A DNA stretch of 64,000 nucleotides from Eubacteriales bacterium (GTDB taxonomy: Bacteria; Bacillota; Clostridia; Oscillospirales; CAG-272). The stretch's first letter is position 1. Each line of letters begins with the position of its first letter. This document shows positions 1-64,000 of this stretch, one piece after another. The translations under genes and the position numbers were made by a program. The notes below the pieces were generated by a model. That model made no database searches. It saw only the letters and a program-made list of their open reading frames with translations, and had not been told where the DNA came from. The DNA lies in the NCBI GenBank assembly GCA_045659905.1, contig JAZRCT010000012.1, positions 47,538 through 111,537 of the forward strand, read 5' to 3'.

Positions 1-586
1 CGCTTTGGTCTTCCTTGCTGTGAGATACTATGATTACGAGCCTGCGGTCTGCTTCTGATTTGATTATCTCAATTACCTTTTCCCGAAGCTCGCCGTCAAG
101 CTCTTTGGTCGGTTCGTCTAAAATGAGTATATCGCTTCGTTTGAGAATAGCTCTTGCGAAGGAAATTCTTTGACGCATTCCGCCAGATAGCTCGCTTGGG
201 AATTTTGAAAGCTCGTCTTCCTTAAAATTAAGCTTAAGCAGAAGCTCTCTTGCGGCAGCTTCGTTTTCCTCTGTGCGGGCATCAAATGATATATCAAGCA
301 CGTTGTCAAGAGCCGAAAGAGTGGGGAATAGTCTGTGCTCCTGAAACATAAACGATATACTGCCATAAACCGATAATTCACCGGAGTATCTTTTGTCAAG
401 CCCTGCTATAATTCTCAAAAGCGTAGTCTTGCCCTTGCCGCTATTACCGACTATCGCATATATACCGCTTTTGGGAAATGTATAGCTGAAATTGCGGAAT
501 AAGACATTTTTTCCGAATGATTTAGTAACCTGGGTAAGCTTTATCGAATAAGAGCGGTTCTCGTATTTTTCTTTTAAATCACTCAT
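1..586 (-). CDS. ABC transporter ATP-binding protein (NitT/TauT/SsuB type), 3' end runs off window
   Basis: Translated by hand from ATG at 586 (ATGA overlap with permease stop): Walker A GNSGKGKT, signature LSGGMRQR, Walker B/D-loop LILDEPTKELD. Confidence 0.9.
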   Translation of the reverse strand, partial: MSDLKEKYENRSYSIKLTQVTKSFGKNVLFRNFSYTFPKSGIYAIVGNSGKGKTTLLRIIAGLDKRYSGELSVYGSISFMFQEHRLFPTLSALDNVLDISFDARTEENEAAARELLLKLNFKEDELSKFPSELSGGMRQRISFARAILKRSDILILDEPTKELDGELREKVIEIIKSEADRRLVIIVSHSKEDQS

Positions 587-1329
587 ATATGCTTACCCCT
601 TTGTGAAAGATATTTCAGCAATTTTTCAATAATCAGGCTCGATATGACGACTATTAACGTCCAAGCGAATAGTTTTCCGCTTTCGAAGTATGCCTTTGCG
701 AGGTATATCTCACGCCCGATTGAATTTGCAGTATACGATATAATCTCGGCTGCTATCCCCGATTTCCAGGATAATCCTGCGGAGGTTATAATTGACGGAA
801 TAAGATATTCTTTGAGAGTTGGATAAATCAGTATCCGAAGCTTCCTTTTGCCTTTTATTCCGTATATCTGGCAGACCTCGTTTAAGTCTTTTGCTACCGA
901 GGAAAAGCCGGTTTCCAGGTTTTGCCATATAATCGGCATTACCATAAGCACCGCTATTACAGTAGGCACGAAATCGCTGCCGACAATCAGCCATAATACC
1001 ATTATGAAGGACGCAACGGGAGTAGAGCGTATTACCGTAATCAGCGGCGAGAGTATTTCTCTTGTGTAGGGAATATAGTTTGTAAAGAGCGCAAGTGCTA
1101 TGCCGAGCAGTATACCTAAAACCAGTCCCAAGAGGATTCTGCCAAGTGATGAGAGCACCGTTAAATAGAAGCTTCCCTCGGTAAAAAGCATAACAAATTC
1201 AATAAAGGTTGCTTCTACCGTAGGCAGTATGAAATCAAAATTTATTGCTACGGCACAGATTTCCCAAACCGCAAGCAAAAGCCCGAAGCCGATAAGCCCG
1301 AAGAGATATTTTCTAGCTTTACTTTTCAT
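583..1329 (-). CDS. ABC transporter permease (SsuC/TauC-like)
   Basis: 248 aa, multiple TM segments, SSLGRILLG...RSTPVASF...SWKSGIAAE pattern; operon context. Confidence 0.9.
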   Translation of the reverse strand: MKSKARKYLFGLIGFGLLLAVWEICAVAINFDFILPTVEATFIEFVMLFTEGSFYLTVLSSLGRILLGLVLGILLGIALALFTNYIPYTREILSPLITVIRSTPVASFIMVLWLIVGSDFVPTVIAVLMVMPIIWQNLETGFSSVAKDLNEVCQIYGIKGKRKLRILIYPTLKEYLIPSIITSAGLSWKSGIAAEIISYTANSIGREIYLAKAYFESGKLFAWTLIVVISSLIIEKLLKYLSQRGKHI

Positions 1330-2257
1330 AGAAGAAACCGTCGCTTGGCACTTCCTGATTTATAGCCTTGTAGAATTCCTTGAGCGCAAGCTTCATTTCC
1401 TCGCCTTCGATAAATACGATTGAACCCTTAAGATTGTTAAGAGCACCTTTTGCTATGGGAAGCTTAGGAAGAATTCCTGCTGAAACTATAAGCGAAGCGC
1501 TTGCTTCAAGGTTTTTCTCGTCGGCAATAAAATCAACCGATGCCTTGTAGTCCTTAAGGAAGCGGTCAACAGCGCCCTTGTGCTCGGCAAGAAAATCGTT
1601 TCTGACTACGATGCAGCCCATAGTGAGCGCCGTATCAGATACCTTGCTCCATTCGGTAGATAGGTTAAGGCGTACCTTGTATTCGGTGTTGCCCATAAAG
1701 CCTGCCGTTACCTTAGGCTCGGGAAGCACTGCTATCGGCGCTCCGCCGGACTTTACCTTTGCAATAAGGGTGTCGTGGTCTTTTTCTACTATGATGTTTG
1801 CGGTTACGTTGTTCTTTTCGAGAAGATATTCAACGATAGGCTTGGTAGTAGAGCTTGCGACGCTCGTATAGATTGTCTTTCCGTCGAGCTCTTTTAAGCT
1901 TGTGACTGCATTTTCTTCGTCGGTGACGAGGTAGAGCGAGCCTAAGGTGTTAATTGCAATTACCGAGAGAAGGTCGCTTTTTTTCGTAGCGAGGGTTGCC
2001 GCAGTGTTAGTAGGGAGGCAGAGCATATTAAGCTTGCCTGAGGTGAGGTCAGCGACGCCAACCGTCGGGTCGGAATAGGTTTCGAAGGCGTAAAGCTCGC
2101 TGTCGCTTCCGCTATCGCTCATAAGCTTAGCCATACCCATACCCGTAGGTCCGTTCATAACGCCTACGGTGATTTTCGTGTTGTCGGTCGGGGCGCAGGA
2201 CGCAAGAAGCGTAAGCGTAAGCGCCATAAGAAGAACGAGAGATAAGATTTTTTTCAT
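1319..2257 (-). CDS. ABC transporter substrate-binding lipoprotein (NitT/TauT family)
   Basis: Lipobox LASC; GPTGMGMAKL and AVLPEP motifs typical of this clostridial family. Confidence 0.85.
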   Translation of the reverse strand: MKKILSLVLLMALTLTLLASCAPTDNTKITVGVMNGPTGMGMAKLMSDSGSDSELYAFETYSDPTVGVADLTSGKLNMLCLPTNTAATLATKKSDLLSVIAINTLGSLYLVTDEENAVTSLKELDGKTIYTSVASSTTKPIVEYLLEKNNVTANIIVEKDHDTLIAKVKSGGAPIAVLPEPKVTAGFMGNTEYKVRLNLSTEWSKVSDTALTMGCIVVRNDFLAEHKGAVDRFLKDYKASVDFIADEKNLEASASLIVSAGILPKLPIAKGALNNLKGSIVFIEGEEMKLALKEFYKAINQEVPSDGFFYEK

Positions 2258-2925
2258 TTTGATATCCTTTCTAACCCTTCAGGGTTTATAAAAATTATTT
2301 TTTTGGGTTCGGTTTTGATAATGCCTTTTTCTTCTAAAGAAGAAAGTATTCTGTAAAGCGAGGCTCTGCCTATATCGACCTCACGGGAAAGCGCAGCCAT
2401 ACTTATTGAAAATTCCCGGCCGTGGCGCTCGTATGCCTGAAATAGATAGGAGGCGAGCTTATCCTCTACGCATTTTGCAGAAAACGTCGCAAGTCTGCGG
2501 TTGAGAAATGCAACCTTTCCTGCAAGAAATCTGATTACCGAAAGCGAAATTTCCTTGTATTCGGAAATAAGAGCTTGCATTTCGTCGGCCTCGATAAAAA
2601 TTACCGAGGTCCTTTTTGATGCTACGATTTCGGTAGGGAATTCTGCGTTAGGGGTGAAAAGCGACAGTATTCCAAACGAGCCGTATTTGCCGATAGTATT
2701 TAAAGCTACCGTGTCGTCTGCGCCCCGTCGTCTTCTAACCTTGCATTCGCCCGATATGACGAAGCCTATACGCTTTTCGTAATGCTCCTTGTTGAATATT
2801 ATCTCATCTTTTTCGAATGACTGCTGACAGAATTTAATTTTCTCTCGGATTTCGAATAAGTCCTCGTCGGCAAGTCCCGAAAAGATAAAGAGATTTTTCA
2901 GCACCTCAAAGTCATTGTTTTTCAT
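2254..2925 (-). CDS. Crp/Fnr family transcriptional regulator
   Basis: cNMP-binding beta-roll (IGFVISGEC, GSFG) plus C-terminal HTH (IGRASLYRILSSL); ATG at 2925 follows GGGGG RBS. Confidence 0.9.
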   Translation of the reverse strand: MKNNDFEVLKNLFIFSGLADEDLFEIREKIKFCQQSFEKDEIIFNKEHYEKRIGFVISGECKVRRRRGADDTVALNTIGKYGSFGILSLFTPNAEFPTEIVASKRTSVIFIEADEMQALISEYKEISLSVIRFLAGKVAFLNRRLATFSAKCVEDKLASYLFQAYERHGREFSISMAALSREVDIGRASLYRILSSLEEKGIIKTEPKKIIFINPEGLERISK

Positions 2926-2940
2926 ATACACCCCCAAAAG

Positions 2941-2986
2941 TGTATCATTTGATACAGATTATAAGATATATTTCGTTGTTTGTCAA
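2941..2986 (-). promoter_or_regulatory. sigma-A promoter with Crp/Fnr-type palindromic operator
   Basis: TTGACA(2986-2981)-17 bp-TATAAT(2963-2958); palindrome TGTATCA-TT-TGATACA at 2941-2956 just downstream of -10. Confidence 0.75.
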
Positions 2987-3177
2987 TGGGTTTTGGAAAA
3001 AATCTATCATTTTTTGGTGCGTTTTGGTAAATTTGCAGTTTGTGTGTGTATTGAATAGGAAAATATTAAAAAAAAGCAAAAAAGGATTGCAAAAGATGCA
3101 TATATATGCTATAATAGCTTTGTTATATAGTTTTTATTGCGTGAAAATCTACGCTGTGACATATATTGAGGTAAAAA

Positions 3178-4059
3178 ATGAACTTCCTTTTAACAACACA
3201 ATCGCCGTCACTCGGTGATATGATTTTAAATTTTTTCAGCGCAGTCGGTAAGGCGTTTTCGTCTTTTACGCCTTTTGACGCTATCGATATAATATTCCTT
3301 TCGGTATTTTTCTTCTTCATACTAAAATTCTTTAAGGGAAGAAGAGCGGGGGCGCTGCTAATCGGTATCGGAGTCTGCCTTGCGATACTCATTCTTTCGT
3401 ACGCCTTTAATCTTGAGGGCACGAATTTCATCTTTAAAGGAATTTTTGAGATAGGAGCACTCGCTCTCGTAATCATATTCCAGCCCGAAATCCGTGAGGT
3501 ATTGCAGAAGGTTGGCTCAGGCCCTATCAACGGAATTCTGAGCTTTGCAGACCAGAAGCGTAAGAAGAAGCAGATGTATTACCGTTCGATTGACGCAATC
3601 TGCACGGCTGTCAGCGACCTTTCGAGGACCAAGACAGGAGCGCTCATAGTAATTACCCGCACGACGAAGCTTGAGGAGATTATACAGACGGGTATTACCA
3701 TAAACGCTGACGTAAATTCATTCCTTATCCGTAATTTGTTCTTCAACAAAGCGCCGCTTCACGACGGAGCGGTCGTTATTGACGAATCTCAGATAATAGC
3801 AGCAGGCTGTCTTCTTCCTCTTACGAGGAGACAGGGAATAGACGGCGACCTCGGTACACGTCACAGAGCCGCTATCGGTATGAGCGAGACGAGTGATGCG
3901 ATTATTATCGTCGTATCCGAGGAGACGGGTATTATTTCGGTTGCCTTCGATTGCACACTTACCAGAAATTTCACTCCCGATAGCTTAAGAAATCTTTTGC
4001 TTAAGAAATGGGTAAGGGAAAATATCGATATCGGCAACGAGCAAACGGAGGGCAAATAA
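3178..4059 (+). CDS. cdaA: Diadenylate cyclase CdaA/DacA
   Basis: Three N-terminal TM helices, IIFQPEIR, catalytic PLHDGA and GTRHRAA motifs. Confidence 0.95.
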   Translation: MNFLLTTQSPSLGDMILNFFSAVGKAFSSFTPFDAIDIIFLSVFFFFILKFFKGRRAGALLIGIGVCLAILILSYAFNLEGTNFIFKGIFEIGALALVIIFQPEIREVLQKVGSGPINGILSFADQKRKKKQMYYRSIDAICTAVSDLSRTKTGALIVITRTTKLEEIIQTGITINADVNSFLIRNLFFNKAPLHDGAVVIDESQIIAAGCLLPLTRRQGIDGDLGTRHRAAIGMSETSDAIIIVVSEETGIISVAFDCTLTRNFTPDSLRNLLLKKWVRENIDIGNEQTEGK

Positions 4060-4170
4060 ATGCTAAATAAAAAAATTTTCGGCATAAAGCTCAGCACCTA
4101 TCTTTCTGCACTCGGCTGCTTAGCTCTTGCCATAGTAGTCTGGGTAATCGTGAAGATGCCCGCATACTGA
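4060..4170 (+). CDS. 36-aa membrane microprotein resembling the N-terminal TM anchor of CdaR/YbbR
   Basis: MLNKKIFGIKLSTYLSALGCLALAIVVWVIVKMPAY; ATG directly after cdaA stop, GGAGGG RBS at 4047-4052; below ORF-track cutoff. Confidence 0.7.
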   Translation: MLNKKIFGIKLSTYLSALGCLALAIVVWVIVKMPAY

Positions 4171-4223
4171 TTTATCTTTTAAAAAGCAGCATCAAATTTT
4201 GATTTTTAAGACTCGGAGGAGTA

Positions 4224-5846
4224 ATGAAGCCGACTAAGCGTATACTGATAATAGGCAATATCAAATTACCGCTTGACGCCTCTTTCAAAGAGGCGTTTTC
4301 GGTTGCGCAAAAAAGGCTTAAGGGCTTGCACGCTTTACCCTCCGATATATCATACTCAATACATAAGAGAAGCGTTGATGCAAGGCGAAGGGACTCTGTT
4401 ATTTTTGTATATTCCGTGCTGTGCGAGGGAAGCTTTCCTGAAATTTCCGAGGACAGGCTAAGGGAAATTAGCGCCCTTTGGCTGAAGGAGGAGAGACCTA
4501 CCGTTGAATTTGGCATCGACAAGCTTACCGACCGTCCCGTCGTGGTAGGCACAGGACCTTGCGGGCTTTTTTGTGCGCTTTTGCTTGCTGAGAACGGATA
4601 CCGTCCTTTGATACTTGAGCGTGGCGGAGATATTGCAAGCCGCAGCCGTGCCGTATTGGAATTTAACAGCGGAAGAATTCTTGATACCGAAAATAATATT
4701 CAGTTCGGTCTTGGCGGTGCAGGTACGTTTTCTGACGGAAAGCTGATAACAAGAATCAACGACCCGTATATAGGCTTTCTGCTTGATACCTTCGTTGAAT
4801 TTGGAGCACCTGCCGATATCAGGGTAAACGCAAAGCCGCATATCGGTACGGATATTCTTGCTAAGGTTGTCACCGCAATGGCGGACAGAATTACCTCGCT
4901 TGGCGGTGAAATAAGATACAATACTAAGTTTCTCTCAGCGCAAAGCCGTGAGGGCAGGGTATACGGCGTAAGAACCGACAAGGGAGATATTCCTGCGGGT
5001 GCGCTCGTTCTTGCGGTCGGACACAGTGCGAGAGATACCTACGAATCGCTTATTTCAAGCGGAATTGAAATTATCCCCAAGAGCTTTTCGGTAGGTATGC
5101 GTATAGAGCATCTCGCAAAAGAGATTGACGAAGCTATGTACGGCAAATTTGCGGGGCATCCGTCGCTCGGTCACGCCGAATACGCCCTATCGCATAACAC
5201 TAAGCAGAGAGGCGCTTATACCTTTTGTATGTGTCCCGGCGGTGAGGTTGTAGCGGCGGCAAGCGAGGAATACGGCGTAGTAGTCAACGGTATGAGCAAC
5301 AGTAAAAGAGACGGAGTTAATTCCAATAGCGCTGTCGTTGTATCGGTTTTCCCCGAGGATTACGGCAGCACCCCGAAATCGGCAATAGAATTTCAAAGAA
5401 AAATCGAGCGTGGGGCTTATAGGTCGGCAGGCTCGGATTACAGTGCGCCTATCGTTACGGTAGGTGATTTTATGGCTCGCAGCCTTGCGCACGAGCCGGG
5501 CAGAGTTATGCCCACTTATATGCAGGGAAGAGCCAATAAAATATGTATGCCCGACGAATACCTGCCCGGGTTCGTGTGTGACGGAATTCGCTCGGCATTA
5601 GTCGATTTTGATAGAAAAATAAAAGGCTTTTCAGCTGATTACGCAATACTCAGCGGAGCTGAAACCCGAACCAGCTCTCCTGTCAGAATACTGAGGGATA
5701 ACGCTACCCGACTTGCGGTAGGCTATGAGAATTTTTACCCTGCCGGTGAGGGCGCAGGATACGCAGGAGGCATAAGCAGCGCAGGCGTAGACGGCATAAA
5801 GGTAGCGCTCTCGCTTATGAAAAAATACAAGCCAATCGAGCTTTGA
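4224..5846 (+). CDS. FAD-dependent oxidoreductase (uncharacterised, COG2509-like)
   Basis: GTGPCG Rossmann motif, GAGTFSDGKL, FCMCPGG, GEGAGYAGGI motifs. Confidence 0.85.
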   Translation: MKPTKRILIIGNIKLPLDASFKEAFSVAQKRLKGLHALPSDISYSIHKRSVDARRRDSVIFVYSVLCEGSFPEISEDRLREISALWLKEERPTVEFGIDKLTDRPVVVGTGPCGLFCALLLAENGYRPLILERGGDIASRSRAVLEFNSGRILDTENNIQFGLGGAGTFSDGKLITRINDPYIGFLLDTFVEFGAPADIRVNAKPHIGTDILAKVVTAMADRITSLGGEIRYNTKFLSAQSREGRVYGVRTDKGDIPAGALVLAVGHSARDTYESLISSGIEIIPKSFSVGMRIEHLAKEIDEAMYGKFAGHPSLGHAEYALSHNTKQRGAYTFCMCPGGEVVAAASEEYGVVVNGMSNSKRDGVNSNSAVVVSVFPEDYGSTPKSAIEFQRKIERGAYRSAGSDYSAPIVTVGDFMARSLAHEPGRVMPTYMQGRANKICMPDEYLPGFVCDGIRSALVDFDRKIKGFSADYAILSGAETRTSSPVRILRDNATRLAVGYENFYPAGEGAGYAGGISSAGVDGIKVALSLMKKYKPIEL

Positions 5847-5962
5847 TAAGGTGGTAATATACCTTGCAGCTTGAGTTTCAATGCCTATGGCTTTGATTGA
5901 ATTGGCTTCTTGAAGTAGTTATTAAATTGGAAGGCGGGAGTTTTCCCGACTGGTTAAAATAA

Positions 5963-8149
5963 ATGAATAAATCGATCAAGACAAAGGAGAAAAAGTGGAT
6001 TGTAAAATCGGACGCAACCAGAGAAGAGCTTCAGGCTTGCGAAAATATTGCGTCTGCGCTCGGCATAAATCCCATTATAGCAAGACTTCTTTACAACAGA
6101 GGCTATAAGGATGCCCTCAGTGCAAAATCCTTTCTTTATATGGAGAGCGAGGTTTTATCAGATCCTTATTTGCTTAAGGATATAAGACCTGCGGCAGAGA
6201 GAATAATCAAGGCGCTCGGCAAGGGTGAAAAAATCACCGTTTACGGCGACTACGACGTAGACGGAGTTACCGCCGTATGCACGATTTACCTCTATCTGAA
6301 ATCCAAAGGGGCAAATATAGATTATTATATTCCCAACAGAGCAGGCGAGGGGTACGGAGTATCCGTAGGAGCGATAGATACGCTTTATGAAGGCGGCACA
6401 AGGCTTATCGTCACGGTCGACACGGGTATTACCGCAGACAAAGAGGTGGAGTACGCCAAGACCAAGGGTATTGATTTCGTTATCACCGACCACCACGAGC
6501 AGAGGCAGACGCTTCCCGAAGCGTGTGCGGTAGTCAATCCTCACAGACCTGACTGTGAGTCAAGCTTCAAGGAGCTTGCGGGCGTAGGCGTGGTTTTCAA
6601 GCTTATATGCGTTATCGAGGCTATGCTCAGCGGTGAAAGAATGAGTCAGGTAACTTATAATATACTTAAGTCCTATTCCGACCTTATCGCAATCGGTACT
6701 ATTGCCGACGTTATGCCGATAAAGCAGGAAAACCGTCTTATAGTAAGGCACGGTCTGTCGCTTGTTGAAAATACGAGAAGAAAGGGACTTTCGGCTCTTA
6801 TCGAGGCTTCAATGGGCGGAGGCGACCAGAATAAGGCGCAGAGAAGGAAGAAGCCGAAAATCACCTCAGGGTACATAGGCTATACCCTTGCGCCGAGAAT
6901 CAATGCAGCGGGTAGAATCAGAAGCGCATCGGTAGCCGTCGAGCTTTTCCTTTGTGACGATTATAAAAACGCCGAGGCGATTGCCGAGGAGCTTTGCTCG
7001 GCAAATAAGGAAAGGCAGAACGAAGAAAATAAAATAATGACCGAAGCCTACCGTATGATAGAGGAAAACGGATACGATAAAATGCCGGTAATCGTGCTTG
7101 ATGCCGACAATTGGCATCACGGAGTTATAGGTATAGTTTCGTCGAGAATTACCGAAAAATTTTCTAAGCCCTCAATACTGGTTTCCTTTGAAGGAAATCC
7201 CACGAAGGAGAGACTTTCTGACGATGTGGGTAAGGGCTCGGGCAGAAGCGTAAAGGGAATGAACCTTGTTGACGCACTGTGCGCCTGCAAGGATTTGCTT
7301 CTTAAATTCGGCGGTCACGAGCTTGCTGCGGGACTCTCGGTCACAAGAGAGAATTTACCGCTTTTCAGAGAGGCTATAAATAAATATGCCGAAAGCACGC
7401 TCACCGAGGAGGATTTAATACCGTCGGTAAGTGCGGATATGGAGCTTTCGGGCGATGATATTGATATGGGGCTTGCCGAGCAAATAAGAATGCTTGAGCC
7501 ATTCGGCGTAGGAAATCCAACGCCCGCATTCGTTATAAGAGAGTCAGTAGTTTCGGATATTTCCGGCGTCAGCGACGGAAAGCATACGAGGCTCGCTTTA
7601 GCCTCAGGTAAGCGTGTTTTGCCTGCTATGTATTTCTCGGTATCTCCCGATTCGCTTGGCATTTCCGTGGGAGATAAGATAGATGCTTTGTTCAATATTG
7701 ATATCAACGAGTATAATGGCAGACGGAATACCCAGCTTCTTATCAGGGACTTAAAGAAGGTTAATCCCGGCGATACCAAAAGAGACCGTGAAATAGCTAG
7801 ATTCAAGGAAATATGGTCAGGCGGCGGTTTTTCGTTCAGCGAGGGAGTTTACCCGTCACGCTCCGATTTTATTACGGTGTATAGATATATCGTTTCTAAG
7901 ATACGGGACGGTCAGGGCGGACTTACCGTAGATAAAATCCTGGATGATTTTTCGGATATGACCGAATGTGCCGATATCGGATATATCAAGCTCAGGGTTA
8001 TCATTAAAGTAATGCAGGAAATGAACATTATAGGCATTGAGGAGCTGTCAAGCGGGGAATATATGTTTACGGAATACCGTAAAAAGGAGAAATCCGACCT
8101 CGGAAAATCCCATCTTTTAAGGAAGCTTCGGGGACAGCAATACGATTAA
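5963..8149 (+). CDS. recJ: ssDNA exonuclease RecJ
   Basis: YGDYDVDG, TDHH, GTIADVMP, PRINAAGR, FGGHELAAG motifs. Confidence 0.97.
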   Translation: MNKSIKTKEKKWIVKSDATREELQACENIASALGINPIIARLLYNRGYKDALSAKSFLYMESEVLSDPYLLKDIRPAAERIIKALGKGEKITVYGDYDVDGVTAVCTIYLYLKSKGANIDYYIPNRAGEGYGVSVGAIDTLYEGGTRLIVTVDTGITADKEVEYAKTKGIDFVITDHHEQRQTLPEACAVVNPHRPDCESSFKELAGVGVVFKLICVIEAMLSGERMSQVTYNILKSYSDLIAIGTIADVMPIKQENRLIVRHGLSLVENTRRKGLSALIEASMGGGDQNKAQRRKKPKITSGYIGYTLAPRINAAGRIRSASVAVELFLCDDYKNAEAIAEELCSANKERQNEENKIMTEAYRMIEENGYDKMPVIVLDADNWHHGVIGIVSSRITEKFSKPSILVSFEGNPTKERLSDDVGKGSGRSVKGMNLVDALCACKDLLLKFGGHELAAGLSVTRENLPLFREAINKYAESTLTEEDLIPSVSADMELSGDDIDMGLAEQIRMLEPFGVGNPTPAFVIRESVVSDISGVSDGKHTRLALASGKRVLPAMYFSVSPDSLGISVGDKIDALFNIDINEYNGRRNTQLLIRDLKKVNPGDTKRDREIARFKEIWSGGGFSFSEGVYPSRSDFITVYRYIVSKIRDGQGGLTVDKILDDFSDMTECADIGYIKLRVIIKVMQEMNIIGIEELSSGEYMFTEYRKKEKSDLGKSHLLRKLRGQQYD

Positions 8150-8163
8150 ATCGGGGATTTAAT

Positions 8164-10374
8164 ATGAATTCAGAACTTACACCTCTCATTGAGGTTATAA
8201 AAAGCAACGACAGGAGCTATGATTACGATAAAATAAGCCGCTCCTACGAATATGCCAAGAAAATGCACGAGGGGCAATTCCGTCTCTCGGGAGAGCCGTA
8301 TATAAGCCACCCCATTTCGGTAGCCACAATTGTAGCTGAGCTTGGCTTGGATACGGATTCGATATGCGCAGCGCTGCTTCACGACACCGTTGAGGACTGC
8401 GCTGATAAAACCGACCTTGAGACCTTGTCTAAGCTTTTCGGCGCTGACGTCGCTATGCTGGTTGACGGTATGACAAAGATTATTCAGGTTGAGATTGCCG
8501 ATAAGGAAGAAGCGCATATTGAGAACATAAGAAAAATGCTTCTCGCTATGCACAAGGACATAAGAGTAATCTTCATAAAGCTCTGTGACAGGCTTCATAA
8601 TATGCGTACCCTTTCTGCAAAGAAGGAGGAACGCCAGCGTCAGATTGCGCTTGAGACTATGCATATCTACGCACCCCTTGCGCACAGATTAGGTATTCAG
8701 AAAATAAAGCAAGAGCTTGAAAATTTAAGCCTTTACTATCTCGATAGCGTAGGTTATTCCGAGGTCGAGAGCTGTATTGAAAAGAAATTCGGACAGAATA
8801 GAGATTTTCTCGACGAGGCAAAAAAGGTTCTTTCGGATAAGCTTAAAGAAAACAATATAAATTTCGAGCTTGAGGGAAGAATCAAGTCGGTATACAGCCT
8901 TTATAGGAAAATGTACACTCAGGGGCGTGCCTTTGAGGAGATTTACGACTTTTATGCGGTACGAGTTATCGTAGATAACGAGCTTGAATGCTATACAGCC
9001 TTAGGTCTTGTGCACGAAATGTTTAAATCCGTGCCCGGAAGATTCAAGGATTATATTTCCACCCCTAAGCCAAACCTCTACCGTTCCTTACACACGACGG
9101 TTATCGGCAACAGCGGTACGCCCTTTGAGGTGCAGATAAGGACTAGGCAGATGCACGAGGAGGCGGAATACGGTATTGCGGCGCATTGGAAGTATAAGAC
9201 AGGGCAGAAGTCGGCAGGAGCTATCGACGAGAAGCTCAGGTGGATTTCACAGCTGCTTGAGTCGGACGAAAACACCCGAGACCCTGACGAGCTGATACAT
9301 TCCTTTAAGACCGATATATTCCACGACGAAACCTTCGTATTTACACCGAAGGGCGACGTCCTTTCGCTCCCATTTGGCTCTACTACGATAGATTTTGCTT
9401 ATGCAATACATTCCGCAGTAGGCAATAAGATGGTCGGAGCAAAGATTAACGGAGTTATAGTTCCTATTGATAAAATCCCGAATAACGGCGATATTATCGA
9501 AATTATCACCTCTCAATCCTCTAAAGGCCCAAGCCGTGATTGGCTTAAAATAGTCAAGACGGGAGCCGCAAGGAGTAAAATCCGCCAATGGTTCAAGAAA
9601 GAGAAGAGAGCGGAGAATATTCAGTACGGTAAGAGCGAAATCAAGAAGGAAATCCGAAAGATAGGCAAGGATTTTACCGAGGAGGAAATAGGCGAGGTAA
9701 TTCTTACTCTTGCCAAGAGAATCGGAATATCCGATGCTGACGATTTTTACAATACTATCGGCTTTGGCGGACTTTCAATTTCGAGATTTTTGCCTAAAAT
9801 GCGTGAGGAATTTGAGAAAATTCTTGAAGCACGTGAGCCTGCTCGCTCGCCTGAGGAGCAGATTTCAAGGCTTAACATCGTCAAGCCCGTTAAGACTAAC
9901 GGAAACGGCGGCGTAATAATCGACGGTGAGCGAGGCTGTACTGTAAAATTTGCAAGGTGCTGCAATCCATTGCCCGGCGACAGAATTGTCGGCTTCGTTA
10001 CCCGCGGATACGGAGTATCCGTGCATAAGTCAGACTGTCCTAACGTTACTATTTCAAGGGGCAATGAAGAGAATCTTTCAAGGTGGGTTAAGGCGGAATG
10101 GGATATTCCCGAGCAGAGTATTGCTACCGCTACCTACGAGGCAGGCTTACAGCTGCTTGTATCCGACGGCATCGGCGTTATTGCATCTATATCTATGGCA
10201 CTTGCCGATATGAAGGTGTCTATAAATTCGGTTAACACACAGCTTACCAAGAACGGAGAAATGCTCGTAAACCTTGTAATAGGCTGTAAAAACACCTCGC
10301 ATTTTGATGCCATTATGTCAAGACTTCGCTCGCTTTCGTCTGTAATTTCGGTGTCGAGAGGTTTTGGAGGCTGA
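8164..10374 (+). CDS. relA: Bifunctional (p)ppGpp synthetase/hydrolase Rel
   Basis: LHDTVED HD domain, RFKDYI/YRSLHT/EVQIRT synthetase, TGS, CC and ACT domains. Confidence 0.97.
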   Translation: MNSELTPLIEVIKSNDRSYDYDKISRSYEYAKKMHEGQFRLSGEPYISHPISVATIVAELGLDTDSICAALLHDTVEDCADKTDLETLSKLFGADVAMLVDGMTKIIQVEIADKEEAHIENIRKMLLAMHKDIRVIFIKLCDRLHNMRTLSAKKEERQRQIALETMHIYAPLAHRLGIQKIKQELENLSLYYLDSVGYSEVESCIEKKFGQNRDFLDEAKKVLSDKLKENNINFELEGRIKSVYSLYRKMYTQGRAFEEIYDFYAVRVIVDNELECYTALGLVHEMFKSVPGRFKDYISTPKPNLYRSLHTTVIGNSGTPFEVQIRTRQMHEEAEYGIAAHWKYKTGQKSAGAIDEKLRWISQLLESDENTRDPDELIHSFKTDIFHDETFVFTPKGDVLSLPFGSTTIDFAYAIHSAVGNKMVGAKINGVIVPIDKIPNNGDIIEIITSQSSKGPSRDWLKIVKTGAARSKIRQWFKKEKRAENIQYGKSEIKKEIRKIGKDFTEEEIGEVILTLAKRIGISDADDFYNTIGFGGLSISRFLPKMREEFEKILEAREPARSPEEQISRLNIVKPVKTNGNGGVIIDGERGCTVKFARCCNPLPGDRIVGFVTRGYGVSVHKSDCPNVTISRGNEENLSRWVKAEWDIPEQSIATATYEAGLQLLVSDGIGVIASISMALADMKVSINSVNTQLTKNGEMLVNLVIGCKNTSHFDAIMSRLRSLSSVISVSRGFGG

Positions 10375-10377
10375 TTT

Positions 10378-10833
10378 ATGAAGGCTGTTATACAAAGGGT
10401 TTCCTCTGCGAGAGTTTTTGCGGATGGCGAGTTTTGCTCCGAGATAAAGGCGGGACTTTATATTTTACTTGGAGTTGAGGCTGAGGATACGAGGCTTGAC
10501 GCCGAGCTTCTCGCAAACAAAATTGCAAAGCTCAGGATTTTTTCCGATGCAAACGGAAAAATGAATCTCTCCGTTACCGATATTTCAGGAGAGGCTTTGG
10601 TCGTATCCAATTTTACTCTTAATGCAAATTACAAGCACGGCAACCGCCCCGATTATTTCAGCGGTGCGAGACCTGAGCTTGCAAACGAGCTTTATTCCTA
10701 TTTCATTGCCGAGATAAGGCAGAAAATAGGTAAGTGCGCCGAGGGAAAATTCGGCAGTGATATGAAATCTGAGGTTACTCTCGACGGTCCTGTGACTATT
10801 GTGATGTATTCAAAGGATTTGATAAAGGGATAA
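10378..10833 (+). CDS. dtd: D-aminoacyl-tRNA deacylase
   Basis: MKAVIQRV...VSNFTL...DGPVT; conserved position after rel. Confidence 0.95.
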   Translation: MKAVIQRVSSARVFADGEFCSEIKAGLYILLGVEAEDTRLDAELLANKIAKLRIFSDANGKMNLSVTDISGEALVVSNFTLNANYKHGNRPDYFSGARPELANELYSYFIAEIRQKIGKCAEGKFGSDMKSEVTLDGPVTIVMYSKDLIKG

Positions 10834-10849
10834 TTCCATTTGAAAGGTT

Positions 10850-12370
10850 TTGCCTTATATGGTTTTAAAAATTGACGGAAATATAAATAAATATTATGTA
10901 GAGATGCTATGTATGGTGTTTTTCCCGGGTGCTACCTTCGGTGAAAACGAAAAGTCCGAGGACGGGCTACCCGAGGTCAGCGTTTCGGTTCACTCGGAAG
11001 AGGAGACGACTGTTACGGCGTATGCATCTATGAAGCTTAACGATAAAATATGCGAGGCTACCGCTACTGTCAGCAAGCAGGAAAAGGTCACTATCGCTAC
11101 TCACGAGGCTATTGCCGTTGGACGAGCAATTTTCTCTGCGGGTAAGGAGCTTTTGGGGCATATTCCCCCTTGGGGAATACTTACCGGTATTCGCCCTGCT
11201 AAAATAGCAGGTAGGCTTCTCTCTGAGGGCAACGGAGTGCTAAAAAGCAAGCGTGTGCTTCGTGACGAGTATTTTCTTAATCCGCAGAAGGCGTCGCTTG
11301 CGGTGACCGTGGCTCAGAATGAAAGCAAGATTCTTAAGCGAGCGCCTAAGGGGGCCTGCTCGGTATATATTTCGATACCGTTTTGCCCATCACGCTGCGC
11401 TTATTGCAGCTTCGTTTCTTATACCTCAAAGAAGCTTTTGTCATTGATAGACCCCTATATTGACGCTCTTGTCGATGAGCTTGATGCTGTTTTTGACACT
11501 ATTGACAGGCTTAAATTTGGGGTTGCTACCGTGTATATCGGCGGAGGCACGCCTACTACGCTGACACCCTCGCAGCTAGAGCGTGTTTTATCTAAAATTT
11601 CTTCGAGGATTGATACCTTTTCGCTTGCCGAATTTACTCTCGAGGCAGGCAGACCTGATACGATTACCAAGGAAAAGCTTGATATTGCAGTCAAATACGG
11701 AGTGTCGAGAATAAGCGTAAATCCGCAGACTCTTAATAATTCTATTTTAAAGGAAATAGGCAGAAAGCATACCGTAGAGGATTTTTATTCGGCATATAAG
11801 CTTGCTGCTGAGAGCGGAATAAGAGATATTAACGTAGACCTGATAGCAGGTCTTCCGGGTGATGATTTCAGAAATTTCTCCGAAACTCTTGATAAAATAA
11901 TCGAGCTTAATCCATCTAATATCACAGTACATACCTTCTGCGTCAAGAAGGCGTCTGACGCACTGAAAAACAACTCGAATATATACTCCGTTTCGGGCGG
12001 TGACGCCAACAAATGCGTGTCGTATTCTCAGCTCAATACTAAGTTTGCGGGATATAGACCTTACTATATGTACCGTCAGAAGAATACTGTTGGAAATCTT
12101 GAAAACGTCGGATTTGCAAAGGAAGGTCACGAGGGACTTTACAACGTCTATATGATGGAGGAGGTACAGACTATTTTTGCCGTTGGCGCAGGTGCTGTTA
12201 CTAAGCTTGTAAAGCCCGATTTGCCTCAAAACGCCAAGGACAGAATAGTAAGAATTTTCGCTCCGAAATATCCGTACGAATATTTGAAAAGCTATGAGAA
12301 AAGGTGCAGTGCAGAGGAAAAAACGCTTCCCGAAAGCTGTATCCGTGCGCTTGAATTCTTCTCGGAATAA
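10850..12370 (+). CDS. hemZ: Radical SAM coproporphyrinogen dehydrogenase-like protein HemZ
   Basis: PWGILTGIRP, CPSRCAYC radical SAM motif, YIGGGTPT, PYYMYRQK. Confidence 0.9.
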   Translation: MPYMVLKIDGNINKYYVEMLCMVFFPGATFGENEKSEDGLPEVSVSVHSEEETTVTAYASMKLNDKICEATATVSKQEKVTIATHEAIAVGRAIFSAGKELLGHIPPWGILTGIRPAKIAGRLLSEGNGVLKSKRVLRDEYFLNPQKASLAVTVAQNESKILKRAPKGACSVYISIPFCPSRCAYCSFVSYTSKKLLSLIDPYIDALVDELDAVFDTIDRLKFGVATVYIGGGTPTTLTPSQLERVLSKISSRIDTFSLAEFTLEAGRPDTITKEKLDIAVKYGVSRISVNPQTLNNSILKEIGRKHTVEDFYSAYKLAAESGIRDINVDLIAGLPGDDFRNFSETLDKIIELNPSNITVHTFCVKKASDALKNNSNIYSVSGGDANKCVSYSQLNTKFAGYRPYYMYRQKNTVGNLENVGFAKEGHEGLYNVYMMEEVQTIFAVGAGAVTKLVKPDLPQNAKDRIVRIFAPKYPYEYLKSYEKRCSAEEKTLPESCIRALEFFSE

Positions 12371-12424
12371 TCAGAAGTATAAAAAACAAGGATTGCTAAT
12401 ATGATTTAGTAATCCTTTTTTATT

Positions 12425-14038
12425 TTGGAGCTTGAAATGATTAAGAGTATAGAAAAAAGCCGTGACAAAGCGGCAAAGGGTGCGGTTTATCTTACACTAT
12501 CCGTTCTCACTGTGAAAATAATAGGCTTTGTATATAAGCTGCCGATTTCTTATCTTATCGGTGACGAGGGAATGGGTTATTTTAACACTGCCTATACAGT
12601 ATTTTCTTTCTTTTATTTAATATGCACCGGTGGCGTGCCAAAGGCAGTATCACTTCTTGTGGCGGAGGAAAGCGGAAGGGGAAGTGAGGCGCAGGGAATA
12701 AAAATCCTATTCTATGCAGTAAGGCTCTTTTCTGCTATCGGGGCAATTTTAACCTTAGGACTTTTAATTTTTGCAAATTCTATTGCATCACTGATAGGTA
12801 ACAGCCTTGCCGGTTTTTCTCTTGTTTGCATAGCGCCGTCGCTGCTTTTTGTCGCCTCGGGCGGTGTTTTGCGAGGCTATCTTAACGGGAAAATGAAGCT
12901 TTCCGCAGTAGCGGTATCTTCGCTTGTAGAGGGAGTATTTAAATTTATTCTGGGACTCAGCTTTGCAATCCTCGGCGTAAGGCTTGGCTTTAGTGTACCG
13001 ATAATTTCGGGACTTACAATACTTGGTATAAGTATTTCAAGCTTTATTTCAACGCTTATCCTTTATTTATATTGTAGAAAAAGCCTTGCAAACCGTACAA
13101 AGGAGAAAAAAACTAATGAGTGCGCCGATATATTGAGGTCGCTTTTAAAAATTGCTTTGCCTATAACGCTGAGTACTGCTATAAGCGGTCTTTCTTCGAT
13201 GATAGATTTATCGCTTATTATGAGGAGACTTTTGGCGCTTGGACTAAGCGAGCTTGAAGCAGGAGCTCTTTATGGAAATTACACTACGTTGGCACTTCCG
13301 CTTTTGAGCTTTGCAACCTCGCTTTTAGTTCCTATTTGTACGGCTTGCGCCCCGCTTATAGCTTCGGATTTTGCTAAGAGAGATTTTGACTCGGTAAGAG
13401 AAAACGCCGAAAAATTCTTTAAGGCTACCGCCTTTTTCGCTATACCTGCAAGCCTCGGTTTTTTATTCTTTGGCGAGGAGATTCTTATGCTTCTTTTTGA
13501 GGATAGCTCTGCTAAAATCGCTACTCCTATGCTTTTTGCTCTTTCGCCATCTGTGGTGTTTTTATCGGTACTTACGCTTGTAAATACCTTTCTTGAGGCT
13601 ATCGGGCGCGCAAAGTCGGCGCTTCTTTCTATGGCAATCGGTTGCGGAGTAAAGGTGATTTTGAGCTATGTGCTTTTAGGAAACGAGAGGATTTCAATCC
13701 TTGGAGCACCAATCAGCACGACCGTTTCATATGCGGTTTCTATGTTGATTTCGGTTTTAATATTCTATAAATCAACGGGATGCTTAATTACAGCGCAACG
13801 GTCTTTGTTTAAAATAGGACTTGTATCGTTAGTTTCCGTATCCTCTGCAAGAGCCTTGTATCTTGCCATATGCAAGAGCGAGTGTTCTTGGCTAAGCTTT
13901 CTTATTTGTTTGATTTTGTGCGTGGTTATATATCTTTTTCTTTCTATGTTTTTTGGAATTTTTGAACTTAAAAGGGACGGAATTATGTCAAATATAACAA
14001 AAAATAGTAGAAATAATTGGCAAAAAAGACGAAATTAG
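12425..14038 (+). CDS. MOP/MATE-superfamily flippase, SpoVB/YabM-like
   Basis: ~14 TM segments, KIIGFVYKLP...GDEGMG motif; synteny with hup-yabO-yabP-yabQ. Confidence 0.85.
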   Translation: MELEMIKSIEKSRDKAAKGAVYLTLSVLTVKIIGFVYKLPISYLIGDEGMGYFNTAYTVFSFFYLICTGGVPKAVSLLVAEESGRGSEAQGIKILFYAVRLFSAIGAILTLGLLIFANSIASLIGNSLAGFSLVCIAPSLLFVASGGVLRGYLNGKMKLSAVAVSSLVEGVFKFILGLSFAILGVRLGFSVPIISGLTILGISISSFISTLILYLYCRKSLANRTKEKKTNECADILRSLLKIALPITLSTAISGLSSMIDLSLIMRRLLALGLSELEAGALYGNYTTLALPLLSFATSLLVPICTACAPLIASDFAKRDFDSVRENAEKFFKATAFFAIPASLGFLFFGEEILMLLFEDSSAKIATPMLFALSPSVVFLSVLTLVNTFLEAIGRAKSALLSMAIGCGVKVILSYVLLGNERISILGAPISTTVSYAVSMLISVLIFYKSTGCLITAQRSLFKIGLVSLVSVSSARALYLAICKSECSWLSFLICLILCVVIYLFLSMFFGIFELKRDGIMSNITKNSRNNWQKRRN

Positions 14039-14135
14039 TCAAAAAAAGCGCATTTTTTATGGTAATTACTTGCAAACTTATATTAAAATTGATATAATAA
14101 CTATGTAATTAAAATTTGAAAGGAAGTTTTAAACT

Positions 14136-14411
14136 ATGAACAAGAACGAACTCGTAAATGTTGTAGTAGCAGAGGCCGGTGTTTCAAAGAAAGAGGCAGA
14201 GGCTGTAGTTAACGCTACGTTTAAGGCTATCACAGACGCTCTTAAGGCGGGCGACAAGGTTTCTATTTTTGGCTTCGGCACGTTCGAGGTTAAGGCTATT
14301 GCCGAGAGAGAAGGACGCAATCCCCAGACCAACGAGACTATCACCATCGCAGCATACAATAAGCCCGCATTCTCAGCGGCTAAGGCGCTTAAGGACGCAG
14401 TTAACGAGTAA
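14136..14411 (+). CDS. hup: DNA-binding protein HU
   Basis: MNKNELV...FGFGTFEV...GRNPQT...PAF. Confidence 0.97.
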   Translation: MNKNELVNVVVAEAGVSKKEAEAVVNATFKAITDALKAGDKVSIFGFGTFEVKAIAEREGRNPQTNETITIAAYNKPAFSAAKALKDAVNE

Positions 14412-14412
14412 T

Positions 14413-14667
14413 ATGCGTCTGGATAAGTACCTCAAGGTTTCCAGATTGATAAAGCGTCGCACAGTTGCAAATGAAGCGTGCGACGCTTCTCGTATTTCTG
14501 TCAACGGAAAACAGGCAAAGGCATCTTACGACGTCAAGCTCGGCGACCTTATCACCGTAGCCTTTGGAGCAAAGACCGTTACTGTAAGGGTTCTTGAAAT
14601 TAAGGAAACCACGAAAAAGACCGAGAGTGTCGGAATGTATGAAATCGTATCCGAGAATAAGCTTTGA
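14413..14667 (+). CDS. yabO: S4-domain RNA-binding protein YabO/RqcP
   Basis: MRLDKYLKVSRLIKRRTVANEACD from ATG at 14413. Confidence 0.92.
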   Translation: MRLDKYLKVSRLIKRRTVANEACDASRISVNGKQAKASYDVKLGDLITVAFGAKTVTVRVLEIKETTKKTESVGMYEIVSENKL

Positions 14668-14777
14668 TTTGTCCTTGAAAATCTCGAAAGCGGTTCATTT
14701 ACGAATATTTTACATGCGTGAGCATACCTTTTAATAGGGAAATGCTTGCGCATTTTTTATTTTACCGGGAGGTTTTT

Positions 14778-15038
14778 ATGGAAGGTTCGGTTTTTCGCAA
14801 TCAGGTGCTTACGCTTAGCGGCGGTAAGACGCTCACCATAAGCGGAATAAAGGATATTATCGGCTTCGGTGACGGCGAAATTATGCTCGATGCAGAGGGG
14901 GGAAGAATAACAGTAGAGGGCGATGACTTAAAGATACAAAGCCTTACAAAGGAAGATGGAAATATACTTATTACAGGAGAAATCACTGGAATTTTCCGCT
15001 CGCCCGAGTCTAAAAAGAAGCGAGGATTTTTCGCTTGA
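14778..15038 (+). CDS. yabP: YabP/YqfC family sporulation protein
   Basis: LTISGIKDIIGF...ITVEGDDLKI...ITGEI; GGGAGG RBS; sigma-E-like GAATA-15-CATACCT upstream. Confidence 0.8.
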   Translation: MEGSVFRNQVLTLSGGKTLTISGIKDIIGFGDGEIMLDAEGGRITVEGDDLKIQSLTKEDGNILITGEITGIFRSPESKKKRGFFA

Positions 15039-15042
15039 AAAT

Positions 15043-15618
15043 ATGAAATATTTTTCGCTTAGTGAGATTTTTTCGTCGATTGTTGGCGCAGTAAGCTTCG
15101 GGGCTGTCTTTGGAGTGCTTCTGTCGGCTCTGGCAATCGTTTTTGATAATCTGACGGTTATTTTGAAAACGCCGTACAGAGCATTTATAATTGCCGATAA
15201 GCCGAGACTCTGGAGGATGGCGAGGCATATTACGGATAACGGAGCTCCGAGAAGCAAAATTCTTGTTTCGGTTAGGGATTTTTTATTTACCGTTTCTTTT
15301 GGTATTTCTTACATTTTCCTTATTTACCTCGTTTCCGACGGAATACCGAGATTATATATTTTGTTTTTTTCGGCGGGAGCTTCATTTGCGGTATATAAGC
15401 TTTTTGGCTTGCATTTAAGACGGCTTTTCAGAGCTTTATTTCTGTGGTTGTTCTCCTTTCTTACCTTGATTTTAGCATTGATGCTTGCATTACCTAAAAG
15501 AGCAATAATGCGTTTTCTGGTTCCTTTAGGTAATAAAGCTAAGAGTTTTTTTGCCGCTATATCCGGCAGGCTTTGCGTTATATTTCAAAAAAGAATTGTA
15601 AAAAAGGGTAAAAAATAA
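15043..15618 (+). CDS. yabQ: YabQ-like spore cortex membrane protein
   Basis: Hydrophobic, DFLF...DGIPRLY motif, directly after yabP. Confidence 0.65.
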   Translation: MKYFSLSEIFSSIVGAVSFGAVFGVLLSALAIVFDNLTVILKTPYRAFIIADKPRLWRMARHITDNGAPRSKILVSVRDFLFTVSFGISYIFLIYLVSDGIPRLYILFFSAGASFAVYKLFGLHLRRLFRALFLWLFSFLTLILALMLALPKRAIMRFLVPLGNKAKSFFAAISGRLCVIFQKRIVKKGKK

Positions 15619-15732
15619 CTTTTTAGTCAAAAATTGTCTAAATATATAAATAAATATATATAATAAACATTGACAATCCTTCTTTGGAGTGCTAAAATAT
15701 TTGTGAGAAATTATATCATTAAGGAGGATTTT

Positions 15733-17646
15733 ATGTCTGAAAATAATCTAGCGTCGTTTTATTTTCATCAGGGAACTAATTACAGTGCCTATGAATATCT
15801 TGGCTGTAATCTCGAAATAAGAAATGACGGTAAGTATGTTTACACCTTTAGGACTTGGGCGCCCCGTGCCGATGGTGTGTGCTTGGTTTCTGAATTCGCA
15901 GGCTGGAATTCTCCTATAATTATGCATAGAGTTACGGCAAACGGCATATACGAGTGCGAGTATATTTCGGACTGCTCGCTTGAGCGAAAGGCGTACAAGT
16001 TCAGAATTTACTCCGGCGGTAGAAGCTTTGACAAGGGCGACCCTTATGCAAGATTTTCAAAGGGCGGAGCAGACGGCGCATCGCTGATTTTTGCAGAAAG
16101 CAAATTCGTGTGGAGCGATAAGGCGTGGCTTTCCTACAGAGATAAGACCGTGACCTCAAAGGGCGGCTATTATCTTTCTGTGCCCGTAAATATTTATGAA
16201 GCTCATCTCGGAAGCTTTATGCGTCATGAGGAGGATAATTCCTACCTTTCTTATAGAGAAATAGCCGACAGTATGGTGCCGTATCTTAAGTTTATGGGTT
16301 ACACTCACGTAGAGTTTCTTCCGCTTGCCGAGTTTCCTTACGACGGCTCGTGGGGCTATCAGATATGCGGTTTTTATGCGCCTACATCACGCTTTGGCGA
16401 CCCTGACGATTTCCGTTATATGGTCAACAAATTTCACGAAAACGGTATCGGAGTAATTCTTGACTGGGTTCCTGCGCATTTTCCGCGCGATGCCTGGGGA
16501 CTTTTTGAATTTGACGGATATCCGTTATACGAATATCAGGGTAAGGATCGTATGGAATCACGCTCCTGGGGTACGAGATTCTTTGACTTAGGCAGGGAGG
16601 AGGTACAATGCTTCCTCGTTTCAAACGCCCTCTATTTTCTCAGGGAATTCCATCTCGACGGACTTCGTGTAGATGCGGTTGCATCAATGCTTTATCTTGA
16701 TTACGATAAAGAGCCGGGAGAGTGGATACCCAATCATATGGGCACTAATATCAACCTTGAGGGCGTTGCATTTATGCAAAAGCTTAATTCGGCTATCTTC
16801 AGGGAATTTCCGAGCGTTCTTATGATTGCTGAGGAATCTGCATCCTACGGAAAGATTACGCACCCCGTATCAAGCGGTGGGCTTGGCTTCAATCTTAAGT
16901 GGAATATGGGCTTCGCCAACGATTTCCACGATTACGTTATGACCGACCCGATATACAGAAAGCATCACCATTCGGCGTTGACGTTTCCTCTGATGTATGC
17001 ATTTTCCGAGAATTACGTTCTTCCAATTTCTCACGACGAAGTCGTACACGGAAAAATGTCCTTCCTCAACAAAATGCACGGTTCGATAGAGGACAAGTTT
17101 TTACAGATGCGTGTAGCTATGATGCTGATAGCCACCTACCCGGGCAAGAAGATGACCTTTATGGGTACGGAATACGGACAGTTCCGTGAGTGGGATTATG
17201 AGAATTCGCTCGAGTGGTTTATGCTTGATTACGAAAATCACAGGCAGATGCGCAATTATATCGCTTCGCTTAACAGGTTTTATCTGTCGCACAGCGAGCT
17301 TTACGATATTGATTTTTCGTATGAGGGCTTTGAGTGGCTTTCGGTGGACGAGAATGAGAAAAATCTTGTGGCGTATAGGCGCAAGAACCGCAAGGGACAG
17401 TCGCTTATAGTAATCGTAAGCTTTTCGGGAGCTTCGCAGAGCGTCACCGTGCCGATTGTAAAAAGCAACGTGGAATGTCTTTTCAATACGGGCAATATGG
17501 CGGATTTCAAAGAAATTTCCGCAGTAAGCAAGGCTGACGGCAAATACAGCCTGACGGTTCAGCTTCCGCCGTTTTCGGGAGTGATATTAAAAGAAAAAAA
17601 TAAAAATAAGAAAACTACGCTGAAGGAGAACAAATATGTATTGTAA
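15733..17646 (+). CDS. glgB: 1,4-alpha-glucan branching enzyme
   Basis: [39 protein letters not shown]; AAGGAGG RBS; TTGACA-17-TAAAAT promoter at 15670-15698. Confidence 0.97.
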
Positions 17647-18793
17647 AAAAGAATGCATAGCGATGCTGCTTGCAGGCGGTCAGGGCTCAAGACTTTACGA
17701 CCTCACCAAGCAGACCGCAAAGCCCGCAGTTTCATTCGGAGGTAAGTACAAGATTATAGACTTTCCGCTTTCCAACTGCATAAATTCGGGAATTGATACG
17801 GTTGGCGTTCTTACGCAGTATCAGCCCCTTGCGCTCAATGAATACATAGGAAACGGAGCTACTTGGGATCTTGACCGCTCCAGAGGCGGACTTTCCGTGC
17901 TTCCTCCTTATCAGGGCAACAAAAAGAGCGACTGGTATAAGGGCACCGCAAACGCAATTTATCAGAATATTACCTTTATAAAGCAGTACAATCCTGATTA
18001 CGTGCTTATTCTTTCGGGCGACCATATTTACAGAATGGATTATTCAAAGATGCTTGCTCAGCATAAGAAGACTAAGGCTGCCTGCACCGTAGCGACTATC
18101 ACAGTTCCTATGGAGGAGGCTTCAAGATTCGGTATTTGCAATACAAACGACGACGATACGATTTACGAGTTCGAAGAGAAGCCTAAGAAGCCTAAGTGCA
18201 ATCAGGCGTCTATGGGTATTTATATCTTTAATACCAAGACTCTTATCGAATATCTTGAAAAGGACGAGCTTGACGAGACATCGAAAAACGACTTCGGTAA
18301 AAATATTATCCCAAGCCTTCTTGCCGACGGCGAAAAGCTTATGGCTTACAGATTTGAGGGTTATTGGAAGGACGTAGGTACTATTTCTTCTCTTTGGGAA
18401 GCTAATATGGACCTTATCGGCGACGACCCCGTCCTTAATCTTCGTGACAGAAAATTCAGGATTTATTCAAAGAACGAGGCAAGACCTCCCCAGTTTGTAG
18501 GTGAGGGCGCAACTATGATAAATTCTATGATATCCGAGGGCTGCCGTATATACGGTAAGGTTGTAAATTCCATTCTTTCCGGCGGCGTAATTATCGAGGA
18601 GGGAGCAGAGGTTCGCGATTCGGTAATTATGGACGACGTTACTGTAAAGAGCGGAGCAGGCGTTTACACCGCAATTATAGATTCCGACGCAGTCGTACTT
18701 GAGGGCGCAACTGTTGGCAAGTGCGGAGCTTCAAAATCCGAGATTACGGTCATTGCCAAGGGCACGAGAGTTAAGCCTGAGGCAGGGAATTAA
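17636..18793 (+). CDS. glgC: Glucose-1-phosphate adenylyltransferase
   Basis: [32 protein letters not shown]. Confidence 0.97.
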
Positions 18794-18807
18794 GGAGGTA
18801 TACAATA

Positions 18808-19938
18808 ATGGCTATCAGTGCAGCAGGTATAGTTTTTTCAAATCTTAACAATAATACCTTGTCAAGGCTTACGAGAGACAGAACGGTTGCGGCAATCCCC
18901 TTTGCGTGCAGATACCGTCTTATAGACTTTGCTCTTTCAAATCTCGTAAATGCTAATATTTCCAAAATTCACGTAATAGCAAATTATAATTATCGCTCGC
19001 TTGTTGAGCATATTGGTTCGGGTAAGGACTGGGATCTTGCAAGAAGAAAGGACGGCGTTAACGTAATTTCGCCATTCCAGACCGCTACTAATGCAAATGC
19101 GACCGTTTTTTCAACCCATATGGAGGCGCTTAAGAGTATAAAGGAATATATCAATGAGTTTACCGAGGACTATGTAGTGCTTATAGACTCTGATACCGTA
19201 CTCAATATAGACCTTGCGGATGTAATTGCTACTCACGAGAAGACCGGAGCTAACTTTACAGTGGTTACCAGGACTCTTGAGCCCGGATTTACCTCAAAGC
19301 ATCCTAGGATTATGATAAGCTCGGTAGCGGGAAAGATTACCGATATAGCTATGGGAGATTCTTATTCCGAAAGCTATCCTGAGCTTGCGCTTAATATTTT
19401 CGTTATGCAGACCGACTATCTTCGCCATCTTATAGAGGAGGCAGAGGCTCACGGTATAGGCAGTCTTACCAGTATGCTGCTTTCCAGATATAAGCATTCC
19501 AATTTCAGGACTTATAGCTTCAAGGGCTATGCGGCAACCGTTTCCAGCTTCCTTGATTATTACAAGTATTCCATTCAGCTTGCGGGCGACGAGGAGGCTC
19601 GAGCATCGCTGCTTTGGAAGAAGGAAGCGCCTATATTCACGAGAGTACACAACTCTGCACCCGTGGTTTATACCAAGACCGCAAGAGTAGAGAATTCTAT
19701 GATTGCAGACGATTGCGTTATTGAGGGAACGGTTATTAATTCAGTTCTTTCAAGAGGCGTTCACGTAGCTAAGGGCGCTGTTGTTGAGAATTCGATTCTT
19801 TTTAAGGAAACAGAGGTTGGTAAGAACGCTCACCTTAATTGCATCGTTACCGATAAGGATGTAAAGATTACCGACGGCGTCACCCTTTCGGGAAATTCTA
19901 ATATGCCCTTCTTCGTACAAAAGGGAAGAAAGGTTTAA
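18808..19938 (+). CDS. glgD: Glucose-1-phosphate adenylyltransferase regulatory subunit
   Basis: RYRLIDFALSN, HIGSGKDWDLARR; follows glgC. Confidence 0.93.
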   Translation: MAISAAGIVFSNLNNNTLSRLTRDRTVAAIPFACRYRLIDFALSNLVNANISKIHVIANYNYRSLVEHIGSGKDWDLARRKDGVNVISPFQTATNANATVFSTHMEALKSIKEYINEFTEDYVVLIDSDTVLNIDLADVIATHEKTGANFTVVTRTLEPGFTSKHPRIMISSVAGKITDIAMGDSYSESYPELALNIFVMQTDYLRHLIEEAEAHGIGSLTSMLLSRYKHSNFRTYSFKGYAATVSSFLDYYKYSIQLAGDEEARASLLWKKEAPIFTRVHNSAPVVYTKTARVENSMIADDCVIEGTVINSVLSRGVHVAKGAVVENSILFKETEVGKNAHLNCIVTDKDVKITDGVTLSGNSNMPFFVQKGRKV

Positions 19939-20026
19939 TTCCTGCAGTGAGAGTTAAGTGCGCTGGGGATAAATTCCGGCGGCTTGATTCGGCTGAGGAC
20001 TAAAGAATCAGAAAGGAACGTTTTAT

Positions 20027-21454
20027 ATGAAAATTTTATATGTTACCAGCGAAGCCAATCCATATGCTGCAAGCGGCGGACTCGGAGACGTTATGGGCGC
20101 TTTGCCTATTACTCTTGCTGAGCAAAATCCCGACGCTGAGGTTTCGGTTATAATGCCTCTTTACGGGCATATGAAGCCTGAGCATAGAAAAAAGCTTACC
20201 TGGGTTACCGATATATCATTTAAGCTTGCCTGGAGAGATACGGGAGCATCGGTTTATAAAATCCAGAACGGTAGGGTGACTTACTATTTCCTTGAAAATC
20301 ATCAATACTTTGACCGTGGAAGACTTTACGGTGAAATGGACGACGGCGAGAGATTTGCCTTTTTCTCGCTTGCAGTTGTGGAGTTTATGCTTCAGTACGG
20401 CTATTACCCCGATATCCTTCACGCTAACGATTGGCAGTCTGCGCTTAGCGTAATTTATCTTAAGACTAAATTTAAGCCTATCGATGCGCTTTACTCGGTT
20501 CGTACGGTATTTACGATACACAATATTGAGTATCAGGGTAAATTCGGCTCTAACGTTCTCGGCGACGTTTTTGGTCTTGACGGCTTTTATGACGTCGTGG
20601 AGTATGACGGCTGTGTAAACCTTATGAAGGGTGCGCTGACCGTTTCTGACTATATCACCACAGTAAGCCCCAATTACGCATACGAAATTCATCATAATTT
20701 CTTTGCATTCGGGCTTGCCGATATAGTTTCTTCGGTGTCTTACAAGCTTTCCGGCGTTATAAACGGAATTGATTACGATTATTTCTCGCCTGAGCTTGGC
20801 GGCGATATATATTATGCATATTCTAAGGACAACCTAAAGGAGGGCAAGCGAGAGAATAAGCTTGCGCTTCAGCGTGAAATCGGACTTCCCGAGAATCCTG
20901 ACGTCCCTCTTGTTGTTATGATTACTCGTCTTACGGCTACTAAAGGACTTGACCTTGTGGCAAGAATAATAGATGAGTTCCTCAGCGAGAATGTGCAGTT
21001 TGCGCTTCTTGGCACAGGGGATTTCGAGTACGAGGCTGCTTTTTCGGAGCTTGAGCAAAGACATTCTAATTTCAAGGCTCTGATTAAGTTCGACCGTGTG
21101 CTTTCAAAGAAGATGTATGCGGCGGCAGATATTTTCTGTATGCCCTCAAAGAGCGAGCCTTGCGGTCTTGCTCAGATGATTTCCTGCTCTTACGGAACGG
21201 TTCCGGTAGTGAGAAGCGTAGGAGGTCTTTACGATTCTATCAAATCCTACGGCGAAGAGGGCTCTAACGGCTTCAGATTTGATAATTACAATGCTCACGA
21301 GCTGCTTTACACCCTAAAGCGTGCGATATATCTTTACTCTGATAACAAGAGCGAATGGGATGCGCTCGTTATGAGAGCTAAGCTTTCGGATTTCTCGTGG
21401 GAAATTTCTGCAAATAAATATATGAATATATATGATAAAATGTCTAAATGGTAA
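20027..21454 (+). CDS. glgA: Glycogen synthase
   Basis: GGLGDV, HANDWQ, INGID, PSKSEPCGL. Confidence 0.95.
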   Translation: MKILYVTSEANPYAASGGLGDVMGALPITLAEQNPDAEVSVIMPLYGHMKPEHRKKLTWVTDISFKLAWRDTGASVYKIQNGRVTYYFLENHQYFDRGRLYGEMDDGERFAFFSLAVVEFMLQYGYYPDILHANDWQSALSVIYLKTKFKPIDALYSVRTVFTIHNIEYQGKFGSNVLGDVFGLDGFYDVVEYDGCVNLMKGALTVSDYITTVSPNYAYEIHHNFFAFGLADIVSSVSYKLSGVINGIDYDYFSPELGGDIYYAYSKDNLKEGKRENKLALQREIGLPENPDVPLVVMITRLTATKGLDLVARIIDEFLSENVQFALLGTGDFEYEAAFSELEQRHSNFKALIKFDRVLSKKMYAAADIFCMPSKSEPCGLAQMISCSYGTVPVVRSVGGLYDSIKSYGEEGSNGFRFDNYNAHELLYTLKRAIYLYSDNKSEWDALVMRAKLSDFSWEISANKYMNIYDKMSKW

Positions 21455-21469
21455 GGAAGAAAAAAATTA

Positions 21470-23935
21470 ATGGGTACAATTGACAACAACTACGGCAACG
21501 CCGCAAAGACGAAAATTTCAAAGGGTGAGCTTAAGACCAGAATAGAGGCTAAGCTCATCACGAGAGGCGTGTCTAATCCTGAATTTGCGAACGATGAGCA
21601 GATTTATCACGCAACCGTTGCGGCAATCAAGGATTTGATGCTTGAGCAAAGACAGGAATTCAAAAAGAGAATTAAGGAAAAGGATGCAAAGAAGGTTTGC
21701 TACCTTTGCATGGAATTCCTCGTTGGACGTTCTATGAGAAACGATACTGTAAATCTCGGAATTTACGACGATCTTTGCGAGGTTCTTGCCGATTTCGGTA
21801 CTTCGTTTGAGCACGTATTCGCATGCGAGGTTGACCCGGGTCTTGGCAACGGCGGTCTTGGCAGACTTGCAGCCTGCTTTATGGACTCCCTAAGCGCTCA
21901 GGACTACGCAGCTAACGGATATTCGCTTCTTTATGAAAACGGTCTTTTCCGTCAGAAGATAATCGATGGTGAGCAGGTAGAGCTTCCCGACAGCTGGCTT
22001 GGAAGCGGCGGAGCTTGGCTCGTTCCACGTCCTGAGAATAGCGTTACTATTCGCCTTGGCGGAAGAATAGAGGAGAAGTGGGAAAACGGCGAAATCAAAA
22101 TTATGAATTACGATTACGACGAGGTTAAGGCAGTGCCTTACGACCTTCTTATCCCAGGTACCGTTACCAATGCGGTAAATAAAATCCGTCTTTGGAGATC
22201 CCGCCCTGCTTACTCCTCGGTTATGAATTATACCTCTCAGGGCTCTTATATGAAGAAGCTCAGTGACACCAACAGCGCCGAGATTATCACCCAGCAGCTT
22301 TATCCAAACGACAATTACGACGAGGGTAAGCTTTTAAGACTTACTCAGCAGTATTTCCTTGTGTCGGCGTCGCTTCAGAGCATTATAAGCGATTATTTTG
22401 CAGAGCACGGCTCGCTTTGCGGATTTGAGGATAAGATATCCATTCATATAAACGACACTCACCCCGCACTCTGTATCCCCGAGCTTATGCGTATATTTAT
22501 GGATATATATTCGTACAGCTGGGAGGACGCTTGGAATATCGTAGTTAAGACTATTTCCTATACCAATCACACAGTGCTTCCCGAGGCGCTTGAATGCTGG
22601 AGAGTTGACCTTTTCAGTATGAAGCTTCCGAGAATTTATATGATTGTCAATGAAATCAACAGAAGATTTACTGCCGACCTTTGGAATATGTATCCCGGTG
22701 ACTGGGACAGAATTTCAAGAATGGCTATCGTTGCTTACAATCAGGTAAGAATGGCAAACCTTTCGGTAGTAGGCTCTCATACGGTAAACGGCGTATCTGC
22801 GCTTCACTCTGATATTCTTAAGAAGACCATTTTCCACGATTTCTATAAAATGACGCCTCATAAGTTTACCAACGTTACCAACGGCGTATTCCACAGAAGA
22901 TGGCTCAATAATGCCAACCCTGCGCTTTGCAAGCTTCTTGACGAGGTTATCGGAGACGGCTACCGTGAGGACGCAAGCCAGCTTATCAAGCTTACCGATT
23001 TCAAGGACGATAAGGCGGTCCTTAAGAGAATCGAGGACATAAAGCATTATAACAAGGAAACCTTTGCTTATTATGCTTACGATAAGACCGGAAGAAGACT
23101 TGATCCTACCTCTATTTTCGACGTTCAGATAAAGAGAATGCACGAGTATAAGCGTCAGCTTCTTAACGTTCTTAAGATTATCTCGATGTACAATGAAATT
23201 CTTGATAATCCCAACGTTGATATTCCGCCTCAGACCTTTATTTTTGGATGTAAGGCTGCGCCCGGCTACGCTATGGCAAAGAAGCTTATCAAGCTTATTT
23301 GGTTCTTATCCGAGGAGCTTGAGCGCAATCCGCTTACCCGTGACAGACTTAAGGTCGTATTTATGGAGGAGTATAACGTATCTCTTGCAGAGGTGCTTAT
23401 TCCCTCGGCTGATATATCCGAGCAGATTTCGCTTGCGGGTAAGGAGGCAAGCGGCACCGGCTGTATGAAGCTTATGATGAACGGCGCTATCACTATGGGT
23501 ACGCTTGACGGTGCGAACGTCGAGATACTTGAAGCTGCGGGCAAGGAAAATACCTACATCTTCGGTCTTAATACGCCCGAGGTGGAGGAGCTTTGGAGAA
23601 ACGGATATATTTCCCGTGATTTCTATCACCGCTCCGATAGACTTAAGAGAGTCGTAGACAGACTTAACAGACCTATTGGCGGTCAGGATTTCTCGCATAT
23701 TGCAGATTACCTTATCAACAGCGGTTACGGAGTTGCCGACCCATTTATGTGTCTTGCGGATTTTGATTCCTACGTATACACCTACGGCAAGGCGCTTAAG
23801 GATTATTCCAATCGTGAAATGTGGAGCAGAATGTCTCTTATGAATACTGCAACCAGCGGCACTTTTGCGTCCGACAACAGTATCAGCAAGTATGCTAAGG
23901 AAATCTGGAACATTTCTCCGGTTTATAAACTTTAA
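21470..23935 (+). CDS. glgP: Glycogen phosphorylase
   Basis: GLGNGGLGRLAACF, INDTHP, KRMHEYKRQ, PLP-site EASGTGCMK. Confidence 0.96.
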   Translation: MGTIDNNYGNAAKTKISKGELKTRIEAKLITRGVSNPEFANDEQIYHATVAAIKDLMLEQRQEFKKRIKEKDAKKVCYLCMEFLVGRSMRNDTVNLGIYDDLCEVLADFGTSFEHVFACEVDPGLGNGGLGRLAACFMDSLSAQDYAANGYSLLYENGLFRQKIIDGEQVELPDSWLGSGGAWLVPRPENSVTIRLGGRIEEKWENGEIKIMNYDYDEVKAVPYDLLIPGTVTNAVNKIRLWRSRPAYSSVMNYTSQGSYMKKLSDTNSAEIITQQLYPNDNYDEGKLLRLTQQYFLVSASLQSIISDYFAEHGSLCGFEDKISIHINDTHPALCIPELMRIFMDIYSYSWEDAWNIVVKTISYTNHTVLPEALECWRVDLFSMKLPRIYMIVNEINRRFTADLWNMYPGDWDRISRMAIVAYNQVRMANLSVVGSHTVNGVSALHSDILKKTIFHDFYKMTPHKFTNVTNGVFHRRWLNNANPALCKLLDEVIGDGYREDASQLIKLTDFKDDKAVLKRIEDIKHYNKETFAYYAYDKTGRRLDPTSIFDVQIKRMHEYKRQLLNVLKIISMYNEILDNPNVDIPPQTFIFGCKAAPGYAMAKKLIKLIWFLSEELERNPLTRDRLKVVFMEEYNVSLAEVLIPSADISEQISLAGKEASGTGCMKLMMNGAITMGTLDGANVEILEAAGKENTYIFGLNTPEVEELWRNGYISRDFYHRSDRLKRVVDRLNRPIGGQDFSHIADYLINSGYGVADPFMCLADFDSYVYTYGKALKDYSNREMWSRMSLMNTATSGTFASDNSISKYAKEIWNISPVYKL

Positions 23936-23956
23936 TCTACTAAGAGGAAGCTTTTT

Positions 23957-25876
23957 GTGAATTCATACAGAATTGAATTTTCGGATATCGAAAGTGCTTC
24001 GGGTCGAGTGCTTTATTTGCATGACGGTGAAGATATCGGCTCAGGCGCTTTCGATATCAGAAGCTCCGCTGTCTTACGACTGCTTTTGCCGAGATTTGTC
24101 GGTGCTTGGCGTGTTGTAGCCGAGGTTTTTTCGGAGGATATATCAAAAAAGCAACTAAGCTCGGTCGGGAAATGCGTTTCCTTTGATTCGGGTGTCGATG
24201 CCTTTGACTGTCCTATTGACCTCGCCTTGCTTGGCACGGGGCTTTATTTTGTGAAATTTAAGATTGAATCTGCCTCGGGCGAGGTATACGGTTACAGAGA
24301 AAAGACCGGGCTTCGTCTGTCAAAGAGCGCAAATATTCCTAATTATTTTCAGCTTTCGGTATGCGATTTTAAGTATAACCGGAGCAAGGAATATCTTGGC
24401 GGTATTATTTATCATATTTTCGTTGACAGATTTTTTAAGGCGGGCAGGGTAGCTAAAAGAAGCGATGCGGTTATGATGGAGCAGTGGGAAGGCGGAACGC
24501 CTGAATTTCCCGAATATCCCGGTGGGCATCTTGAAAACAATACCTTTTTCGGCGGTACTCTCTACGGCGTTATTAAGAAGCTTGATTACATAAAATCGCT
24601 TGGAGTAAATCTGATTTATTTAAGTCCGATTTTTGAGGCTTATTCAAATCATAAGTATGATACGGGCGATTATATGAAGGTCGACGCTATGTTTGGCGGT
24701 GATAAGGCTCTTAGCACGCTTATAGAGGAAGCAAGGTCACGTGGGATAGGAATTATTCTTGACGGCGTATTTAATCACACGGGCTCTGACAGCGTATATT
24801 TCAATTCAAAGGGCAGATACAAGTCGCTTGGCGCATACCAATCCCGCAACTCCAAGTATTACAGCTGGTATGATTTCAAAAGCTATCCTGACGATTACAC
24901 CGCTTGGTGGGGGATTAAAATATTACCGAGAATCCATCCGGATAATCCCGCTTGCGGAGAATATCTTGCAGGCGAGGGCGGCGTAATAGATAAATATTCA
25001 AAAATGGGTATAGCAGGCTTCAGGCTTGACGTTGCCGACGAGCTTTCGGATGATTTTCTTGAGAAAATAAAGGAAAGACTTGATAAAAATCTCGATTCCT
25101 CGATACTTTACGGCGAGGTTTGGGAGGACGGCTCTAATAAAATTGCGTATGACAAGCGCAAGAAATATTATCTTGGCAAAGAGCTTGACGGTGTAATGAA
25201 TTATCCCGTGAGAGTCGGTATAATTGATTATCTTAAGAATAAGGTCAAGGATAAGCTTGAATATGCATTAACCGAGGTCACCTTTAATGCGCCCGTGCGG
25301 GTTCGTAATATGCAAATGAATTTGCTTGGTACTCACGATACCGAGAGAATCATAACTATGCTTGCATACGGTAGCTACGAGGGCAAGACCAACGAGGAGC
25401 TTTCGAGAACGTTTCTTACAAAGGCTCAAAGAAAAAGAGGAATTGCGCTCGTCAAGACGGCCTATACGATTCTTGCTACAATTCCCGGAATTCCAGCAAT
25501 ATTTTACGGCGATGAGGTTGCGCTTGAGGGCTTCAAAGACCCGTTCAACAGACGCCCTTATCCTTGGAAAAGCGGTTCTTCTGAGCTTTGCGAGTATTAT
25601 CAGAGGCTCGGTAAAATCCGCAGAGAGAATCAGGTCTACAAGGAAGGCGGATTTTCGCTTCTGAGAATAGATAGCGAAATACTTATGTTTGTCCGCACAG
25701 ATGGTAGTACCACGCTACTTACCGTCGTAAATAATTCCTTAGTGGACAAAAAAATAGAATTTAATATAAAGGTAAGGGAGCTTATTACGGAAAAGCTTTC
25801 CATGGCGCACAAGCTTGGCGCTGAATCGGCTTTAATTATTGACGTAAGTAAAGCAGACCTTTACGAAATAATATAA
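23957..25876 (+). CDS. GH13 neopullulanase/amylopullulanase-like debranching enzyme
   Basis: DGVFNH, GFRLDVADEL, GEVWED, LGTHDT catalytic regions. Confidence 0.9.
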   Translation: MNSYRIEFSDIESASGRVLYLHDGEDIGSGAFDIRSSAVLRLLLPRFVGAWRVVAEVFSEDISKKQLSSVGKCVSFDSGVDAFDCPIDLALLGTGLYFVKFKIESASGEVYGYREKTGLRLSKSANIPNYFQLSVCDFKYNRSKEYLGGIIYHIFVDRFFKAGRVAKRSDAVMMEQWEGGTPEFPEYPGGHLENNTFFGGTLYGVIKKLDYIKSLGVNLIYLSPIFEAYSNHKYDTGDYMKVDAMFGGDKALSTLIEEARSRGIGIILDGVFNHTGSDSVYFNSKGRYKSLGAYQSRNSKYYSWYDFKSYPDDYTAWWGIKILPRIHPDNPACGEYLAGEGGVIDKYSKMGIAGFRLDVADELSDDFLEKIKERLDKNLDSSILYGEVWEDGSNKIAYDKRKKYYLGKELDGVMNYPVRVGIIDYLKNKVKDKLEYALTEVTFNAPVRVRNMQMNLLGTHDTERIITMLAYGSYEGKTNEELSRTFLTKAQRKRGIALVKTAYTILATIPGIPAIFYGDEVALEGFKDPFNRRPYPWKSGSSELCEYYQRLGKIRRENQVYKEGGFSLLRIDSEILMFVRTDGSTTLLTVVNNSLVDKKIEFNIKVRELITEKLSMAHKLGAESALIIDVSKADLYEII

Positions 25877-25906
25877 TTCGGAGAACCGCACTTGCGGTAA
25901 ATTAAT

Positions 25907-26416
25907 ATGACTTTTACTTTCGTAGGTATGCCTGCCAGCGGAAAATCCTGTATTGGCAGAGCACTTTCAAAAAGACTAAATATGAAGCTTATAGATGCCG
26001 ACAGAGTTATTGAGGCAAAAGAGGGAAGAAAGCTTCAGGAAATCATAGACCGGGACGGACTTGACGCCTTTAAGCGTATCGAGGAGGAAACAATCCTTTC
26101 GATAAACGAAGACAACGTTCTTCTAGCTCCCGGCGGAAGCGCAATTTATTACCCCCGTTGCATCGAGCATTTTAAAAAGCTTGGTAAAATTATATATCTT
26201 CATTGCTCGTACGACGTAATAGTAAAGCGGCTTGGAGATTATTCGAAGCGAGGGGTGGTATTAAGACCCGACCAGACGCTTTTTGATTTGTATCAGGAAA
26301 GGTGTGCGCTTTACGAAAAATATGCCGATATAGTAATTGATTGCAGCGGCAACGATTATCCCACCTATCAAAAGCGTGCGTACTACGCTATACTTGGCAC
26401 TCTTGGCAAATTTTAA
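25907..26416 (+). CDS. aroK: Shikimate kinase
   Basis: GMPASGKS P-loop, D.D, GGS, R..LY motifs. Confidence 0.9.
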   Translation: MTFTFVGMPASGKSCIGRALSKRLNMKLIDADRVIEAKEGRKLQEIIDRDGLDAFKRIEEETILSINEDNVLLAPGGSAIYYPRCIEHFKKLGKIIYLHCSYDVIVKRLGDYSKRGVVLRPDQTLFDLYQERCALYEKYADIVIDCSGNDYPTYQKRAYYAILGTLGKF

Positions 26417-26444
26417 GGAGGCTGTCGTAAGACAACCCCCTACC

Positions 26445-27575
26445 TTAGTAGCTTTTCTTGATTTCTCTTAGCGCCGAATACAGCTTATCCTTGGCGCTTG
26501 GTTTATTAAATATAGAAAGGCTGATTCTCGCAAGACCGAATTTATCGGTGTTAAGCTTTTTGTGGACGAGCGGTGCGCAGTGCAATCCCGAGCGTATATA
26601 TATCCCCTTGGTATTAAGCTCGCTTGATATAATGGACGAGGGAATATTTTTCAGGCTGAAGGATATTATTCCGTTTCCACCCTTAAAAATTTCTTCACAG
26701 CCCACCTCGCACAGTACATCGTATACGCCGTCCGTCAGAGCTTCTATTTTTCTTTGGACGTTATCTATTCCATAGGAATTTAAAAAATCTATGCCGCTTC
26801 TCAGTGCGCAAATTGCAGGGAGTGGGAGAGTTCCCGCCTCGAAAATTTCGGGATAGAGCGTTGGCATATCGGGATTTTTGGAATCAAATCCGCTACCGCC
26901 CTCGATAAAGCTTTCCCTTAGCTCCTTGTCGCAGAATACGGCAAAGCCAAGTCCGCTTATACCGAATAGCGCTTTGTGCGCAGGTGCGCATAGCACGTCG
27001 ACGGGAGTTTTCTTTAAATCGATGATAGTGTGCCCGATTTCCTGCGATGCGTCGACTATCAGCTTGATTTTATATTTTTTTCTGATATCCGAAAGCATTT
27101 CAAGAGGAATTCTTCTGCCTGTTACGTTTGAGGAAAGTGTGCATACTATCGCTGCGGTTTTATCGGTTATTTCCGATATTATATTGCTTCTTATATCGCC
27201 ATCGCTGTTGAATATAGAATAGCTTATTTTACCTTCATTTGCTAGCTTGTGTATCGGTCTTAATACGGAATTATGCTCAAGGTCGGATATAAGGCAATGT
27301 GAGCCTTCCTTTAAGCTTCTTTTTATTGCTATATTGAGAGCATAAGTTGCGTTAAGGGTAAAAACAACCTGCTCAGGCGAATCGAAATTAAGAAAATTTG
27401 CCAGCGCTTCTCTGGCAAGATATACCTTCTCTGAGGCAATCATAGCCAAGCTGTGAGTGCTCCTGCTTGGATTGGCGCAATATTGCTTCAGACATTCAGA
27501 TACGGAATTTATTACGCATTTCGGCTTCGGAAAGCTTGTAGCGCCGTTGTCGAGATATATACCCCCTTTTTGCAT
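26445..27575 (-). CDS. Class V aminotransferase / cysteine desulfurase
   Basis: YLDNGATS, EHNSV, DASQ, PAHK (PLP lysine), RSGLHCAP. Confidence 0.92.
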   Translation of the reverse strand: MQKGGIYLDNGATSFPKPKCVINSVSECLKQYCANPSRSTHSLAMIASEKVYLAREALANFLNFDSPEQVVFTLNATYALNIAIKRSLKEGSHCLISDLEHNSVLRPIHKLANEGKISYSIFNSDGDIRSNIISEITDKTAAIVCTLSSNVTGRRIPLEMLSDIRKKYKIKLIVDASQEIGHTIIDLKKTPVDVLCAPAHKALFGISGLGFAVFCDKELRESFIEGGSGFDSKNPDMPTLYPEIFEAGTLPLPAICALRSGIDFLNSYGIDNVQRKIEALTDGVYDVLCEVGCEEIFKGGNGIISFSLKNIPSSIISSELNTKGIYIRSGLHCAPLVHKKLNTDKFGLARISLSIFNKPSAKDKLYSALREIKKSY

Positions 27576-27802
27576 CAGTAGATATCTCCTCCCGACACGG
27601 TGTAGGATATTTCGTTAGCCTTCAGAATTCTTATTGCGGAAAAATAGTCTTTATAATCGATTCTTACACCGAAGGTGCAGCCGTTTGAACTGATATTTCC
27701 TTGTGATTTGATTATTTCGGCATAAATTCCGTTTAAAATTAAAAGCTTTTTTGATTTTTGCGCAAAAGTCATCGTATCCACTAATAAAAGTATTTTTTTC
27801 AA
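27575..27802 (-). CDS. DUF3343-like small protein
   Basis: 75 aa, T.A.K...L and GC.FG motifs, coupled to the desulfurase gene. Confidence 0.65.
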   Translation of the reverse strand: MKKILLLVDTMTFAQKSKKLLILNGIYAEIIKSQGNISSNGCTFGVRIDYKDYFSAIRILKANEISYTVSGGDIY

Positions 27803-27879
27803 AGCAAAATACCTCGTTTTCGCGCATTATATGCGCACTGTTATTTTATGAAATTTTTGGGTATTTGCTATTTTGAAGC

Positions 27880-28506
27880 TTGATTATGATAAATATATAT
27901 ACATTAACCAGGAATGATATTCTCGCATCTAACTGTTATCTTCTGTGCGTCGGGGACGAATGTGCGGTTATTGACCCGTCGGTCAGCCTTGACGAATTTA
28001 AAAGACGGTTTCCCGAGATTCAAAAATATAATATTAAGTACGTTTTTCTGACTCACGCCCACGCAGACCATTTTATTGAAATTATGAGCTATCTGAAAGA
28101 CGGTGTCACTGTGCTTGTGTCTTCTCCCGATGCCGGAGCCTTATCTGTCGGCAGTATAAATCTGTCCGTATTTCTTGGTGAGCAATATTGCTCGTATAGC
28201 GGTCAATATAAAATGCTATCCGAGGGGGAGTGCATCAATCTTTGCGGAGTAGAAATAAAGACTCTTTACACGCCGGGGCATACACCGGGTTCGATTACCC
28301 TTATTGTAGAGGATAAGCTCTTTACAGGCGATACGCTTTTTTCCTCGGGAGGATATGGAAGATGCGATTTACCGCTTGGCAATTTTTCGCATCTAAAAGA
28401 ATCTCTTAAGAAGCTTTTATCGCTTCCTGACGGTTATACGGTTTATCCCGGGCATGGGGAGGCTGAGCCGCTATACGTATCAAAAGGTTATTTTGATTTA
28501 AAATAA
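27880..28506 (+). CDS. MBL-fold metallo-hydrolase (glyoxalase II family)
   Basis: THAHADH, TPGHTPG, FTGD, PGHG. Confidence 0.92.
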   Translation: MIMINIYTLTRNDILASNCYLLCVGDECAVIDPSVSLDEFKRRFPEIQKYNIKYVFLTHAHADHFIEIMSYLKDGVTVLVSSPDAGALSVGSINLSVFLGEQYCSYSGQYKMLSEGECINLCGVEIKTLYTPGHTPGSITLIVEDKLFTGDTLFSSGGYGRCDLPLGNFSHLKESLKKLLSLPDGYTVYPGHGEAEPLYVSKGYFDLK

Positions 28507-28539
28507 AAGATATTTCTAATAAAAAAGGATATTTTATAA

Positions 28540-30198
28540 ATGGAAGAATTAAGAAACAATTTTATTCACGACATCATTGACGAGGACCTCGCTAAAAATC
28601 CCGAGCTTAAGATTCATACGAGATTCCCGCCCGAGCCTAACGGATATCTGCATATAGGCTCGGCTAAGGCTATTTGGATAAATGCCTCAACCGCTAAAAA
28701 GTACGGGGGACTTTTCAATCTTCGCTACGATGATACCAACCCCGCAAAAGAGGACAACGAATACGTAGAGAGCATCTACGAGGATTTAAAATGGCTTGGC
28801 TGCGAGCCTACGGGCGGCGTATTTTACGGCTCGGATTACTTTGATAAGTGCTTTGAGTTCGCAATAAAGCTTATCAAAGACAAGAAAGCCTACGTTTGCG
28901 ACCTTACGGCAGACGAGATGCGTGAATACAGAGGTACTCTTACCGAAGCAGGTAAGAATAGCCCTTATAGGGAAAGAACCGTTGAAGAAAACCTCGATTT
29001 ATTTATGCGAATGAAAAACGGCGAGTTTCCCGACGGCGCAAAGACGTTAAGAGCAAAAATTGATATGGCATCGCCTAATATCAATATGCGTGACCCCGCC
29101 ATTTACAGAATAGTCCATACCGACCATCATAGACAGGGAAGCAAGTGGTGCATATATCCCTTATACGATTATGCTCATCCTATTCAGGACGCAATGGAGG
29201 GAATTACTCACTCGCTTTGCTCAATTGAGTTTGAAAATCACAGACCGCTTTACGATTGGGTTATTGAGAATATAGGAATTAATAATAATCCAAATCCCAA
29301 GCAGCGTGAGTTCGCTAGACTTAACGTTACTCACACCGTAATGAGCAAAAGGTATCTTCGTAAGCTCGTTGAAACAGGTCTTGTTGACGGTTGGGATGAC
29401 CCCAGAATGCCCACTATATGCGGTCTCAGAAGACGTGGATACACGCCCTCTGCTATCTTTGACTTCGTTGCGAGAGCAGGTGTCGCTAAGTCGTACAGCG
29501 TAGTCGATTACGAGCTTCTTGAGCATTGCATCAGAGAAGAGCTTAATACGAACGCTCAGAGAAGAATAGCTATTTTAAAGCCTATCAAGGTTGTAATTAC
29601 AAATTATCCTGAGGATAAATGCGAATATTTTGAGCTTCCGAATAATCCGACGGACGAAAATGCAGGCACGAGAAAGGTTGCATTTACGAGAGAGCTTTAT
29701 ATTGATGCTGATGATTTTGCAGAAGTGCCGCCACCTAAGTTTTTCCGTATGAAGCCTGACGGCGAGGTAAGACTTATGGGCGCTTATATCGTGAAGTGCA
29801 ATGAAATAATTAAGGATAAAGACGGAAACATCAGCGAAATTCACTGTACTGCAGACCTTGAAACAGGCAACGGTATGCCAATAGACGGAAGAAAGGTGAA
29901 GGGAACTATTCATTGGCTTTCGGCTTCTGATTGCAGCGATGCAACCGTAATGCTTTATAATTTTCTTTTCGATATTGAAAATACTGCCGATATTCCCGAG
30001 GATAAGACCTATGACGATTATCTTAACGTAAACTCGGTAATCAAGCTTGAGAATTGCAAAATCGAGCCGTCGCTGGCAGAGGCTAAGCCTTCTGACAGAT
30101 TCCAGTTTGTAAGATGCGGATATTTTGTCAAGGATACTAAGCGTGAGAATACCTTTAACCGAATAGTCGGTCTTAAGGATAGCTTTCCTAAAAAGTAA
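28540..30198 (+). CDS. glnS: Glutaminyl-tRNA synthetase
   Basis: TRFPPEPNGYLHIG, VMSKR, GWDDPRMPT, FQFVRCGYF. Confidence 0.96.
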   Translation: MEELRNNFIHDIIDEDLAKNPELKIHTRFPPEPNGYLHIGSAKAIWINASTAKKYGGLFNLRYDDTNPAKEDNEYVESIYEDLKWLGCEPTGGVFYGSDYFDKCFEFAIKLIKDKKAYVCDLTADEMREYRGTLTEAGKNSPYRERTVEENLDLFMRMKNGEFPDGAKTLRAKIDMASPNINMRDPAIYRIVHTDHHRQGSKWCIYPLYDYAHPIQDAMEGITHSLCSIEFENHRPLYDWVIENIGINNNPNPKQREFARLNVTHTVMSKRYLRKLVETGLVDGWDDPRMPTICGLRRRGYTPSAIFDFVARAGVAKSYSVVDYELLEHCIREELNTNAQRRIAILKPIKVVITNYPEDKCEYFELPNNPTDENAGTRKVAFTRELYIDADDFAEVPPPKFFRMKPDGEVRLMGAYIVKCNEIIKDKDGNISEIHCTADLETGNGMPIDGRKVKGTIHWLSASDCSDATVMLYNFLFDIENTADIPEDKTYDDYLNVNSVIKLENCKIEPSLAEAKPSDRFQFVRCGYFVKDTKRENTFNRIVGLKDSFPKK

Positions 30199-30241
30199 TT
30201 AAAGAAAGAGGGGCAAAGCTTGTCTTTGCCCCTAGGTTTTT

Positions 30242-30991
30242 ATGAGTAAAATTAAAGATTTATATAAAAAGGCGCTATATTATCTTTCAGCGCCGAAATG
30301 CGTTTGTTGTGGTGAGCGTCTCAAAATAGAAGAGCTGGCTCTGTGCGATAAATGCAAGGAATTTTATAGAGAAAATCTAGTTGACAAATGCTCACTTTGC
30401 GGCAGAATTTTATCTGAATGCCTTTGCGTCAACGAATATCTTGATAATCATTATATACATAAGCTTGTAAAGGTAGTAAGATATAAATACTCGGACGATA
30501 TAGAGAAACGTGCGTCGAATGAGCTTATATATCACTTAAAGCGTAACCCGAGGCGGGATATCGTTGAATACATCACGAGCGAGCTTCTTCGTGCTGTTGG
30601 AAATTCAGGACTTGATTTCAGTGGGTATCTCGTTACCTCCGTTCCAAGGAGCAGAGCGAGAATCGTAAAATACGGACACGACCATTCAAAAATGCTTGCT
30701 AAAAGTCTCGCTAAGGCGCTAAAGTTAAAATACGTATGTCCACTTAGGTCAAGAGCAAGAAGCGCACAGAAAAAGCTCGGCGGCAAGGGAAGAATAGACA
30801 ATGCAAAATTTGATTATAAGCCACTTGCACAGCGCATCGACGGGAAGAAAATAATAATTCTTGACGATATAGTGACAACGGGAGCTTCACTAGGCTCTTG
30901 CGCTATGCTGCTTCGAGGTCTAGGCGCGAAGAAAATAGTCGGGGTAAGCTTTGCGATTACCTTCCGTGATAAGCAGCCTGCAATTTTATAA
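30242..30991 (+). CDS. comF: ComF family phosphoribosyltransferase-like protein
   Basis: N-terminal CxxC zinc ribbons, IILDDIVTTGASL PRT motif. Confidence 0.85.
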   Translation: MSKIKDLYKKALYYLSAPKCVCCGERLKIEELALCDKCKEFYRENLVDKCSLCGRILSECLCVNEYLDNHYIHKLVKVVRYKYSDDIEKRASNELIYHLKRNPRRDIVEYITSELLRAVGNSGLDFSGYLVTSVPRSRARIVKYGHDHSKMLAKSLAKALKLKYVCPLRSRARSAQKKLGGKGRIDNAKFDYKPLAQRIDGKKIIILDDIVTTGASLGSCAMLLRGLGAKKIVGVSFAITFRDKQPAIL

Positions 30992-31033
30992 CATTATTTC
31001 GCTTGATTTAAAGAAAGACAATATAAAATCAAT

Positions 31034-31146
31034 AATAGAAAAAAGAGAGAACGTTTCGGTAAATATATCGTGATATGTACCTCAAAGCTTATAACTTTGG
31101 GGGTCCTTTAATCACTATAAACCGATTTGCTCTCTCTTTTTTATTC
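31034..31146. terminator. Long imperfect palindrome between convergent comF and rplA (bidirectional terminator)
   Basis: AAAAAAGAGAG...CTCTCTTTTTT outer stem with nested TCGGT/ACCGA, GTGAT/ATCAC, CCTCAAAG/CTTTGGGG. Confidence 0.6.
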
Positions 31147-31155
31147 AGTTAAGAA

Positions 31156-31848
31156 TTAAAGCTTAGCGTAGTTGACCTTGATGCCGGGGCCCATGGTCGT
31201 TGCAAGAACGCAGCTCTTGATGTACTGTCCCTTAGCTGCAGCGGGCTTAGCCTTGATTACAGCGGTAAGAAGGGTGTTGAAGTTAACAGCAAGCTTCTCA
31301 GCGCCAAAGGATGCCTTGCCGATAGGGCAGTGAATGATGTTGGTCTTGTCAAGACGGTACTCAATCTTACCTGCCTTAGCCTCGGTAACTGCCTTAGCTA
31401 CGTCAGGAGTAACGGTACCTGCCTTGGGGTTAGGCATAAGTCCCTTAGGACCGAGAACCTTACCAAGACGGCCGATAACGCCCATCATGTCGGGAGATGC
31501 GATAACAACGTCGAAGTCGAACCAGTTTTCAGTGGTGATCTTCTGAACCATATCCTCAGCGCCAACGTAGTCTGCGCCTGCTGCCTTAGCAGCCTCTGCC
31601 TTGTCACCACGTGCAAATACGAGGGTTCTTACGGTCTTACCGGTGCCGTTGGGAAGAACGATAGCACCTCTTACCTGCTGGTCTGCGTGACGGGAGTCAA
31701 CGCCAAGACGGATGTGGATTTCTACGGTTTCATCAAATTTAGCCTTTGCGGTCTGGCAAAGGATATTAAGAGCTTCATCTACGTCGTAAAGCTTGCTCTT
31801 ATCGAAAAGCTCTACGCTGGACTTGTATTTTTTACCCATTTTAGCCAT
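31156..31848 (-). CDS. rplA: 50S ribosomal protein L1
   Basis: KFDETVE...[11 protein letters not shown]...TMGPG. Confidence 0.98.
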
Positions 31849-31864
31849 TATTCATTACCTCCTA

Positions 31865-32290
31865 TTATTCCTCGACGGTAACACCCATGCTGCGGGCGGT
31901 ACCTGCAACCATGCTCATAGCTGCTTCAAGAGATGCAGCGTTGAGGTCAGGCATCTTGGTTTCTGCGATCTTCTGGAGCTGTTCCTTGGAAAGCTTAGCT
32001 ACCTTAGTCTTGTTGGGGGTAGCAGAAGCGGTCTCGATGCCGCAAGCCTTCTTGATAAGAACTGCCGCAGGGGGAGTCTTGGTAATGAAGGTAAAGGAAC
32101 GGTCAGCGTAAACGGTGATAACAACGGGAATGATAAGACCGATGTCATTCTTAGTTCTATCGTTGAATTCCTTGGTAAATACGGGGATTGCAATGCCGTA
32201 AGGGCTGAGTGCAGGTCCTACAGGGGGAGCGGGAGTTGCCTTGCCTGCGGGAAGCTGAAGTTTGATATAACCAGTTATTTTCTTAGCCAT
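31865..32290 (-). CDS. rplK: 50S ribosomal protein L11
   Basis: [12 protein letters not shown]...GTARSMG. Confidence 0.98.
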
Positions 32291-32306
32291 AGTAATTAAA
32301 CCTCCT

Positions 32307-32360
32307 AATGTGGTATTTAATCGGGAGAATTAAGATAAAAATTTTCTCCCTCCCACAATG
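32307..32360 (-). promoter_or_regulatory. L1-binding ribosomal leader upstream of rplK
   Basis: Minus strand GUGGGAGGGAGA...UCUCCCG...AAUACCAC next to the RBS, the usual Firmicutes L1 operator layout. Confidence 0.7.
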
Positions 32361-32378
32361 CTAGAAACATTTGCAGAC

Positions 32379-32921
32379 TTAGTCTGCCTTGCGAACTTCC
32401 TTGGTGTCTACCATAATGGGGAAGTCACGCTTTCCGGTCGAAACAAGGATACCGAGCTGCTTCTGGTCTTCGCTGATAGTCTGAAGAACACCCGAATAGC
32501 CCTCGAAAATACCCGAGATAACCGTAACGTTGTCGCCGATAGCGAAGGTGAATTCGTTTTTCTCGGTCTCAACTTGGAACATTTCAACCTCTGAATCGGT
32601 GAGCGGAGTAGGCTCTGATCCGGGGCCGACGAATCCTGTAACACCGGTGATACGGCGTATTACGTGCCAGCTTTCGTCCGTCATAGTCATTTTGACGAAG
32701 ACGTAGCTTGGGAAAAGCTTGGTCTCTACCTCTTTCGTTTCACCTTTATCATTGGTTTCCTCGTGAATTTCAACGGGAACCTTGATATCGTAAATAAGAT
32801 TTCCAAGACCACGGTTTTCAACGTTTTTCTCGATGCTGGATTTTACCTTGTTTTCATAACCTGTGTAGGTATGAACTACATACCATCTGGGACCTAAATT
32901 TTTTTCATTGATATTGCTCAT
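32379..32921 (-). CDS. nusG: Transcription termination/antitermination factor NusG
   Basis: WYVVHTYTGYENKVK, FPSYVFV, GVTGFVG, KOW domain. Confidence 0.97.
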   Translation of the reverse strand: MSNINEKNLGPRWYVVHTYTGYENKVKSSIEKNVENRGLGNLIYDIKVPVEIHEETNDKGETKEVETKLFPSYVFVKMTMTDESWHVIRRITGVTGFVGPGSEPTPLTDSEVEMFQVETEKNEFTFAIGDNVTVISGIFEGYSGVLQTISEDQKQLGILVSTGKRDFPIMVDTKEVRKAD

Positions 32922-32931
32922 CGTCTGCCTC

Positions 32932-33252
32932 TTAGCCGATAAGACCGGCGAATGTATTTATGAGATATGAGCATGCGGTATCAAGAACCGCTACAAGAAT
33001 TCCTATTGCAACGACGGTAATTATTACGAGCTTGGTGCTCTTGGTTACCTCAGCCTTAGGAGTCCATACGACCTTTTTCATTTCGCCTACGGTGTCCTTG
33101 CAAAGCTTTGCAAGCTTTTTCCACATACGAACGAAAAAGTTTTCCTTTTTAGCAACCTTTTTGCCGGTTTTCTGGGCTTTTGCTGCTTTGACGGATTTCT
33201 CAGCCGATGCTGCGTTTACAGCGCCGTTGGCGTTATCAATTTTCTTTGACAT
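32932..33252 (-). CDS. secE: Preprotein translocase subunit SecE
   Basis: EMKKVVW.P plus TM helix; between rpmG and nusG. Confidence 0.93.
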   Translation of the reverse strand: MSKKIDNANGAVNAASAEKSVKAAKAQKTGKKVAKKENFFVRMWKKLAKLCKDTVGEMKKVVWTPKAEVTKSTKLVIITVVAIGILVAVLDTACSYLINTFAGLIG

Positions 33253-33264
33253 TTGTTTTCCCCC

Positions 33265-33414
33265 TTACTTGGTTTCTTTGTGCAAAGTGTGCTTGCGACA
33301 GAAACGGCAGAACTTGTTCATTTCAAGCCTGTCAGGATTGGTTTTCTTGTTTTTGTTTGTGTCATAATTCCTTTGCTTGCATTCAGTACAGGCGAGTGTT
33401 ATTTTGACTCTCAT
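33265..33414 (-). CDS. rpmG: 50S ribosomal protein L33 (Zn-binding type)
   Basis: Hand translation [49 protein letters not shown]; GGAGGT RBS. Confidence 0.97.
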
Positions 33415-33534
33415 TGTTTTCGGCACCTCCTAATAGAATTCGGGTATAACCCGTTAAATACCTCCCTCAAAGCGGAAGCTGCGTGACCAGTCCCAGTAGG
33501 GCACGTAAAAAAAGCCTCCGAAAGAGGTATGTCA

Positions 33535-33563
33535 ATTATATCACTAAAAATTTTGTTTGTCAA
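33535..33563 (-). promoter_or_regulatory. sigma-A promoter of rpmG-secE-nusG operon
   Basis: TTGACA-17-TATAAT with extended TG. Confidence 0.8.
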
Positions 33564-33728
33564 GCACTTTCTAAAAAATATTTTATTATATATATAAAAT
33601 ACTTGCATATGTATCGTCGCTGTGCTATAATACTACCAGAATTCAACACAGTTTTCTTGCGTTTTGCCGATTGCTGTTTTGGCTTCTTGTGGGCGACACG
33701 CTTCTTATTCTACTAATAGGGGGATTTT

Positions 33729-34679
33729 ATGAATATAAAGGTACTTGATTACGCAACGCTTGGCGACGACTTATCGTTTGACTGCCTTAAGGAGCTCGGC
33801 GACTTATTTCTTTACGGCTATACCGAGCCAAACGAGCTTGTAGAAAGGCTTTCCGACGCCGATGCGGTCATTATAAATAAAATCAAAATGACGAAAGAAG
33901 TTCTTTCGCAATGCGATAGGCTAAAGCTCATTTGCGTGTTTGCGACCGGCTACGATAATATCGATATCGAATATGCGAAAAAGGCGGGAATTGCGATATG
34001 CAACGTGCCTGCGTATTCGACAGAAAGCGTGATGCTTTTTACCGTTTCTTCTGTGCTCAGTCTGGTTTCACATCTTGAGGAATATAAATCTTTTGTAAGA
34101 AGCGGGGAGTATACCCGCCTGGGAAAGCCGAACTCGCTGACACCCGTTTTCCACGAGATAAAAGGCATGAAATGGGGAATCGTAGGCTACGGAAATATAG
34201 GGAAGCGAGTAGCCGACGTAGCCAGAGCCCTTGGTGCTGAGGTGATGATAAACAGACGGACAAGGTCTTCCGAAAAATGCGTCGTCGATATTGATACAAT
34301 AATGAGAGAGTGCGATATAATTACCGTTCACTGTCCGCTTACGGAAGAAACACGAGGTCTTATATCGGAAGAAAAAATAGCTCTTATGAAGGAATCTGCT
34401 ATTCTGGTCAATACTGCGAGAGGCGCTGTTACTGACGAGGGGGCAATCGCCGAAGCGATCAAAAGTAAAAAGATGGGCGGTTTTGGCACGGACGTTTATT
34501 CGATAGAGCCTTTTCCTACGTCGCACCCATTCTTTGAAATAATGAATTATAAGAATGTTTGTCTTACGCCTCACGCAGCTTGGGGAGCATACGAATCCCG
34601 TGTGCGCTGCCTTGATGTGATATGTGATAATATATCAGCGTTTGTTCAAGGAAAAATGCTAAACAGGGTAGATAAATAA
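33729..34679 (+). CDS. D-2-hydroxyacid dehydrogenase (glycerate dehydrogenase-like)
   Basis: ATGYDNID, GIVGYGNIG, HCPLT, NTARG, TPHAAW. Confidence 0.9.
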   Translation: MNIKVLDYATLGDDLSFDCLKELGDLFLYGYTEPNELVERLSDADAVIINKIKMTKEVLSQCDRLKLICVFATGYDNIDIEYAKKAGIAICNVPAYSTESVMLFTVSSVLSLVSHLEEYKSFVRSGEYTRLGKPNSLTPVFHEIKGMKWGIVGYGNIGKRVADVARALGAEVMINRRTRSSEKCVVDIDTIMRECDIITVHCPLTEETRGLISEEKIALMKESAILVNTARGAVTDEGAIAEAIKSKKMGGFGTDVYSIEPFPTSHPFFEIMNYKNVCLTPHAAWGAYESRVRCLDVICDNISAFVQGKMLNRVDK

Positions 34680-34727
34680 AGGCAGAAATAGCGGTACAGC
34701 TTTAAGAATTGGCTGCACCGCTATTTA

Positions 34728-35894
34728 TTATCCTCTATCAACTGTGATTACGCAGAAGGTATTTTCTTTGCTTCTTGCTACCTTTTCCTCAATTATGGCA
34801 ATGGCAGTAGCAGGAGTAAGCTTGCTTTCATAGGGTAGGACGATATCGAATATAAGATTTGTGTGCGTTGTGCCTATGACTGCTCTGAAATCGTGAACCG
34901 TTATGGATTCGTCTATTTCCTGACAAGCCTTTATTGCGATTTCCTTAAGCTCATTCAGCTTTTCGTCATTAGTAACTATCGGGTCTAAATGTATTGTGCA
35001 AAGAATTCCGAGTGTGGCGGATACTTCCTTTTCTACGTTGTCAATTACGTCGTGCAGAACGAAAATATCACCGCTTCCGTCAACCTCTGCGTGGAATGAT
35101 GCGAAATAGTGATTCGGACCGTAATTATGCACCAGCATATCGTGCATTCCTATAATTTCGGGATATTTTGCTACGATTTCTTCAATCGCCTTTACAGTTT
35201 CTTCAACCGGAGCTTCACCGAGGAGGGAATTTTTTGTTTCATTTAGTATTCTGATGCCCGCAACGAAAATCAGGATAGATACGAGCATACCTACTATTGC
35301 GTCAATAATTACGAGGCTTGTAAGCTTGATCATTATAGAGCATACTAATACCGCAAGCGTTGACAAAGCATCTGTTAAGGAATCCACAGAGGATGCCAAA
35401 ATAACGCCTGAATTGATTTTTTTGCCCATAATTCGTTGATAAACCGACAAACCAAGCTTTATCAGTATGGATATAGAAAGTATAGTTATGGAAATTGCGT
35501 CTATCTCTATTTCGGCTTCAGAGGAATTAAAAATCTTTTTTAAGGAGTCAATTAAGAAATCTCCGCCGACGAAAAGTATCAGGAAAGATACAATCATAGA
35601 GGCTATATATTCAATTCTTGCATGACCGAAGGGATGGTCCCGATCGGCAGGCTTAGAGGAAATTTTAAAGCTCACGAAGCTGACGCCGCTCGACATTGAG
35701 TCTGAAAGATTGTTTACCGCATCTGCGGTAATAGCAATTGAGCCTGAAAGAAGCCCTGCCAGAAATTTAATACCTGCCAGAATAAAATTAACGATAATGC
35801 CTATTATACTCGTCAGTGTACCGAGGCTTTCCCGTGTTGCGTATTTTTGAGGCTTTTGGTCTGATTCTTGATTTTTCATTAACATTTTCTCCAA
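34728..35894 (-). CDS. Cation diffusion facilitator transporter
   Basis: ADAVNNLSD, KPADRDHPFGHARIE, HDMLVHNYG, IHLDP. Confidence 0.93.
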   Translation of the reverse strand: MEKMLMKNQESDQKPQKYATRESLGTLTSIIGIIVNFILAGIKFLAGLLSGSIAITADAVNNLSDSMSSGVSFVSFKISSKPADRDHPFGHARIEYIASMIVSFLILFVGGDFLIDSLKKIFNSSEAEIEIDAISITILSISILIKLGLSVYQRIMGKKINSGVILASSVDSLTDALSTLAVLVCSIMIKLTSLVIIDAIVGMLVSILIFVAGIRILNETKNSLLGEAPVEETVKAIEEIVAKYPEIIGMHDMLVHNYGPNHYFASFHAEVDGSGDIFVLHDVIDNVEKEVSATLGILCTIHLDPIVTNDEKLNELKEIAIKACQEIDESITVHDFRAVIGTTHTNLIFDIVLPYESKLTPATAIAIIEEKVARSKENTFCVITVDRG

Positions 35895-35958
35895 AAAGGT
35901 TTACAATCAAAATTATTAGTGATATAATGAAGCTACTTTCAGCAAACAAGAGGTATTT

Positions 35959-36279
35959 ATGTCTATTATAAGAAAAAGCTTAGATTTTGAGGATTTTATA
36001 ACCTTTTATAGCGAAATAGCATTTATTATTGCGGGAATAAAGGTAAGCAAGCAGCGTATATTTATCATAACTCCCGCCCCCGGTGTGTCAGAAAATAAAT
36101 TCAAATCCTCTGCAAGAAAAATTCTCGCTGCATATAAGAAAGAGGGTGCAATAAGCGCATTTATTCCTTTTTCGGATATTTTTTCCGATAAGACAGCATC
36201 AAAATATCTGCTTAATTTATTTCCTGAAATTAAAACTGAGGTAAATCCCGCAGAATGTGGATTTATAGTAAAAATATAA
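35959..36279 (+). CDS. Hypothetical protein
   Basis: 106-aa ORF with GAGGT RBS, followed by a terminator; no family recognised. Confidence 0.55.
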   Translation: MSIIRKSLDFEDFITFYSEIAFIIAGIKVSKQRIFIITPAPGVSENKFKSSARKILAAYKKEGAISAFIPFSDIFSDKTASKYLLNLFPEIKTEVNPAECGFIVKI

Positions 36280-36294
36280 GAGCGAAAAGCTTTA

Positions 36295-36331
36295 AAAGAG
36301 GCTGTCTCAACAACGCTGAGACAGCCTCTTT
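36295..36331. terminator. Bidirectional terminator
   Basis: AAAGAGGCTGTCTCA-7nt-TGAGACAGCCTCTTT. Confidence 0.75.
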
Positions 36332-36354
36332 ATATCCAAGTAACCTAGCTAAAA

Positions 36355-36582
36355 TTAGCCCTGATGCTCTTCGAGATAAGTTACAACGTCTCCAACGGTG
36401 CTGAATTGATGGAGATCTTCATCATCGATTACTACATTAAATTTTTCTTCACAAGCAAGAACCAACTCTGCAAGCTCGAGAGAATTGATACCGAGATCGC
36501 CTGCAAGCTCTGCTTCCATAGAAACATCCTCTGCCTTAACGCGAAGCTCGTCTACAAGAAACTGCTTTACATTCTCAAACAT
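36355..36582 (-). CDS. acpP: Acyl carrier protein
   Basis: DLGINSLELAEL (Ser attachment site), acidic, TVGDVV. Confidence 0.9.
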   Translation of the reverse strand: MFENVKQFLVDELRVKAEDVSMEAELAGDLGINSLELAELVLACEEKFNVVIDDEDLHQFSTVGDVVTYLEEHQG

Positions 36583-36828
36583 ACTCTATCCTCCTTATTC
36601 AGAATTATGTGACATACACAGTACCACTTCAAGATAATACTACATTTTTTTCTATTTGTCAATAGATTTTTAAAAAATAAGTCAAAATTTATACAAGAAT
36701 TAGTATAAAAGCAAAAATAAAACTACAATTTCCTTAAAGCTCAGAAAATGAAATTAAAGCAAACAAAATATTGACATAAAAGGATTAGTGTGATAAAATA
36801 ATCAAAAAGGTTGTTTTAGGAGCTTTTT

Positions 36829-37254
36829 ATGGAGCAATTCGTGTGGATATGGCTTTTAACTTTGGCATTTTCTATAATTGCAGAGGTTATTACAGAGAAG
36901 CTTATTGCGGTTTTTGGTATTCCCGCATCGGTGGTTAGTATTGTTTTTTCGCTTTGTAATATTCATATCGTATATCAGATTATTGCCTTCGTGCTGATTT
37001 TTGCGCTTGGCGCTATCGGCGTAAGATATTTAGTAGGCAGATACAAATCCCAAGCTCACGGCGGTATTGATGCAGTAATAGGTGAAAAATGTGTCGTGTG
37101 TGAGAGAATCGATAATTTTGCAGGGCAGGGACTCGTTAAAATAAAAGGGCTCGTATGGAGCGCAAGAGGAGTTGGCGAAGACGATATTTTTGAAATCGGT
37201 GAATCACTTACGGTGGTTGCGGTTGAGGGTGTAAAGCTTATTTGTAAAAAATAA
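36829..37254 (+). CDS. NfeD-like (short, OB-fold) membrane protein
   Basis: N-terminal TMs, G.VKIKG..WSAR, V.VEGVKL. Confidence 0.85.
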   Translation: MEQFVWIWLLTLAFSIIAEVITEKLIAVFGIPASVVSIVFSLCNIHIVYQIIAFVLIFALGAIGVRYLVGRYKSQAHGGIDAVIGEKCVVCERIDNFAGQGLVKIKGLVWSARGVGEDDIFEIGESLTVVAVEGVKLICKK

Positions 37255-37357
37255 TATAAAAGCGAGATGCAAAATGAAGTGAATCCAAGGGGTAGACACT
37301 TTTGGGTTACATATCAAAAGGCTTTTCGCTTGCGAACGTATGGAATCCGTCATTCTT

Positions 37358-37437
37358 ATCCCGACGAAGTCGGATTTCATCACGAAGTGATTTCACCCAA
37401 CAAAGTTGGATATATCCCGTCCTTAAGGGCGGATTTA
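37358..37437. repeat. Cluster of four short REP-like hairpins
   Basis: ATC-CCGAC-GAA-GTCGG-ATTTC / ATCAC-GAA-GTGATTTC / CCAAC-AAA-GTTGGAT / ATCCCGTCC-TTAA-GGGCGGATTT. Confidence 0.6.
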
Positions 37438-37441
37438 ATTG

Positions 37442-37484
37442 AAAAAAGCACACATTGTCTTGGTAGACAAATGTGTGCTTTTTT
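37442..37484 (-). terminator. Terminator after tRNA pair
   Basis: AAAAAAGCACACATTGTCT...AGACAAATGTGTGCTTTTTT. Confidence 0.8.
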
Positions 37485-37485
37485 C

Positions 37486-37563
37486 TGGGGTGAGATAAGG
37501 GACTTGAACCCTCGACCTCCAGGGCCACAACCTGGCGCTACTGCCAACTGAGCTAATCCCACC
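37486..37563 (-). tRNA. tRNA-His(GTG)
   Basis: Cloverleaf by hand: G-1, GTGGGAT/ATCTCAC acceptor, CCAGG-TTGTGGC-CCTGG anticodon arm, GGTTCAAGTCC, encoded CCA; D-stem has one extra base. Confidence 0.93.
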
Positions 37564-37568
37564 GTATA

Positions 37569-37645
37569 TGGCGCGTCTTGAGGGACTCGAACCCCCGACC
37601 TACTGCTTAGAAGGCAGTTGCTCTATCCAGCTGAGCTAAAGACGC
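37569..37645 (-). tRNA. tRNA-Arg(TCT)
   Basis: GCGTCTT/AAGACGC acceptor, ACTGC-CTTCTAA-GCAGT anticodon arm, GGTTCGAGTCC, CCA. Confidence 0.96.
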
Positions 37646-37664
37646 ATGTTTGACAACGCTTGTT

Positions 37665-37693
37665 ATTATAACAGAATATTTTGGGTTTGTCAA
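37665..37693 (-). promoter_or_regulatory. sigma-A promoter of tRNA operon
   Basis: Perfect TTGACA-17-TATAAT. Confidence 0.85.
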
Positions 37694-37879
37694 TACCTTT
37701 ATTCAACTTTTTTAAACCTTTTTATAAAACTCACGACCGATAGAATTTATCCCCGAAGAGCTAGCTTGTTTTATTTAAAATTCCTTTCATATATCAAATG
37801 ATTTGCTATGCGCCGCCTTGCTTTTTCGAAAGATGCGTGATATAATTATAAGGACTTATAACTTAAAAGGAGAGATTTT

Positions 37880-38635
37880 ATGACAAACCTTCCGATTCTT
37901 TACGTATTGGTGGCGATTGTTATAGGTATCGTTACCGCACAGTCGGTGTTCTTTCTGGTCAAGTCGTATAAGCGCGGACTTGAAATAGGAATGGAGCGTT
38001 CGGTGCTGGTATCTACTATAAAACGTGCCGCACTGTTTACGATAGCGCCTGCTATTGCGATTTTTATGGGTGTCGTATCGCTCGTGAATATGCTTGGTAA
38101 TGCGCTTCCTTGGCTTAGGCTTTCTATTATAGGCGCTCTTACCTACGAGCTTCCTGCAGCAGAGCAAGCAGCTGCTTCGATGGGACTTGAGAGCGTTTCC
38201 TTCTCGCAGCTTACCGCACAGCAGTACGTTACTATTGCATTCGTTATGACCTTCGGTATTGCGGCAAGTCTCATTCTCGCACCGATAACCTGCAAGAAAA
38301 TAACGGGCGGTATGCTGAAGATTAAGGATAAGGACAAAAAGTGGATGGATATGCTTATGACGAGTATGTTCGTAGGTATGCTTTCAGCTTTCCTTGGTTA
38401 CATAGTATGCAATCTCGGCTTCGTAAAGGGGGACGGCGGCGTTATTGAGTTCCACTATCAGCTTGAATATTGGATGCCCGTATTCGTTATGGCTATATCG
38501 GCAGGAATTATGGCTCTTTGCGGCGTTTTGCTTAAGAAATTCAATTGGAAGTGGCTCAATGATTATGCGCTTCCTCTGTCAATGCTTGGAAGCATGGCGC
38601 TTGCCATTCCGCTTTCATTGCTTATAAACGGTTAA
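37880..38635 (+). CDS. DUF5058-like membrane protein
   Basis: AQS..FL, LPWLRLSIIGALTYELPAA, W..DYALP.SM motifs. Confidence 0.75.
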   Translation: MTNLPILYVLVAIVIGIVTAQSVFFLVKSYKRGLEIGMERSVLVSTIKRAALFTIAPAIAIFMGVVSLVNMLGNALPWLRLSIIGALTYELPAAEQAAASMGLESVSFSQLTAQQYVTIAFVMTFGIAASLILAPITCKKITGGMLKIKDKDKKWMDMLMTSMFVGMLSAFLGYIVCNLGFVKGDGGVIEFHYQLEYWMPVFVMAISAGIMALCGVLLKKFNWKWLNDYALPLSMLGSMALAIPLSLLING

Positions 38636-38649
38636 AGGAGGGAGTAGCT

Positions 38650-39354
38650 ATGAATTATATTGATAAAATGCACAAATACGGAAGAATATGGGCAGTAATA
38701 ACCTGCTCGGCTATTTTGGCGTTTCCTTTTATCCTTGCGATATATTTTCGGGCGTGGCCTGATTTTATGACCTTTATCAACGCTCTTTATCCTATTGCCA
38801 TTACATTCTGGACGGTTGGCATAATAGAGGTTATTACTTATACTCCTATGCTTGGAGTGGGAGGTACGTATCTTGGCTTCGTTACGGGAAATCTTTCTTC
38901 TCTTAAAGTGCCTTGCGCTCTTGACTGTATGGAAAAGGCGGGGGTTAAGGCGGATAGCGACGAGGGGGAGGTTATATCTACGATTTCGATTGCGACCTCC
39001 TCAATTGTTACGATAGCAATTATTGCAATAGGCGTGGCGCTGCTTTCTCTCATCTCTGATTTTCTTTCGAGCGAAATACTGAAGCCTGCATTTGATAACG
39101 TATTACCTGCGCTTTTCGGCGGACTTGGCGTAGTATATTTGTCTCGCTACTTCAAGATTGCAATAGTACCTATGTCGGTAATGGTAGCTTTATTCGTATT
39201 TGTGCCACTGCTTAATGCGGGCTCGGTAGGAATAATGATTCCCGTCAGTATGGTAATAACCCTCGTTTACTCAAGAATTATTTACGTTAAGCAAAATAAG
39301 AAGGTCTCGGCAACGGTTGAAGACAGCCGCAGCGACGAGTCAGAGGACGAATAA
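38650..39354 (+). CDS. Conserved membrane protein, usual partner of DUF5058
   Basis: EVITYTPMLG..GTYLGFVTGNLSSLKVPCA motif; multiple TMs. Confidence 0.75.
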   Translation: MNYIDKMHKYGRIWAVITCSAILAFPFILAIYFRAWPDFMTFINALYPIAITFWTVGIIEVITYTPMLGVGGTYLGFVTGNLSSLKVPCALDCMEKAGVKADSDEGEVISTISIATSSIVTIAIIAIGVALLSLISDFLSSEILKPAFDNVLPALFGGLGVVYLSRYFKIAIVPMSVMVALFVFVPLLNAGSVGIMIPVSMVITLVYSRIIYVKQNKKVSATVEDSRSDESEDE

Positions 39355-40799
39355 TGGAAGGCTTGATTATTGCTTTATCTCTTGTAGGTGCGCTTATCGC
39401 TTTTATATTGGTGCTTGTAATCAGAGCGATTCGCTTTAAGCCGAGATGCGTATCAAACGCAAGCTCGGGGCAGATAGAGGTTGATATCGAAAAAGCAACG
39501 AATGACCTTGCCGAGATGGTAAGGGTTAAAACGGTGTCTCACTCCGACCATTCGCTTGATGACGAGTGCGAATTTTCAAGATTTAAGACGCTTTTGCAGA
39601 AGCTTTTTCCCAATATAAATGAAAAATGTGAGTACAGTGAGCCAAGCTCCCGCTCGCTTCTGTTTAAGCTGAAGGGTGAAAGCAGTGACGCTCCGACGGT
39701 GCTTATGGCGCATTACGACGTAGTCTCCGTTGAGGAGGATAAATGGACGAAGCCGCCGTTTGACGGTATAATTGAGGACGGTGTGCTTTGGGGGCGCGGA
39801 ACGCTTGATACAAAAGGAACGTTAAACGGTGCAATGCAGGCTCTGGAGGCCAAGCTTAAGGCAGGCTTTATTCCAAAGCAGGACCTTTATCTTGCCTTTG
39901 CGGGTGACGAGGAGGTTAACGGCTACGGAGCTTCTTCGATAGTGAAGCTGTTTGAGGAGCAGGGAATTAAGCCCTCTTTGGTGCTCGACGAGGGGGGAGC
40001 GGTCGTAGAAAAGGTATTCCCGGGCGTAAAAAAGCCTTGTGCCGTAATCGGTATTGCGGAAAAGGGGATTATGAACGTAGAATTCGTTTGCGAATCCAAC
40101 GGTGGTCATTCCTCAGCGCCCAAGCCGCATACTCCCGTAGGTAAGCTGAGCCGTGCTTGCGTAAGGGTGGAAAGCAAGCCCTTCAAGGCTAAAATGTGTA
40201 AGGCTACGCTTGCGCTCTTTGATACGGCGGCAAGACATTCGACCTTTGTTTACAGACTTATTTTCGCTAATTTGTTCGTATTCAAGCCCATTCTTGATAT
40301 GCTTGGCAAGAAAAGCGGCGGCGAAATGAACGCTCTTATGCGTACCACCTGTGCATTTACTCAAATGAAGGGCTCGCTTGGAGTAAACGTAATTCCGCCA
40401 TCGGCTAGCATGGTTGCCAATTTGAGGATAATTCCGGGCGACAGCTGTGACGGTGCAATTGAATATTTAAAAAATACCGTTAACGATAAGGATATTAAAA
40501 TCAATATGCTTTTCGGCAATAATCCTTCGGTTATATCCGAGCTTGATTGCGACGGTTATAAAAGAGTTGAAAGCGCCGTTGCCGCAACTTGGACCGACGC
40601 AATAGTATCCCCATATCTTATGGTTGCCTGCAGCGATTCCAGGCACTGGGGAAGAATCAGTGACACAGTATACAGATTCTCAGCAATGGCATTAAGCAAT
40701 GAGGAAAGAGCTACGATTCACGGAAATGACGAGCGAATTCCTATTGATACCATAAGAAAAACCGTAGAGTTCTACACAAGAATTCTTGAAACTTGCTAA
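39354..40799 (+). CDS. M20 family metallopeptidase with N-terminal membrane anchor (carboxypeptidase S/PM20D1-like)
   Basis: AHYDVV, GRGTLDTKG, GDEE, LDEGG, GGHSS, IHGNDERI. Confidence 0.9.
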   Translation: MEGLIIALSLVGALIAFILVLVIRAIRFKPRCVSNASSGQIEVDIEKATNDLAEMVRVKTVSHSDHSLDDECEFSRFKTLLQKLFPNINEKCEYSEPSSRSLLFKLKGESSDAPTVLMAHYDVVSVEEDKWTKPPFDGIIEDGVLWGRGTLDTKGTLNGAMQALEAKLKAGFIPKQDLYLAFAGDEEVNGYGASSIVKLFEEQGIKPSLVLDEGGAVVEKVFPGVKKPCAVIGIAEKGIMNVEFVCESNGGHSSAPKPHTPVGKLSRACVRVESKPFKAKMCKATLALFDTAARHSTFVYRLIFANLFVFKPILDMLGKKSGGEMNALMRTTCAFTQMKGSLGVNVIPPSASMVANLRIIPGDSCDGAIEYLKNTVNDKDIKINMLFGNNPSVISELDCDGYKRVESAVAATWTDAIVSPYLMVACSDSRHWGRISDTVYRFSAMALSNEERATIHGNDERIPIDTIRKTVEFYTRILETC

Positions 40800-40853
40800 T
40801 TTAAAGGCTGACTTATGCAATTTCCGTTTGCACGGGCATAGGTCAGCCTTATT

Positions 40854-43268
40854 TTAATTTGAGTAGGATTTTTCCTTATATTCAAAACGCATTTTATTGG
40901 ATTCGTCTATTGAAATTTCTATATTCAGCTTATTGTTTTCGTTCTTTAGTAGGAGTGCCGAGAGATTGTTTTCAATTTCGTTGGTTATTATACGGTTTAT
41001 AGGTCTGGCTCCGAGTGAAAATCCGTACGCCTTATTTGCTATATAGACGTATACCGCATCTTTTACGCTAAGCTCGATATCTATGGTTTTCAGACGTGAT
41101 TTTAGCTCATCTATCCTGTTTTTTGAGATTTTAGCAAGCGTTTCTATCGACAATGGCTCAAAGGGTATAATTTCATCAAGACGATTTATAAATTCGGTTT
41201 TAAAGCGAGTTTTAAGCTTTTCTATCAGTATTTTATCCTCGTTCGCTTCGTTTTTTATAAAACCGCCGATACTCCCTGAAAATCCCTCTGCTCCCACGTT
41301 TGAGGTCATTATAATTATACTGTTTCTGAAGCTTATTTTTCTGCCGGAGGAATCCGTAATAATACCGTCATCCATTATCTGGAGCATAAGGTTTATTACC
41401 TCATCCGACGCCTTTTCTATTTCGTCAAAGAGCACCACGCAATACGGCTGCCGTCTTATTCTTTCGGTAAGAAGTCCGCCGTCATCGTAGCCTACGTACC
41501 CCGGGGGTGAGCCGATGAGCTTAGCGGTAGAGTGCTTTTCTCCGTATTCCGACATATCAAAGCGAATAAGCGCATCCTCGCTTTTGAAAAGCGATATGCA
41601 AAGCGCCTTAGCAAGCTCCGTTTTACCGACACCGCTCTTTCCAATAAAGAGAAACGAGCCGCGCGGCTTCCTTGGGTCACTTATGCCGAATTTACCTCTC
41701 AGCACTGCACGTGACAATAGTTTTACCGCATTTGTCTGCCCAAGAACCCTTGAGTTCAGCTCATCTTCAAGATTATAATATACGTCCTTGTCGTTAAGAC
41801 CTATCGAGGGAATTCCTGTCATTTCGGCGATTATTTCCTTCACGTCCTCCTCACTCACGGTAGGTGTTATTTTTAAACTATCGTCATCCGGTAAGCGAGC
41901 TTCTAGTATAGAATCAAGCTGCGATTTTCTAAGAAATTCTGCTTTTTTGAAATCTTTATTTCTAACTGCCTCCTCTATCTTGTTAATATTCTGCCTGATA
42001 ATAAAATGAGAATTATCGATTTTATCGCTATTAATACGGGATTTAACGTTTGCTTTTGCGCAGGCCTCGTCTATTAGGTCAAGCGCCTTGTCAGGCAGGC
42101 GTCTGTCCTGTATATATCTTTGCGAAAGCGAAACGGACGACATAAGAGCACTATCGTCAATTTTCACCTTGTGATGGCTTTCGTATTTTTCTTTTAACTC
42201 TCTTAGGATATTAAGTGTAACTGCTTCTGTCGCTTCTTCAACCTTAAGCGGCTGAAATCTGCGCTCTAATGCAGGGTCTTTTTCAATGTATTTTCTGTAT
42301 TCGGTAAGTGTGGTAGCGCCTATCAGCTGTATTTGCCCTCTTGATAATTCGGGCTTTAAAATATTTGCAGCATCAATAGCGCCTTCTGCCGAGCCTGCGC
42401 CTACTATTGTGTGAATTTCGTCTATGAATAATATTATTGAATCATTTTTTGAGGCTTCGGCTATGATTGATTTGATTCTTTCTTCAAAATCACCTCGGTA
42501 TTTTGCGCCTGCCACCATAGAAGTAAGGTCTACAGAGTAGATTATCTTGTTTTTCAGTAAATCGGGAACGCTTCCCGATACTATACGGTTTGCAAGCCCT
42601 TCTACTATGGCGGTTTTTCCAACTCCCGCTTCGCCGATTAAACAGGGATTATTTTTGTTTCTGCGTGTAAGTATTCGTATGAGGCGCTCGGTTTCGTTAT
42701 CTCTGCCTATTACGGGGTCTATTTTTCCGTTTTTGGCGAGCAAATTGAGATTTTTTCCGTATTGATTTAAAAATTGAAGCGAATTATTCTTTTTGGTAGA
42801 TTCGGCTGATTTATCGGTAGCTCGCAGGAAGGTGACTATCTCGTCCCTGAGTGTAAGAATATCCTGCCCCATATAGTCGATAAGCTTATTTGCTACGCAA
42901 TCCCTTTCTTCCACAAGTGCAAGCAAAATATGCTCTGTTCCTATTTTGGAAGAGGAGTATTTTACGGAAATTCTATAGGAGTTTTCTACAATTTTACGGC
43001 ATCTTGGCGTCATATCCTTAGATGATAACGAGGTTTTTTCTCCGATTCCCGAATATTCCTCTATTGCTTCTCTTATTTTTTCTTTGGTTATGGAGCATTT
43101 TGTAAGAATTGCGTACGAGCAGCACAAGCTGTCTTCGGCGAGTGAACAGAAAATATGCTCGCTTCCAATGTAGGTATGACCGAAGCTTTCTGCTATTTTT
43201 ACCGCACCGTTAAGAGCCTTTTCGGCTTTTTCTGTAAATTTGCTACCCATAGTGAATATCCTTTTCAT
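40854..43268 (-). CDS. clpC: ATP-dependent Clp protease ATP-binding subunit ClpC
   Basis: Clp-N repeats, GEAGVGKT and GKSGVGKT Walker A motifs, LIGSPPGYVGY. Confidence 0.9.
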   Translation of the reverse strand: MKRIFTMGSKFTEKAEKALNGAVKIAESFGHTYIGSEHIFCSLAEDSLCCSYAILTKCSITKEKIREAIEEYSGIGEKTSLSSKDMTPRCRKIVENSYRISVKYSSSKIGTEHILLALVEERDCVANKLIDYMGQDILTLRDEIVTFLRATDKSAESTKKNNSLQFLNQYGKNLNLLAKNGKIDPVIGRDNETERLIRILTRRNKNNPCLIGEAGVGKTAIVEGLANRIVSGSVPDLLKNKIIYSVDLTSMVAGAKYRGDFEERIKSIIAEASKNDSIILFIDEIHTIVGAGSAEGAIDAANILKPELSRGQIQLIGATTLTEYRKYIEKDPALERRFQPLKVEEATEAVTLNILRELKEKYESHHKVKIDDSALMSSVSLSQRYIQDRRLPDKALDLIDEACAKANVKSRINSDKIDNSHFIIRQNINKIEEAVRNKDFKKAEFLRKSQLDSILEARLPDDDSLKITPTVSEEDVKEIIAEMTGIPSIGLNDKDVYYNLEDELNSRVLGQTNAVKLLSRAVLRGKFGISDPRKPRGSFLFIGKSGVGKTELAKALCISLFKSEDALIRFDMSEYGEKHSTAKLIGSPPGYVGYDDGGLLTERIRRQPYCVVLFDEIEKASDEVINLMLQIMDDGIITDSSGRKISFRNSIIIMTSNVGAEGFSGSIGGFIKNEANEDKILIEKLKTRFKTEFINRLDEIIPFEPLSIETLAKISKNRIDELKSRLKTIDIELSVKDAVYVYIANKAYGFSLGARPINRIITNEIENNLSALLLKNENNKLNIEISIDESNKMRFEYKEKSYSN

Positions 43269-43357
43269 ATGTTAAAATTACTCTTTCAGGCAAATTATAC
43301 CCATAAAAATTTATAATATTCACCCGAGGTTAAAGTATGCTGCCGATGTTCAGTCTA

Positions 43358-43888
43358 TCAATTTACGCTTAAGCTATATGATTTGAATCTTTTTGCTCTT
43401 TGTGCTTCTTCTAATATTCTAAGATAAATTTCGAGAGTTACTATGCCGCTTTCCTCTAAACCGAATACGGATTGCATAAACTTTACACCTTGCTCGGTGG
43501 CTCTTGAAAAAAAGCTTTCCTCTCGAACTGCAGGGATATCCTTATAAAATTCCCCAAGGGATAGGAGTGTGAGATTGAGAATCGACGTATATTCTCCGGT
43601 GCTGCCTAGCGACAAGTCGCCGTTCCAGAGCGGAACTTTGGATTCTCTGTCTCTCTTGCGCTTTATAGCGTAGTATTCCTCGTATATTCTATCAAAGGTT
43701 TCCTTATCCACCTCTCCGCTTGGGAAAAGTCCGCTTAGAGTCTGAAATTCTTTTACAGAAAGAGCAGTGTTTTCTGAGTAAATTCCGTCTACCGCGATTT
43801 TTAATCTTTCGGGATTTTCGTCACCGATTAGAAAAAGATATTTTTGTACCTCTCTTATAGCCATAATTTCGTTTTCAATTCGGTACAT
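43358..43888 (-). CDS. Peptidoglycan-binding domain protein
   Basis: Two PG_binding_1 repeats (VDGIY...VKEFQ...G.VD..T). Confidence 0.8.
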   Translation of the reverse strand: MYRIENEIMAIREVQKYLFLIGDENPERLKIAVDGIYSENTALSVKEFQTLSGLFPSGEVDKETFDRIYEEYYAIKRKRDRESKVPLWNGDLSLGSTGEYTSILNLTLLSLGEFYKDIPAVREESFFSRATEQGVKFMQSVFGLEESGIVTLEIYLRILEEAQRAKRFKSYSLSVN

Positions 43889-43892
43889 ATTA

Positions 43893-45293
43893 TTACCCCC
43901 TTATCGTATATCCCGGGAACTGCCCCTCGTTTACCGTGCCGCCAAGATATAAATCCTCATAAATGTCGGTAATGCTTTTCCAAGTGTCAGCGCCTACTCG
44001 CTCGGGGTTGCCGGGGAGATTAAATCTCGTCTTAAACGCCCTTACCTGAGAGGCGGTAGCAGGACCGAATATACCGTCAGGATTTACTTTAGGAATTTCC
44101 GTAAAGGTATTTCCTATAAAATTCAAATATTCCTGTAAGGCTCGCACGTCCTCACCCGTCACACCCTCCGTAAGTATTCTTCCGCCGTAGGGAAGCGTCA
44201 CGCCCTCTCGGAATTCATAGTCTACGGCAGAAAGCGTGTTGTAATAGGTATTCTGAATGGCATTCCATAAAGCTCTGTCTACAACTCCGTCCGGGGTAAA
44301 GCCGTAGGTGTTCTGGAATGAGATAACCGCATTTTCGGTGTTTTGACCGAATATTCCGTCAGGTACTACCGATTGCACCGTTGGAACAAACAGTGAGATA
44401 TATTCAAGATAGTACTGTAATACGAGCGTTCCTGTCGATTCGTTACCAAGGCTTAGTTCGCCGGGATATATCTGAGGCAAATCTCCATATTTAAGCCCTT
44501 CAGAATTTACGGTATACAAATTTTTTACAGCGTTGTATATAAACTGTATTTTGAACCATGTTGCGCTTCCTACTATACCGTCCGGGGTAAGCCCGAATAC
44601 GTTTTGAAATTCGATTACGGCGTTCTTGGTGCTCTCGCCGAAAAATCCGTCGGTTGGCGTAATTTTCGGAATCGCAGGATAGTTTTGAGATATGCGATTC
44701 AGCCGTAGCTGTATGCTTTCAACGTCCCTGCCCGTATCACCCTGCTTAAGCGGAGAGGGCGGGGGACTGAGAGTAATATTTTCTACGGGCGCATTGCTTA
44801 CTATTTCAACGTCGCTGCCGAAATATTGCCTTAAAATACTTAGGTAATCAGCTCCCTGATTGGCAAGCTGCACCGAGCCCCATTGGGATAATCCGTCGCA
44901 CGTAACCTCGATTCCGTCGCAAAAGGTAGCAAAAAGTGGCTCTATAAAGCCCTCTCGCCTTATATAGCTGTTAAAAATCTCATTTACAATTGTGTCTATG
45001 GTGTCGAATATATCTCTTTGATATACGAATGATTGGTCGATTGTGGTAGACGAGGTAATATCAAAGTCGTATCCTCGGCTTCGGTAATATTCCGTGTATA
45101 CTCTGTTGAGGGCTACCGATATCTGCGCAAGTATATTAGCCTTCAAGGATTCACTTGGCCAGGTGGGATAAATTTCGCTTGAGGCTACGTTTTTTATGTA
45201 GTCGACGAAATTAACGGTAACGTTTTCGGCAGGCTCGTCGGGAGCGCCGAGATGCACTACTATTTTTTCTGGTATTACAGGCGTTTCAGGCAT
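43893..45293 (-). CDS. sleC: SleC-type spore cortex-lytic enzyme, mature-domain only, with PG-binding repeats
   Basis: PVIPEKIVVHLG, YIKNVASSEIYPTWP, FCDG...C..LSQWGS, three PG-binding repeats. Confidence 0.8.
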   Translation of the reverse strand: MPETPVIPEKIVVHLGAPDEPAENVTVNFVDYIKNVASSEIYPTWPSESLKANILAQISVALNRVYTEYYRSRGYDFDITSSTTIDQSFVYQRDIFDTIDTIVNEIFNSYIRREGFIEPLFATFCDGIEVTCDGLSQWGSVQLANQGADYLSILRQYFGSDVEIVSNAPVENITLSPPPSPLKQGDTGRDVESIQLRLNRISQNYPAIPKITPTDGFFGESTKNAVIEFQNVFGLTPDGIVGSATWFKIQFIYNAVKNLYTVNSEGLKYGDLPQIYPGELSLGNESTGTLVLQYYLEYISLFVPTVQSVVPDGIFGQNTENAVISFQNTYGFTPDGVVDRALWNAIQNTYYNTLSAVDYEFREGVTLPYGGRILTEGVTGEDVRALQEYLNFIGNTFTEIPKVNPDGIFGPATASQVRAFKTRFNLPGNPERVGADTWKSITDIYEDLYLGGTVNEGQFPGYTIRG

Positions 45294-45721
45294 TATTCCA
45301 GCTCCTCGTTTTCATAGCTTATTGAAAAATTGCTGTTGTTTGGCGGGGTTACGTTATTTACTATTCCTGCATCAGGAATCATCTGAAGCGGCAATATTGA
45401 GAGTATACCGCTAAAGATTGCTACGTTTAAAATTTTCTTTGGATAATATCCTTCTGCTATCGCTTCTATATCGTAGGTAGCGTAGGGCTGTTCCTTGGGA
45501 TTCGGAGCTTGCGACAGCGTCACGGATGGGGCGGGGAGCGATATTTTTTCGCTAAGACCGCTTCTTCCTGTCACGGTCACCCGTTCCACACCAAGATTAT
45601 ACGAGTCGTTGCCGCTTATGCGTACGGTTACGAACGGTGTGGGCATTGCTTCATAGGCGGAATATGCTTTGATTTGAAGATACCCTGTCGAGGAGTATTC
45701 GTTGCTCATATTTTTCTTCAC
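45293..45721 (-). CDS. Stand-alone homologue of the SleC N-terminal pre-domain (carboxypeptidase-regulatory-like fold)
   Basis: GYLQI...SG...LPAP...SQ.P...PYATYDIEAIAEGY motif; TAATG coupling to the catalytic ORF. Confidence 0.75.
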   Translation of the reverse strand: MKKNMSNEYSSTGYLQIKAYSAYEAMPTPFVTVRISGNDSYNLGVERVTVTGRSGLSEKISLPAPSVTLSQAPNPKEQPYATYDIEAIAEGYYPKKILNVAIFSGILSILPLQMIPDAGIVNNVTPPNNSNFSISYENEELE

Positions 45722-45936
45722 TTTCTTGTTTATTTTTTATAACAATATTCGATATTTATTTACTCAATTGAACAAATTGCTTTATTTACCGTCATAGCTC
45801 GATTTTTCGCTTGACTTTAGAGTAAATATGTATTATAATAATAGTGTCTTGATATCACGGCGGTGCTATATCATATGGTATGCCGTTTTATTGCTTTTGA
45901 CACTGCACAATTTAATCAAATATCAGGGGTGTAAAA

Positions 45937-47079
45937 ATGAAGGAAAGTTTATACGGCGAGCTTAGCGTTATCGGAATGAGAGGCTGCGAGGAATTCACCG
46001 AGCAGGTAGATTCTTATCTTAAGGATTGGAGAAGACACGATCAGGAGGGCTCGTTCCTCGTTGATTGCTCTTGTCCCAGATTTGGAAGCGGTGAGGGTAA
46101 GGGCGCTCTTCATCAGTCGCTTCGCGGAAACGACGTCTATATCATTTGCGACGTTTTCAATCACGGTGTTACTTATAATATGTACGGCAAGACCGTTCCG
46201 ATGTCACCTGACGATCATTTTCAGGATATTAAGCGAATCATAGGCGCAATAGGCGGTAAGGCGCGTAGAATCAGCGTTATAATGCCTATGCTTTACGAGG
46301 GAAGACAGCACAAGAGAGCGAGCAGAGAATCGCTTGACTGCGCTCTTGCGCTTCAGGAGCTGGTAAATATGGGTATTACGAACATCATTACCTTTGATGC
46401 TCACGACCCAAGAGTTCAGAATGCTATCCCGCTCAGCGGCTTTGAAAACGTACGCTCCTCCTATCAGATGATAAAGTCGCTCCTTAAAGAATACGACGAT
46501 ATCGATATAGACCCCGAAAAGCTTATGATTATATCTCCCGACGAAGGCGGTATGGCTAAATGTATGTATTATTCGTCGGTTATGGGCATTGACCTCGGTA
46601 CGTTCTACAAGCGCCGTGATTATTCGGTTATTATAAACGGTAAAAATCCCATCGTAGCTCACGAGTATCTCGGAAGAGATGTTGCCGGTAAGGACGTTAT
46701 TGTTGTTGACGATATGATTTCCTCGGGCGATTCTATCATAGACGTTGCAAAGCAGCTCAAGGAAAAGGGAGCTAACCGTATTTTCGTATTTGCTACCTTC
46801 GGTCTTTTCTGCAACGGTCTTGATACCCTTGACAAGGCATACGCTGAAGGCGCATTTACCAAGATTTTTACTACCAACCTTGTATACAGAACTCCCGAGC
46901 TTCTCGAGCGTGAGTGGTATTCCGAGGTTAATATGTGCAAGTACGTTGCATACATTATCGACACTCTTAACCACGATCGTACGATAAGCCAGCTTCTCGA
47001 CCAGTCGAAGAAGATTCACGTTAAGCTCGAACAGTATAATAAGAGCAAGTCGAATAAGAATAGCAAAAAGAAAAAGTGA
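45937..47079 (+). CDS. prs: Ribose-phosphate pyrophosphokinase (clostridial type)
   Basis: RFGSGEGK, YEGRQH, SPDEGG, VVDDMISSGDS. Confidence 0.93.
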   Translation: MKESLYGELSVIGMRGCEEFTEQVDSYLKDWRRHDQEGSFLVDCSCPRFGSGEGKGALHQSLRGNDVYIICDVFNHGVTYNMYGKTVPMSPDDHFQDIKRIIGAIGGKARRISVIMPMLYEGRQHKRASRESLDCALALQELVNMGITNIITFDAHDPRVQNAIPLSGFENVRSSYQMIKSLLKEYDDIDIDPEKLMIISPDEGGMAKCMYYSSVMGIDLGTFYKRRDYSVIINGKNPIVAHEYLGRDVAGKDVIVVDDMISSGDSIIDVAKQLKEKGANRIFVFATFGLFCNGLDTLDKAYAEGAFTKIFTTNLVYRTPELLEREWYSEVNMCKYVAYIIDTLNHDRTISQLLDQSKKIHVKLEQYNKSKSNKNSKKKK

Positions 47080-47154
47080 TTTTGATTATTCCGCCTCGTT
47101 TCTTACAAATTTACGGGGCGGAAGTTTTTTAAAGCTGGAAGGGAGGGGATTTCT

Positions 47155-47571
47155 TTGAGAATTACGCTTGAAAGCGACTATGCGTTAAGAATAGTCGGCG
47201 AGCTTGCGCAAATAAATAATATAGTAGATGCTAAGACTATTTCAGAGAGGACCTTCGTTACACAGAAATTTGCGCTCAAAATTTTACACAAGCTGGTCAA
47301 GGGCGGCATCGTTGCATCGCATAAGGGAGCTAAGGGCGGCTACGAGCTTAATAAATCGCCGGATAATATTACCTTAAAGCAGGTAATTGAGCTTATAGAC
47401 GGACCTATCGCAATAGTAAGATGCCTTGAAAGTTCCGAATGCTGCTCTATGAATAGCGATAAGAGCAGCTGTATGTATCATCATATTTTTGACAAAATCA
47501 GCTTTGAGGTCGCAATGAAGCTTGAAAGCATTACGATAAGCGATGTTTTAAGTAAAAGATATGAAATTTGA
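47155..47571 (+). CDS. Rrf2 family transcriptional regulator
   Basis: DYALR, KGAKGGYEL, C-terminal Cys cluster. Confidence 0.92.
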   Translation: MRITLESDYALRIVGELAQINNIVDAKTISERTFVTQKFALKILHKLVKGGIVASHKGAKGGYELNKSPDNITLKQVIELIDGPIAIVRCLESSECCSMNSDKSSCMYHHIFDKISFEVAMKLESITISDVLSKRYEI

Positions 47572-47626
47572 TTTTGGAATATTTTTTGAAAACAATACTT
47601 CATTATAAATAACCTTGGAGAAATAA

Positions 47627-48541
47627 ATGCTTAGAATAACTAAAATTTCATTCCCCGGACTTGGTATTGGGGAATTTGAGGTTGATAGCGTCGCTATGTC
47701 GCCCTTTGGAATCGATATAGCCTGGTATGCGTTGATTATTACCTTTGGTATGATAGCCTGCGTTGCCTTTGCCTGCTATATGGCAAACAGAATAGGGGTA
47801 GATTACGAGCATATACTTGATATGGCTATTTTTACGATAACCTCGGGAATTATTGGCGCAAGACTTTATTACGTAATGATTGAGCACGACAAATTTTCGA
47901 GCTTTGCCGAAATTATAGACATCAGAAGCGGCGGAATGGCAATATACGGCGGAATTATAGGCGGCGCTATTGCGGTGTATCTGGTATGCAGATTTAAAAA
48001 GCTGAGATTTAAGGTTGTAGCAGATTTTGTTTATCCAGGCGTTATGCTGGCTCAGGCGATAGGCAGATGGGGTAACTTTATGAATGCCGAGGCTTACGGC
48101 TGCGCTACTACGCTTCCTTGGCGTATGCGGTTATCAAGGTATTCCTCGGCTTTTATTGACAGGATGCTTGAGCAGGGTTATACGCAGGAAATGCTGGCAT
48201 CAGGAGAAATAGGAGCTCATCCGACCTTCCTTTATGAATCGCTTTGGAATATTATTGGCTTTTGTGTGCTTATCTTCGTTCTATACAAGAGAAGACAGTA
48301 TGACGGACAGATTTATTATCTCGGCGCAGCATATTACGGTCTTGGCAGATTTATGATAGAGAGCCTCAGAACAGACAGTATGTTCGTCGGCGAAATAAGA
48401 ACCAACCAGATAATAGCTATCACCGCTTTCGTGGTTTATACGGCGCTTTTGATTTACAATGCAATCAAGAAAACAAATAGACATGAGCCTGCTTGGATTG
48501 TCGAGCCTACGAAAAAAGAAAAAAAGAAAGTTGAGTCTTGA
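47627..48541 (+). CDS. lgt: Prolipoprotein diacylglyceryl transferase
   Basis: GARLYYV, GGMAIYGG, QAIGRWGNF, HPTFLYES. Confidence 0.96.
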   Translation: MLRITKISFPGLGIGEFEVDSVAMSPFGIDIAWYALIITFGMIACVAFACYMANRIGVDYEHILDMAIFTITSGIIGARLYYVMIEHDKFSSFAEIIDIRSGGMAIYGGIIGGAIAVYLVCRFKKLRFKVVADFVYPGVMLAQAIGRWGNFMNAEAYGCATTLPWRMRLSRYSSAFIDRMLEQGYTQEMLASGEIGAHPTFLYESLWNIIGFCVLIFVLYKRRQYDGQIYYLGAAYYGLGRFMIESLRTDSMFVGEIRTNQIIAITAFVVYTALLIYNAIKKTNRHEPAWIVEPTKKEKKKVES

Positions 48542-48544
48542 TTT

Positions 48545-49402
48545 ATGACGCTTATAGAAGGAAAAAAGGTTAGTGAGGCGTTAAGAACCGCACTTAAGGA
48601 AAAAACAGCCGTCATCAAGGAAAATTACGGCGTAGCCCCGGGGCTTGCCGTAATTCTCGTGGGCGAGGACCCTGCCTCTACCGTATACGTGCGCAATAAG
48701 GAGCGTGCCTGCGTTGAGCTTGGATATCATTCGGAGGTGTATAGACTTCCGGCAGCAACAAGCGAAGCAGAGCTTCTTTCACTTATAGACAGACTTAATA
48801 ATGATAAAAAAATCCACGGAATTCTGTGTCAGCTTCCGCTTCCGTCTCATATCTCTGATGAGAAGGTTATTTTAGCGATTTCGCCAGAAAAGGACGTCGA
48901 TGCCTTTCACCCTGTCAACGTAGGTCATATTATGGAGGGTAAATACAGCTTTCTTCCTTGCACTCCCGCAGGAGTAATGGAGCTGCTTAAGTTTTATAAT
49001 ATTGACGTTGTTGGAAAAGAGTGCGTGGTTGTCGGCAGGAGCAATATAGTAGGAAAGCCTATGGCAATGCTTCTTCTTAATGCGAGCGGTACCGTTACGG
49101 TCTGTCACTCCAGGACGAAGAATCTTAAGGACACCTGCCAAAGAGCCGACATTATAGTAGTGGCGGTAGGGAAGCCTGCTTTTTTAACGGCAGATATGGT
49201 AAAAGAGGGCGCTGTTGTTATCGACGTAGGCATTAACCGTCTTGATAACGGTAAGCTTTGCGGCGACGTGGATTTTGATGAGGTAAGTAAGCTTGCTTCA
49301 TATATTACACCTGTGCCGGGCGGAGTAGGTCCTATGACTATTACTATGCTTATGGAAAACACGCTTAACGCATTTTTGAAAATTGAAAATATAAAAATTT
49401 AA
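48545..49402 (+). CDS. folD: Methylenetetrahydrofolate dehydrogenase/cyclohydrolase
   Basis: [35 protein letters not shown]. Confidence 0.97.
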
Positions 49403-49495
49403 AAAAGACTTGACAAACAGCTTTTAATAACTTATAATATATGAGTAAATTATGAGATTGTATCTCTTTGCAAAGCGAAGGGAGGGGAAATAAAG

Positions 49496-49672
49496 ATGGC
49501 AGAAATTAGAGTAAAAGAAAATGAATCTCTTGATAGCGCACTTCGTCGTTTCAAAAGACAGTGCGTTAAGTCGGGCGTCCTTTCGGAGCTTCGCAAGAGA
49601 GAGCATTATGAGAAGCCCAGCGTAAAGCGCAAGAAGAAGTCTGAGGCTGCAAGAAAAAGAAAGTATAAGTAA
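49496..49672 (+). CDS. rpsU: 30S ribosomal protein S21
   Basis: Hand translation [58 protein letters not shown]. Confidence 0.97.
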
Positions 49673-49792
49673 TTCAAAAACCGCACTTTTCGTGCGGTTT
49701 TTTGTCTTTCTTAGGTAAATCAATGATTATTTCATTGACAAAATGCAAAATATTTAATATAATTAATATATAAAAACTTATGGAGTACGAAT

Positions 49793-50848
49793 ATGAATAT
49801 GAAGCTTTCATTTCGCTGGTATGGCGATAGCGATCCCATTTCACTCGAATATATCTCGCAGATTCCTGGTATGCGTTCAATCGTATCTGCCGTTTACGAC
49901 GTAAAGCCCGGTGAGGTATGGGGAGAGGATTCCCTCAAAAAGATGAAGGAGCAGTGCGAAAGCCACGGTCTTATTTTTGACGTGGTAGAGTCTATTCCCG
50001 TATCCGAGGACATTAAGCTCGGCAGAAATGACGTGGACAAGCTTATCGACGTTTACTGTGAAAATATAAGAAGATGCGCTAAATACGGCGTAAAGTGCGT
50101 TACTTATAATTTTATGCCGGTGTTTGACTGGACTCGCACTCAGCTTGACAAAAAAGCGCCCGACGGCTCTACAAGCCTCGTAATGTATTGGGACCAGATG
50201 CGAGGACTTGACCCTCTTAAGGACGATATACATCTTCCGGGCTGGGATTCGAGCTATACTCAGGACGAGGTTCGTGAGCTTATCAGTGCTTACGGCGAGC
50301 TTGGCGAGGAGGGGCTTTGGAGAAATCTTGAAAAATTCCTCAAAAAGGTTATACCCGTAGCGGAGGAATGCGGTGTAAGAATGGCTATCCATCCCGATGA
50401 CCCGCCTTATCCTATCTTCGGTATTCCGAGAATTATTACCTGCGAGGAAAATCTTGACAGATTCCTCAAGATAGTTGACAGCCCTGCTAATAGCCTTTGT
50501 CTTTGCACCGGTAGCCTTGGCTGCGCCAAGTCTAACGACATTGTAAAAATGGTAGAAAAGTATGCATCGCAGGATCGTATAGCTTTTATGCATATACGCA
50601 ACGTAAAGATTATGGACGACGGCTCTTTTGAGGAGCGTGCGCACCTTTCTTCCTGCGGCTCGCTTGATATTTACGAGATTGTAAAGGCGCTTGTAAAGTG
50701 CGGTTACGACGGATACGTACGTCCTGACCACGGCAGAATGATTTGGGGCGAGAGCGGAAAGCCCGGATACGGTCTCTTTGACAGAGCGCTTGGAGCTACC
50801 TATATCAACGGCCTTTTCGAGGCTCTCGAGAAGGAATACAATAAATAA
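49793..50848 (+). CDS. uxuA: Mannonate dehydratase
   Basis: FRWYG, YNFMPVFDWTRT, HPDDPP, RPDHGR, DRALGATY. Confidence 0.96.
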   Translation: MNMKLSFRWYGDSDPISLEYISQIPGMRSIVSAVYDVKPGEVWGEDSLKKMKEQCESHGLIFDVVESIPVSEDIKLGRNDVDKLIDVYCENIRRCAKYGVKCVTYNFMPVFDWTRTQLDKKAPDGSTSLVMYWDQMRGLDPLKDDIHLPGWDSSYTQDEVRELISAYGELGEEGLWRNLEKFLKKVIPVAEECGVRMAIHPDDPPYPIFGIPRIITCEENLDRFLKIVDSPANSLCLCTGSLGCAKSNDIVKMVEKYASQDRIAFMHIRNVKIMDDGSFEERAHLSSCGSLDIYEIVKALVKCGYDGYVRPDHGRMIWGESGKPGYGLFDRALGATYINGLFEALEKEYNK

Positions 50849-50863
50849 TCGGAGGGACTTAAA

Positions 50864-51715
50864 ATGAATACCAATTGCTTAAATACAGATCTTACGGGCA
50901 AGGTTGCCGTAGTTACGGGAGCGGGCGGTGTGCTTTGCAGCTATTTTGCTAAGGTTTTAGCACGTGCTGGTGCAAAGGTTGCGCTGCTTGACCTTAATTA
51001 TGATGCAGCAAAGGCGTTTGCTGATGAAATTGTGGCAGAGGGCGGCGTTGCTAAGGCTTATTCCTGCAACGTTCTTGATAAGGATATTTGCTATTCGGTA
51101 GCCGACGAGGTATTGTCCGACCTTGGTCCTTGCGACGTTCTCGTCAACGGTGCGGGGGGAAATAATCCCAGAGCTACTACCGACAAGGAATATTTCGAGC
51201 TTGGCGATATTGATGCGGATACAAAGTCCTTCTTCGACCTTGATGCATCAGGCGTAGGCTTCGTATTTAATCTTAATTTCCTTGGCACTTTGATTCCTAC
51301 GCAGGCGTTTGCAAGGCAGATGGTAGGTAGAGAAGGCTGCAATATCCTCAATATTTCTTCTATGAATGCCTATACGCCTCTTACCAAAATACCTGCTTAT
51401 TCGGGCGCAAAGGCTGCAATTTCCAACTTCACGCAGTGGCTGGCGGTTCATTTTTCGAAGGTTGGCATAAGAGTAAATGCAATAGCCCCCGGATTCTTTG
51501 CTACCAAGCAGAACGCAAAGCTTCTTTTCAACGATGACGGCACTCCTACTGCAAGGACTGGAAAAATACTTGCCGCTACTCCTATGGGCAGATTCGGAGA
51601 AAGCGAAGAGCTTGAGGGCGGACTTCTGTTTTTGGTAAATAATAAGGCGGCGGGCTTTATTACAGGCGTAGTTCTTCCCATTGACGGTGGATTTTCTGCA
51701 TATTCCGGCGTGTAA
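50864..51715 (+). CDS. uxuB: D-mannonate oxidoreductase (SDR family)
   Basis: TGAGGVL, NGAGGN, PAYSGAK; adjacent to uxuA. Confidence 0.85.
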   Translation: MNTNCLNTDLTGKVAVVTGAGGVLCSYFAKVLARAGAKVALLDLNYDAAKAFADEIVAEGGVAKAYSCNVLDKDICYSVADEVLSDLGPCDVLVNGAGGNNPRATTDKEYFELGDIDADTKSFFDLDASGVGFVFNLNFLGTLIPTQAFARQMVGREGCNILNISSMNAYTPLTKIPAYSGAKAAISNFTQWLAVHFSKVGIRVNAIAPGFFATKQNAKLLFNDDGTPTARTGKILAATPMGRFGESEELEGGLLFLVNNKAAGFITGVVLPIDGGFSAYSGV

Positions 51716-51869
51716 ATAAATATAAAGGCTCTGTGGCGATTTTTCTTTGTATTTTTGAGAAAAGCCTACACAGAGCTTTTTATTTTTGTAAATTGCTATT
51801 TCTTTTTCATTATATTTCTAGCTTTTTAAATTCCATAGCTGTATAAAATAATAATGAAGGGAGACAGCT

Positions 51870-52634
51870 ATGAAAATAAAAAAATATATATTGATGCTTT
51901 TGTGCGTAGCTATTATGCTGACAAGCCTCGGAATGCGAGCCTTTGCTAAATCGGCAGATAGCTGGTATATTATGAGAAACGGAAGCGAGACTCCGAAAAT
52001 TGACAACTCTCAGAAAATAATATATAAGTATAACGGCATTTACTGTAACGAAAACCTGAGCAAGGATAAAAAGATAATATACCTTACCTTTGATGCGGGG
52101 TATGAAAACGGAAATCTCGCAAAAATACTTGACGTTCTTGCAAAAAAGAAGGTAAAGGCAAGCTTTTTTATTCTTGACTATCTTATTAAAAAGACCCCTG
52201 AGCTTATTTTAAAAATGGAAAATGACGGGCATCTTGTGGTAAATCACAGCAAAAACCATAAGGATATGACGACACTCACGGAGGAAGAAATAAAGCTTAA
52301 TCTTTCGGCGCTGGAAGAAAGCTATAAAAATCTTACGGGAAAGGAAATGAAAAAATATTTCAGATTTCCCGAAGGGCGCTATGATGAGCGCACGCTTAGT
52401 ATCACGGATAAACTTGGCTACAAAAGCGTCTTTTGGAGCTTTGCTTACGCCGATTGGGACAACGATAAGCAGCCTGAGGAAAAGTATGCTACCGATTTAA
52501 TATTAAACAATACGCATAACGGAGAAATTCTGCTTCTTCACCCGAATTCTAAGACTAATGCTGCAATTTTAGGGAATCTTATTGATAAATGGCGTGAGAT
52601 GGGCTACGAATTCGCTTGTATCGATACAATATAA
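51870..52634 (+). CDS. pdaA: Polysaccharide deacetylase, PdaA-like
   Basis: YLTFDAGYENG, NHS..H, FRFPEG, FWSFAYADW, LLH. Confidence 0.85.
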   Translation: MKIKKYILMLLCVAIMLTSLGMRAFAKSADSWYIMRNGSETPKIDNSQKIIYKYNGIYCNENLSKDKKIIYLTFDAGYENGNLAKILDVLAKKKVKASFFILDYLIKKTPELILKMENDGHLVVNHSKNHKDMTTLTEEEIKLNLSALEESYKNLTGKEMKKYFRFPEGRYDERTLSITDKLGYKSVFWSFAYADWDNDKQPEEKYATDLILNNTHNGEILLLHPNSKTNAAILGNLIDKWREMGYEFACIDTI

Positions 52635-52785
52635 AAATAATAGGGACTGTCGCATTTAGGCATAACCGAATAAAAAACGAGGGGTATTGTGAAAGAAACA
52701 CAGTACCCCTCCCGATAATAAGCGTAATTTTGAGGAAATTAAGGTTGAAAAACTCTTGTTTTTCCTCTTTTTTATTTAGTTAGCC

Positions 52786-53838
52786 TCAGCTTGAAAGAGT
52801 TGATTGCTTTTTGATTTTTTCAAGTCTTTCACGCTCGGTGACGTCGTCACGCATAATAGGCTCATCGTCAGGCGCAGTAGGCTTGCTCGGCTCTTGATAC
52901 GGATCTATCATAATTTCCTTGATTTTGTAGTAGGAGGCAAATACTTTCATAAAGGCAAAGCCTGAAAAAAGAATTGTAAGGGGAGCGGCAATTGCAAAGG
53001 GAACTAATATTCCACCGGTGCCGAGTAGCAAAACAAGCTCAAGCAATATTCCAAGCGCTATACCTAAAAACGCTACGAGATTTCTTTTAAGCCCTACGAG
53101 CGAGAATATGAGTGAATTTTTGAGTATTTTAAATACCGAAAGCTTGAAGGTGACCATCTGAACGTAAATGTAGTATCTCATAAAGAAATAAACTATTGAA
53201 ATTACTACGTTACTCCAGAAAAGCATAGAGGCAAGAAATTCGCCTGAACCTACAAGCGATATTATATTGAATGCGAGAAATCCGCAAATTATCGCATCTA
53301 TAATGCCAAACGGAATTGCTTGCTTATAATTTCTTTTAACTGCATATTTGAAATCGTGCCATACGAATACAGGCTCGCCCGAGGCTAAATTGCGAAGAAT
53401 ATAAGCTGTACCCGCATTAACTATGCCAAAGGTGAAAAGCGTCAGCGCCGATAGACCGTAAAAAATATAGTTGACAACGGTATTAGCAAGCTCTGAATAT
53501 TGCATACCTTCAAGAGCAAAAAGCGTCATCTGGTAGGGCGTTGCACCGCCTGAGGCCATATAAAAACCGGACAAATTTTGAAATAGGTCGGACATAGGAA
53601 GCTGGTACGGCGCTTTAAAATAACCGGAAAGATTAATTATAAGGAAAAAAAGAGGGAAATTTCCAAGCACCATAATAATATTGGTAGTAACAAGCTTACC
53701 AAAATTATTCTTTAGTATCATAAAGAATTTTCCGACACCGGGCTTCATATCGGCAGAGCTTTTGCTTACGCCCTTGCCTTCCTTTTGTAGATTGATTAAT
53801 CGCAATCTACCGCTTGATTTCTTTTTATTATCTTTCAA
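52786..53838 (-). CDS. DUF624/YesL-like membrane protein
   Basis: Multiple TMs, G..YILRN..GEPVF..DF...KRNYKQ motif. Confidence 0.65.
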   Translation of the reverse strand: MKDNKKKSSGRLRLINLQKEGKGVSKSSADMKPGVGKFFMILKNNFGKLVTTNIIMVLGNFPLFFLIINLSGYFKAPYQLPMSDLFQNLSGFYMASGGATPYQMTLFALEGMQYSELANTVVNYIFYGLSALTLFTFGIVNAGTAYILRNLASGEPVFVWHDFKYAVKRNYKQAIPFGIIDAIICGFLAFNIISLVGSGEFLASMLFWSNVVISIVYFFMRYYIYVQMVTFKLSVFKILKNSLIFSLVGLKRNLVAFLGIALGILLELVLLLGTGGILVPFAIAAPLTILFSGFAFMKVFASYYKIKEIMIDPYQEPSKPTAPDDEPIMRDDVTERERLEKIKKQSTLSS

Positions 53839-54012
53839 CTTAAATACCTCTAAGATATATAACTAGAATAATAATACCATATTTTAAATAAGATTACAAG
53901 TCAAAAGATAAAAATTAATAAATACTTAAATATTAAGGTCATAGTAAGGATAAGCAGAAAATATATTATAATAAATCATTATTAAAAATTAAAATTATTA
54001 AAGGAGAAAATA

Positions 54013-55194
54013 ATGAAAAGGCTATTGGCATTGATTTTATGCGTTGTTTTGAGTTTTGGATTTGGTACATCGGTATTTGCAAAAAACACAACAAATAATG
54101 AGGCAGAAATTGACGCGACGAATGATTATAAGCAACCAGAACTTGATTTAAATGTTAAAAGCGCTATTTTAATGGAGGCGTCGACGGGTAAAATTCTTTA
54201 TCAAAAAAACGAAGTGGCGGCAATGGCTCCTGCATCTGTTACAAAAATTATGACCTTGCTTTTGTCAGCCGAAGCGCTGGAGGCAGGTAAATTTAAGCTC
54301 GATGACAAGGTGGTTATAAGTGATTATGCAGCATCAAAGGGCGGCAGTCAGGTATTCCTTGAGGAGGGCGAGGAAATCACCGTTGAGGAGCTTTTTAAGT
54401 CGACAGTTATCGCCAGTGCAAACGATAGTGCGGTAGCACTTGCGGAGCTTGTTGCCGGCAGTGAGAGTGTATTCGTAAGCAAAATGAATGCAAAGGCTAT
54501 GGAGCTTTCGCTATCCTCAACCAATTTTGAAAATGCAACGGGGCTTGACGATACTACCGTTAATCACGTGACCAGCGCACTTGATATAGCCATTATGTCA
54601 AGGGAGCTTCTTAAATACGATATTATCACTAAATACAGCTCACTTTGGCAGGATAGCATCAGAAATGGAGAGTTCGTTCTTACAAATACGAATAGGCTTG
54701 TAAGGTATTATGACGGATGTAACGGCTTGAAAACCGGCTCTACCGATAAAGCGGGGTTTTGTATGAGCGCCACAGCGAAGCGAAACGGAATGCAGCTTAT
54801 TGCAGTGGTCATGGGGGCAGACACTCGAGATATAAGAAATAGCTGTGCTAAGACACTGCTTGATTACGGATTCTCGTCGTTTGCGTTATACGAAAGAAAT
54901 GAAGTGCGACTTGAGGAAGCACCAATTATCGGAGGAACTGTTGATAAAGGAGTTTTATACAGTGCTCCGTTTAGCGCACTTATCGGCAAGGGCGAAGCGG
55001 TAGAGTGCGAATATGAAATTCCAAGCGAGATTCACGCTCCGATAAAACAGGGAGAAAGCGTCGGTAAAATAACCTATAAAATAAAAGATGAAATCATAGG
55101 CGAAAGTGCTATTTATCTTAAGGAGGACGTCAGGAAAATAGGATATTTTGAGCTTTATTACAGAGTAATAATGACGATTTTTGGTAAATGTTGA
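54013..55194 (+). CDS. dacF: D-alanyl-D-alanine carboxypeptidase (DacF-like)
   Basis: PASVTK (SxxK), SAND (SxN), GLKTG, NTNRLVR. Confidence 0.85.
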   Translation: MKRLLALILCVVLSFGFGTSVFAKNTTNNEAEIDATNDYKQPELDLNVKSAILMEASTGKILYQKNEVAAMAPASVTKIMTLLLSAEALEAGKFKLDDKVVISDYAASKGGSQVFLEEGEEITVEELFKSTVIASANDSAVALAELVAGSESVFVSKMNAKAMELSLSSTNFENATGLDDTTVNHVTSALDIAIMSRELLKYDIITKYSSLWQDSIRNGEFVLTNTNRLVRYYDGCNGLKTGSTDKAGFCMSATAKRNGMQLIAVVMGADTRDIRNSCAKTLLDYGFSSFALYERNEVRLEEAPIIGGTVDKGVLYSAPFSALIGKGEAVECEYEIPSEIHAPIKQGESVGKITYKIKDEIIGESAIYLKEDVRKIGYFELYYRVIMTIFGKC

Positions 55195-55296
55195 TAAAAT
55201 TTGCAGCATATGTAATTTTTTGAAAAAATCCTCTTGAATTTAAGCTTTATATGATGTATAATTTATGTAATTATCAAGACTTTGGAGGGGCTTTTT

Positions 55297-56637
55297 ATGT
55301 CTATAAAATTAAGCGATAAATTCTTGCAGGGATTTGTCAGCGATGCTGATGTTTCTGCAATTGCAGGCGAGGCAAAGGATGCGCTTGCTCTCGTAAAATC
55401 GGGTAAGGGCGAGGGCGCTGATTTCCTTGGCTGGACCACGCTTCCTGAAAATTATGACAAGTGCGAATTTGCGAGAATCAAGGTAGCTGCCGAAAAAATT
55501 AAAAAGAGCGCAGATATTCTCGTTGTTATTGGAATAGGCGGATCTTATCTTGGCGCAAGAGCGGCAATCGAATTCGTTAAGAGCCCGATATACAATAATC
55601 TCAAGAAGGACACCCCGGATATATATTTTGCGGGTAATAATATTTCCTCTACCGCCCTTACTGAGCTTCTTTCCATATGCGAGGGCAAGAATATTGCGGT
55701 AAACGTTATATCAAAGTCCGGTACTACCACCGAGCCTGCTATTGCATTCAGAGTATTCAAGCAGCTTCTTATAGATAAGTACGGCGTCGAGGGCGCTAAG
55801 GAGCGTATTTTCGTTACTACCGACAAGTCTAAGGGTACGCTAAAGAAATTCTCAGATGAGGCAGGATATGAAACCTTCGTTGTTCCTGACGATGTAGGCG
55901 GTAGATTTTCCGTCCTTACGGCGGTAGGACTTCTTCCTATCGCTTGCGCAGGAATAGATATCGATGCTATGATGCAGGGCGCATACGACTCAATGAAAGC
56001 ATACAGCGTTGATAATTTTGAAGAAAACGACGCTATGAAATATGCGGCTATTCGTAACGTACTGTACAGAGCGGGGAAGACTACGGAAATTCTCGTAGGA
56101 TACGAGCCTTATCTCCTTATGCTCAACGAATGGTGGAAGCAGCTTTACGGCGAGAGTGAGGGCAAAGACAATAAGGGCATTTTCCCCGCATCCGTTATAT
56201 TCTCGACCGACCTTCATTCGCTCGGTCAGTACATACAGGACGGCAAGAGAAATATATTTGAGACGGTTATCAACGTAAAGGATTCAGGAGCTAAATTCGT
56301 AATTCCTTGCGACGAGGCTAACGTTGACGGACTTAATTTCATAGCCGGCAAGGAGCTTGATTTCGTCAACAAGACTGCTATGCTTGCTACTCTCGTAGCT
56401 CATAATGACGGAGGAGTTCCGAATATTCTTCTTGAGCTTGATGACAGAAGCGCTTACAGCTTCGGTTATCTCGTATACTTCTTCGAGATTGCTTGCGCTA
56501 TCTCGGGATATATGCTGAAAGTAAATCCCTTCAATCAGCCCGGAGTAGAGGCTTATAAGAAAAATATGTTCGCTCTTTTAGGCAAGCCTGGATATGAGGA
56601 TATGAAGGCGGAGCTTGAGAAGAGGGTTGGAAGATAA
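55297..56637 (+). CDS. pgi: Glucose-6-phosphate isomerase
   Basis: [42 protein letters not shown]. Confidence 0.97.
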
Positions 56638-56755
56638 ATTTTTAAGATTTCTTCGTTTTTTAATTAAAAGTAGTCAAAAACTATTGCAATTTTTCTCTGA
56701 ATAGTGTATGATATATACAAGAGGAATTATTTCCTAAAACAAGGAGGACACAAAT

Positions 56756-57157
56756 ATGATTAAATTTTTCATCGGCGCAAAGGGCTCAGGAAAGACCAAG
56801 ACCTTAATCGAGCTTGTTAACAACGCAGCAAACACCTCGAAGGGCTCGGTCGTATGCATCGAAAGAGGCGATAAGCTCAGATTCGATATTACCTCTAAGG
56901 CTCGTTTGATAGACACCGATTTTTATAAGGTAGACGATGCTGAAAAGCTTGGCGGATTTATTGCAGGTATTCTTGCTTCCAACAGCGATATTACCGATAT
57001 TTTCGTAGATTCCGCTCTTAAGATTTGCAAGGATGACGTTGTTGCTTTTGAGAAGCTTCTTCCCGTGCTTGATTCGCTTTGCAAGGATATAAATCTTGTA
57101 ATGACGCTTTCGATAGCAACCGAGGCTTGCCCCGATAGCATTAAAGCTTATACATAA
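56756..57157 (+). CDS. Small conserved clostridial P-loop protein
   Basis: GAKGSGKT motif, 133 aa, AAGGAGG RBS, own promoter and terminator. Confidence 0.75.
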   Translation: MIKFFIGAKGSGKTKTLIELVNNAANTSKGSVVCIERGDKLRFDITSKARLIDTDFYKVDDAEKLGGFIAGILASNSDITDIFVDSALKICKDDVVAFEKLLPVLDSLCKDINLVMTLSIATEACPDSIKAYT

Positions 57158-57293
57158 TAATTACTAATAAGATTCCCCGATAAGGCTTTTTGGCTTTATC
57201 GGGATTTTTTTAACAAAAATTCGCCTGCTTTCATAGGATAAAAGTGAGGTGTTATACACCTAATATTTAGTTAAGTTCAGGGGAGAAGTTTCA

Positions 57294-58127
57294 ATGTCAG
57301 AACTCAGAACTAATATTTGCGGAGGAAATAACGAGCGCGGTAACGTAACTATTGATACTAACCGTGTTCTTGATTCCTGCCGTGACAGAGATTGCTTTGA
57401 AAATGCAAGGGTATATCTTACAGCTTCGGGCGAGCAGGCTCTGGCGGGCGCAAATAATATAAGAACCGTATCCTCAAGCATTCTCTACGCATACGTAGGT
57501 GTTGACGAGGTTCCGTTTAACTGTGGCTTTTACCGCGTAAGTGTATGCTATTACATTCTCACAGAATTTGAAGCATGCCTTGGTGTAGGAAGAAGCGAGA
57601 CCGTAAAAGGACTTTCGGTAGTGCAAAAGGACGTAATCCTTTATGGCGGAGAGGGGAATTACGTGACCTTTACTTCCTCGGAGAATGGAAGCTTTTGCGC
57701 TCCTTGGTCGATGAACAACAGGAAATCTAACGCGCCCGTTGCTTCCGTTGACACAGTTGAGCCTATTGTGCTTGGAACAAAGATAGTTGATTGCAACTGT
57801 CCTTGCGGTGTAAACGAATATGTAGATTTCCCGGAAGGAATCTGCGATTGCTTAGGCGGTGAGGTTATTGTAAATACCAATTCCTCGAGACTTTATATCT
57901 CGCTTGGTATTTTTTCAATAATCAAAATTACCCGTCCTGCCCAGTTGCTTATTTCGGCGCAGGATAGCTCGGTTCCTGAAAAGGAATGCGTACCTGCTAC
58001 TAATGACGAAGACCCTTGCTCGCTTTTCAGCGCTATGGAATTTCCCACTCAGCGCTTCCGCAACTCATCGCATTCCGCAACCTCCAATGATAGAAACGGA
58101 CGCAGATGCGGCTGTCAGAATAAGTAA
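57294..58127 (+). CDS. Cys-rich hypothetical protein, possibly spore coat/exosporium
   Basis: Many Cys, DSCRDRDC motif; sigma-K-like promoter at 57213-57240. Confidence 0.65.
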   Translation: MSELRTNICGGNNERGNVTIDTNRVLDSCRDRDCFENARVYLTASGEQALAGANNIRTVSSSILYAYVGVDEVPFNCGFYRVSVCYYILTEFEACLGVGRSETVKGLSVVQKDVILYGGEGNYVTFTSSENGSFCAPWSMNNRKSNAPVASVDTVEPIVLGTKIVDCNCPCGVNEYVDFPEGICDCLGGEVIVNTNSSRLYISLGIFSIIKITRPAQLLISAQDSSVPEKECVPATNDEDPCSLFSAMEFPTQRFRNSSHSATSNDRNGRRCGCQNK

Positions 58128-58210
58128 TTTTAAAAGCACTGATAATTACTGATTAAAAGTAAAAGCACTTATTATGAGAGAAAAATTCTTTCATTTTAAG
58201 TGCTTAATTT

Positions 58211-58984
58211 TTACATATTTTGTCGCATTATTTCGTAAGCAAACATAGTAGTTGCGGAAGCCGCTGATAGCGACGCTTTAAATTCACGAGCATAAGGAAT
58301 TTTTACTTTAATGTCAGCTAAATCAAGTATTTTTCTTGAAATACCACGCTTTTCGCCGCCTATGATAAGCAAGATAGGGAAAGGCAGGGGAGTGTTGCCT
58401 AAGAGATTATCGGTGTCCATATCGGCACAAACGATATTATAAGAATATTTCTTGAAAATGCTGATTGCATCCTCGCAGGTTGCAGTAGCGAATTTAATCA
58501 TTTCGGATGCGCCCGCCGAGCTTCTTGACACAATTCCCGCAGAGCTTAGCCAGTTGCGCTCGGGTAAAATTACGCCGGTAACACCGCACGCATACAGAGA
58601 ACGCAGTGCATATCCAAAATTATAAGGGTCCTCGATTCCGTCAATCATACAGTAAAATCCAGAATTTGCATCAATGAAATCAGTGGAAAGCTTAGGCACG
58701 GTACGTTCTGTGGCAATAGCAACGATACCTCCATGACTTGTGCCAAGAGTGATTTTTTCTAATGATTCTTTACAGCTTTCTACAATCTCAAATCCGTATT
58801 TTGACGAAACTGCCTTGAAATATCCTATCTCTTTTGCGATTTTCTTAAGTTTTGACTTATCGAAAATAATTCTTTCTATTTTTCGGTCGGATATCCCTTG
58901 GTCGTATGCAGATATAACGGCTCTGATAGATGTCATACCTTCAAAAACTGTCGAAGGTATAAATTTAATATCTTCTTTAAGCAT
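58211..58984 (-). CDS. TrmH/SpoU family RNA methyltransferase
   Basis: DGIEDPYNFG, IGGEKRGI, SLSAASA SPOUT motifs. Confidence 0.9.
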   Translation of the reverse strand: MLKEDIKFIPSTVFEGMTSIRAVISAYDQGISDRKIERIIFDKSKLKKIAKEIGYFKAVSSKYGFEIVESCKESLEKITLGTSHGGIVAIATERTVPKLSTDFIDANSGFYCMIDGIEDPYNFGYALRSLYACGVTGVILPERNWLSSAGIVSRSSAGASEMIKFATATCEDAISIFKKYSYNIVCADMDTDNLLGNTPLPFPILLIIGGEKRGISRKILDLADIKVKIPYAREFKASLSAASATTMFAYEIMRQNM

Positions 58985-59038
58985 TAAATCAAAGGTCCTT
59001 TCATATATTCTAATAAGAACTTAATGGGGGATTTTTAT

Positions 59039-59290
59039 ATGTCTTGTGTAGCAAAGGAGCGTTGCGAGGCGTTAGGGGAATTTGTAATTGAAACGGGAGC
59101 TACCGTAAGATGCGCAGCCTTGCATTTTGGAATAAGCAAAAGCACGGTACATAAGGATTTATCGCATAAGCTTAAGCATTACAACAACGCTATGTATAAG
59201 GAAGTAAAGGAAATTCTTGAAAAAAACAAGGCTGAAAGGCATATTAGAGGCGGCGAAGCCACAAGACGGAAGTATTTGAACAAAAGATAA
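59039..59290 (+). CDS. spoIIID: Stage III sporulation protein D
   Basis: ATVR..A..FGISKSTVHKDL...NKAERHIRGGEATRRKY. Confidence 0.95.
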   Translation: MSCVAKERCEALGEFVIETGATVRCAALHFGISKSTVHKDLSHKLKHYNNAMYKEVKEILEKNKAERHIRGGEATRRKYLNKR

Positions 59291-59632
59291 GCCCAAAAAG
59301 GGCAGGGGACTTCCCTGTTGATTTTCATTAACATTTACTACTATATTATAATATATCATTTTATATTTTTCAAGTATTCTATGAATTTAAGAAGCTAAAT
59401 TTATTGAGTATAATCTGTACAGCCAATAAAGCTTACATTCGGTAAATTTGAATTTTAATAAAGTAAGCTTATACGTGTGATTTGAGTTAATAATATATAA
59501 ACGCCTAAAATTATCACGAAAAAATTTAATTAGCAGTAATATAGGTATTAAGCCGAGCGAAAAATCCGTTATTAAGTAAAACCTAGATAAAATCAAAAAA
59601 AGCCTTATATAAAGGCTTTTATAATCACCTAA

Positions 59633-59672
59633 ATTATACAAAATATCGATTTTGTATAATTGGATTGTGTTT
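59633..59672. repeat. attL: palindromic dif-like site plus 26-bp direct repeat
   Basis: ATTATACAAAA-TATCGA-TTTTGTATAAT (11-6-11); CGATTTTGTATAATTGGATTGTGTTT at 59647-59672 is identical to 62624-62649. Confidence 0.85.
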
Positions 59673-59949
59673 GCTACCCTCTCTAGCTTCCTTTCTTTTT
59701 CGTGTGTAAAGCTTATCATAAACAGATTCCTTTTTCAAGCAAAATCCTTGCTTTGAGCAATTTTCGCAAAGTTCTCGCGTAAAGGAAAAAAGCAATTTTT
59801 GCAATGTCTTTCTAGCTCCGCAATCTCGGTTCAATTGCGGTAATTGTACACAGCTCCCTCCTCTGTTGTCGATTTTATCGCACTTGTCTAGGTTCACTTC
59901 GTTCTCCACCAAGACAAGCGCAATCGCCAACAAATAAAAGGAGTCCGCT

Positions 59950-60246
59950 ATGAACAATTCCCACAATCGTCCCTTCGATTACTTCCTCGCAGAAATCCAA
60001 AATTATGTCGATATTCTTCGCTCAATCTACGAGCTTCGGGAAATCCGCAACGAGCCTTATTCTTTGCAATTCTGCCTCGGGCAAATTGATGCGCTCAATT
60101 ATGTCTTGCGCCTCGGTGCAAGAATTTTCAATCAACGGCTCGGCGTAGAGCTTCCCGATGCTCGTGAAATGAGCTTCAATGAATATCAAGCAATCACCGC
60201 CGAGCAAGATGCGCTCTACAAAAGCATTAAAAAAAGGGGTTGCTAA
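59950..60246 (+). CDS. Orphan 98-aa protein of the element
   Basis: AAGGAG RBS, ATG, hairpin AAAAAAGGGGT/ACCCCTTTTTT at 60230-60259 overlapping the stop. Confidence 0.75.
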   Translation: MNNSHNRPFDYFLAEIQNYVDILRSIYELREIRNEPYSLQFCLGQIDALNYVLRLGARIFNQRLGVELPDAREMSFNEYQAITAEQDALYKSIKKRGC

Positions 60247-60305
60247 TCACCCCTTTTTTGTATTCTCGCACCTTTTGTCGGTTTTGTGAAAAATCGCTTC
60301 TTCCC

Positions 60306-60399
60306 GGCTCGCTCGCTTTGTGAAGCTCAACTCGCAATCGGGGGTTCCGCCCCCCTACGCCGGCTGGGGCGGTCTTGTCCGCCCCCGTCCCCACGCTTT
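60306..60399. repeat. 94-bp GC-rich direct repeat, copy 1
   Basis: 90/94 identical by eye to 61826-61919. Confidence 0.95.
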
Positions 60400-61006
60400 A
60401 TTTCTTCGTGCCTTTCTTTTTGCTTTCGTTTGGCATTTTGTAATTGTTTCCCAGAGCTTCGAGCACCATTCGCACTATAAGCCTTAAATCTCTCCTTGTA
60501 AGCGGTTTTTCGGCGTTTTCCCCTGTATCCCAGTCGGCAAAGCTGTAAATTTCGGTCGTTGCGGAATTGTTGTGTTGCAGCGCTTGCTTGACCTCCTCAA
60601 AGCCTTTTTTGCGGTAAAGCTCTACGGCAAACGCCTTCCGCATAGCGTGAGGTGACACCCCTTCGAGGTCAAGGCCCGCACGCTTCCCGGCTTTCTTGAT
60701 TCTCGCCCATACCGCCTGTCGAGTTAGGTGCTTGTCTTCTGCCTTGTATGACGGAAAAAGATATTTTCCTTGTTTTGCACTTAAAGCTTTTCTCAGGCTT
60801 TGAGATATTGGAGCGACTCCCCTTTTTCCGGTTTTTTCGGCTGTGTAGTGTAGTCCATCTTTTTTCAAATCCTTACGCTGAAGCTTGACGGTATCCCCTA
60901 CCCTTAGCCCAGTCTCAAGGCTTACCCAGAGCGGAAGCCACTGCTCAGCTGTTAATGAGACTTTGAGCTTCGTTATTTCCTCGGGTGACAGATACTTACT
61001 TTTCAT
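60398..61006 (-). CDS. Tyrosine recombinase, catalytic domain only
   Basis: R35 (TGLRVGD), K58, H120-x-x-R123, H145, Y154; 202 aa, no N-terminal core-binding domain. Confidence 0.92.
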   Translation of the reverse strand: MKSKYLSPEEITKLKVSLTAEQWLPLWVSLETGLRVGDTVKLQRKDLKKDGLHYTAEKTGKRGVAPISQSLRKALSAKQGKYLFPSYKAEDKHLTRQAVWARIKKAGKRAGLDLEGVSPHAMRKAFAVELYRKKGFEEVKQALQHNNSATTEIYSFADWDTGENAEKPLTRRDLRLIVRMVLEALGNNYKMPNESKKKGTKK

Positions 61007-61036
61007 TTTTTACTTTCCCAAATTGTAAAAAGTCAC

Positions 61037-61729
61037 TCACTGCGTGACTTTTGATTTTTCTGCCTCTGCGATTTTGCCACGAGCTTCGGCTCTTGCTCTT
61101 GCAAGCTCAAGCTTTCCCAAGCGCTCGGCGCTCTTTTGGTCGGCGTAGCGCCGACTTGTTAGATAGGTGTTGAATAAGCACACATTATTCTTTGCGACGT
61201 CCCACTCGTCACCGTATCCGTTGTCCTCTAGGAAGTCCAGAAGTCCAGAAAACTCCGTTATTTCAGCTTCACGGATTATTGCAAAGGTGCGCTTTATAGC
61301 TTCGTTGACCTCACCCCTTGTCAATTCCACAAACTCGGCCAGACAAAATCCGTTGAGGTGTTCGATAAGACTCTCGTCGTATTGAGCTTTTTCGGGGTTA
61401 TCCTTATGCGAGAAATAATTGTACATTCCTCGGATGCTTTTTAAATCCTTTGGAATAGGCGTGTGCAGCTCGTCTTGGACGAACTTCCTTGCGTTGTTGT
61501 AGGTGGTGGGTCCGTCCCAGCATAGGATAATATGCCAATGAGGTTTTTTTGGCTCCCCTGTCGGGTTGATATCCTTATCGTGATAAGGGGATATTGCACA
61601 GCGCAATCCGCTGATTTTGATAATGTCCCGCCAATCCTCCGGCGCTGAATCCTCGTAGACGATAGCTGTCCAGAACTTGGACTTAACCTCTTTTTCTTTT
61701 TCCTTTTTCTCTTGTTTTTTCGTTTCCAT
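61037..61729 (-). CDS. Rolling-circle replication initiator, Rep_2 / pMV158 RepB family
   Basis: ISPYHDKD, KKPHWHIIL (HUH), YNYFSH...KAQY; ATG at 61729 with AAGGAG RBS. Confidence 0.93.
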   Translation of the reverse strand: METKKQEKKEKEKEVKSKFWTAIVYEDSAPEDWRDIIKISGLRCAISPYHDKDINPTGEPKKPHWHIILCWDGPTTYNNARKFVQDELHTPIPKDLKSIRGMYNYFSHKDNPEKAQYDESLIEHLNGFCLAEFVELTRGEVNEAIKRTFAIIREAEITEFSGLLDFLEDNGYGDEWDVAKNNVCLFNTYLTSRRYADQKSAERLGKLELARARAEARGKIAEAEKSKVTQ

Positions 61730-61766
61730 TTTTGCTCCTTTTTTCACTTGTCATAAGTCACTCTTA

Positions 61767-61794
61767 GGGGGAATGTGTCGTAGTACATTCCCCC
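61767..61794 (-). other. Double-strand origin (nic hairpin), pMV158 family
   Basis: Stem GGGGGAATGT/ACATTCCCCC; minus strand reads TACTACGAC, the pMV158-family nick consensus. Confidence 0.9.
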
Positions 61795-61825
61795 CCGCCC
61801 TTTTCGAGCTACGAAAAAGAAAAAA

Positions 61826-61919
61826 GGCTCGCTCGCTTTGTGAAGCTCAACTCGCAATCGGGGGTTCCGTCCCCCTCCGTCGGCTGGGGCGGTCTTGTCC
61901 GCCCCCGTCCCCCCGCTTT
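61826..61919. repeat. 94-bp GC-rich direct repeat, copy 2
   Basis: Matches 60306-60399 at offset 1520. Confidence 0.95.
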
Positions 61920-61992
61920 TTTCGCTCTCTGTGCCTCGTTCACCGCTTCCCTAGTGTTGTTGCACCTCTGAGCTTTAAATGTAAGACCAAGG

Positions 61993-62180
61993 GGGCGCAG
62001 GCGGTTTTCACCTCACCTCGTGAAGCTCAGCTTGCGACCTGCGTCCGCAACCCTCGCTCTCTCGGAGTATCCCCCCACTGCGCCCGGGGGTGAAGCTCTG
62101 CGGAGCTTTTCGCACTGCGGTGCAAGGTTAGCCCCCTCCCGTCCCCCGTGGGGGAAGCGTGGCTCGAGAGTATCCGAGGC
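61993..62180. other. Branched GC-rich hairpin region, candidate single-strand origin
   Basis: GGCGCAGG/CCTGCGTC, CTCGGA/TCCGAG, TCCCCCCAC/GTGGGGGA, AAGCTC-TGCG-GAGCTT, GCAC-TGCG-GTGC. Confidence 0.5.
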
Positions 62181-62206
62181 TTCCTCTGTCCTTGCTTTGG
62201 CAAAAT

Positions 62207-62398
62207 AAAAAAGCTCCCGAAGATGCAAGAAGTGAAGAGCATCTATGAGAGCTTATGCGATATAACCCAGTCGCGCGCAAGTTCCGCCATCGCAAGCGGT
62301 AGGCATGGGCTTCGGCAGTCCGTACACGAAAGACAGCTCAACGGTAAACTCCTTTCGCATTAACCGAAGGCGACTGGTGACGGTTACTCCGTCGCCAC
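62207..62398 (-). ncRNA. Candidate ~190-nt structured RNA
   Basis: Lies between a consensus promoter (62405-62433) and an intrinsic terminator (62207-62254); multiple nested helices. Confidence 0.6.
62243..62341 (-). CDS. Possible 32-aa Cys-rich peptide
   Basis: GAAAGGAG RBS, 7 nt spacer, TTG start; MSCLSCTDCRSPCLPLAMAELARDWVISHKLS. Confidence 0.35.
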   Translation of the reverse strand: MSCLSCTDCRSPCLPLAMAELARDWVISHKLS

Positions 62399-62404
62399 GA
62401 TTAA

Positions 62405-62433
62405 ATCATAGCACAGCTGCGGAGCTTTGTCAA
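62405..62433 (-). promoter_or_regulatory. sigma-A promoter inside the element
   Basis: TTGACA-17-TATGAT with extended TG. Confidence 0.8.
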
Positions 62434-62623
62434 GGCGAAAATGAAAAATTTCTTCTTTTTGCTTGAAAAAGCTTTGTTCTGCCCTCCGCCCCCACAATCC
62501 AATTAACCGGTGCTACCTTACAAAATTAATTTTGTTGTATGGTTGCTTTGGCAACTATGCTTCTGCCCCTCCCGCTTTAGATGCAATCGTTGCTCACTAC
62601 CGAAAGCAGTCATACAAAAAATG

Positions 62624-62649
62624 CGATTTTGTATAATTGGATTGTGTTT
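62624..62649. repeat. attR 26-bp direct repeat
   Basis: Identical to 59647-59672. Confidence 0.9.
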
Positions 62650-62804
62650 TCTAGCTTGTCTGCCCTATAATACGCCTTATGACAAATTCATTAAATTTGT
62701 TCCTTTAAGCGCTTTCAATTTAATTAAAAATAAATTGGAATATACTTGAAATATCGCCCCATATATGATATAATGTATACAACATATTTATGGAGGATAT
62801 TCAA

Positions 62805-63227
62805 ATGAGAATCAGAGTACTTACTTATACTTCAAAGGGAAAGCTTCTTGCAATCGCAGATGAGGTAACAAAGCTTCTTGATGCAGACAAAGCAACCGAC
62901 GTAATTCCCCCCGCATATCCCTGCGATGGCGAAAGACTTGTCGTAATCGTAGCTTCGGCTAAGAATTCTTATCCCGAAAGCGTACAGAGAACTCTCCGCT
63001 CTTTCAAGAGAAGCGTTACTCACAACGTAGCATTTATCATTGACGGTACAGAAGAGAGCGCAAAATCTATCGTAGAAATGGCAAAGACCAACGATTCGCA
63101 CGTTATAGAGGACAAGATTCTTTATATCAAGGGCGGTCTTCCCTTCAAGTTTATGAAGAAGGTTTCTGCCGAAGAAATGGCAGCCGTTAACGAATGGGTT
63201 AAGGAAGTTAAGGCAGCAATGGTTTAA
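62805..63227 (+). CDS. Flavodoxin-like fold hypothetical protein
   Basis: YTSKGK...IAD, alpha/beta pattern, terminal ..W.K; GGAGG RBS; TTGAAA-17-TATAAT at 62746-62774. Confidence 0.65.
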   Translation: MRIRVLTYTSKGKLLAIADEVTKLLDADKATDVIPPAYPCDGERLVVIVASAKNSYPESVQRTLRSFKRSVTHNVAFIIDGTEESAKSIVEMAKTNDSHVIEDKILYIKGGLPFKFMKKVSAEEMAAVNEWVKEVKAAMV

Positions 63228-63249
63228 TTCCCTGCTCTTTCTTCTCATT

Positions 63250-63295
63250 AATATAAAAACGAGTAAGCACAAAAATGCTTACTCGTTTTTATATT
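63250..63295. terminator. Bidirectional terminator
   Basis: AATATAAAAACGAGTAAGCA-6nt-TGCTTACTCGTTTTTATATT. Confidence 0.85.
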
Positions 63296-63299
63296 GAAA

Positions 63300-64000
63300 C
63301 TATTTTACGAATTCATAATAAATAGCCTTGAGTGCCGGAATGTAGTCGTTGGAATCTACGCCGACGATGATATTAAGTTCACAAGAGCCCTGGTCTATCA
63401 TTCTGATATTTACGCCTGCCTTGGCTAAAGCGTTAAATATTCTCGCAGCAGTTCCCTTCGCTTTTACCATACCTCGTCCAACGACTGCGATAAGTGCGAG
63501 ATTTTCTTCAACGAAGATATTTTCCGGATTTACAGCCTTGCATATATCAGCCATTATGTCAGCACGCTTCGCCGTAAGCTCTTTTGAGTGAACTACTACG
63601 GAAAGCGTATCGATACCCGAGGGCAGATGCTCGAATACAAGACCGTTTTCCTCGATAGCCTGAAGAACTCTTCTGCCGAAGCCGAGCTCTGCGTTCATCA
63701 TATCCTTTTCGACGGTGATGGTGGAAAAGCCGACCTTGCCCGCAATACCTGTTATTACAACGTCGCTGATTTCGTCGGATTCGTGAACGATAAACGTTCC
63801 CTTGTCCTCAGGACGGTTGGTATTTTTAATATTTATCGGAATTTTTGAATATCTCACGGGGAAAATAGCATCCTCGTGAAGAACGGTAGCACCCATATAT
63901 GAAAGCTCTCGCAATTCCTTGTAAGTAATTACGTCGATTACTCTCGGATTGCTTATGCATCTCGGGTCTGCCATAAGGAAGCCTGAAACGTCGGTCCAGT
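63300..64000 (-). CDS. lysC: Aspartate kinase, C-terminal part (5' end outside window)
   Basis: WTDVSGFLMADPR, ELSYMGATVLH, two ACT domains. Confidence 0.93.
   Translation of the reverse strand, partial: WTDVSGFLMADPRCISNPRVIDVITYKELRELSYMGATVLHEDAIFPVRYSKIPINIKNTNRPEDKGTFIVHESDEISDVVITGIAGKVGFSTITVEKDMMNAELGFGRRVLQAIEENGLVFEHLPSGIDTLSVVVHSKELTAKRADIMADICKAVNPENIFVEENLALIAVVGRGMVKAKGTAARIFNALAKAGVNIRMIDQGSCELNIIVGVDSNDYIPALKAIYYEFVK

Follow-up and report, generated by a model that had tools for sequence, protein, structure and literature searches.

A ~3-kb rolling-circle mini-plasmid with its own small tyrosine recombinase, likely integrated at the dif site of a Ruminococcus-like clostridial chromosome

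Results

A 3-kb element at a palindromic site

We found that positions 59647-62623 of the DNA analyzed likely represent an intact, recently integrated ~3-kb rolling-circle mini-plasmid, inserted at the dif of a chromosome from a Ruminococcus-like clostridium. The window evaluated is a 64,000-nt stretch of Eubacteriales bacterium (GCA_045659905.1, JAZRCT010000012.1, positions 47,538-111,537), whose own numbering is used throughout, and it belongs to an assembly of 1.77 Mb. The anatomy of the element and its flanks, as read directly from the window, is as follows:

59024-59290, + strand: spoIIID, host gene of the left flank (Pfam SpoIIID, E 4e-32)
59633-59660, no strand: left-junction site, very probably a complete dif, with host arm ATTATACAAAA, hybrid spacer TATCGA and element-supplied arm TTTTGTATAAT
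59647-59672, + strand: left 26-bp direct repeat (sequence repeat search)
59950-60246, + strand: ORF98, a small, fast-evolving protein of 98 aa, with a terminator-like hairpin 3' of the ORF at 60223-60266
60306-60402, - strand: GC-rich two-hairpin unit, copy 1 of a 97-nt direct repeat, downstream of int
60398-61006, - strand: int, a 202-aa tyrosine recombinase consisting of the catalytic domain only (Pfam PF00589, Phage_integrase)
61037-61747, - strand: rep, pMV158 RepB-type rolling-circle initiator (Pfam Rep_OBD, E 5e-38, and RepB_C)
61767-61794, - strand: nic hairpin of the predicted double-strand origin, with a 10-bp stem and a loop carrying TACTACGAC on the rep strand
61826-61922, - strand: GC-rich two-hairpin unit, copy 2 of the 97-nt direct repeat, directly upstream of the nic hairpin
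61940-62230, - strand: further GC-rich structured non-coding DNA (GC up to 0.64), with a third, partial copy of the unit at 62012-62035
62609-62637, no strand: right-junction degenerate dif-like site, with element arm GTCATACAAAA, 7-nt spacer and host arm TTTTGTATAAT
62624-62649, + strand: right 26-bp direct repeat (sequence repeat search)
62790-63227, + strand: conserved host ORF of the right flank, 145 aa, with no Pfam or NCBIfam family and with homologous DNA beside the empty site of relatives

The two 26-bp direct repeats are identical and spaced 2977 bp apart, and the 1.77-Mb assembly holds just these two copies, both at the ends of the element. The initial annotation of this DNA had described such repeats bracketing a Rep gene, its nic hairpin, a tyrosine recombinase, one small ORF and structured DNA, and we observed the same arrangement. 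It had also proposed that joining the flanks rebuilds a perfect 11-6-11 palindrome. The two arms of the 28-bp site, ATTATACAAAA-TATCGA-TTTTGTATAAT, are indeed perfect inverted repeats, but the spacer TATCGA is itself non-palindromic, and the site is already intact at the left junction, where its single full copy in the assembly lies. Its count of 8/11 arm matches to both the E. coli XerD arm and the B. subtilis arm was arithmetically correct.

The right junction is a degenerate version of this site, in which GTCATACAAAA (a 9/11 match to the host arm) is followed by the 7-nt spacer AATGCGA and then the perfect arm. Identity between the left and right junctions starts at CGA within the spacer, as had been noted earlier, and extends ~20 nt past the arm if a 7-nt indel is allowed. 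This one-sided spacer homology is real and recurrent: the degenerate right-junction layout was seen again in free circles and in other integrated copies, and the identity break falls inside the central region throughout the family of related elements.

The palindrome is very probably the host dif

The palindrome had been called dif-like at the outset, and its copy number, its conservation across the order, the GC-skew switch and a neighboring Xer-like gene in many relatives all bear this out. Searching 401 genomes of the order for a 12-4-12 palindrome with up to 2 mismatches gave hits in 138, of which 132 have a single copy and 6 have two; a reversed-pattern control matched one genome. Across the order, the arms were either invariant or changed symmetrically, and the central 4 nt were variable. 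GC skew was evaluated in sampled stretches of two closed genomes rather than computed over whole chromosomes, and in both genomes (2/2) it switches at the palindrome. In G033 (2,229,578 bp), 12 of the 13 20-kb stretches sampled ahead of the site had positive skew and all 7 sampled beyond it had negative skew, with values of +0.090 and -0.086 in the adjacent stretches. In G063 (3,008,576 bp), skew ranged from positive to about zero ahead of the site, and all 7 stretches beyond it were negative. The contig carrying the element extends 8 kb beyond the site, and skew there averages ~zero rather than being clearly negative. For this particular assembly, a terminal position of the palindrome is only suggested.

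A host Xer-like gene was identified on another contig of the assembly (C22), unlinked to the palindrome, and a second Xer-like gene lies on C27. Orthologues of the C22 gene (42-49% identity) adjoin the palindrome, or a family-specific variant of it, in at least 17 loci, and the distance between gene and palindrome is 50-130 bp in many relatives. A search of the assembly for a canonical dif candidate elsewhere found none. The order-wide survey, taken with G033 and G063, identified a unique, dyad-symmetric site at the terminus, as is expected of single-recombinase Xer/dif systems. The palindrome is very probably the host's real dif, and this perfectly symmetric site seems to be served by just one host Xer. 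The data may point to an undescribed Xer/dif system in a whole order of gut Clostridia, with a perfectly palindromic dif that often lies beside the recombinase gene.

Replication module and structured DNA

The Rep protein scores well above the Pfam cut-offs for Rep_OBD (130.5 bits versus 24.6) and RepB_C (35.2 bits versus 27.3), and its alignment to the RepB structure 3dkx retains the HUH (HxH), SPxHDKD and YxY motifs. The pMV158-family nick 9-mer is given as 5'-TACTACG/AC-3' in the origin descriptions of PMC1851628 and PMC3387028, and the nic loop upstream of rep carries it exactly; the identical 9-mer was observed upstream of rep in eight related loci. Origin-binding and C-terminal oligomerisation domains of RepB type, together with the 9-mer in the loop of an upstream inverted repeat, are the hallmarks of pMV158-family plasmids. 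Unlike those plasmids, the element has no copG-type repressor or Mob gene, resides in the chromosome and carries an integration cassette. A bind locus of two or three tandem direct repeats downstream of the nick (11 bp in the pMV158 type, or anywhere from 5 to 21 bp) was not recognized in a repeat search of the element either.

The two copies of the 97-nt GC-rich unit are 95% identical. The unit recurs in related elements, where both of its stems show compensatory changes. A 491-nt stretch has a more stable predicted fold than each of 100 shuffled versions (z = -3.64), and a comparison of the two-hairpin units with Rfam matched no family. Copy 2 is a candidate single-strand origin or origin accessory site. 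ORF98 had no family in Pfam or NCBIfam, and a search of 1.84 billion representatives gave a single full-length homologue of comparable length, at 46% identity; its match to the same-position ORF in a related element (locus L031, below) was weak (E 0.004).

Rep_2-related proteins serve as relaxases in some integrative mobilizable elements of streptococci, and the present element has no other transfer function. Its Rep_OBD protein might in this way double as a relaxase, with transfer by a co-resident conjugative system, yet we consider this quite unlikely: a complete pMV158-type nic hairpin directly upstream of rep fits replication, as do free circles that assemble as separate contigs, MOB-suite typing in PLSDB calls the circular relatives non-mobilizable, and no oriT or coupling factor was identified on the element.

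A catalytic-domain-only recombinase of Xer type

The best NCBIfam matches of the Int protein were XerA (72.8 against a cut-off of 220), XerD (59.6 against 329.6) and XerC (38.2 against 335), all far below cut-off. Int residues 3-162 cover positions 94-259 of the XerA model, which has 263 positions, and a Foldseek search with the Int structural model returned XerA (5hxy, E 3e-7) as the best match, with XerH (5jk0) and lambda Int also found. The catalytic R-K-H-R-H set, the tyrosine and the catalytic fold are present, with R35, K58/K61, H120, R123, H145 and Y154 invariant in 31 sequences; the N-terminal core-binding domain and an above-cut-off full-length score, as expected of Xer proteins, are absent. 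Int is closest to the Xer clade. Identity to the host Xer-like protein is only 24%. We found 658 proteins of the Int family at E <= 0.001 among 1225 candidates scored, including a relative 96% identical from another sample.

Empty sites, free circles and a family of elements

Comparison with other genomes and metagenomes indicates that the element family is mobile, in line with what had initially been claimed. Six related genomes carry the empty site, with spoIIID, the site and the ORF but no insert, and related genomes preserve this arrangement of spoIIID, then the site, then an ORF of 140-145 aa; the initial annotation had proposed looking for exactly such alleles. Its label for the flanking ORF, flavodoxin-like, was not upheld, with 0 families matched in Pfam and NCBIfam. 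It had further suggested asking if homologues occupy the same site, and one does: at L031, in another MAG, a related element (Int 66%, Rep 50%) sits there. Free circular forms are represented by 12 metagenome contigs of 2.5-5.3 kb that carry int and have terminal overlaps of 127 or 141 nt, 9 of which contain the half-site that mimics dif. Three circular contigs are without the standard half-site, and one of these has a variant palindrome with longer spacing. Metagenomes hold many circular contigs of 2.4-3.3 kb with the same integrase and a dif mimic composed of one perfect and one degenerate arm, and PLSDB lists circular records with this int as plasmids. In a single read run, which contained 5% of the sampled words, neither the empty-site joint nor the circle joint of this copy was found.

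It was observed that the int cassette is paired with three Rep families (Rep_OBD, REP_ORF2-G2P and Rep_1), and that each relative examined has a tyrosine recombinase gene of its own, with every catalytic residue present in the product. Among int loci in other genomes of the order, 9 of 13 have an 11-6-11 palindrome 3' of int when at least 10/11 arm pairs are required. Two loci show tandem arrays and int-less remnants at dif. A clear dif-like site was present in 4 of 6 int-positive plasmid records from rat caecum and in 0 of 2 int-negative ones. These rat-caecum metamobilome circles (PMC3913684; HG796830.1, HG796380.1 and others) have the same int family at 33-38% identity, and HG796830.1 also has a RepB-type Rep (51%); unlike the present element, they were deposited without functional annotation. 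The relevant part of that paper counts 83 phage-integrase domains among 616 circles and draws no link to dif or integration. The element is a member of a large, apparently undescribed family.

With these data, it is extremely improbable that the element is a dead relic, or that its repeats are a coincidence of AT-rich intergenic DNA. TTTTGTATAAT also matches an extended -10 promoter consensus, and this 11-mer occurs at three other places in the genome. However, the rep and int genes between the perfect 26-bp repeats are intact and retain every catalytic motif, the 96% identical Int relative comes from another sample, and the site is empty in six related genomes.

The initial annotation had also raised an inovirus satellite, that is, an element packaged by a filamentous or other ssDNA helper phage. 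The section of PMC5357621 concerned describes known small rolling-circle elements that integrate at dif, TLC among them, as phage satellites, 16 int-cassette relatives have an ORF2/G2P-type Rep that Pfam links to filamentous-phage gene II proteins, and some relatives are larger (5.3-5.5 kb) with extra ORFs. We nevertheless regard this as very unlikely, given that the Rep of the element is of plasmid RepB type with the exact pMV158 nick sequence, that its circular relatives are listed as plasmids, and that no capsid, Zot-like or other morphogenesis domain appeared in any ORF scanned. The three ORFs of the element itself contain no inovirus coat or Zot-like ATPase domain, as had been stated from the start.

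Discussion

An element at a probable dif that carries its own recombinase

In the passages of PMC5357621 and PMC12715192 that define them, IMEXs are elements without an integrase that use host Xer. The present element shares with them integration at the chromosomal dif, an attP that mimics dif, and regeneration of dif at one junction. It is not an IMEX in the strict sense, as it had initially been classed, because every member of the family examined encodes its own catalytically complete, Xer-like tyrosine recombinase (PF00589). The alternative label, plasmid-like parasite of the dimer-resolution site, describes the element fairly.

The closest parallels are the VGJ-phi and TLC-phi IMEXs of Vibrio cholerae, as far as the published accounts drawn on here describe them. 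These are likewise small rolling-circle replicons inserting at dif, with an attP that has one conserved arm and, in the spacer, homology on the side of that arm alone; a working dif is restored at one junction, and tandem arrays and remnants accumulate at the site. They differ in having no recombinase and relying on host XerC/XerD, to which TLC adds the activator XafT, whereas the present family always encodes its own, its host apparently has a single Xer on a perfectly symmetric dif, and its hosts are Gram-positive gut anaerobes. For Legionella LME-1, the relevant text (PMC9765430) reports a truncated dif mimic that points to a perfectly dyad-symmetric, single-recombinase dif, and an integration that leaves one intact and one modified site, both as seen here. 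In the same text, LME-1 is described as phage-like and XerL-reliant with no mention of an integrase of its own, unlike a 3-kb element with a recombinase, and Legionella xerL and dif are far apart, whereas here xer adjoins dif in many genomes, as reported for XerS and XerH.

Actinomycete integrative rolling-circle plasmids such as pSAM2 also join a rolling-circle Rep with a tyrosine integrase and alternate between free and integrated states. They are ~11 kb, conjugative, equipped with a full-length integrase and an excisionase, and target tRNA genes, not dif, unlike the ~3-kb element described here.

Under our preferred reading, replication would depend on the pMV158-type RepB and the nic hairpin with its nick 9-mer, and the GC-rich units may serve lagging-strand initiation. 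The integration cassette would consist of the 202-aa recombinase and an attP 0.2-0.75 kb downstream of int, in which one perfect arm, a few matching bases of the adjacent spacer and a second, degenerate arm that is often displaced by one base appear to imitate dif. Strand exchange would occur in the spacer beside the perfect arm, presumably leaving dif whole next to spoIIID and an impaired hybrid site at the other junction; with a complete dif left in place, the host should still be able to resolve dimers. We infer that the element's own recombinase is needed for integration and excision, either alone or with the host's single Xer on the perfect arms.

An att layout exactly like that of Xer-only IMEXs means that the element's recombinase might not be the integrase. 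The element could then be a true IMEX, integrated by host Xer alone through one pair of strand exchanges beside the perfect arm, with the junction resolved by replication and the small recombinase serving otherwise, for example in plasmid multimer resolution or excision control. The single conserved arm, the one-sided spacer homology and the degenerate second arm with altered spacing all resemble the VGJ/TLC type as presented in the att-site description of PMC5357621, and the tandem arrays, the int-less remnants and the missing core-binding domain would also fit. We think this unlikely, since among elements of 2.4-3.3 kb with three unrelated Rep families no gene other than int is retained throughout, attP invariably follows int at a short distance downstream, and the catalytic residues of Int are all invariant. 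Moreover, dif-targeting elements are described in the pertinent part of PMC12715192 as having no integrase, so that a bystander integrase would be an odd universal passenger.

Returning to a recombinase that takes part in integration, we tentatively offer, as a possibility we would not yet bet on, that this 200-aa protein is a surrogate Xer partner with a portable attP cassette. It would act on the degenerate attP arm, paired with the host's single Xer on the perfect arms, and might trigger exchange at dif independently of the cell-division signal by which Xer is normally controlled. This would be a protein answer to the problem that Vibrio IMEXs solve by XerC-first exchange or XafT, and the portable cassette of recombinase and attP could have made at least three unrelated kinds of rolling-circle replicon dif-integrating.

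Implications

Of all sites in its chromosome, dif is the one that a bacterium cannot do without, and an element could hardly have a better place to land. Known elements that use it borrow the host's Xer enzymes, and those targeting it are stated to be without an integrase in the source portion cited above (PMC12715192). Here, replicons of 2.4-3.3 kb, forming a very large family in metagenomes of gut and rumen type, target dif and always bring a minimal recombinase of their own. The family offers a small and testable model for asking how a recombinase reduced to its catalytic domain recognizes and cleaves the site of another enzyme. It also flags what is likely the dif/Xer pair of a group of Clostridia with few cultured members, comparable to the part that LME-1 played in Legionella. 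The presence of the element at dif accounts for the frequent breaks in MAG contigs of these species at this position. Finally, the cassette may provide a small, single-copy integration tool for gut anaerobes that are hard to engineer.

Structure of the integrated element

The element is bounded by two identical 26-bp direct repeats (59647-59672 and 62624-62649) with a spacing of 2977 bp. The repeat has no further copies in the window's own assembly (G000), which was searched in full (1.77 Mb, 58 contigs).

Features of the element and its left junction
59633-59660, left junction: complete 28-bp dif-like site, ATTATACAAAA-TATCGA-TTTTGTATAAT
Between the repeats, + strand: ORF98, 98 aa
Between the repeats, - strand: tyrosine recombinase Int, 202 aa, Phage_integrase
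Between the repeats, - strand: initiator Rep, 236 aa, Rep_OBD and RepB_C
61767-61794, between the repeats: hairpin with a 10-bp stem
GC-rich non-coding DNA, including a 97-nt direct repeat (95% identical) that flanks the int-rep pair on both sides

At the right junction, a degenerate site is made up of GTCATACAAAA, a 7-nt spacer, and the perfect arm, and identity between the two junctions begins at CGA within the spacer. The repeats, the palindrome, and the CGA start of identity described in the initial annotation were all seen, with the full palindrome already present at the left junction. GC content is 0.45-0.64 in the element versus 0.26-0.36 in the flanking intergenic DNA. A search of 59200-62900 against Rfam returned nothing at E ≤ 1. 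For ORF98, a word-based search found no word-sharing homologue, and an exhaustive search gave three matches: one full-length relative of 97 aa, and two short, repeated matches to proteins of 420 and 2365 residues. Neither ORF98, its counterpart in the related element of L031 (a MAG titled 'uncultured Ruminococcus sp.'), nor the 97-aa relative was assigned to a Pfam family.

Outside the element, the window encodes a conserved cysteine-rich protein of ~280 aa without a Pfam family (57294-58127, + strand), which has a homologue at L031:7669-8517. The gene adjoins a SpoU-type methylase and spoIIID in both the window genome and L031, and because of this neighbourhood, the protein may be sporulation-related.

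The target is very probably the host dif site

The initial annotation had described the palindrome as dif-like, and the wider comparison bears this reading out: the palindromic target is very probably the host dif. Of 401 genomes searched within the order, 138 carry the palindrome at up to two mismatches, 132 of them with a single copy and 6 with two; a reversed-pattern control matched 1 of the 401. In related genomes, neither 12-nt arm varies, and the 4 bases at the centre differ between species. Across the order, substitutions in one arm are mirrored in the opposite arm, as expected if two copies of a single protein recognise the site. In many contigs, a full-length Xer-like gene is located 50-130 bp away from the palindrome, with 42-49% identity to the Xer-like gene of the host (G000 C22:5013-6029). 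Families without the standard arms have an Xer-like gene adjoining a perfect 11-6-11 palindrome of their own, e.g., ACTCAACAAAA-N6-TTTTGTTGAGT.

In both closed genomes sampled, the site also sits at the GC-skew switch. G033, a relative assembled as a single 2,229,578-bp contig, carries it at 1,145,995-1,146,026; among the 20-kb stretches sampled there, 12 of 13 ahead of the site had positive skew and all 7 beyond it had negative skew, with values of +0.090 and -0.086 in the flanking stretches. In G063 (3,008,576 bp, site at 1,538,859), sampled skew was positive or near zero before the site and negative in 7 of 7 stretches after it. On the window's own contig, which extends just 8 kb past the site, skew climbs to the site and then levels off.

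Searching G000 for a canonical dif elsewhere left no surviving candidate. The best, C40:42717 (8/11 arm complementarity), was rejected, as it lies within an ORF and far from any skew switch. Elsewhere on contig C40, at ~64-68 kb, skew switches from negative to positive, which marks out a candidate region for the replication origin in this assembly. A single dif arm, TTTTGTATAAT, was observed at C22:4967-4977, ~35 bp ahead of the host Xer-like start codon; it could be left over from a former linkage of xer and dif, act as a half-site for autoregulation, or be a mere extended -10 box. At four loci, L004 (G007:C22, site at locus position 2300), L013, L014, and L006, dif lies within a longer inverted repeat, e.g., tcgcttccctca ... 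tgagggaagcga, forming a ~52-bp palindrome; in other genomes, the extension is present on one side only.

Attachment sites of free and integrated copies

The element targets this site, with the break in identity falling inside the spacer beside the perfect arm. In free circles, the dif mimic (attP) has the perfect arm ATTTTGTATAAT, and TG or TGC usually comes directly after it. Ahead of this arm stand 4-5 variable bases and a degenerate arm, of which most circles retain the inner ACAAAA. Where copies are integrated on long contigs, the perfect arm and 2-4 central bases are common to the degenerate junction and the full dif; the two then diverge, and spacing in the degenerate junction is frequently longer by one base. 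In these copies, the complete dif is always found 3' of int. Among the 13 int loci in genomes of the order outside G000, a near-perfect 11-6-11 palindrome was found just downstream of int in nine and a partial one in three, with none in the last, a short contig. Identity past the arm extends for 12-15 nt in the window and L031 versus only 2-6 nt in other copies; we infer that the host-side flank was left behind by a previous related insertion.

Tandem arrays and short remnants at dif were found at L062, L067, L079, and L080. At two of these loci (L062:1196-2972 and L067:1197-2983), a 1.8-kb segment between two dif half-sites has glutamate dehydrogenase (Pfam ELFV_dehydrog) as its only gene, and may be cargo captured by a dif array or, alternatively, an old junction beside a host gene. 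Some circular relatives have a different arm, ATTGCACAAAA / TTTTGTGCAAT (L086:21-48 and 2816-2843; also L081, L068, and L170), and in L086 the arms are 8 bases apart versus the usual 6. These variants suggest circles adapted to hosts with another form of dif.

Mobility and spread of the family

Empty-site alleles, which the initial annotation had proposed as a check, were found in six related genomes (G010, G015, G017, G019, G021, and G026), where spoIIID, the site, and a 140-145-aa ORF are adjacent with no insert. Another of its checks was for Rep and Int homologues at the same site; L031 shows the same synteny and has a related element in the same place (Int 66%, Rep 50%). That related element has a nick 9-mer of its own and a direct repeat of 29 bp. 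Three congeneric genomes have spoIIID on one contig and the right-flank ORF on another (G007, C22/C40; G013, C67/C18; G004, C60/C45), with the site near a contig end wherever it was seen. These splits are consistent with assemblies breaking at dif because of variable insertions there.

The Int family comprises 658 proteins at E ≤ 0.001 (1225 candidates scored), nearly all ~200 aa and mostly on contigs of 2.6-3.4 kb. Int relatives occur in 14 of the 401 genomes searched within the order; a search of genome contigs with the single Int sequence gave only two loci, one of them (L032) an unrelated 30% match. The 80 metagenome loci include 12 contigs of 2.5-5.3 kb with terminal overlaps of 127 or 141 nt, an assembler's signature indicating that they are circular. 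Circular 'uncultured bacterium' plasmids in PLSDB, from the rat caecum metamobilome, also bear this int; the available portion of the corresponding paper (PMC3913684) counts integrase domains and does not discuss integration. One sequencing run contained 5% of the sampled words; its reads, aligned at 85% likeness, recovered only fragments of relatives, with no empty-site or circle joint.

Recombinase and replicon

Int aligns to Xer models over its catalytic half only, with scores far under the family cut-offs. The best matches of its structure model (mean pLDDT 73) were the catalytic domains of XerA, XerH, lambda, and P2, and all catalytic residues are invariant across 31 sequences. A recent origin from a host Xer was ruled out by 24% identity to the C22 Xer-like protein and no BLASTP alignment at E ≤ 10 with a second one, the C27 protein. 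The int cassette is found with three types of initiator: RepB in the window and 13 loci, ORF2/G2P in 16 loci, one of which (L033) has an Int with 64% identity to that of the window, and Rep_1 in 5 loci.

Residues 21-178 of Rep align with the solved pMV158 RepB (3dkx), retaining the metal-binding and HUH histidines and the tyrosine motif. The loop of the hairpin at 61767-61794 reads TACTACGAC on the rep strand, which PMC1851628 and PMC3387028 describe as the conserved nick 9-mer of pMV158-family plasmids, with cleavage at TACTACG/AC in the IR-I loop. By these matches, origin and initiator belong to the standard Gram-positive rolling-circle plasmid type. The GC-rich unit is also present in related elements, mostly directly upstream of the nick site. 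An alignment of 11 sequences contains two predicted hairpins, with compensatory changes in 3 of 14 predicted pairs, and a 491-nt stretch folded as ssDNA better than 100 of 100 shuffles (z = -3.64). The unit is a plausible candidate for a single-strand origin.

Comparison with known systems

We found no literature description of this element family or this dif, although the supplements of PMC3025954 (predicted Firmicutes dif sites) might list the site. Literature searches for IMEX-like elements or for palindromic dif sites in Clostridia, in part poorly targeted ('dif' matches 'different'), turned up no paper.

Int is probably required for exchange, because apart from a Rep it is the sole gene retained throughout the family, and because it is linked to attP. 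Exchange at dif would be carried out by Int alone or by Int together with a host Xer on the perfect arms. A complex predicted from the alignments of the C22 protein and Int scored 0.00 ('no answer') and weighs neither way.

The initial annotation had listed a clostridial IMEX as one candidate reading of the element. The target and att design of the element do resemble those of TLC/VGJ-type IMEXs, but these are defined by the lack of a recombinase of their own (available text of PMC5357621 and PMC12715192), whereas this element encodes Int and so falls outside that definition. The host side of the present system is similar to the dif/XerL of Legionella, found via LME-1, as far as described in the portion of PMC9765430 available.

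Follow-up and report, generated by a model that had tools for sequence, protein, structure and literature searches.

A 154-nt hairpin at the end of an integrated rolling-circle plasmid and its candidate role as a folded single-stranded attachment site

An imperfect hairpin of 154 nt was located at positions 62493–62646 of the window (the whole 64 000-nucleotide stretch of DNA that was analysed) and its existence was confirmed. It lies at the right end of an integrated element of 2977 bp (∼3 kb), which contains a rolling-circle Rep of the pMV158 type and a 202-residue Xer-like tyrosine recombinase consisting of the catalytic domain only. The insertion point of the element is the site of chromosome-dimer resolution (dif) of the host, a gut Clostridia bacterium. 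On balance, comparison of related sequences favours reading the hairpin as a folded single-stranded attachment site by which a small rolling-circle plasmid would integrate, in kind like CTX attP(+) and integron attC. The same comparison suggests, in line with the original prediction, that the element integrates as folded ssDNA. The features referred to below are as follows (positions in the window, strand where assigned, description).

59632–59661: attL, the intact host dif-like palindrome AATTATACAAAA-TATCGA-TTTTGTATAATT; single-copy in relatives, opposite dnaA in genome G033
59647–59672, + strand: left copy of a 26-nt identical direct repeat (repeat family D3; right copy 62624–62649; spacing 2977)
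60398–61006, − strand: 202-residue tyrosine recombinase, catalytic domain only, Xer-like (PF00589, 5.4e-20)
61037–61747, − strand: rolling-circle Rep of the pMV158 RepB type (PF01719, 4.8e-38; PF21861, 1.2e-08)
61767–61794, − strand: double-strand origin (dso) hairpin with loop TACTACGAC, the candidate Rep nick site; same motif in related loci
62405–62433, − strand: strong promoter-like site (TTGACA-17-TATGAT with TG; score 11/12) directed toward the dso and rep
62493–62646: 154-nt imperfect hairpin (candidate folded attP) with outer stem, mini-hairpin branch, inner arm stem, small spacer bubble and variable stem-loop
62493–62505, + strand: inverted copy of flank and outer arm (CACAATCC plus AATTA), exact reverse complement of 62634–62646
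62506–62518, + strand: mini-hairpin (GGT/ACC stem) that splits the inverted arm copy, giving a three-way junction; a GC hairpin occupies the same place in 24/24 elements
62519–62525, + strand: TACAAAA, inner 7 nt of the inverted arm copy, pairing with TTTTGTA at 62627–62633
62526–62607, + strand: spacer-side bubble and variable terminal stem-loop, the pairing of which is kept though length and sequence vary
62608–62619, + strand: degenerate left arm of attP/attR, AGTCATACAAAA, a 10/12 match to the dif left arm
62620–62626, + strand: element-type 7-nt spacer AATGCGA, the last 3 nt of which (CGA) are common to the host spacer
62627–62638, + strand: right arm TTTTGTATAATT at attR, the same as the dif arm

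Host site, recombinase and replication genes

The target of the insertion is a perfect palindrome, AATTATACAAAA-N6-TTTTGTATAATT, the arms of which were the same in 8/8 relatives' loci, with the central 4 nt varying. Among 121 genomes of the order, 29 contained it (28 as a single copy, one as two copies), and a reversed-sequence control of the search in these 121 genomes gave no matches. In the closed genome G033 the palindrome was found at 1.146 Mb of about 2.2 Mb and dnaA at 0.3 kb, i.e. opposite; in G060 it was found at 1.54 Mb of about 3.0 Mb, the position relative to dnaA being known from G033 only. The empty site, an uninterrupted spoIIID–dif–ORF145 arrangement, was present in four relatives. 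With its single copy, conserved arms, variable 6-nt centre and location near the terminus (the last in G033 only), the palindrome behaves as the host dif and is the probable dif for some members of an order of uncultured Clostridia. Arm variants occur in other hosts, e.g. TTTTGTGTAATT and TTTTGTATAGTT. A literature search found no paper containing these dif arm sequences in the dif sense. Besides the recombinase of the element, the host genome carries two full-length Xer-like genes, with products of 339 and 291 residues.

The crossover lies inside the 26-nt direct repeat. As for IMEX, the insertion is at dif and dif was regenerated at one junction (attL is the intact palindrome); the lack of a recombinase of its own that also characterizes IMEX was not found, the element encoding a tyrosine recombinase with an intact catalytic set. 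Members of the recombinase family were often recovered as free circles of 2.5–3.4 kb. ORF98 (59950–60246) was considered as a part of the module and rejected: it gave no Pfam or NCBIfam match and had no relative in 120 loci, and is therefore cargo outside the module. Among public sequencing runs, one contained 0.06 of the sampled words.

In the XerA and XerD profiles, the recombinase matched the C-terminal parts alone, and the search against the PDB returned the XerC-like entry 4a8e (2e-11). The residues R35, K58, H120, R123, H145 and Y154 were invariant in 36 recombinase sequences. Integron integrase models gave a partial match of 37.5 bits, below their cut-off of 265; judged from these weak partial profile matches, the recombinase is without an N-terminal domain and without the IntI-specific insertion. 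Neither an attI site nor a cassette array was found with the element. The AlphaFold model (pLDDT 74) had a confident catalytic fold for approximately residues 10–115 and low confidence after ∼145, and is therefore uninformative on the action of the conserved C-terminal 45 residues. The nearest deposited relatives of the recombinase (33–38% identity) are encoded on the rat-cecum cryptic plasmids pRGI00836 and relatives (HG796380 and others), which are circles of 2.2–2.7 kb.

A Rep_OBD/RepB initiator and a hairpin with the nick motif in its loop, upstream of rep on the coding strand, place the replication genes in the pMV158 family; TACTACGAC is taken by us to be the nick site on the family consensus. 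Of 18 related loci, 17 have the nick motif upstream of rep, on the Rep-sense strand and within a GC hairpin that covaries. This dso hairpin bears out the earlier statement that Rep nicks the − strand of the window, and replication would therefore release the − strand as a circle. Near the position of the promoter-like site, TTGTCAA was seen by eye at a similar place in homologs.

The recombinase/att module accompanies three unrelated families of rolling-circle Rep. Another 23 elements with a recombinase of this family had, at the Rep position, an initiator gene of a different rolling-circle family (18 of PF23343 and five of PF01446), and one extra ORF gave no family match. Conversely, all three plasmids with the nearest Rep (48–50% identity) and the same nick hairpin but no recombinase were without any dif-arm hairpin (n = 3). 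From these comparisons the hairpin appears to go with the recombinase rather than with the Rep.

Structure and covariation of the hairpin

The inverted copy described in the original prediction was confirmed together with its coordinates: CACAATCCAATTA (62493–62505) is the exact reverse complement of TAATTGGATTGTG (62634–62646), and a third copy, in direct orientation, lies at 59657–59669. Likewise as described, the 13-nt segment ACCGGTGCTACCT (62506–62518) separates CACAATCCAATTA from TACAAAAT (62519–62526), which pairs with ATTTTGTA (62626–62633); the inner imperfect arms (62519–62549 and 62603–62633) are 77% complementary. Folding with DNA parameters, which had been proposed for both strands, gave −32.2 kcal/mol for the + strand (shuffles −13.15 ± 2.69, z = −7.08) and −31.6 kcal/mol for the − strand (shuffles −14.44 ± 2.63, z = −6.52), with 0/200 shuffles as good in either case, so that each strand is far stabler than its shuffles. 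The GGT/ACC mini-hairpin and the GCAAC/GTTGC inner stem that had been read from the letters are both in the minimum free-energy (MFE) structure. In the window the spacer region is nearly all paired (a 1 × 2-nt bubble and a G–T pair), and many homologs have bubbles of roughly 3 × 3–5 nt.

Two inverted dif-like half-sites on one strand thus form a dif-like stem. On either strand the inverted copy of the dif arm and its flank pairs with the crossover arm, and the folded duplex resembles dif: a 12-bp arm, extended by 2 bp of flank or more, is followed by a small spacer region without pairing and then by another stem, which varies. The GC mini-hairpin splits the inverted copy 7 nt from the spacer and puts a three-way junction on the uncut strand; the arm is therefore continuous only once the strand folds. 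An RNA role of the hairpin is unlikely because it lies upstream of the main promoter of the element and no Rfam family was matched in the element at gathering score or E ≤ 1.

A strict motif search, with sequence motifs as the only anchors for the covariation analysis, found the architecture in 23 of 120 fetched loci, a minimum figure in view of the many fragmentary contigs and of the variant arms in other hosts. Of 41 motif candidates, 12 were left out as a group for a mini-segment of <55% G+C; L033 (masked N), L048 (host dif only) and three duplicates were removed as well. The resulting set of 24 elements, called non-redundant, comprises 23 related elements and that of the window; its members are relatives and include the close pairs L014/L016, L019/L062 and L035/L043. 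The selection pattern fixes the arms, and therefore only the covariation tests of the flanks, the mini-hairpin and the inner stem are informative.

All 24 elements share the order fl5-AATTA-[GC mini-hairpin]-TACAAAA-...-TTTTGTATAATT-fl3, and a three-way shape was obtained in 23/24 MFE folds. TACAAAA is invariant in 24/24 (by selection of the set) and is paired in all folds except that of L043. The inverted copy is thus kept in the homologous elements, and the split always falls at AATTA^TACAAAA, as would be expected from the conserved bulge position that had been proposed as a check. The earlier caveat that a large bulge falls inside an arm is correct as to position but is not a weakness, the bulge being the GC mini-hairpin conserved in 24/24 elements. 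The terminal stem-loop region (62526–62607 in the window) ranges from 37 to 128 nt and is variable in sequence.

Compensatory changes, the other check proposed, were found in the flanks, the bulge stem and the inner stem. The flanks formed 3.42 contiguous base pairs with their own partners versus 1.12 with partners swapped among elements, and the mini-hairpin stems 3.88 bp versus 2.28 with swapped halves (0/10000 permutations reached the observed value in each case); the inner stems had a duplex energy of −12.7 kcal/mol versus −6.6 kcal/mol with swapped partners (0/2000 permutations). A pair counter scored 84.9% of cells as paired versus 76.0 when shuffled (0/500), and the covariation score was 0.211 versus 0.075 when shuffled, with slid controls at 0.04–0.08. 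One pair (7–244) occurred as GC in 11 cases, CG in ten and UA in one. In L020 the arm follows the host variant (TTTTATA) and the inverted copy is still TACAAAA, a mismatch, so that the arms may be following dif and not their pairing partners. Usually the inner stem mimics the inner part of the dif left arm (ACAAAA/TTTTGT), and it is kept as a structure in L018, L020 and L054 although it is no longer arm-like there. CTACG, present in the mini-hairpin loops of L014, L015, L016, L018 and L020, was considered as a Rep nick site and rejected, since this strand is antisense to rep and the real nick hairpin sits just upstream of rep. No ACAAAA...TTTTGT site was found in L145 (pRGF00147), the Rep of which is related and the recombinase 37% identical; the dif of its host is probably another one.

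This covariation bears on the alternative that attP acts as a duplex only, the fold being irrelevant and the inverted interrupted copy being an accessory or decoy recombinase site that serves synapse architecture or directionality, or else a second site that has lost its function. The duplex plasmid does carry a perfect arm, a spacer and a weak left arm and the palindromic nature of dif allows the halves to be read alternatively as a tandem pair of dif-like sites, as is explicit in L032, L081 and L108. However, duplex DNA gives no reason for covariation of the mini-hairpin stem or of flank nucleotides 60–190 nt apart, nor for an inner stem that persists as a structure where it has ceased to be arm-like, and the module was found exclusively with rolling-circle replicons, of three families. 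We consider the duplex-only alternative decidedly improbable.

Strand exchange and the single-strand origin alternative

In 12 integrated copies compared by eye, attL has the host-type spacer of 6 nt and attR keeps the element spacer of 7–8 nt. Spacer nucleotides beside the right arm were shared with the host in most of them (at least 3 nt in 10/12, 2 nt in one and none in one; up to 5 nt, also by eye). Since the shared nucleotides adjoin the right arm, the exchange is placed, on this sequence evidence, at the arm/spacer boundary of the − strand, the strand that would be nicked and displaced by Rep, beside the 3 nt microhomology. It had been held against the original prediction that Rep nicks the − strand; the nicked strand is indeed the − strand, but this is no objection, as the junction microhomology marks the same strand as the one exchanged. 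The related caveat that the + strand is favoured for folding holds in the window by just 0.6 kcal/mol and does not hold across the 24 hairpins, of which 16 fold better as the Rep-sense (window −) strand (Wilcoxon p = 0.0097, sign test 0.15, for related and not independent sequences).

In the favoured reading, integration from a folded single-stranded attP, rolling-circle replication would supply the − strand as an ssDNA circle, and a tyrosine recombinase (the 202-residue Xer-like enzyme of the element, host Xer or both) would cut the continuous strand at AATTATACAAAA^TCG. That single strand would be exchanged with the same strand of dif, aided by 3 nt of microhomology, and the junction would then be converted by replication. 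This would leave dif intact on the left and place the entire hairpin, with the 7–8-nt element spacer, on the right, as was observed. To the right of attR, a match of 11–80 nt to the left end of the element itself was present in 5/11 integrated copies; this is not predicted by the simple folded-attP model.

The junctions are fitted equally well by a duplex reaction of the VGJ type, in which an IMEX undergoes one strand exchange with partial spacer homology (PMC5357621). They also bear on the possibility that the recombinase and the dif-like site serve mainly in plasmid multimer resolution (cer/psi-like), with insertion at dif an occasional by-product and the hairpin unrelated to integration. 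For multimer resolution speak the common use of Xer-type sites by small plasmids (PMC5357621) and the many family members found as free circles; yet the same junction structure at dif was present in at least 12 integrated copies from different genomes and the conserved fold would be left unexplained, which makes this reading very improbable indeed.

The main rival to the folded attP is a single-strand origin (sso) of a new type, at which host RNA polymerase or primase would recognize the hairpin on the displaced − strand and start synthesis of the complementary strand. Overlap with attP would then be fortuitous, owing to the little room in a 3-kb genome, or the one structure would serve two functions. 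No rolling-circle plasmid can do without an sso, and the tested elements of the family, all with rolling-circle Reps, would therefore need one. The hairpin is of fitting size (154 nt versus about 160 nt for ssoA; PMC5703833), its orientation relative to rep is fixed in 24/24 elements and, being upstream of the dso, it would be displaced late. Its paired arm contains TGTATAAT, which presumably resembles an extended −10 element, and no other conserved strong fold was found in the group of the window (61800–62200, − strand, z = −3.2; 62195–62445, − strand, z = −1.5). A hairpin with a TTGAC stem, present in 6/26 elements scanned and not in that of the window, neither supports nor excludes an sso. 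Against these points, the hallmarks of ssoA are missing: CS-6 (TAGCGT) was found in 1/24 hairpins on the Rep-sense strand and in 0/24 on the other, and RSB in 0/24 (example sequence from PMC4598088, up to 5 mismatches). The conserved stem letters match the host dif arm exactly and one stem strand is the crossover arm itself, neither of which an sso needs; the frequent imitation of the dif left arm by the inner stem suggests recombinase binding instead. The hairpin is lacking from the three recombinase-free plasmids with the nearest Rep and dso; in one, L142, the best hairpin is another one, with TAGCGT after it. An extended −10 element or ssDNA promoter in the arm was rejected other than as part of the sso alternative, since the mini-hairpin splits the −10-like hexamer on the displaced strand. 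Taken together, these observations render an sso unlikely.

Comparison with known systems

A broader proposal, which we offer tentatively and would not yet call probable, is that these elements represent a third independent class of ssDNA substrates for tyrosine recombinases. The module would be a portable one of widespread 2.5–3.4-kb rolling-circle plasmids of gut and rumen Clostridia, consisting of a minimal Xer-like recombinase and an attP that is complete only in folded ssDNA; the Rep-displaced strand would enter a palindromic dif by single strand exchange, and the mini-hairpin three-way junction, 7 bp from the cleavage position, would select the strand and the folded form. To our knowledge, tyrosine recombinases act on folded ssDNA only in integron cassettes and CTX-type phages, both in Proteobacteria. 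No published description of such elements was found in the literature search of article texts. If the proposal is true, integration in ssDNA form would be a general strategy of rolling-circle elements, including the abundant cryptic plasmids of gut Firmicutes, and would explain the persistence of tiny 'cryptic' plasmids by parking in dif. A recombinase no longer than about 200 residues and a structural mark not seen before, the three-way junction inside a binding arm, would also be added, and strand selection and single-exchange recombination could be studied in a well-defined system of minimal size.

Among the rat-cecum plasmids, pRGI00836 carries a perfect arm and, about 80 nt away, GCAATTA-[38 nt]-TACAAAA, with the order of the two halves reversed relative to the window. 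The accessible text of the paper describing these plasmids notes integrase domains and contains neither 'hairpin' nor 'rolling circle' (PMC3913684).

The ssoA and ssoU origins share with the hairpin a length of ∼150 nt, a non-coding location and a plasmid of the pMV158 type, and function in one orientation only, on the displaced strand (PMC5703833). They differ in their RSB and CS-6 hallmarks; the present hairpin conserves the letters of the host dif arm and is absent from the nearest plasmids without the recombinase.

Elements of the pSAM2 type are conjugative, about 11 kb in size and insert a duplex attP into tRNA genes by means of a full-length integrase; we know of neither a dif target nor a folded att site among them. 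The likeness lies in the combination of a rolling-circle Rep with an own tyrosine recombinase and site-specific integration, as described for these actinomycete elements (PMC2440964).

Integron attC sites are resolved by replication and have conserved boxes and extrahelical features. The hairpin is analogous to them in layout, as an imperfect hairpin of variable length with short conserved basal boxes, a variable terminal structure and extrahelical features. The extrahelical element is here a whole GC hairpin and in attC single bases; the partner is dif and not attI, the unit a replicon and not a cassette, and the recombinase is without the N-terminal domain and the insertion of IntI. An Xer-related tyrosine recombinase joins the folded single-stranded attC to a partner site in duplex form (PMC4792948).

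In CTX attP(+), two inverted dif-like half-sites on one strand fold into a dif-imitating hairpin of ∼150 nt (PMC5357621), and the analogy is strengthened by the identity of the att site with the host dif. The present element is a 3-kb plasmid without phage genes that encodes its own 202-residue recombinase, its hosts are gut Clostridia instead of Vibrio, and the perfect palindrome of the host dif implies recombination in single-recombinase style. The conserved mini-hairpin with its three-way junction sits in one arm, and the spacer bubble of the window is small and nearly paired, whereas the centre of CTX attP(+) is open. Alike in both are the supply of ssDNA by rolling-circle replication, the target dif, the regeneration of dif at one junction and homology confined to one side of the spacer, as suits the exchange of a single strand with resolution through replication.

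Integrated element and dif target

The hairpin, an imperfect 154-nt fold (62493–62646) proposed to be a folded attP, lies at the right end of the element, an integrated rolling-circle plasmid of 2,977 bp. The following features were located.

59632–59661: perfect palindrome AATTATACAAAA-TATCGA-TTTTGTATAATT at the left junction (attL), to which the left repeat belongs
59647–59672 and 62624–62649: 26-nt exact direct repeat, spacing 2,977 bp; the left copy holds a second occurrence of TAATTGGATTGTG (59657–59669)
Between the repeats, − strand: Rep, with RepB origin-binding and C-terminal domains (PF01719, 4.8e-38; PF21861)
Between the repeats, − strand: tyrosine recombinase, 202 aa (PF00589)
61767–61794: GC hairpin of the double-strand origin (dso), just upstream of rep, with TACTACGAC in its − strand loop
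62493–62505: 5′ half of the outer stem, CACAATCCAATTA, the exact reverse complement of TAATTGGATTGTG (62634–62646)
62506–62518: 13-nt insert directly after CACAATCCAATTA, the mini-hairpin that splits the inverted arm copy
62626–62633: ATTTTGTA, paired in the inner arm stem with TACAAAAT, which follows the 13-nt insert
62627–62638: arm at the right junction (attR)

The recombinase aligned to the XerA, XerD and XerC profiles over their catalytic, C-terminal parts only; Xer proteins are its closest relatives of solved structure, and its catalytic residues are invariant in 36 homologs. The host genome (1.77 Mb) carries the element in one copy and contains two full-length Xer-like genes. A 98-aa ORF inside the element (59950–60246, + strand) gave no Pfam or NCBIfam match, had no relative in any of the 120 related loci and is probably cargo specific to this element.

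A ∼35-nt piece of the palindrome was 85–97% conserved across genera and families, with matches on both strands, in a DNA search of 40 relatives. The site was found in the loci of 8 of the 11 relatives fetched, with identical inner arms and a different central 4 nt. A census of genomes of the order (121 genomes, ≥90% complete; ≤1 mismatch) returned the site in 29, once in 28 and twice in one, and a reversed-pattern control gave 0 matches in the same 121. In a closed relative genome (G033; single contig, ∼2.2 Mb) the site maps to 1.146 Mb and dnaA to 0.3 kb. The uninterrupted order spoIIID–site–ORF145 in four relatives corresponds to the window's locus in its empty state. From these comparisons we conclude that dif is where the element has inserted and that insertion regenerated an intact dif at its left junction, as happens at one junction of IMEX elements. 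The dif site for part of this Clostridia order is probably the perfect 12-6-12 palindrome AATTATACAAAA-TNNNNA-TTTTGTATAATT.

The palindrome is often flanked on one side by TAGGGAAG, and each arm contains TGTATAAT, which resembles an extended −10 promoter element. The 145-aa ORF (62790–63227, + strand), syntenic with dif and spoIIID in four relatives (44–72% identity), gave no family match in profile searches. Elsewhere in the window a Gut-1 sRNA (RF01706, 52.1 bits; 37369–37645, − strand) adjoins tRNA-His and tRNA-Arg. The difH arm AGTTATGAAAA, as given in the review PMC5357621, is similar in style to the arms of the site.

Fold and covariation of the hairpin

The original prediction of an inverted arm copy, a 13-nt insert and a closing stem-loop at 62493–62646 was borne out. 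Sequence analysis gave a structure closed by a long imperfect stem-loop, and with DNA parameters the fold was strong on both strands (+ strand −32.2 kcal/mol, z −7.08; − strand −31.6 kcal/mol, z −6.52), its energy being matched by 0/200 dinucleotide-preserving shuffles on each.

Recombinase homologs numbered 658 at E ≤ 0.001, most of them on contigs of 2.6–3.4 kb; 40 loci were retrieved from species genomes and 80 from metagenomes. In integrated copies the recombinase gene has a full dif on its downstream side, and a lone arm lies 2.4–4.4 kb upstream. Many short contigs show terminal overlaps and a lone arm, and were taken to be circles because their ends overlap. Hairpin segments were selected by sequence anchors only [AATTA (≤1 mismatch), 7–60 nt, TACAAAA, 15–220 nt, 12-nt arm (≤1 mismatch)], giving 41 candidates, of which 29 had an insert G+C of ≥55% and 26 were unique; 24 were retained after exclusion of L033 (masked N) and L048 (host dif only).

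Compensatory changes and a constant insert position had been proposed as the check on alignment of homologous elements, and both were found. The insert lies between AATTA and TACAAAA in 24/24 elements and in all of them folds as a small hairpin starting 2–4 nt past AATTA. Whole segments adopted the three-way shape in 23/24 (DNA parameters); the exception, L043, misfolds, and its close relative L035 folds as the rest. The Rep-sense strand (the window's − strand) folded better in 16/24, a weak strand bias by folding energy. Covariation was assessed by swapping partners among elements with composition kept. Flanks beyond the arm formed 3.42 contiguous bp with their own partners versus 1.12 bp with swapped ones, and mini-hairpin stems 3.88 versus 2.28 bp (permutations reaching the own value, 0/10000 each); inner stems gave −12.7 versus −6.6 kcal/mol (0/2000). 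Pairs were also counted over the outer and arm helices of a MAFFT alignment of the 24 segments: paired cells amounted to 84.9% versus 76.0% shuffled (0/500), and the covariation score was 0.211 versus 0.075 shuffled (0/500) and 0.04–0.08 for slid partners. The two arm-adjoining flank pairs were GC 11/CG 10/UA 1 and CG 20/UA 2/GC 1; the 24 sequences are related and include three close pairs, so that these counts overstate independent events, although several different pair types recur despite the kinship.

In L020 the arm is the host's variant and the inverted copy is not. A reverse-order layout of the two halves occurs in Rep_1-group elements (L104, L107, L108) and in the deposited rat-cecum plasmid pRGI00836, in both cases with a GC mini-hairpin immediately 5′ of xACAAAA. 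The L032 contig has two hairpin copies ∼6 kb apart, separated by a full dif, together with several extra arms; it represents a tandem or nested array or else an assembly error.

Rolling-circle replication and strand exchange

In the window's group a RepB-type Rep was found at 18 loci (tblastn), and in 17/18 related loci TACTACGAC lies on the Rep-sense strand inside a hairpin that covaries. We take this motif to agree with the nick site of the pMV158 family. The dso hairpin and the strand of its motif thus indicate that the − strand of the window is most likely the one that Rep nicks and displaces, in line with what the original prediction had assumed. In 23 further recombinase-family elements the Rep-position gene falls into PF23343 (18) or PF01446 (5), and an additional ORF gave no match. 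Their Pfam names mark all of these as rolling-circle initiators, and the recombinase/att module thus occurs with three unrelated rolling-circle Reps; in the elements tested it was never found with another kind of Rep.

The main rival explanation is a new kind of single-strand origin (sso). It would fit the size of the hairpin, its fixed orientation and its location on the upstream side of the dso, and the window's group yielded no further strong fold that is conserved. We regard it as unlikely: the hallmarks of ssoA are absent, the conserved letters are exactly those of the dif arm and the inner stem often mimics the inner left arm. Furthermore, the hairpin is missing from all three plasmids (a small sample) that carry the nearest Rep (48–50% identity) and the same nick hairpin without a recombinase. 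Folded-attP and sso roles could coexist in one hairpin.

Another long hairpin, with stem GTCAAGG...CCTTGAC, occurs in some related rolling-circle plasmids with or without recombinase (L106, L112, L142, L055, L068, L108), with TAGCGT after it in L142; in gut plasmids it is a candidate for a type of sso. The element also contains a G+C-rich 97-nt direct repeat (60306–60402 and 61826–61922, 95% identical; third partial copy 62012–62035), the first copy downstream of the recombinase gene, the second directly upstream of the dso. The repeat contains GC hairpins, and on the − strand 61800–62200 has a fold z of −3.2; Rep-binding repeats, terminators or the real sso could lie here. On the − strand, a near-consensus promoter (62433–62405) is followed by ∼190 nt with many tetraloop-like hairpins and then a stem with a T-run near 62205–62230; the region 62205–62433 had no Rfam match and an ssDNA fold z of only −1.5, and may represent a small RNA or else a long leader that precedes dso and rep.

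attL and attR were compared by eye in 12 integrated copies. The attL spacer is host-type and of 6 nt in all 12, and the attR spacer is element-type and of 7–8 nt. Spacer nucleotides adjoining the right arm are common to both (at least 3 nt in 10/12, 2 in L018, 0 in L017); the remainder is unlike. With tyrosine recombinases, cleavage of each strand falls at the spacer's 5′ edge, and the first 2–3 nt are swapped. Homology on the right-arm side therefore identifies AATTATACAAAA^TCG, on the − strand of the window, as the strand exchanged, which is also the strand displaced according to the dso analysis. As the spacers are unequal and mostly non-homologous, a complete two-strand exchange is disfavoured, and the junctions agree with one strand exchange that replication then resolves, as in CTX. 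The product of such an exchange on a − strand circle, traced by hand, has the observed order of dif, element flank, body, whole hairpin, element spacer and arm. A duplex attP reaction with one strand exchange would leave identical junctions; we consider it quite improbable.

Right of attR host DNA was expected; instead, the element's own left end is repeated in five copies, always from the arm onward (11 nt in the window, 14 in L019, 28 in L018, 48 in L043, 80 in L035; ≤4 nt in six other copies). Simple spacer exchange does not predict this repeat; relic or tandem copies, junction migration through the identical arm (conversion) or host DNA captured by the element are possible sources. When 62639–62668 of the window is compared with 59662–59690, the motif TCTAGCTT recurs past an 11-nt gap.

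Proposed mechanism and known systems

The comparisons establish the conserved fold, dif as the target, which strand is nicked and on which side of the junction exchange takes place. Given these, a folded-strand mechanism is most likely, with ssDNA as the inferred substrate. The displaced − strand circle would fold; a recombinase would bind its continuous arm strand, paired with the copy split by the mini-hairpin, cut it and join it to dif, and replication would complete the process. Lying 7 bp from the cut, the three-way junction may flag the folded form and the strand for cutting, much as extrahelical bases do in attC. More speculatively, it may replace contacts of the missing N-terminal domain.

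The literature searched contained no account of such elements, this dif site or an att site with a three-way junction; excerpts of the rat-cecum plasmid paper (PMC3913684) refer only to integrase domains. The hairpin is not an ssoA. The element is no IMEX in the strict sense, as it has its own recombinase, and with neither IntI nor attI present the hairpin is not an attC. CTX attP(+) and integron attC are nearest in kind to the hairpin.
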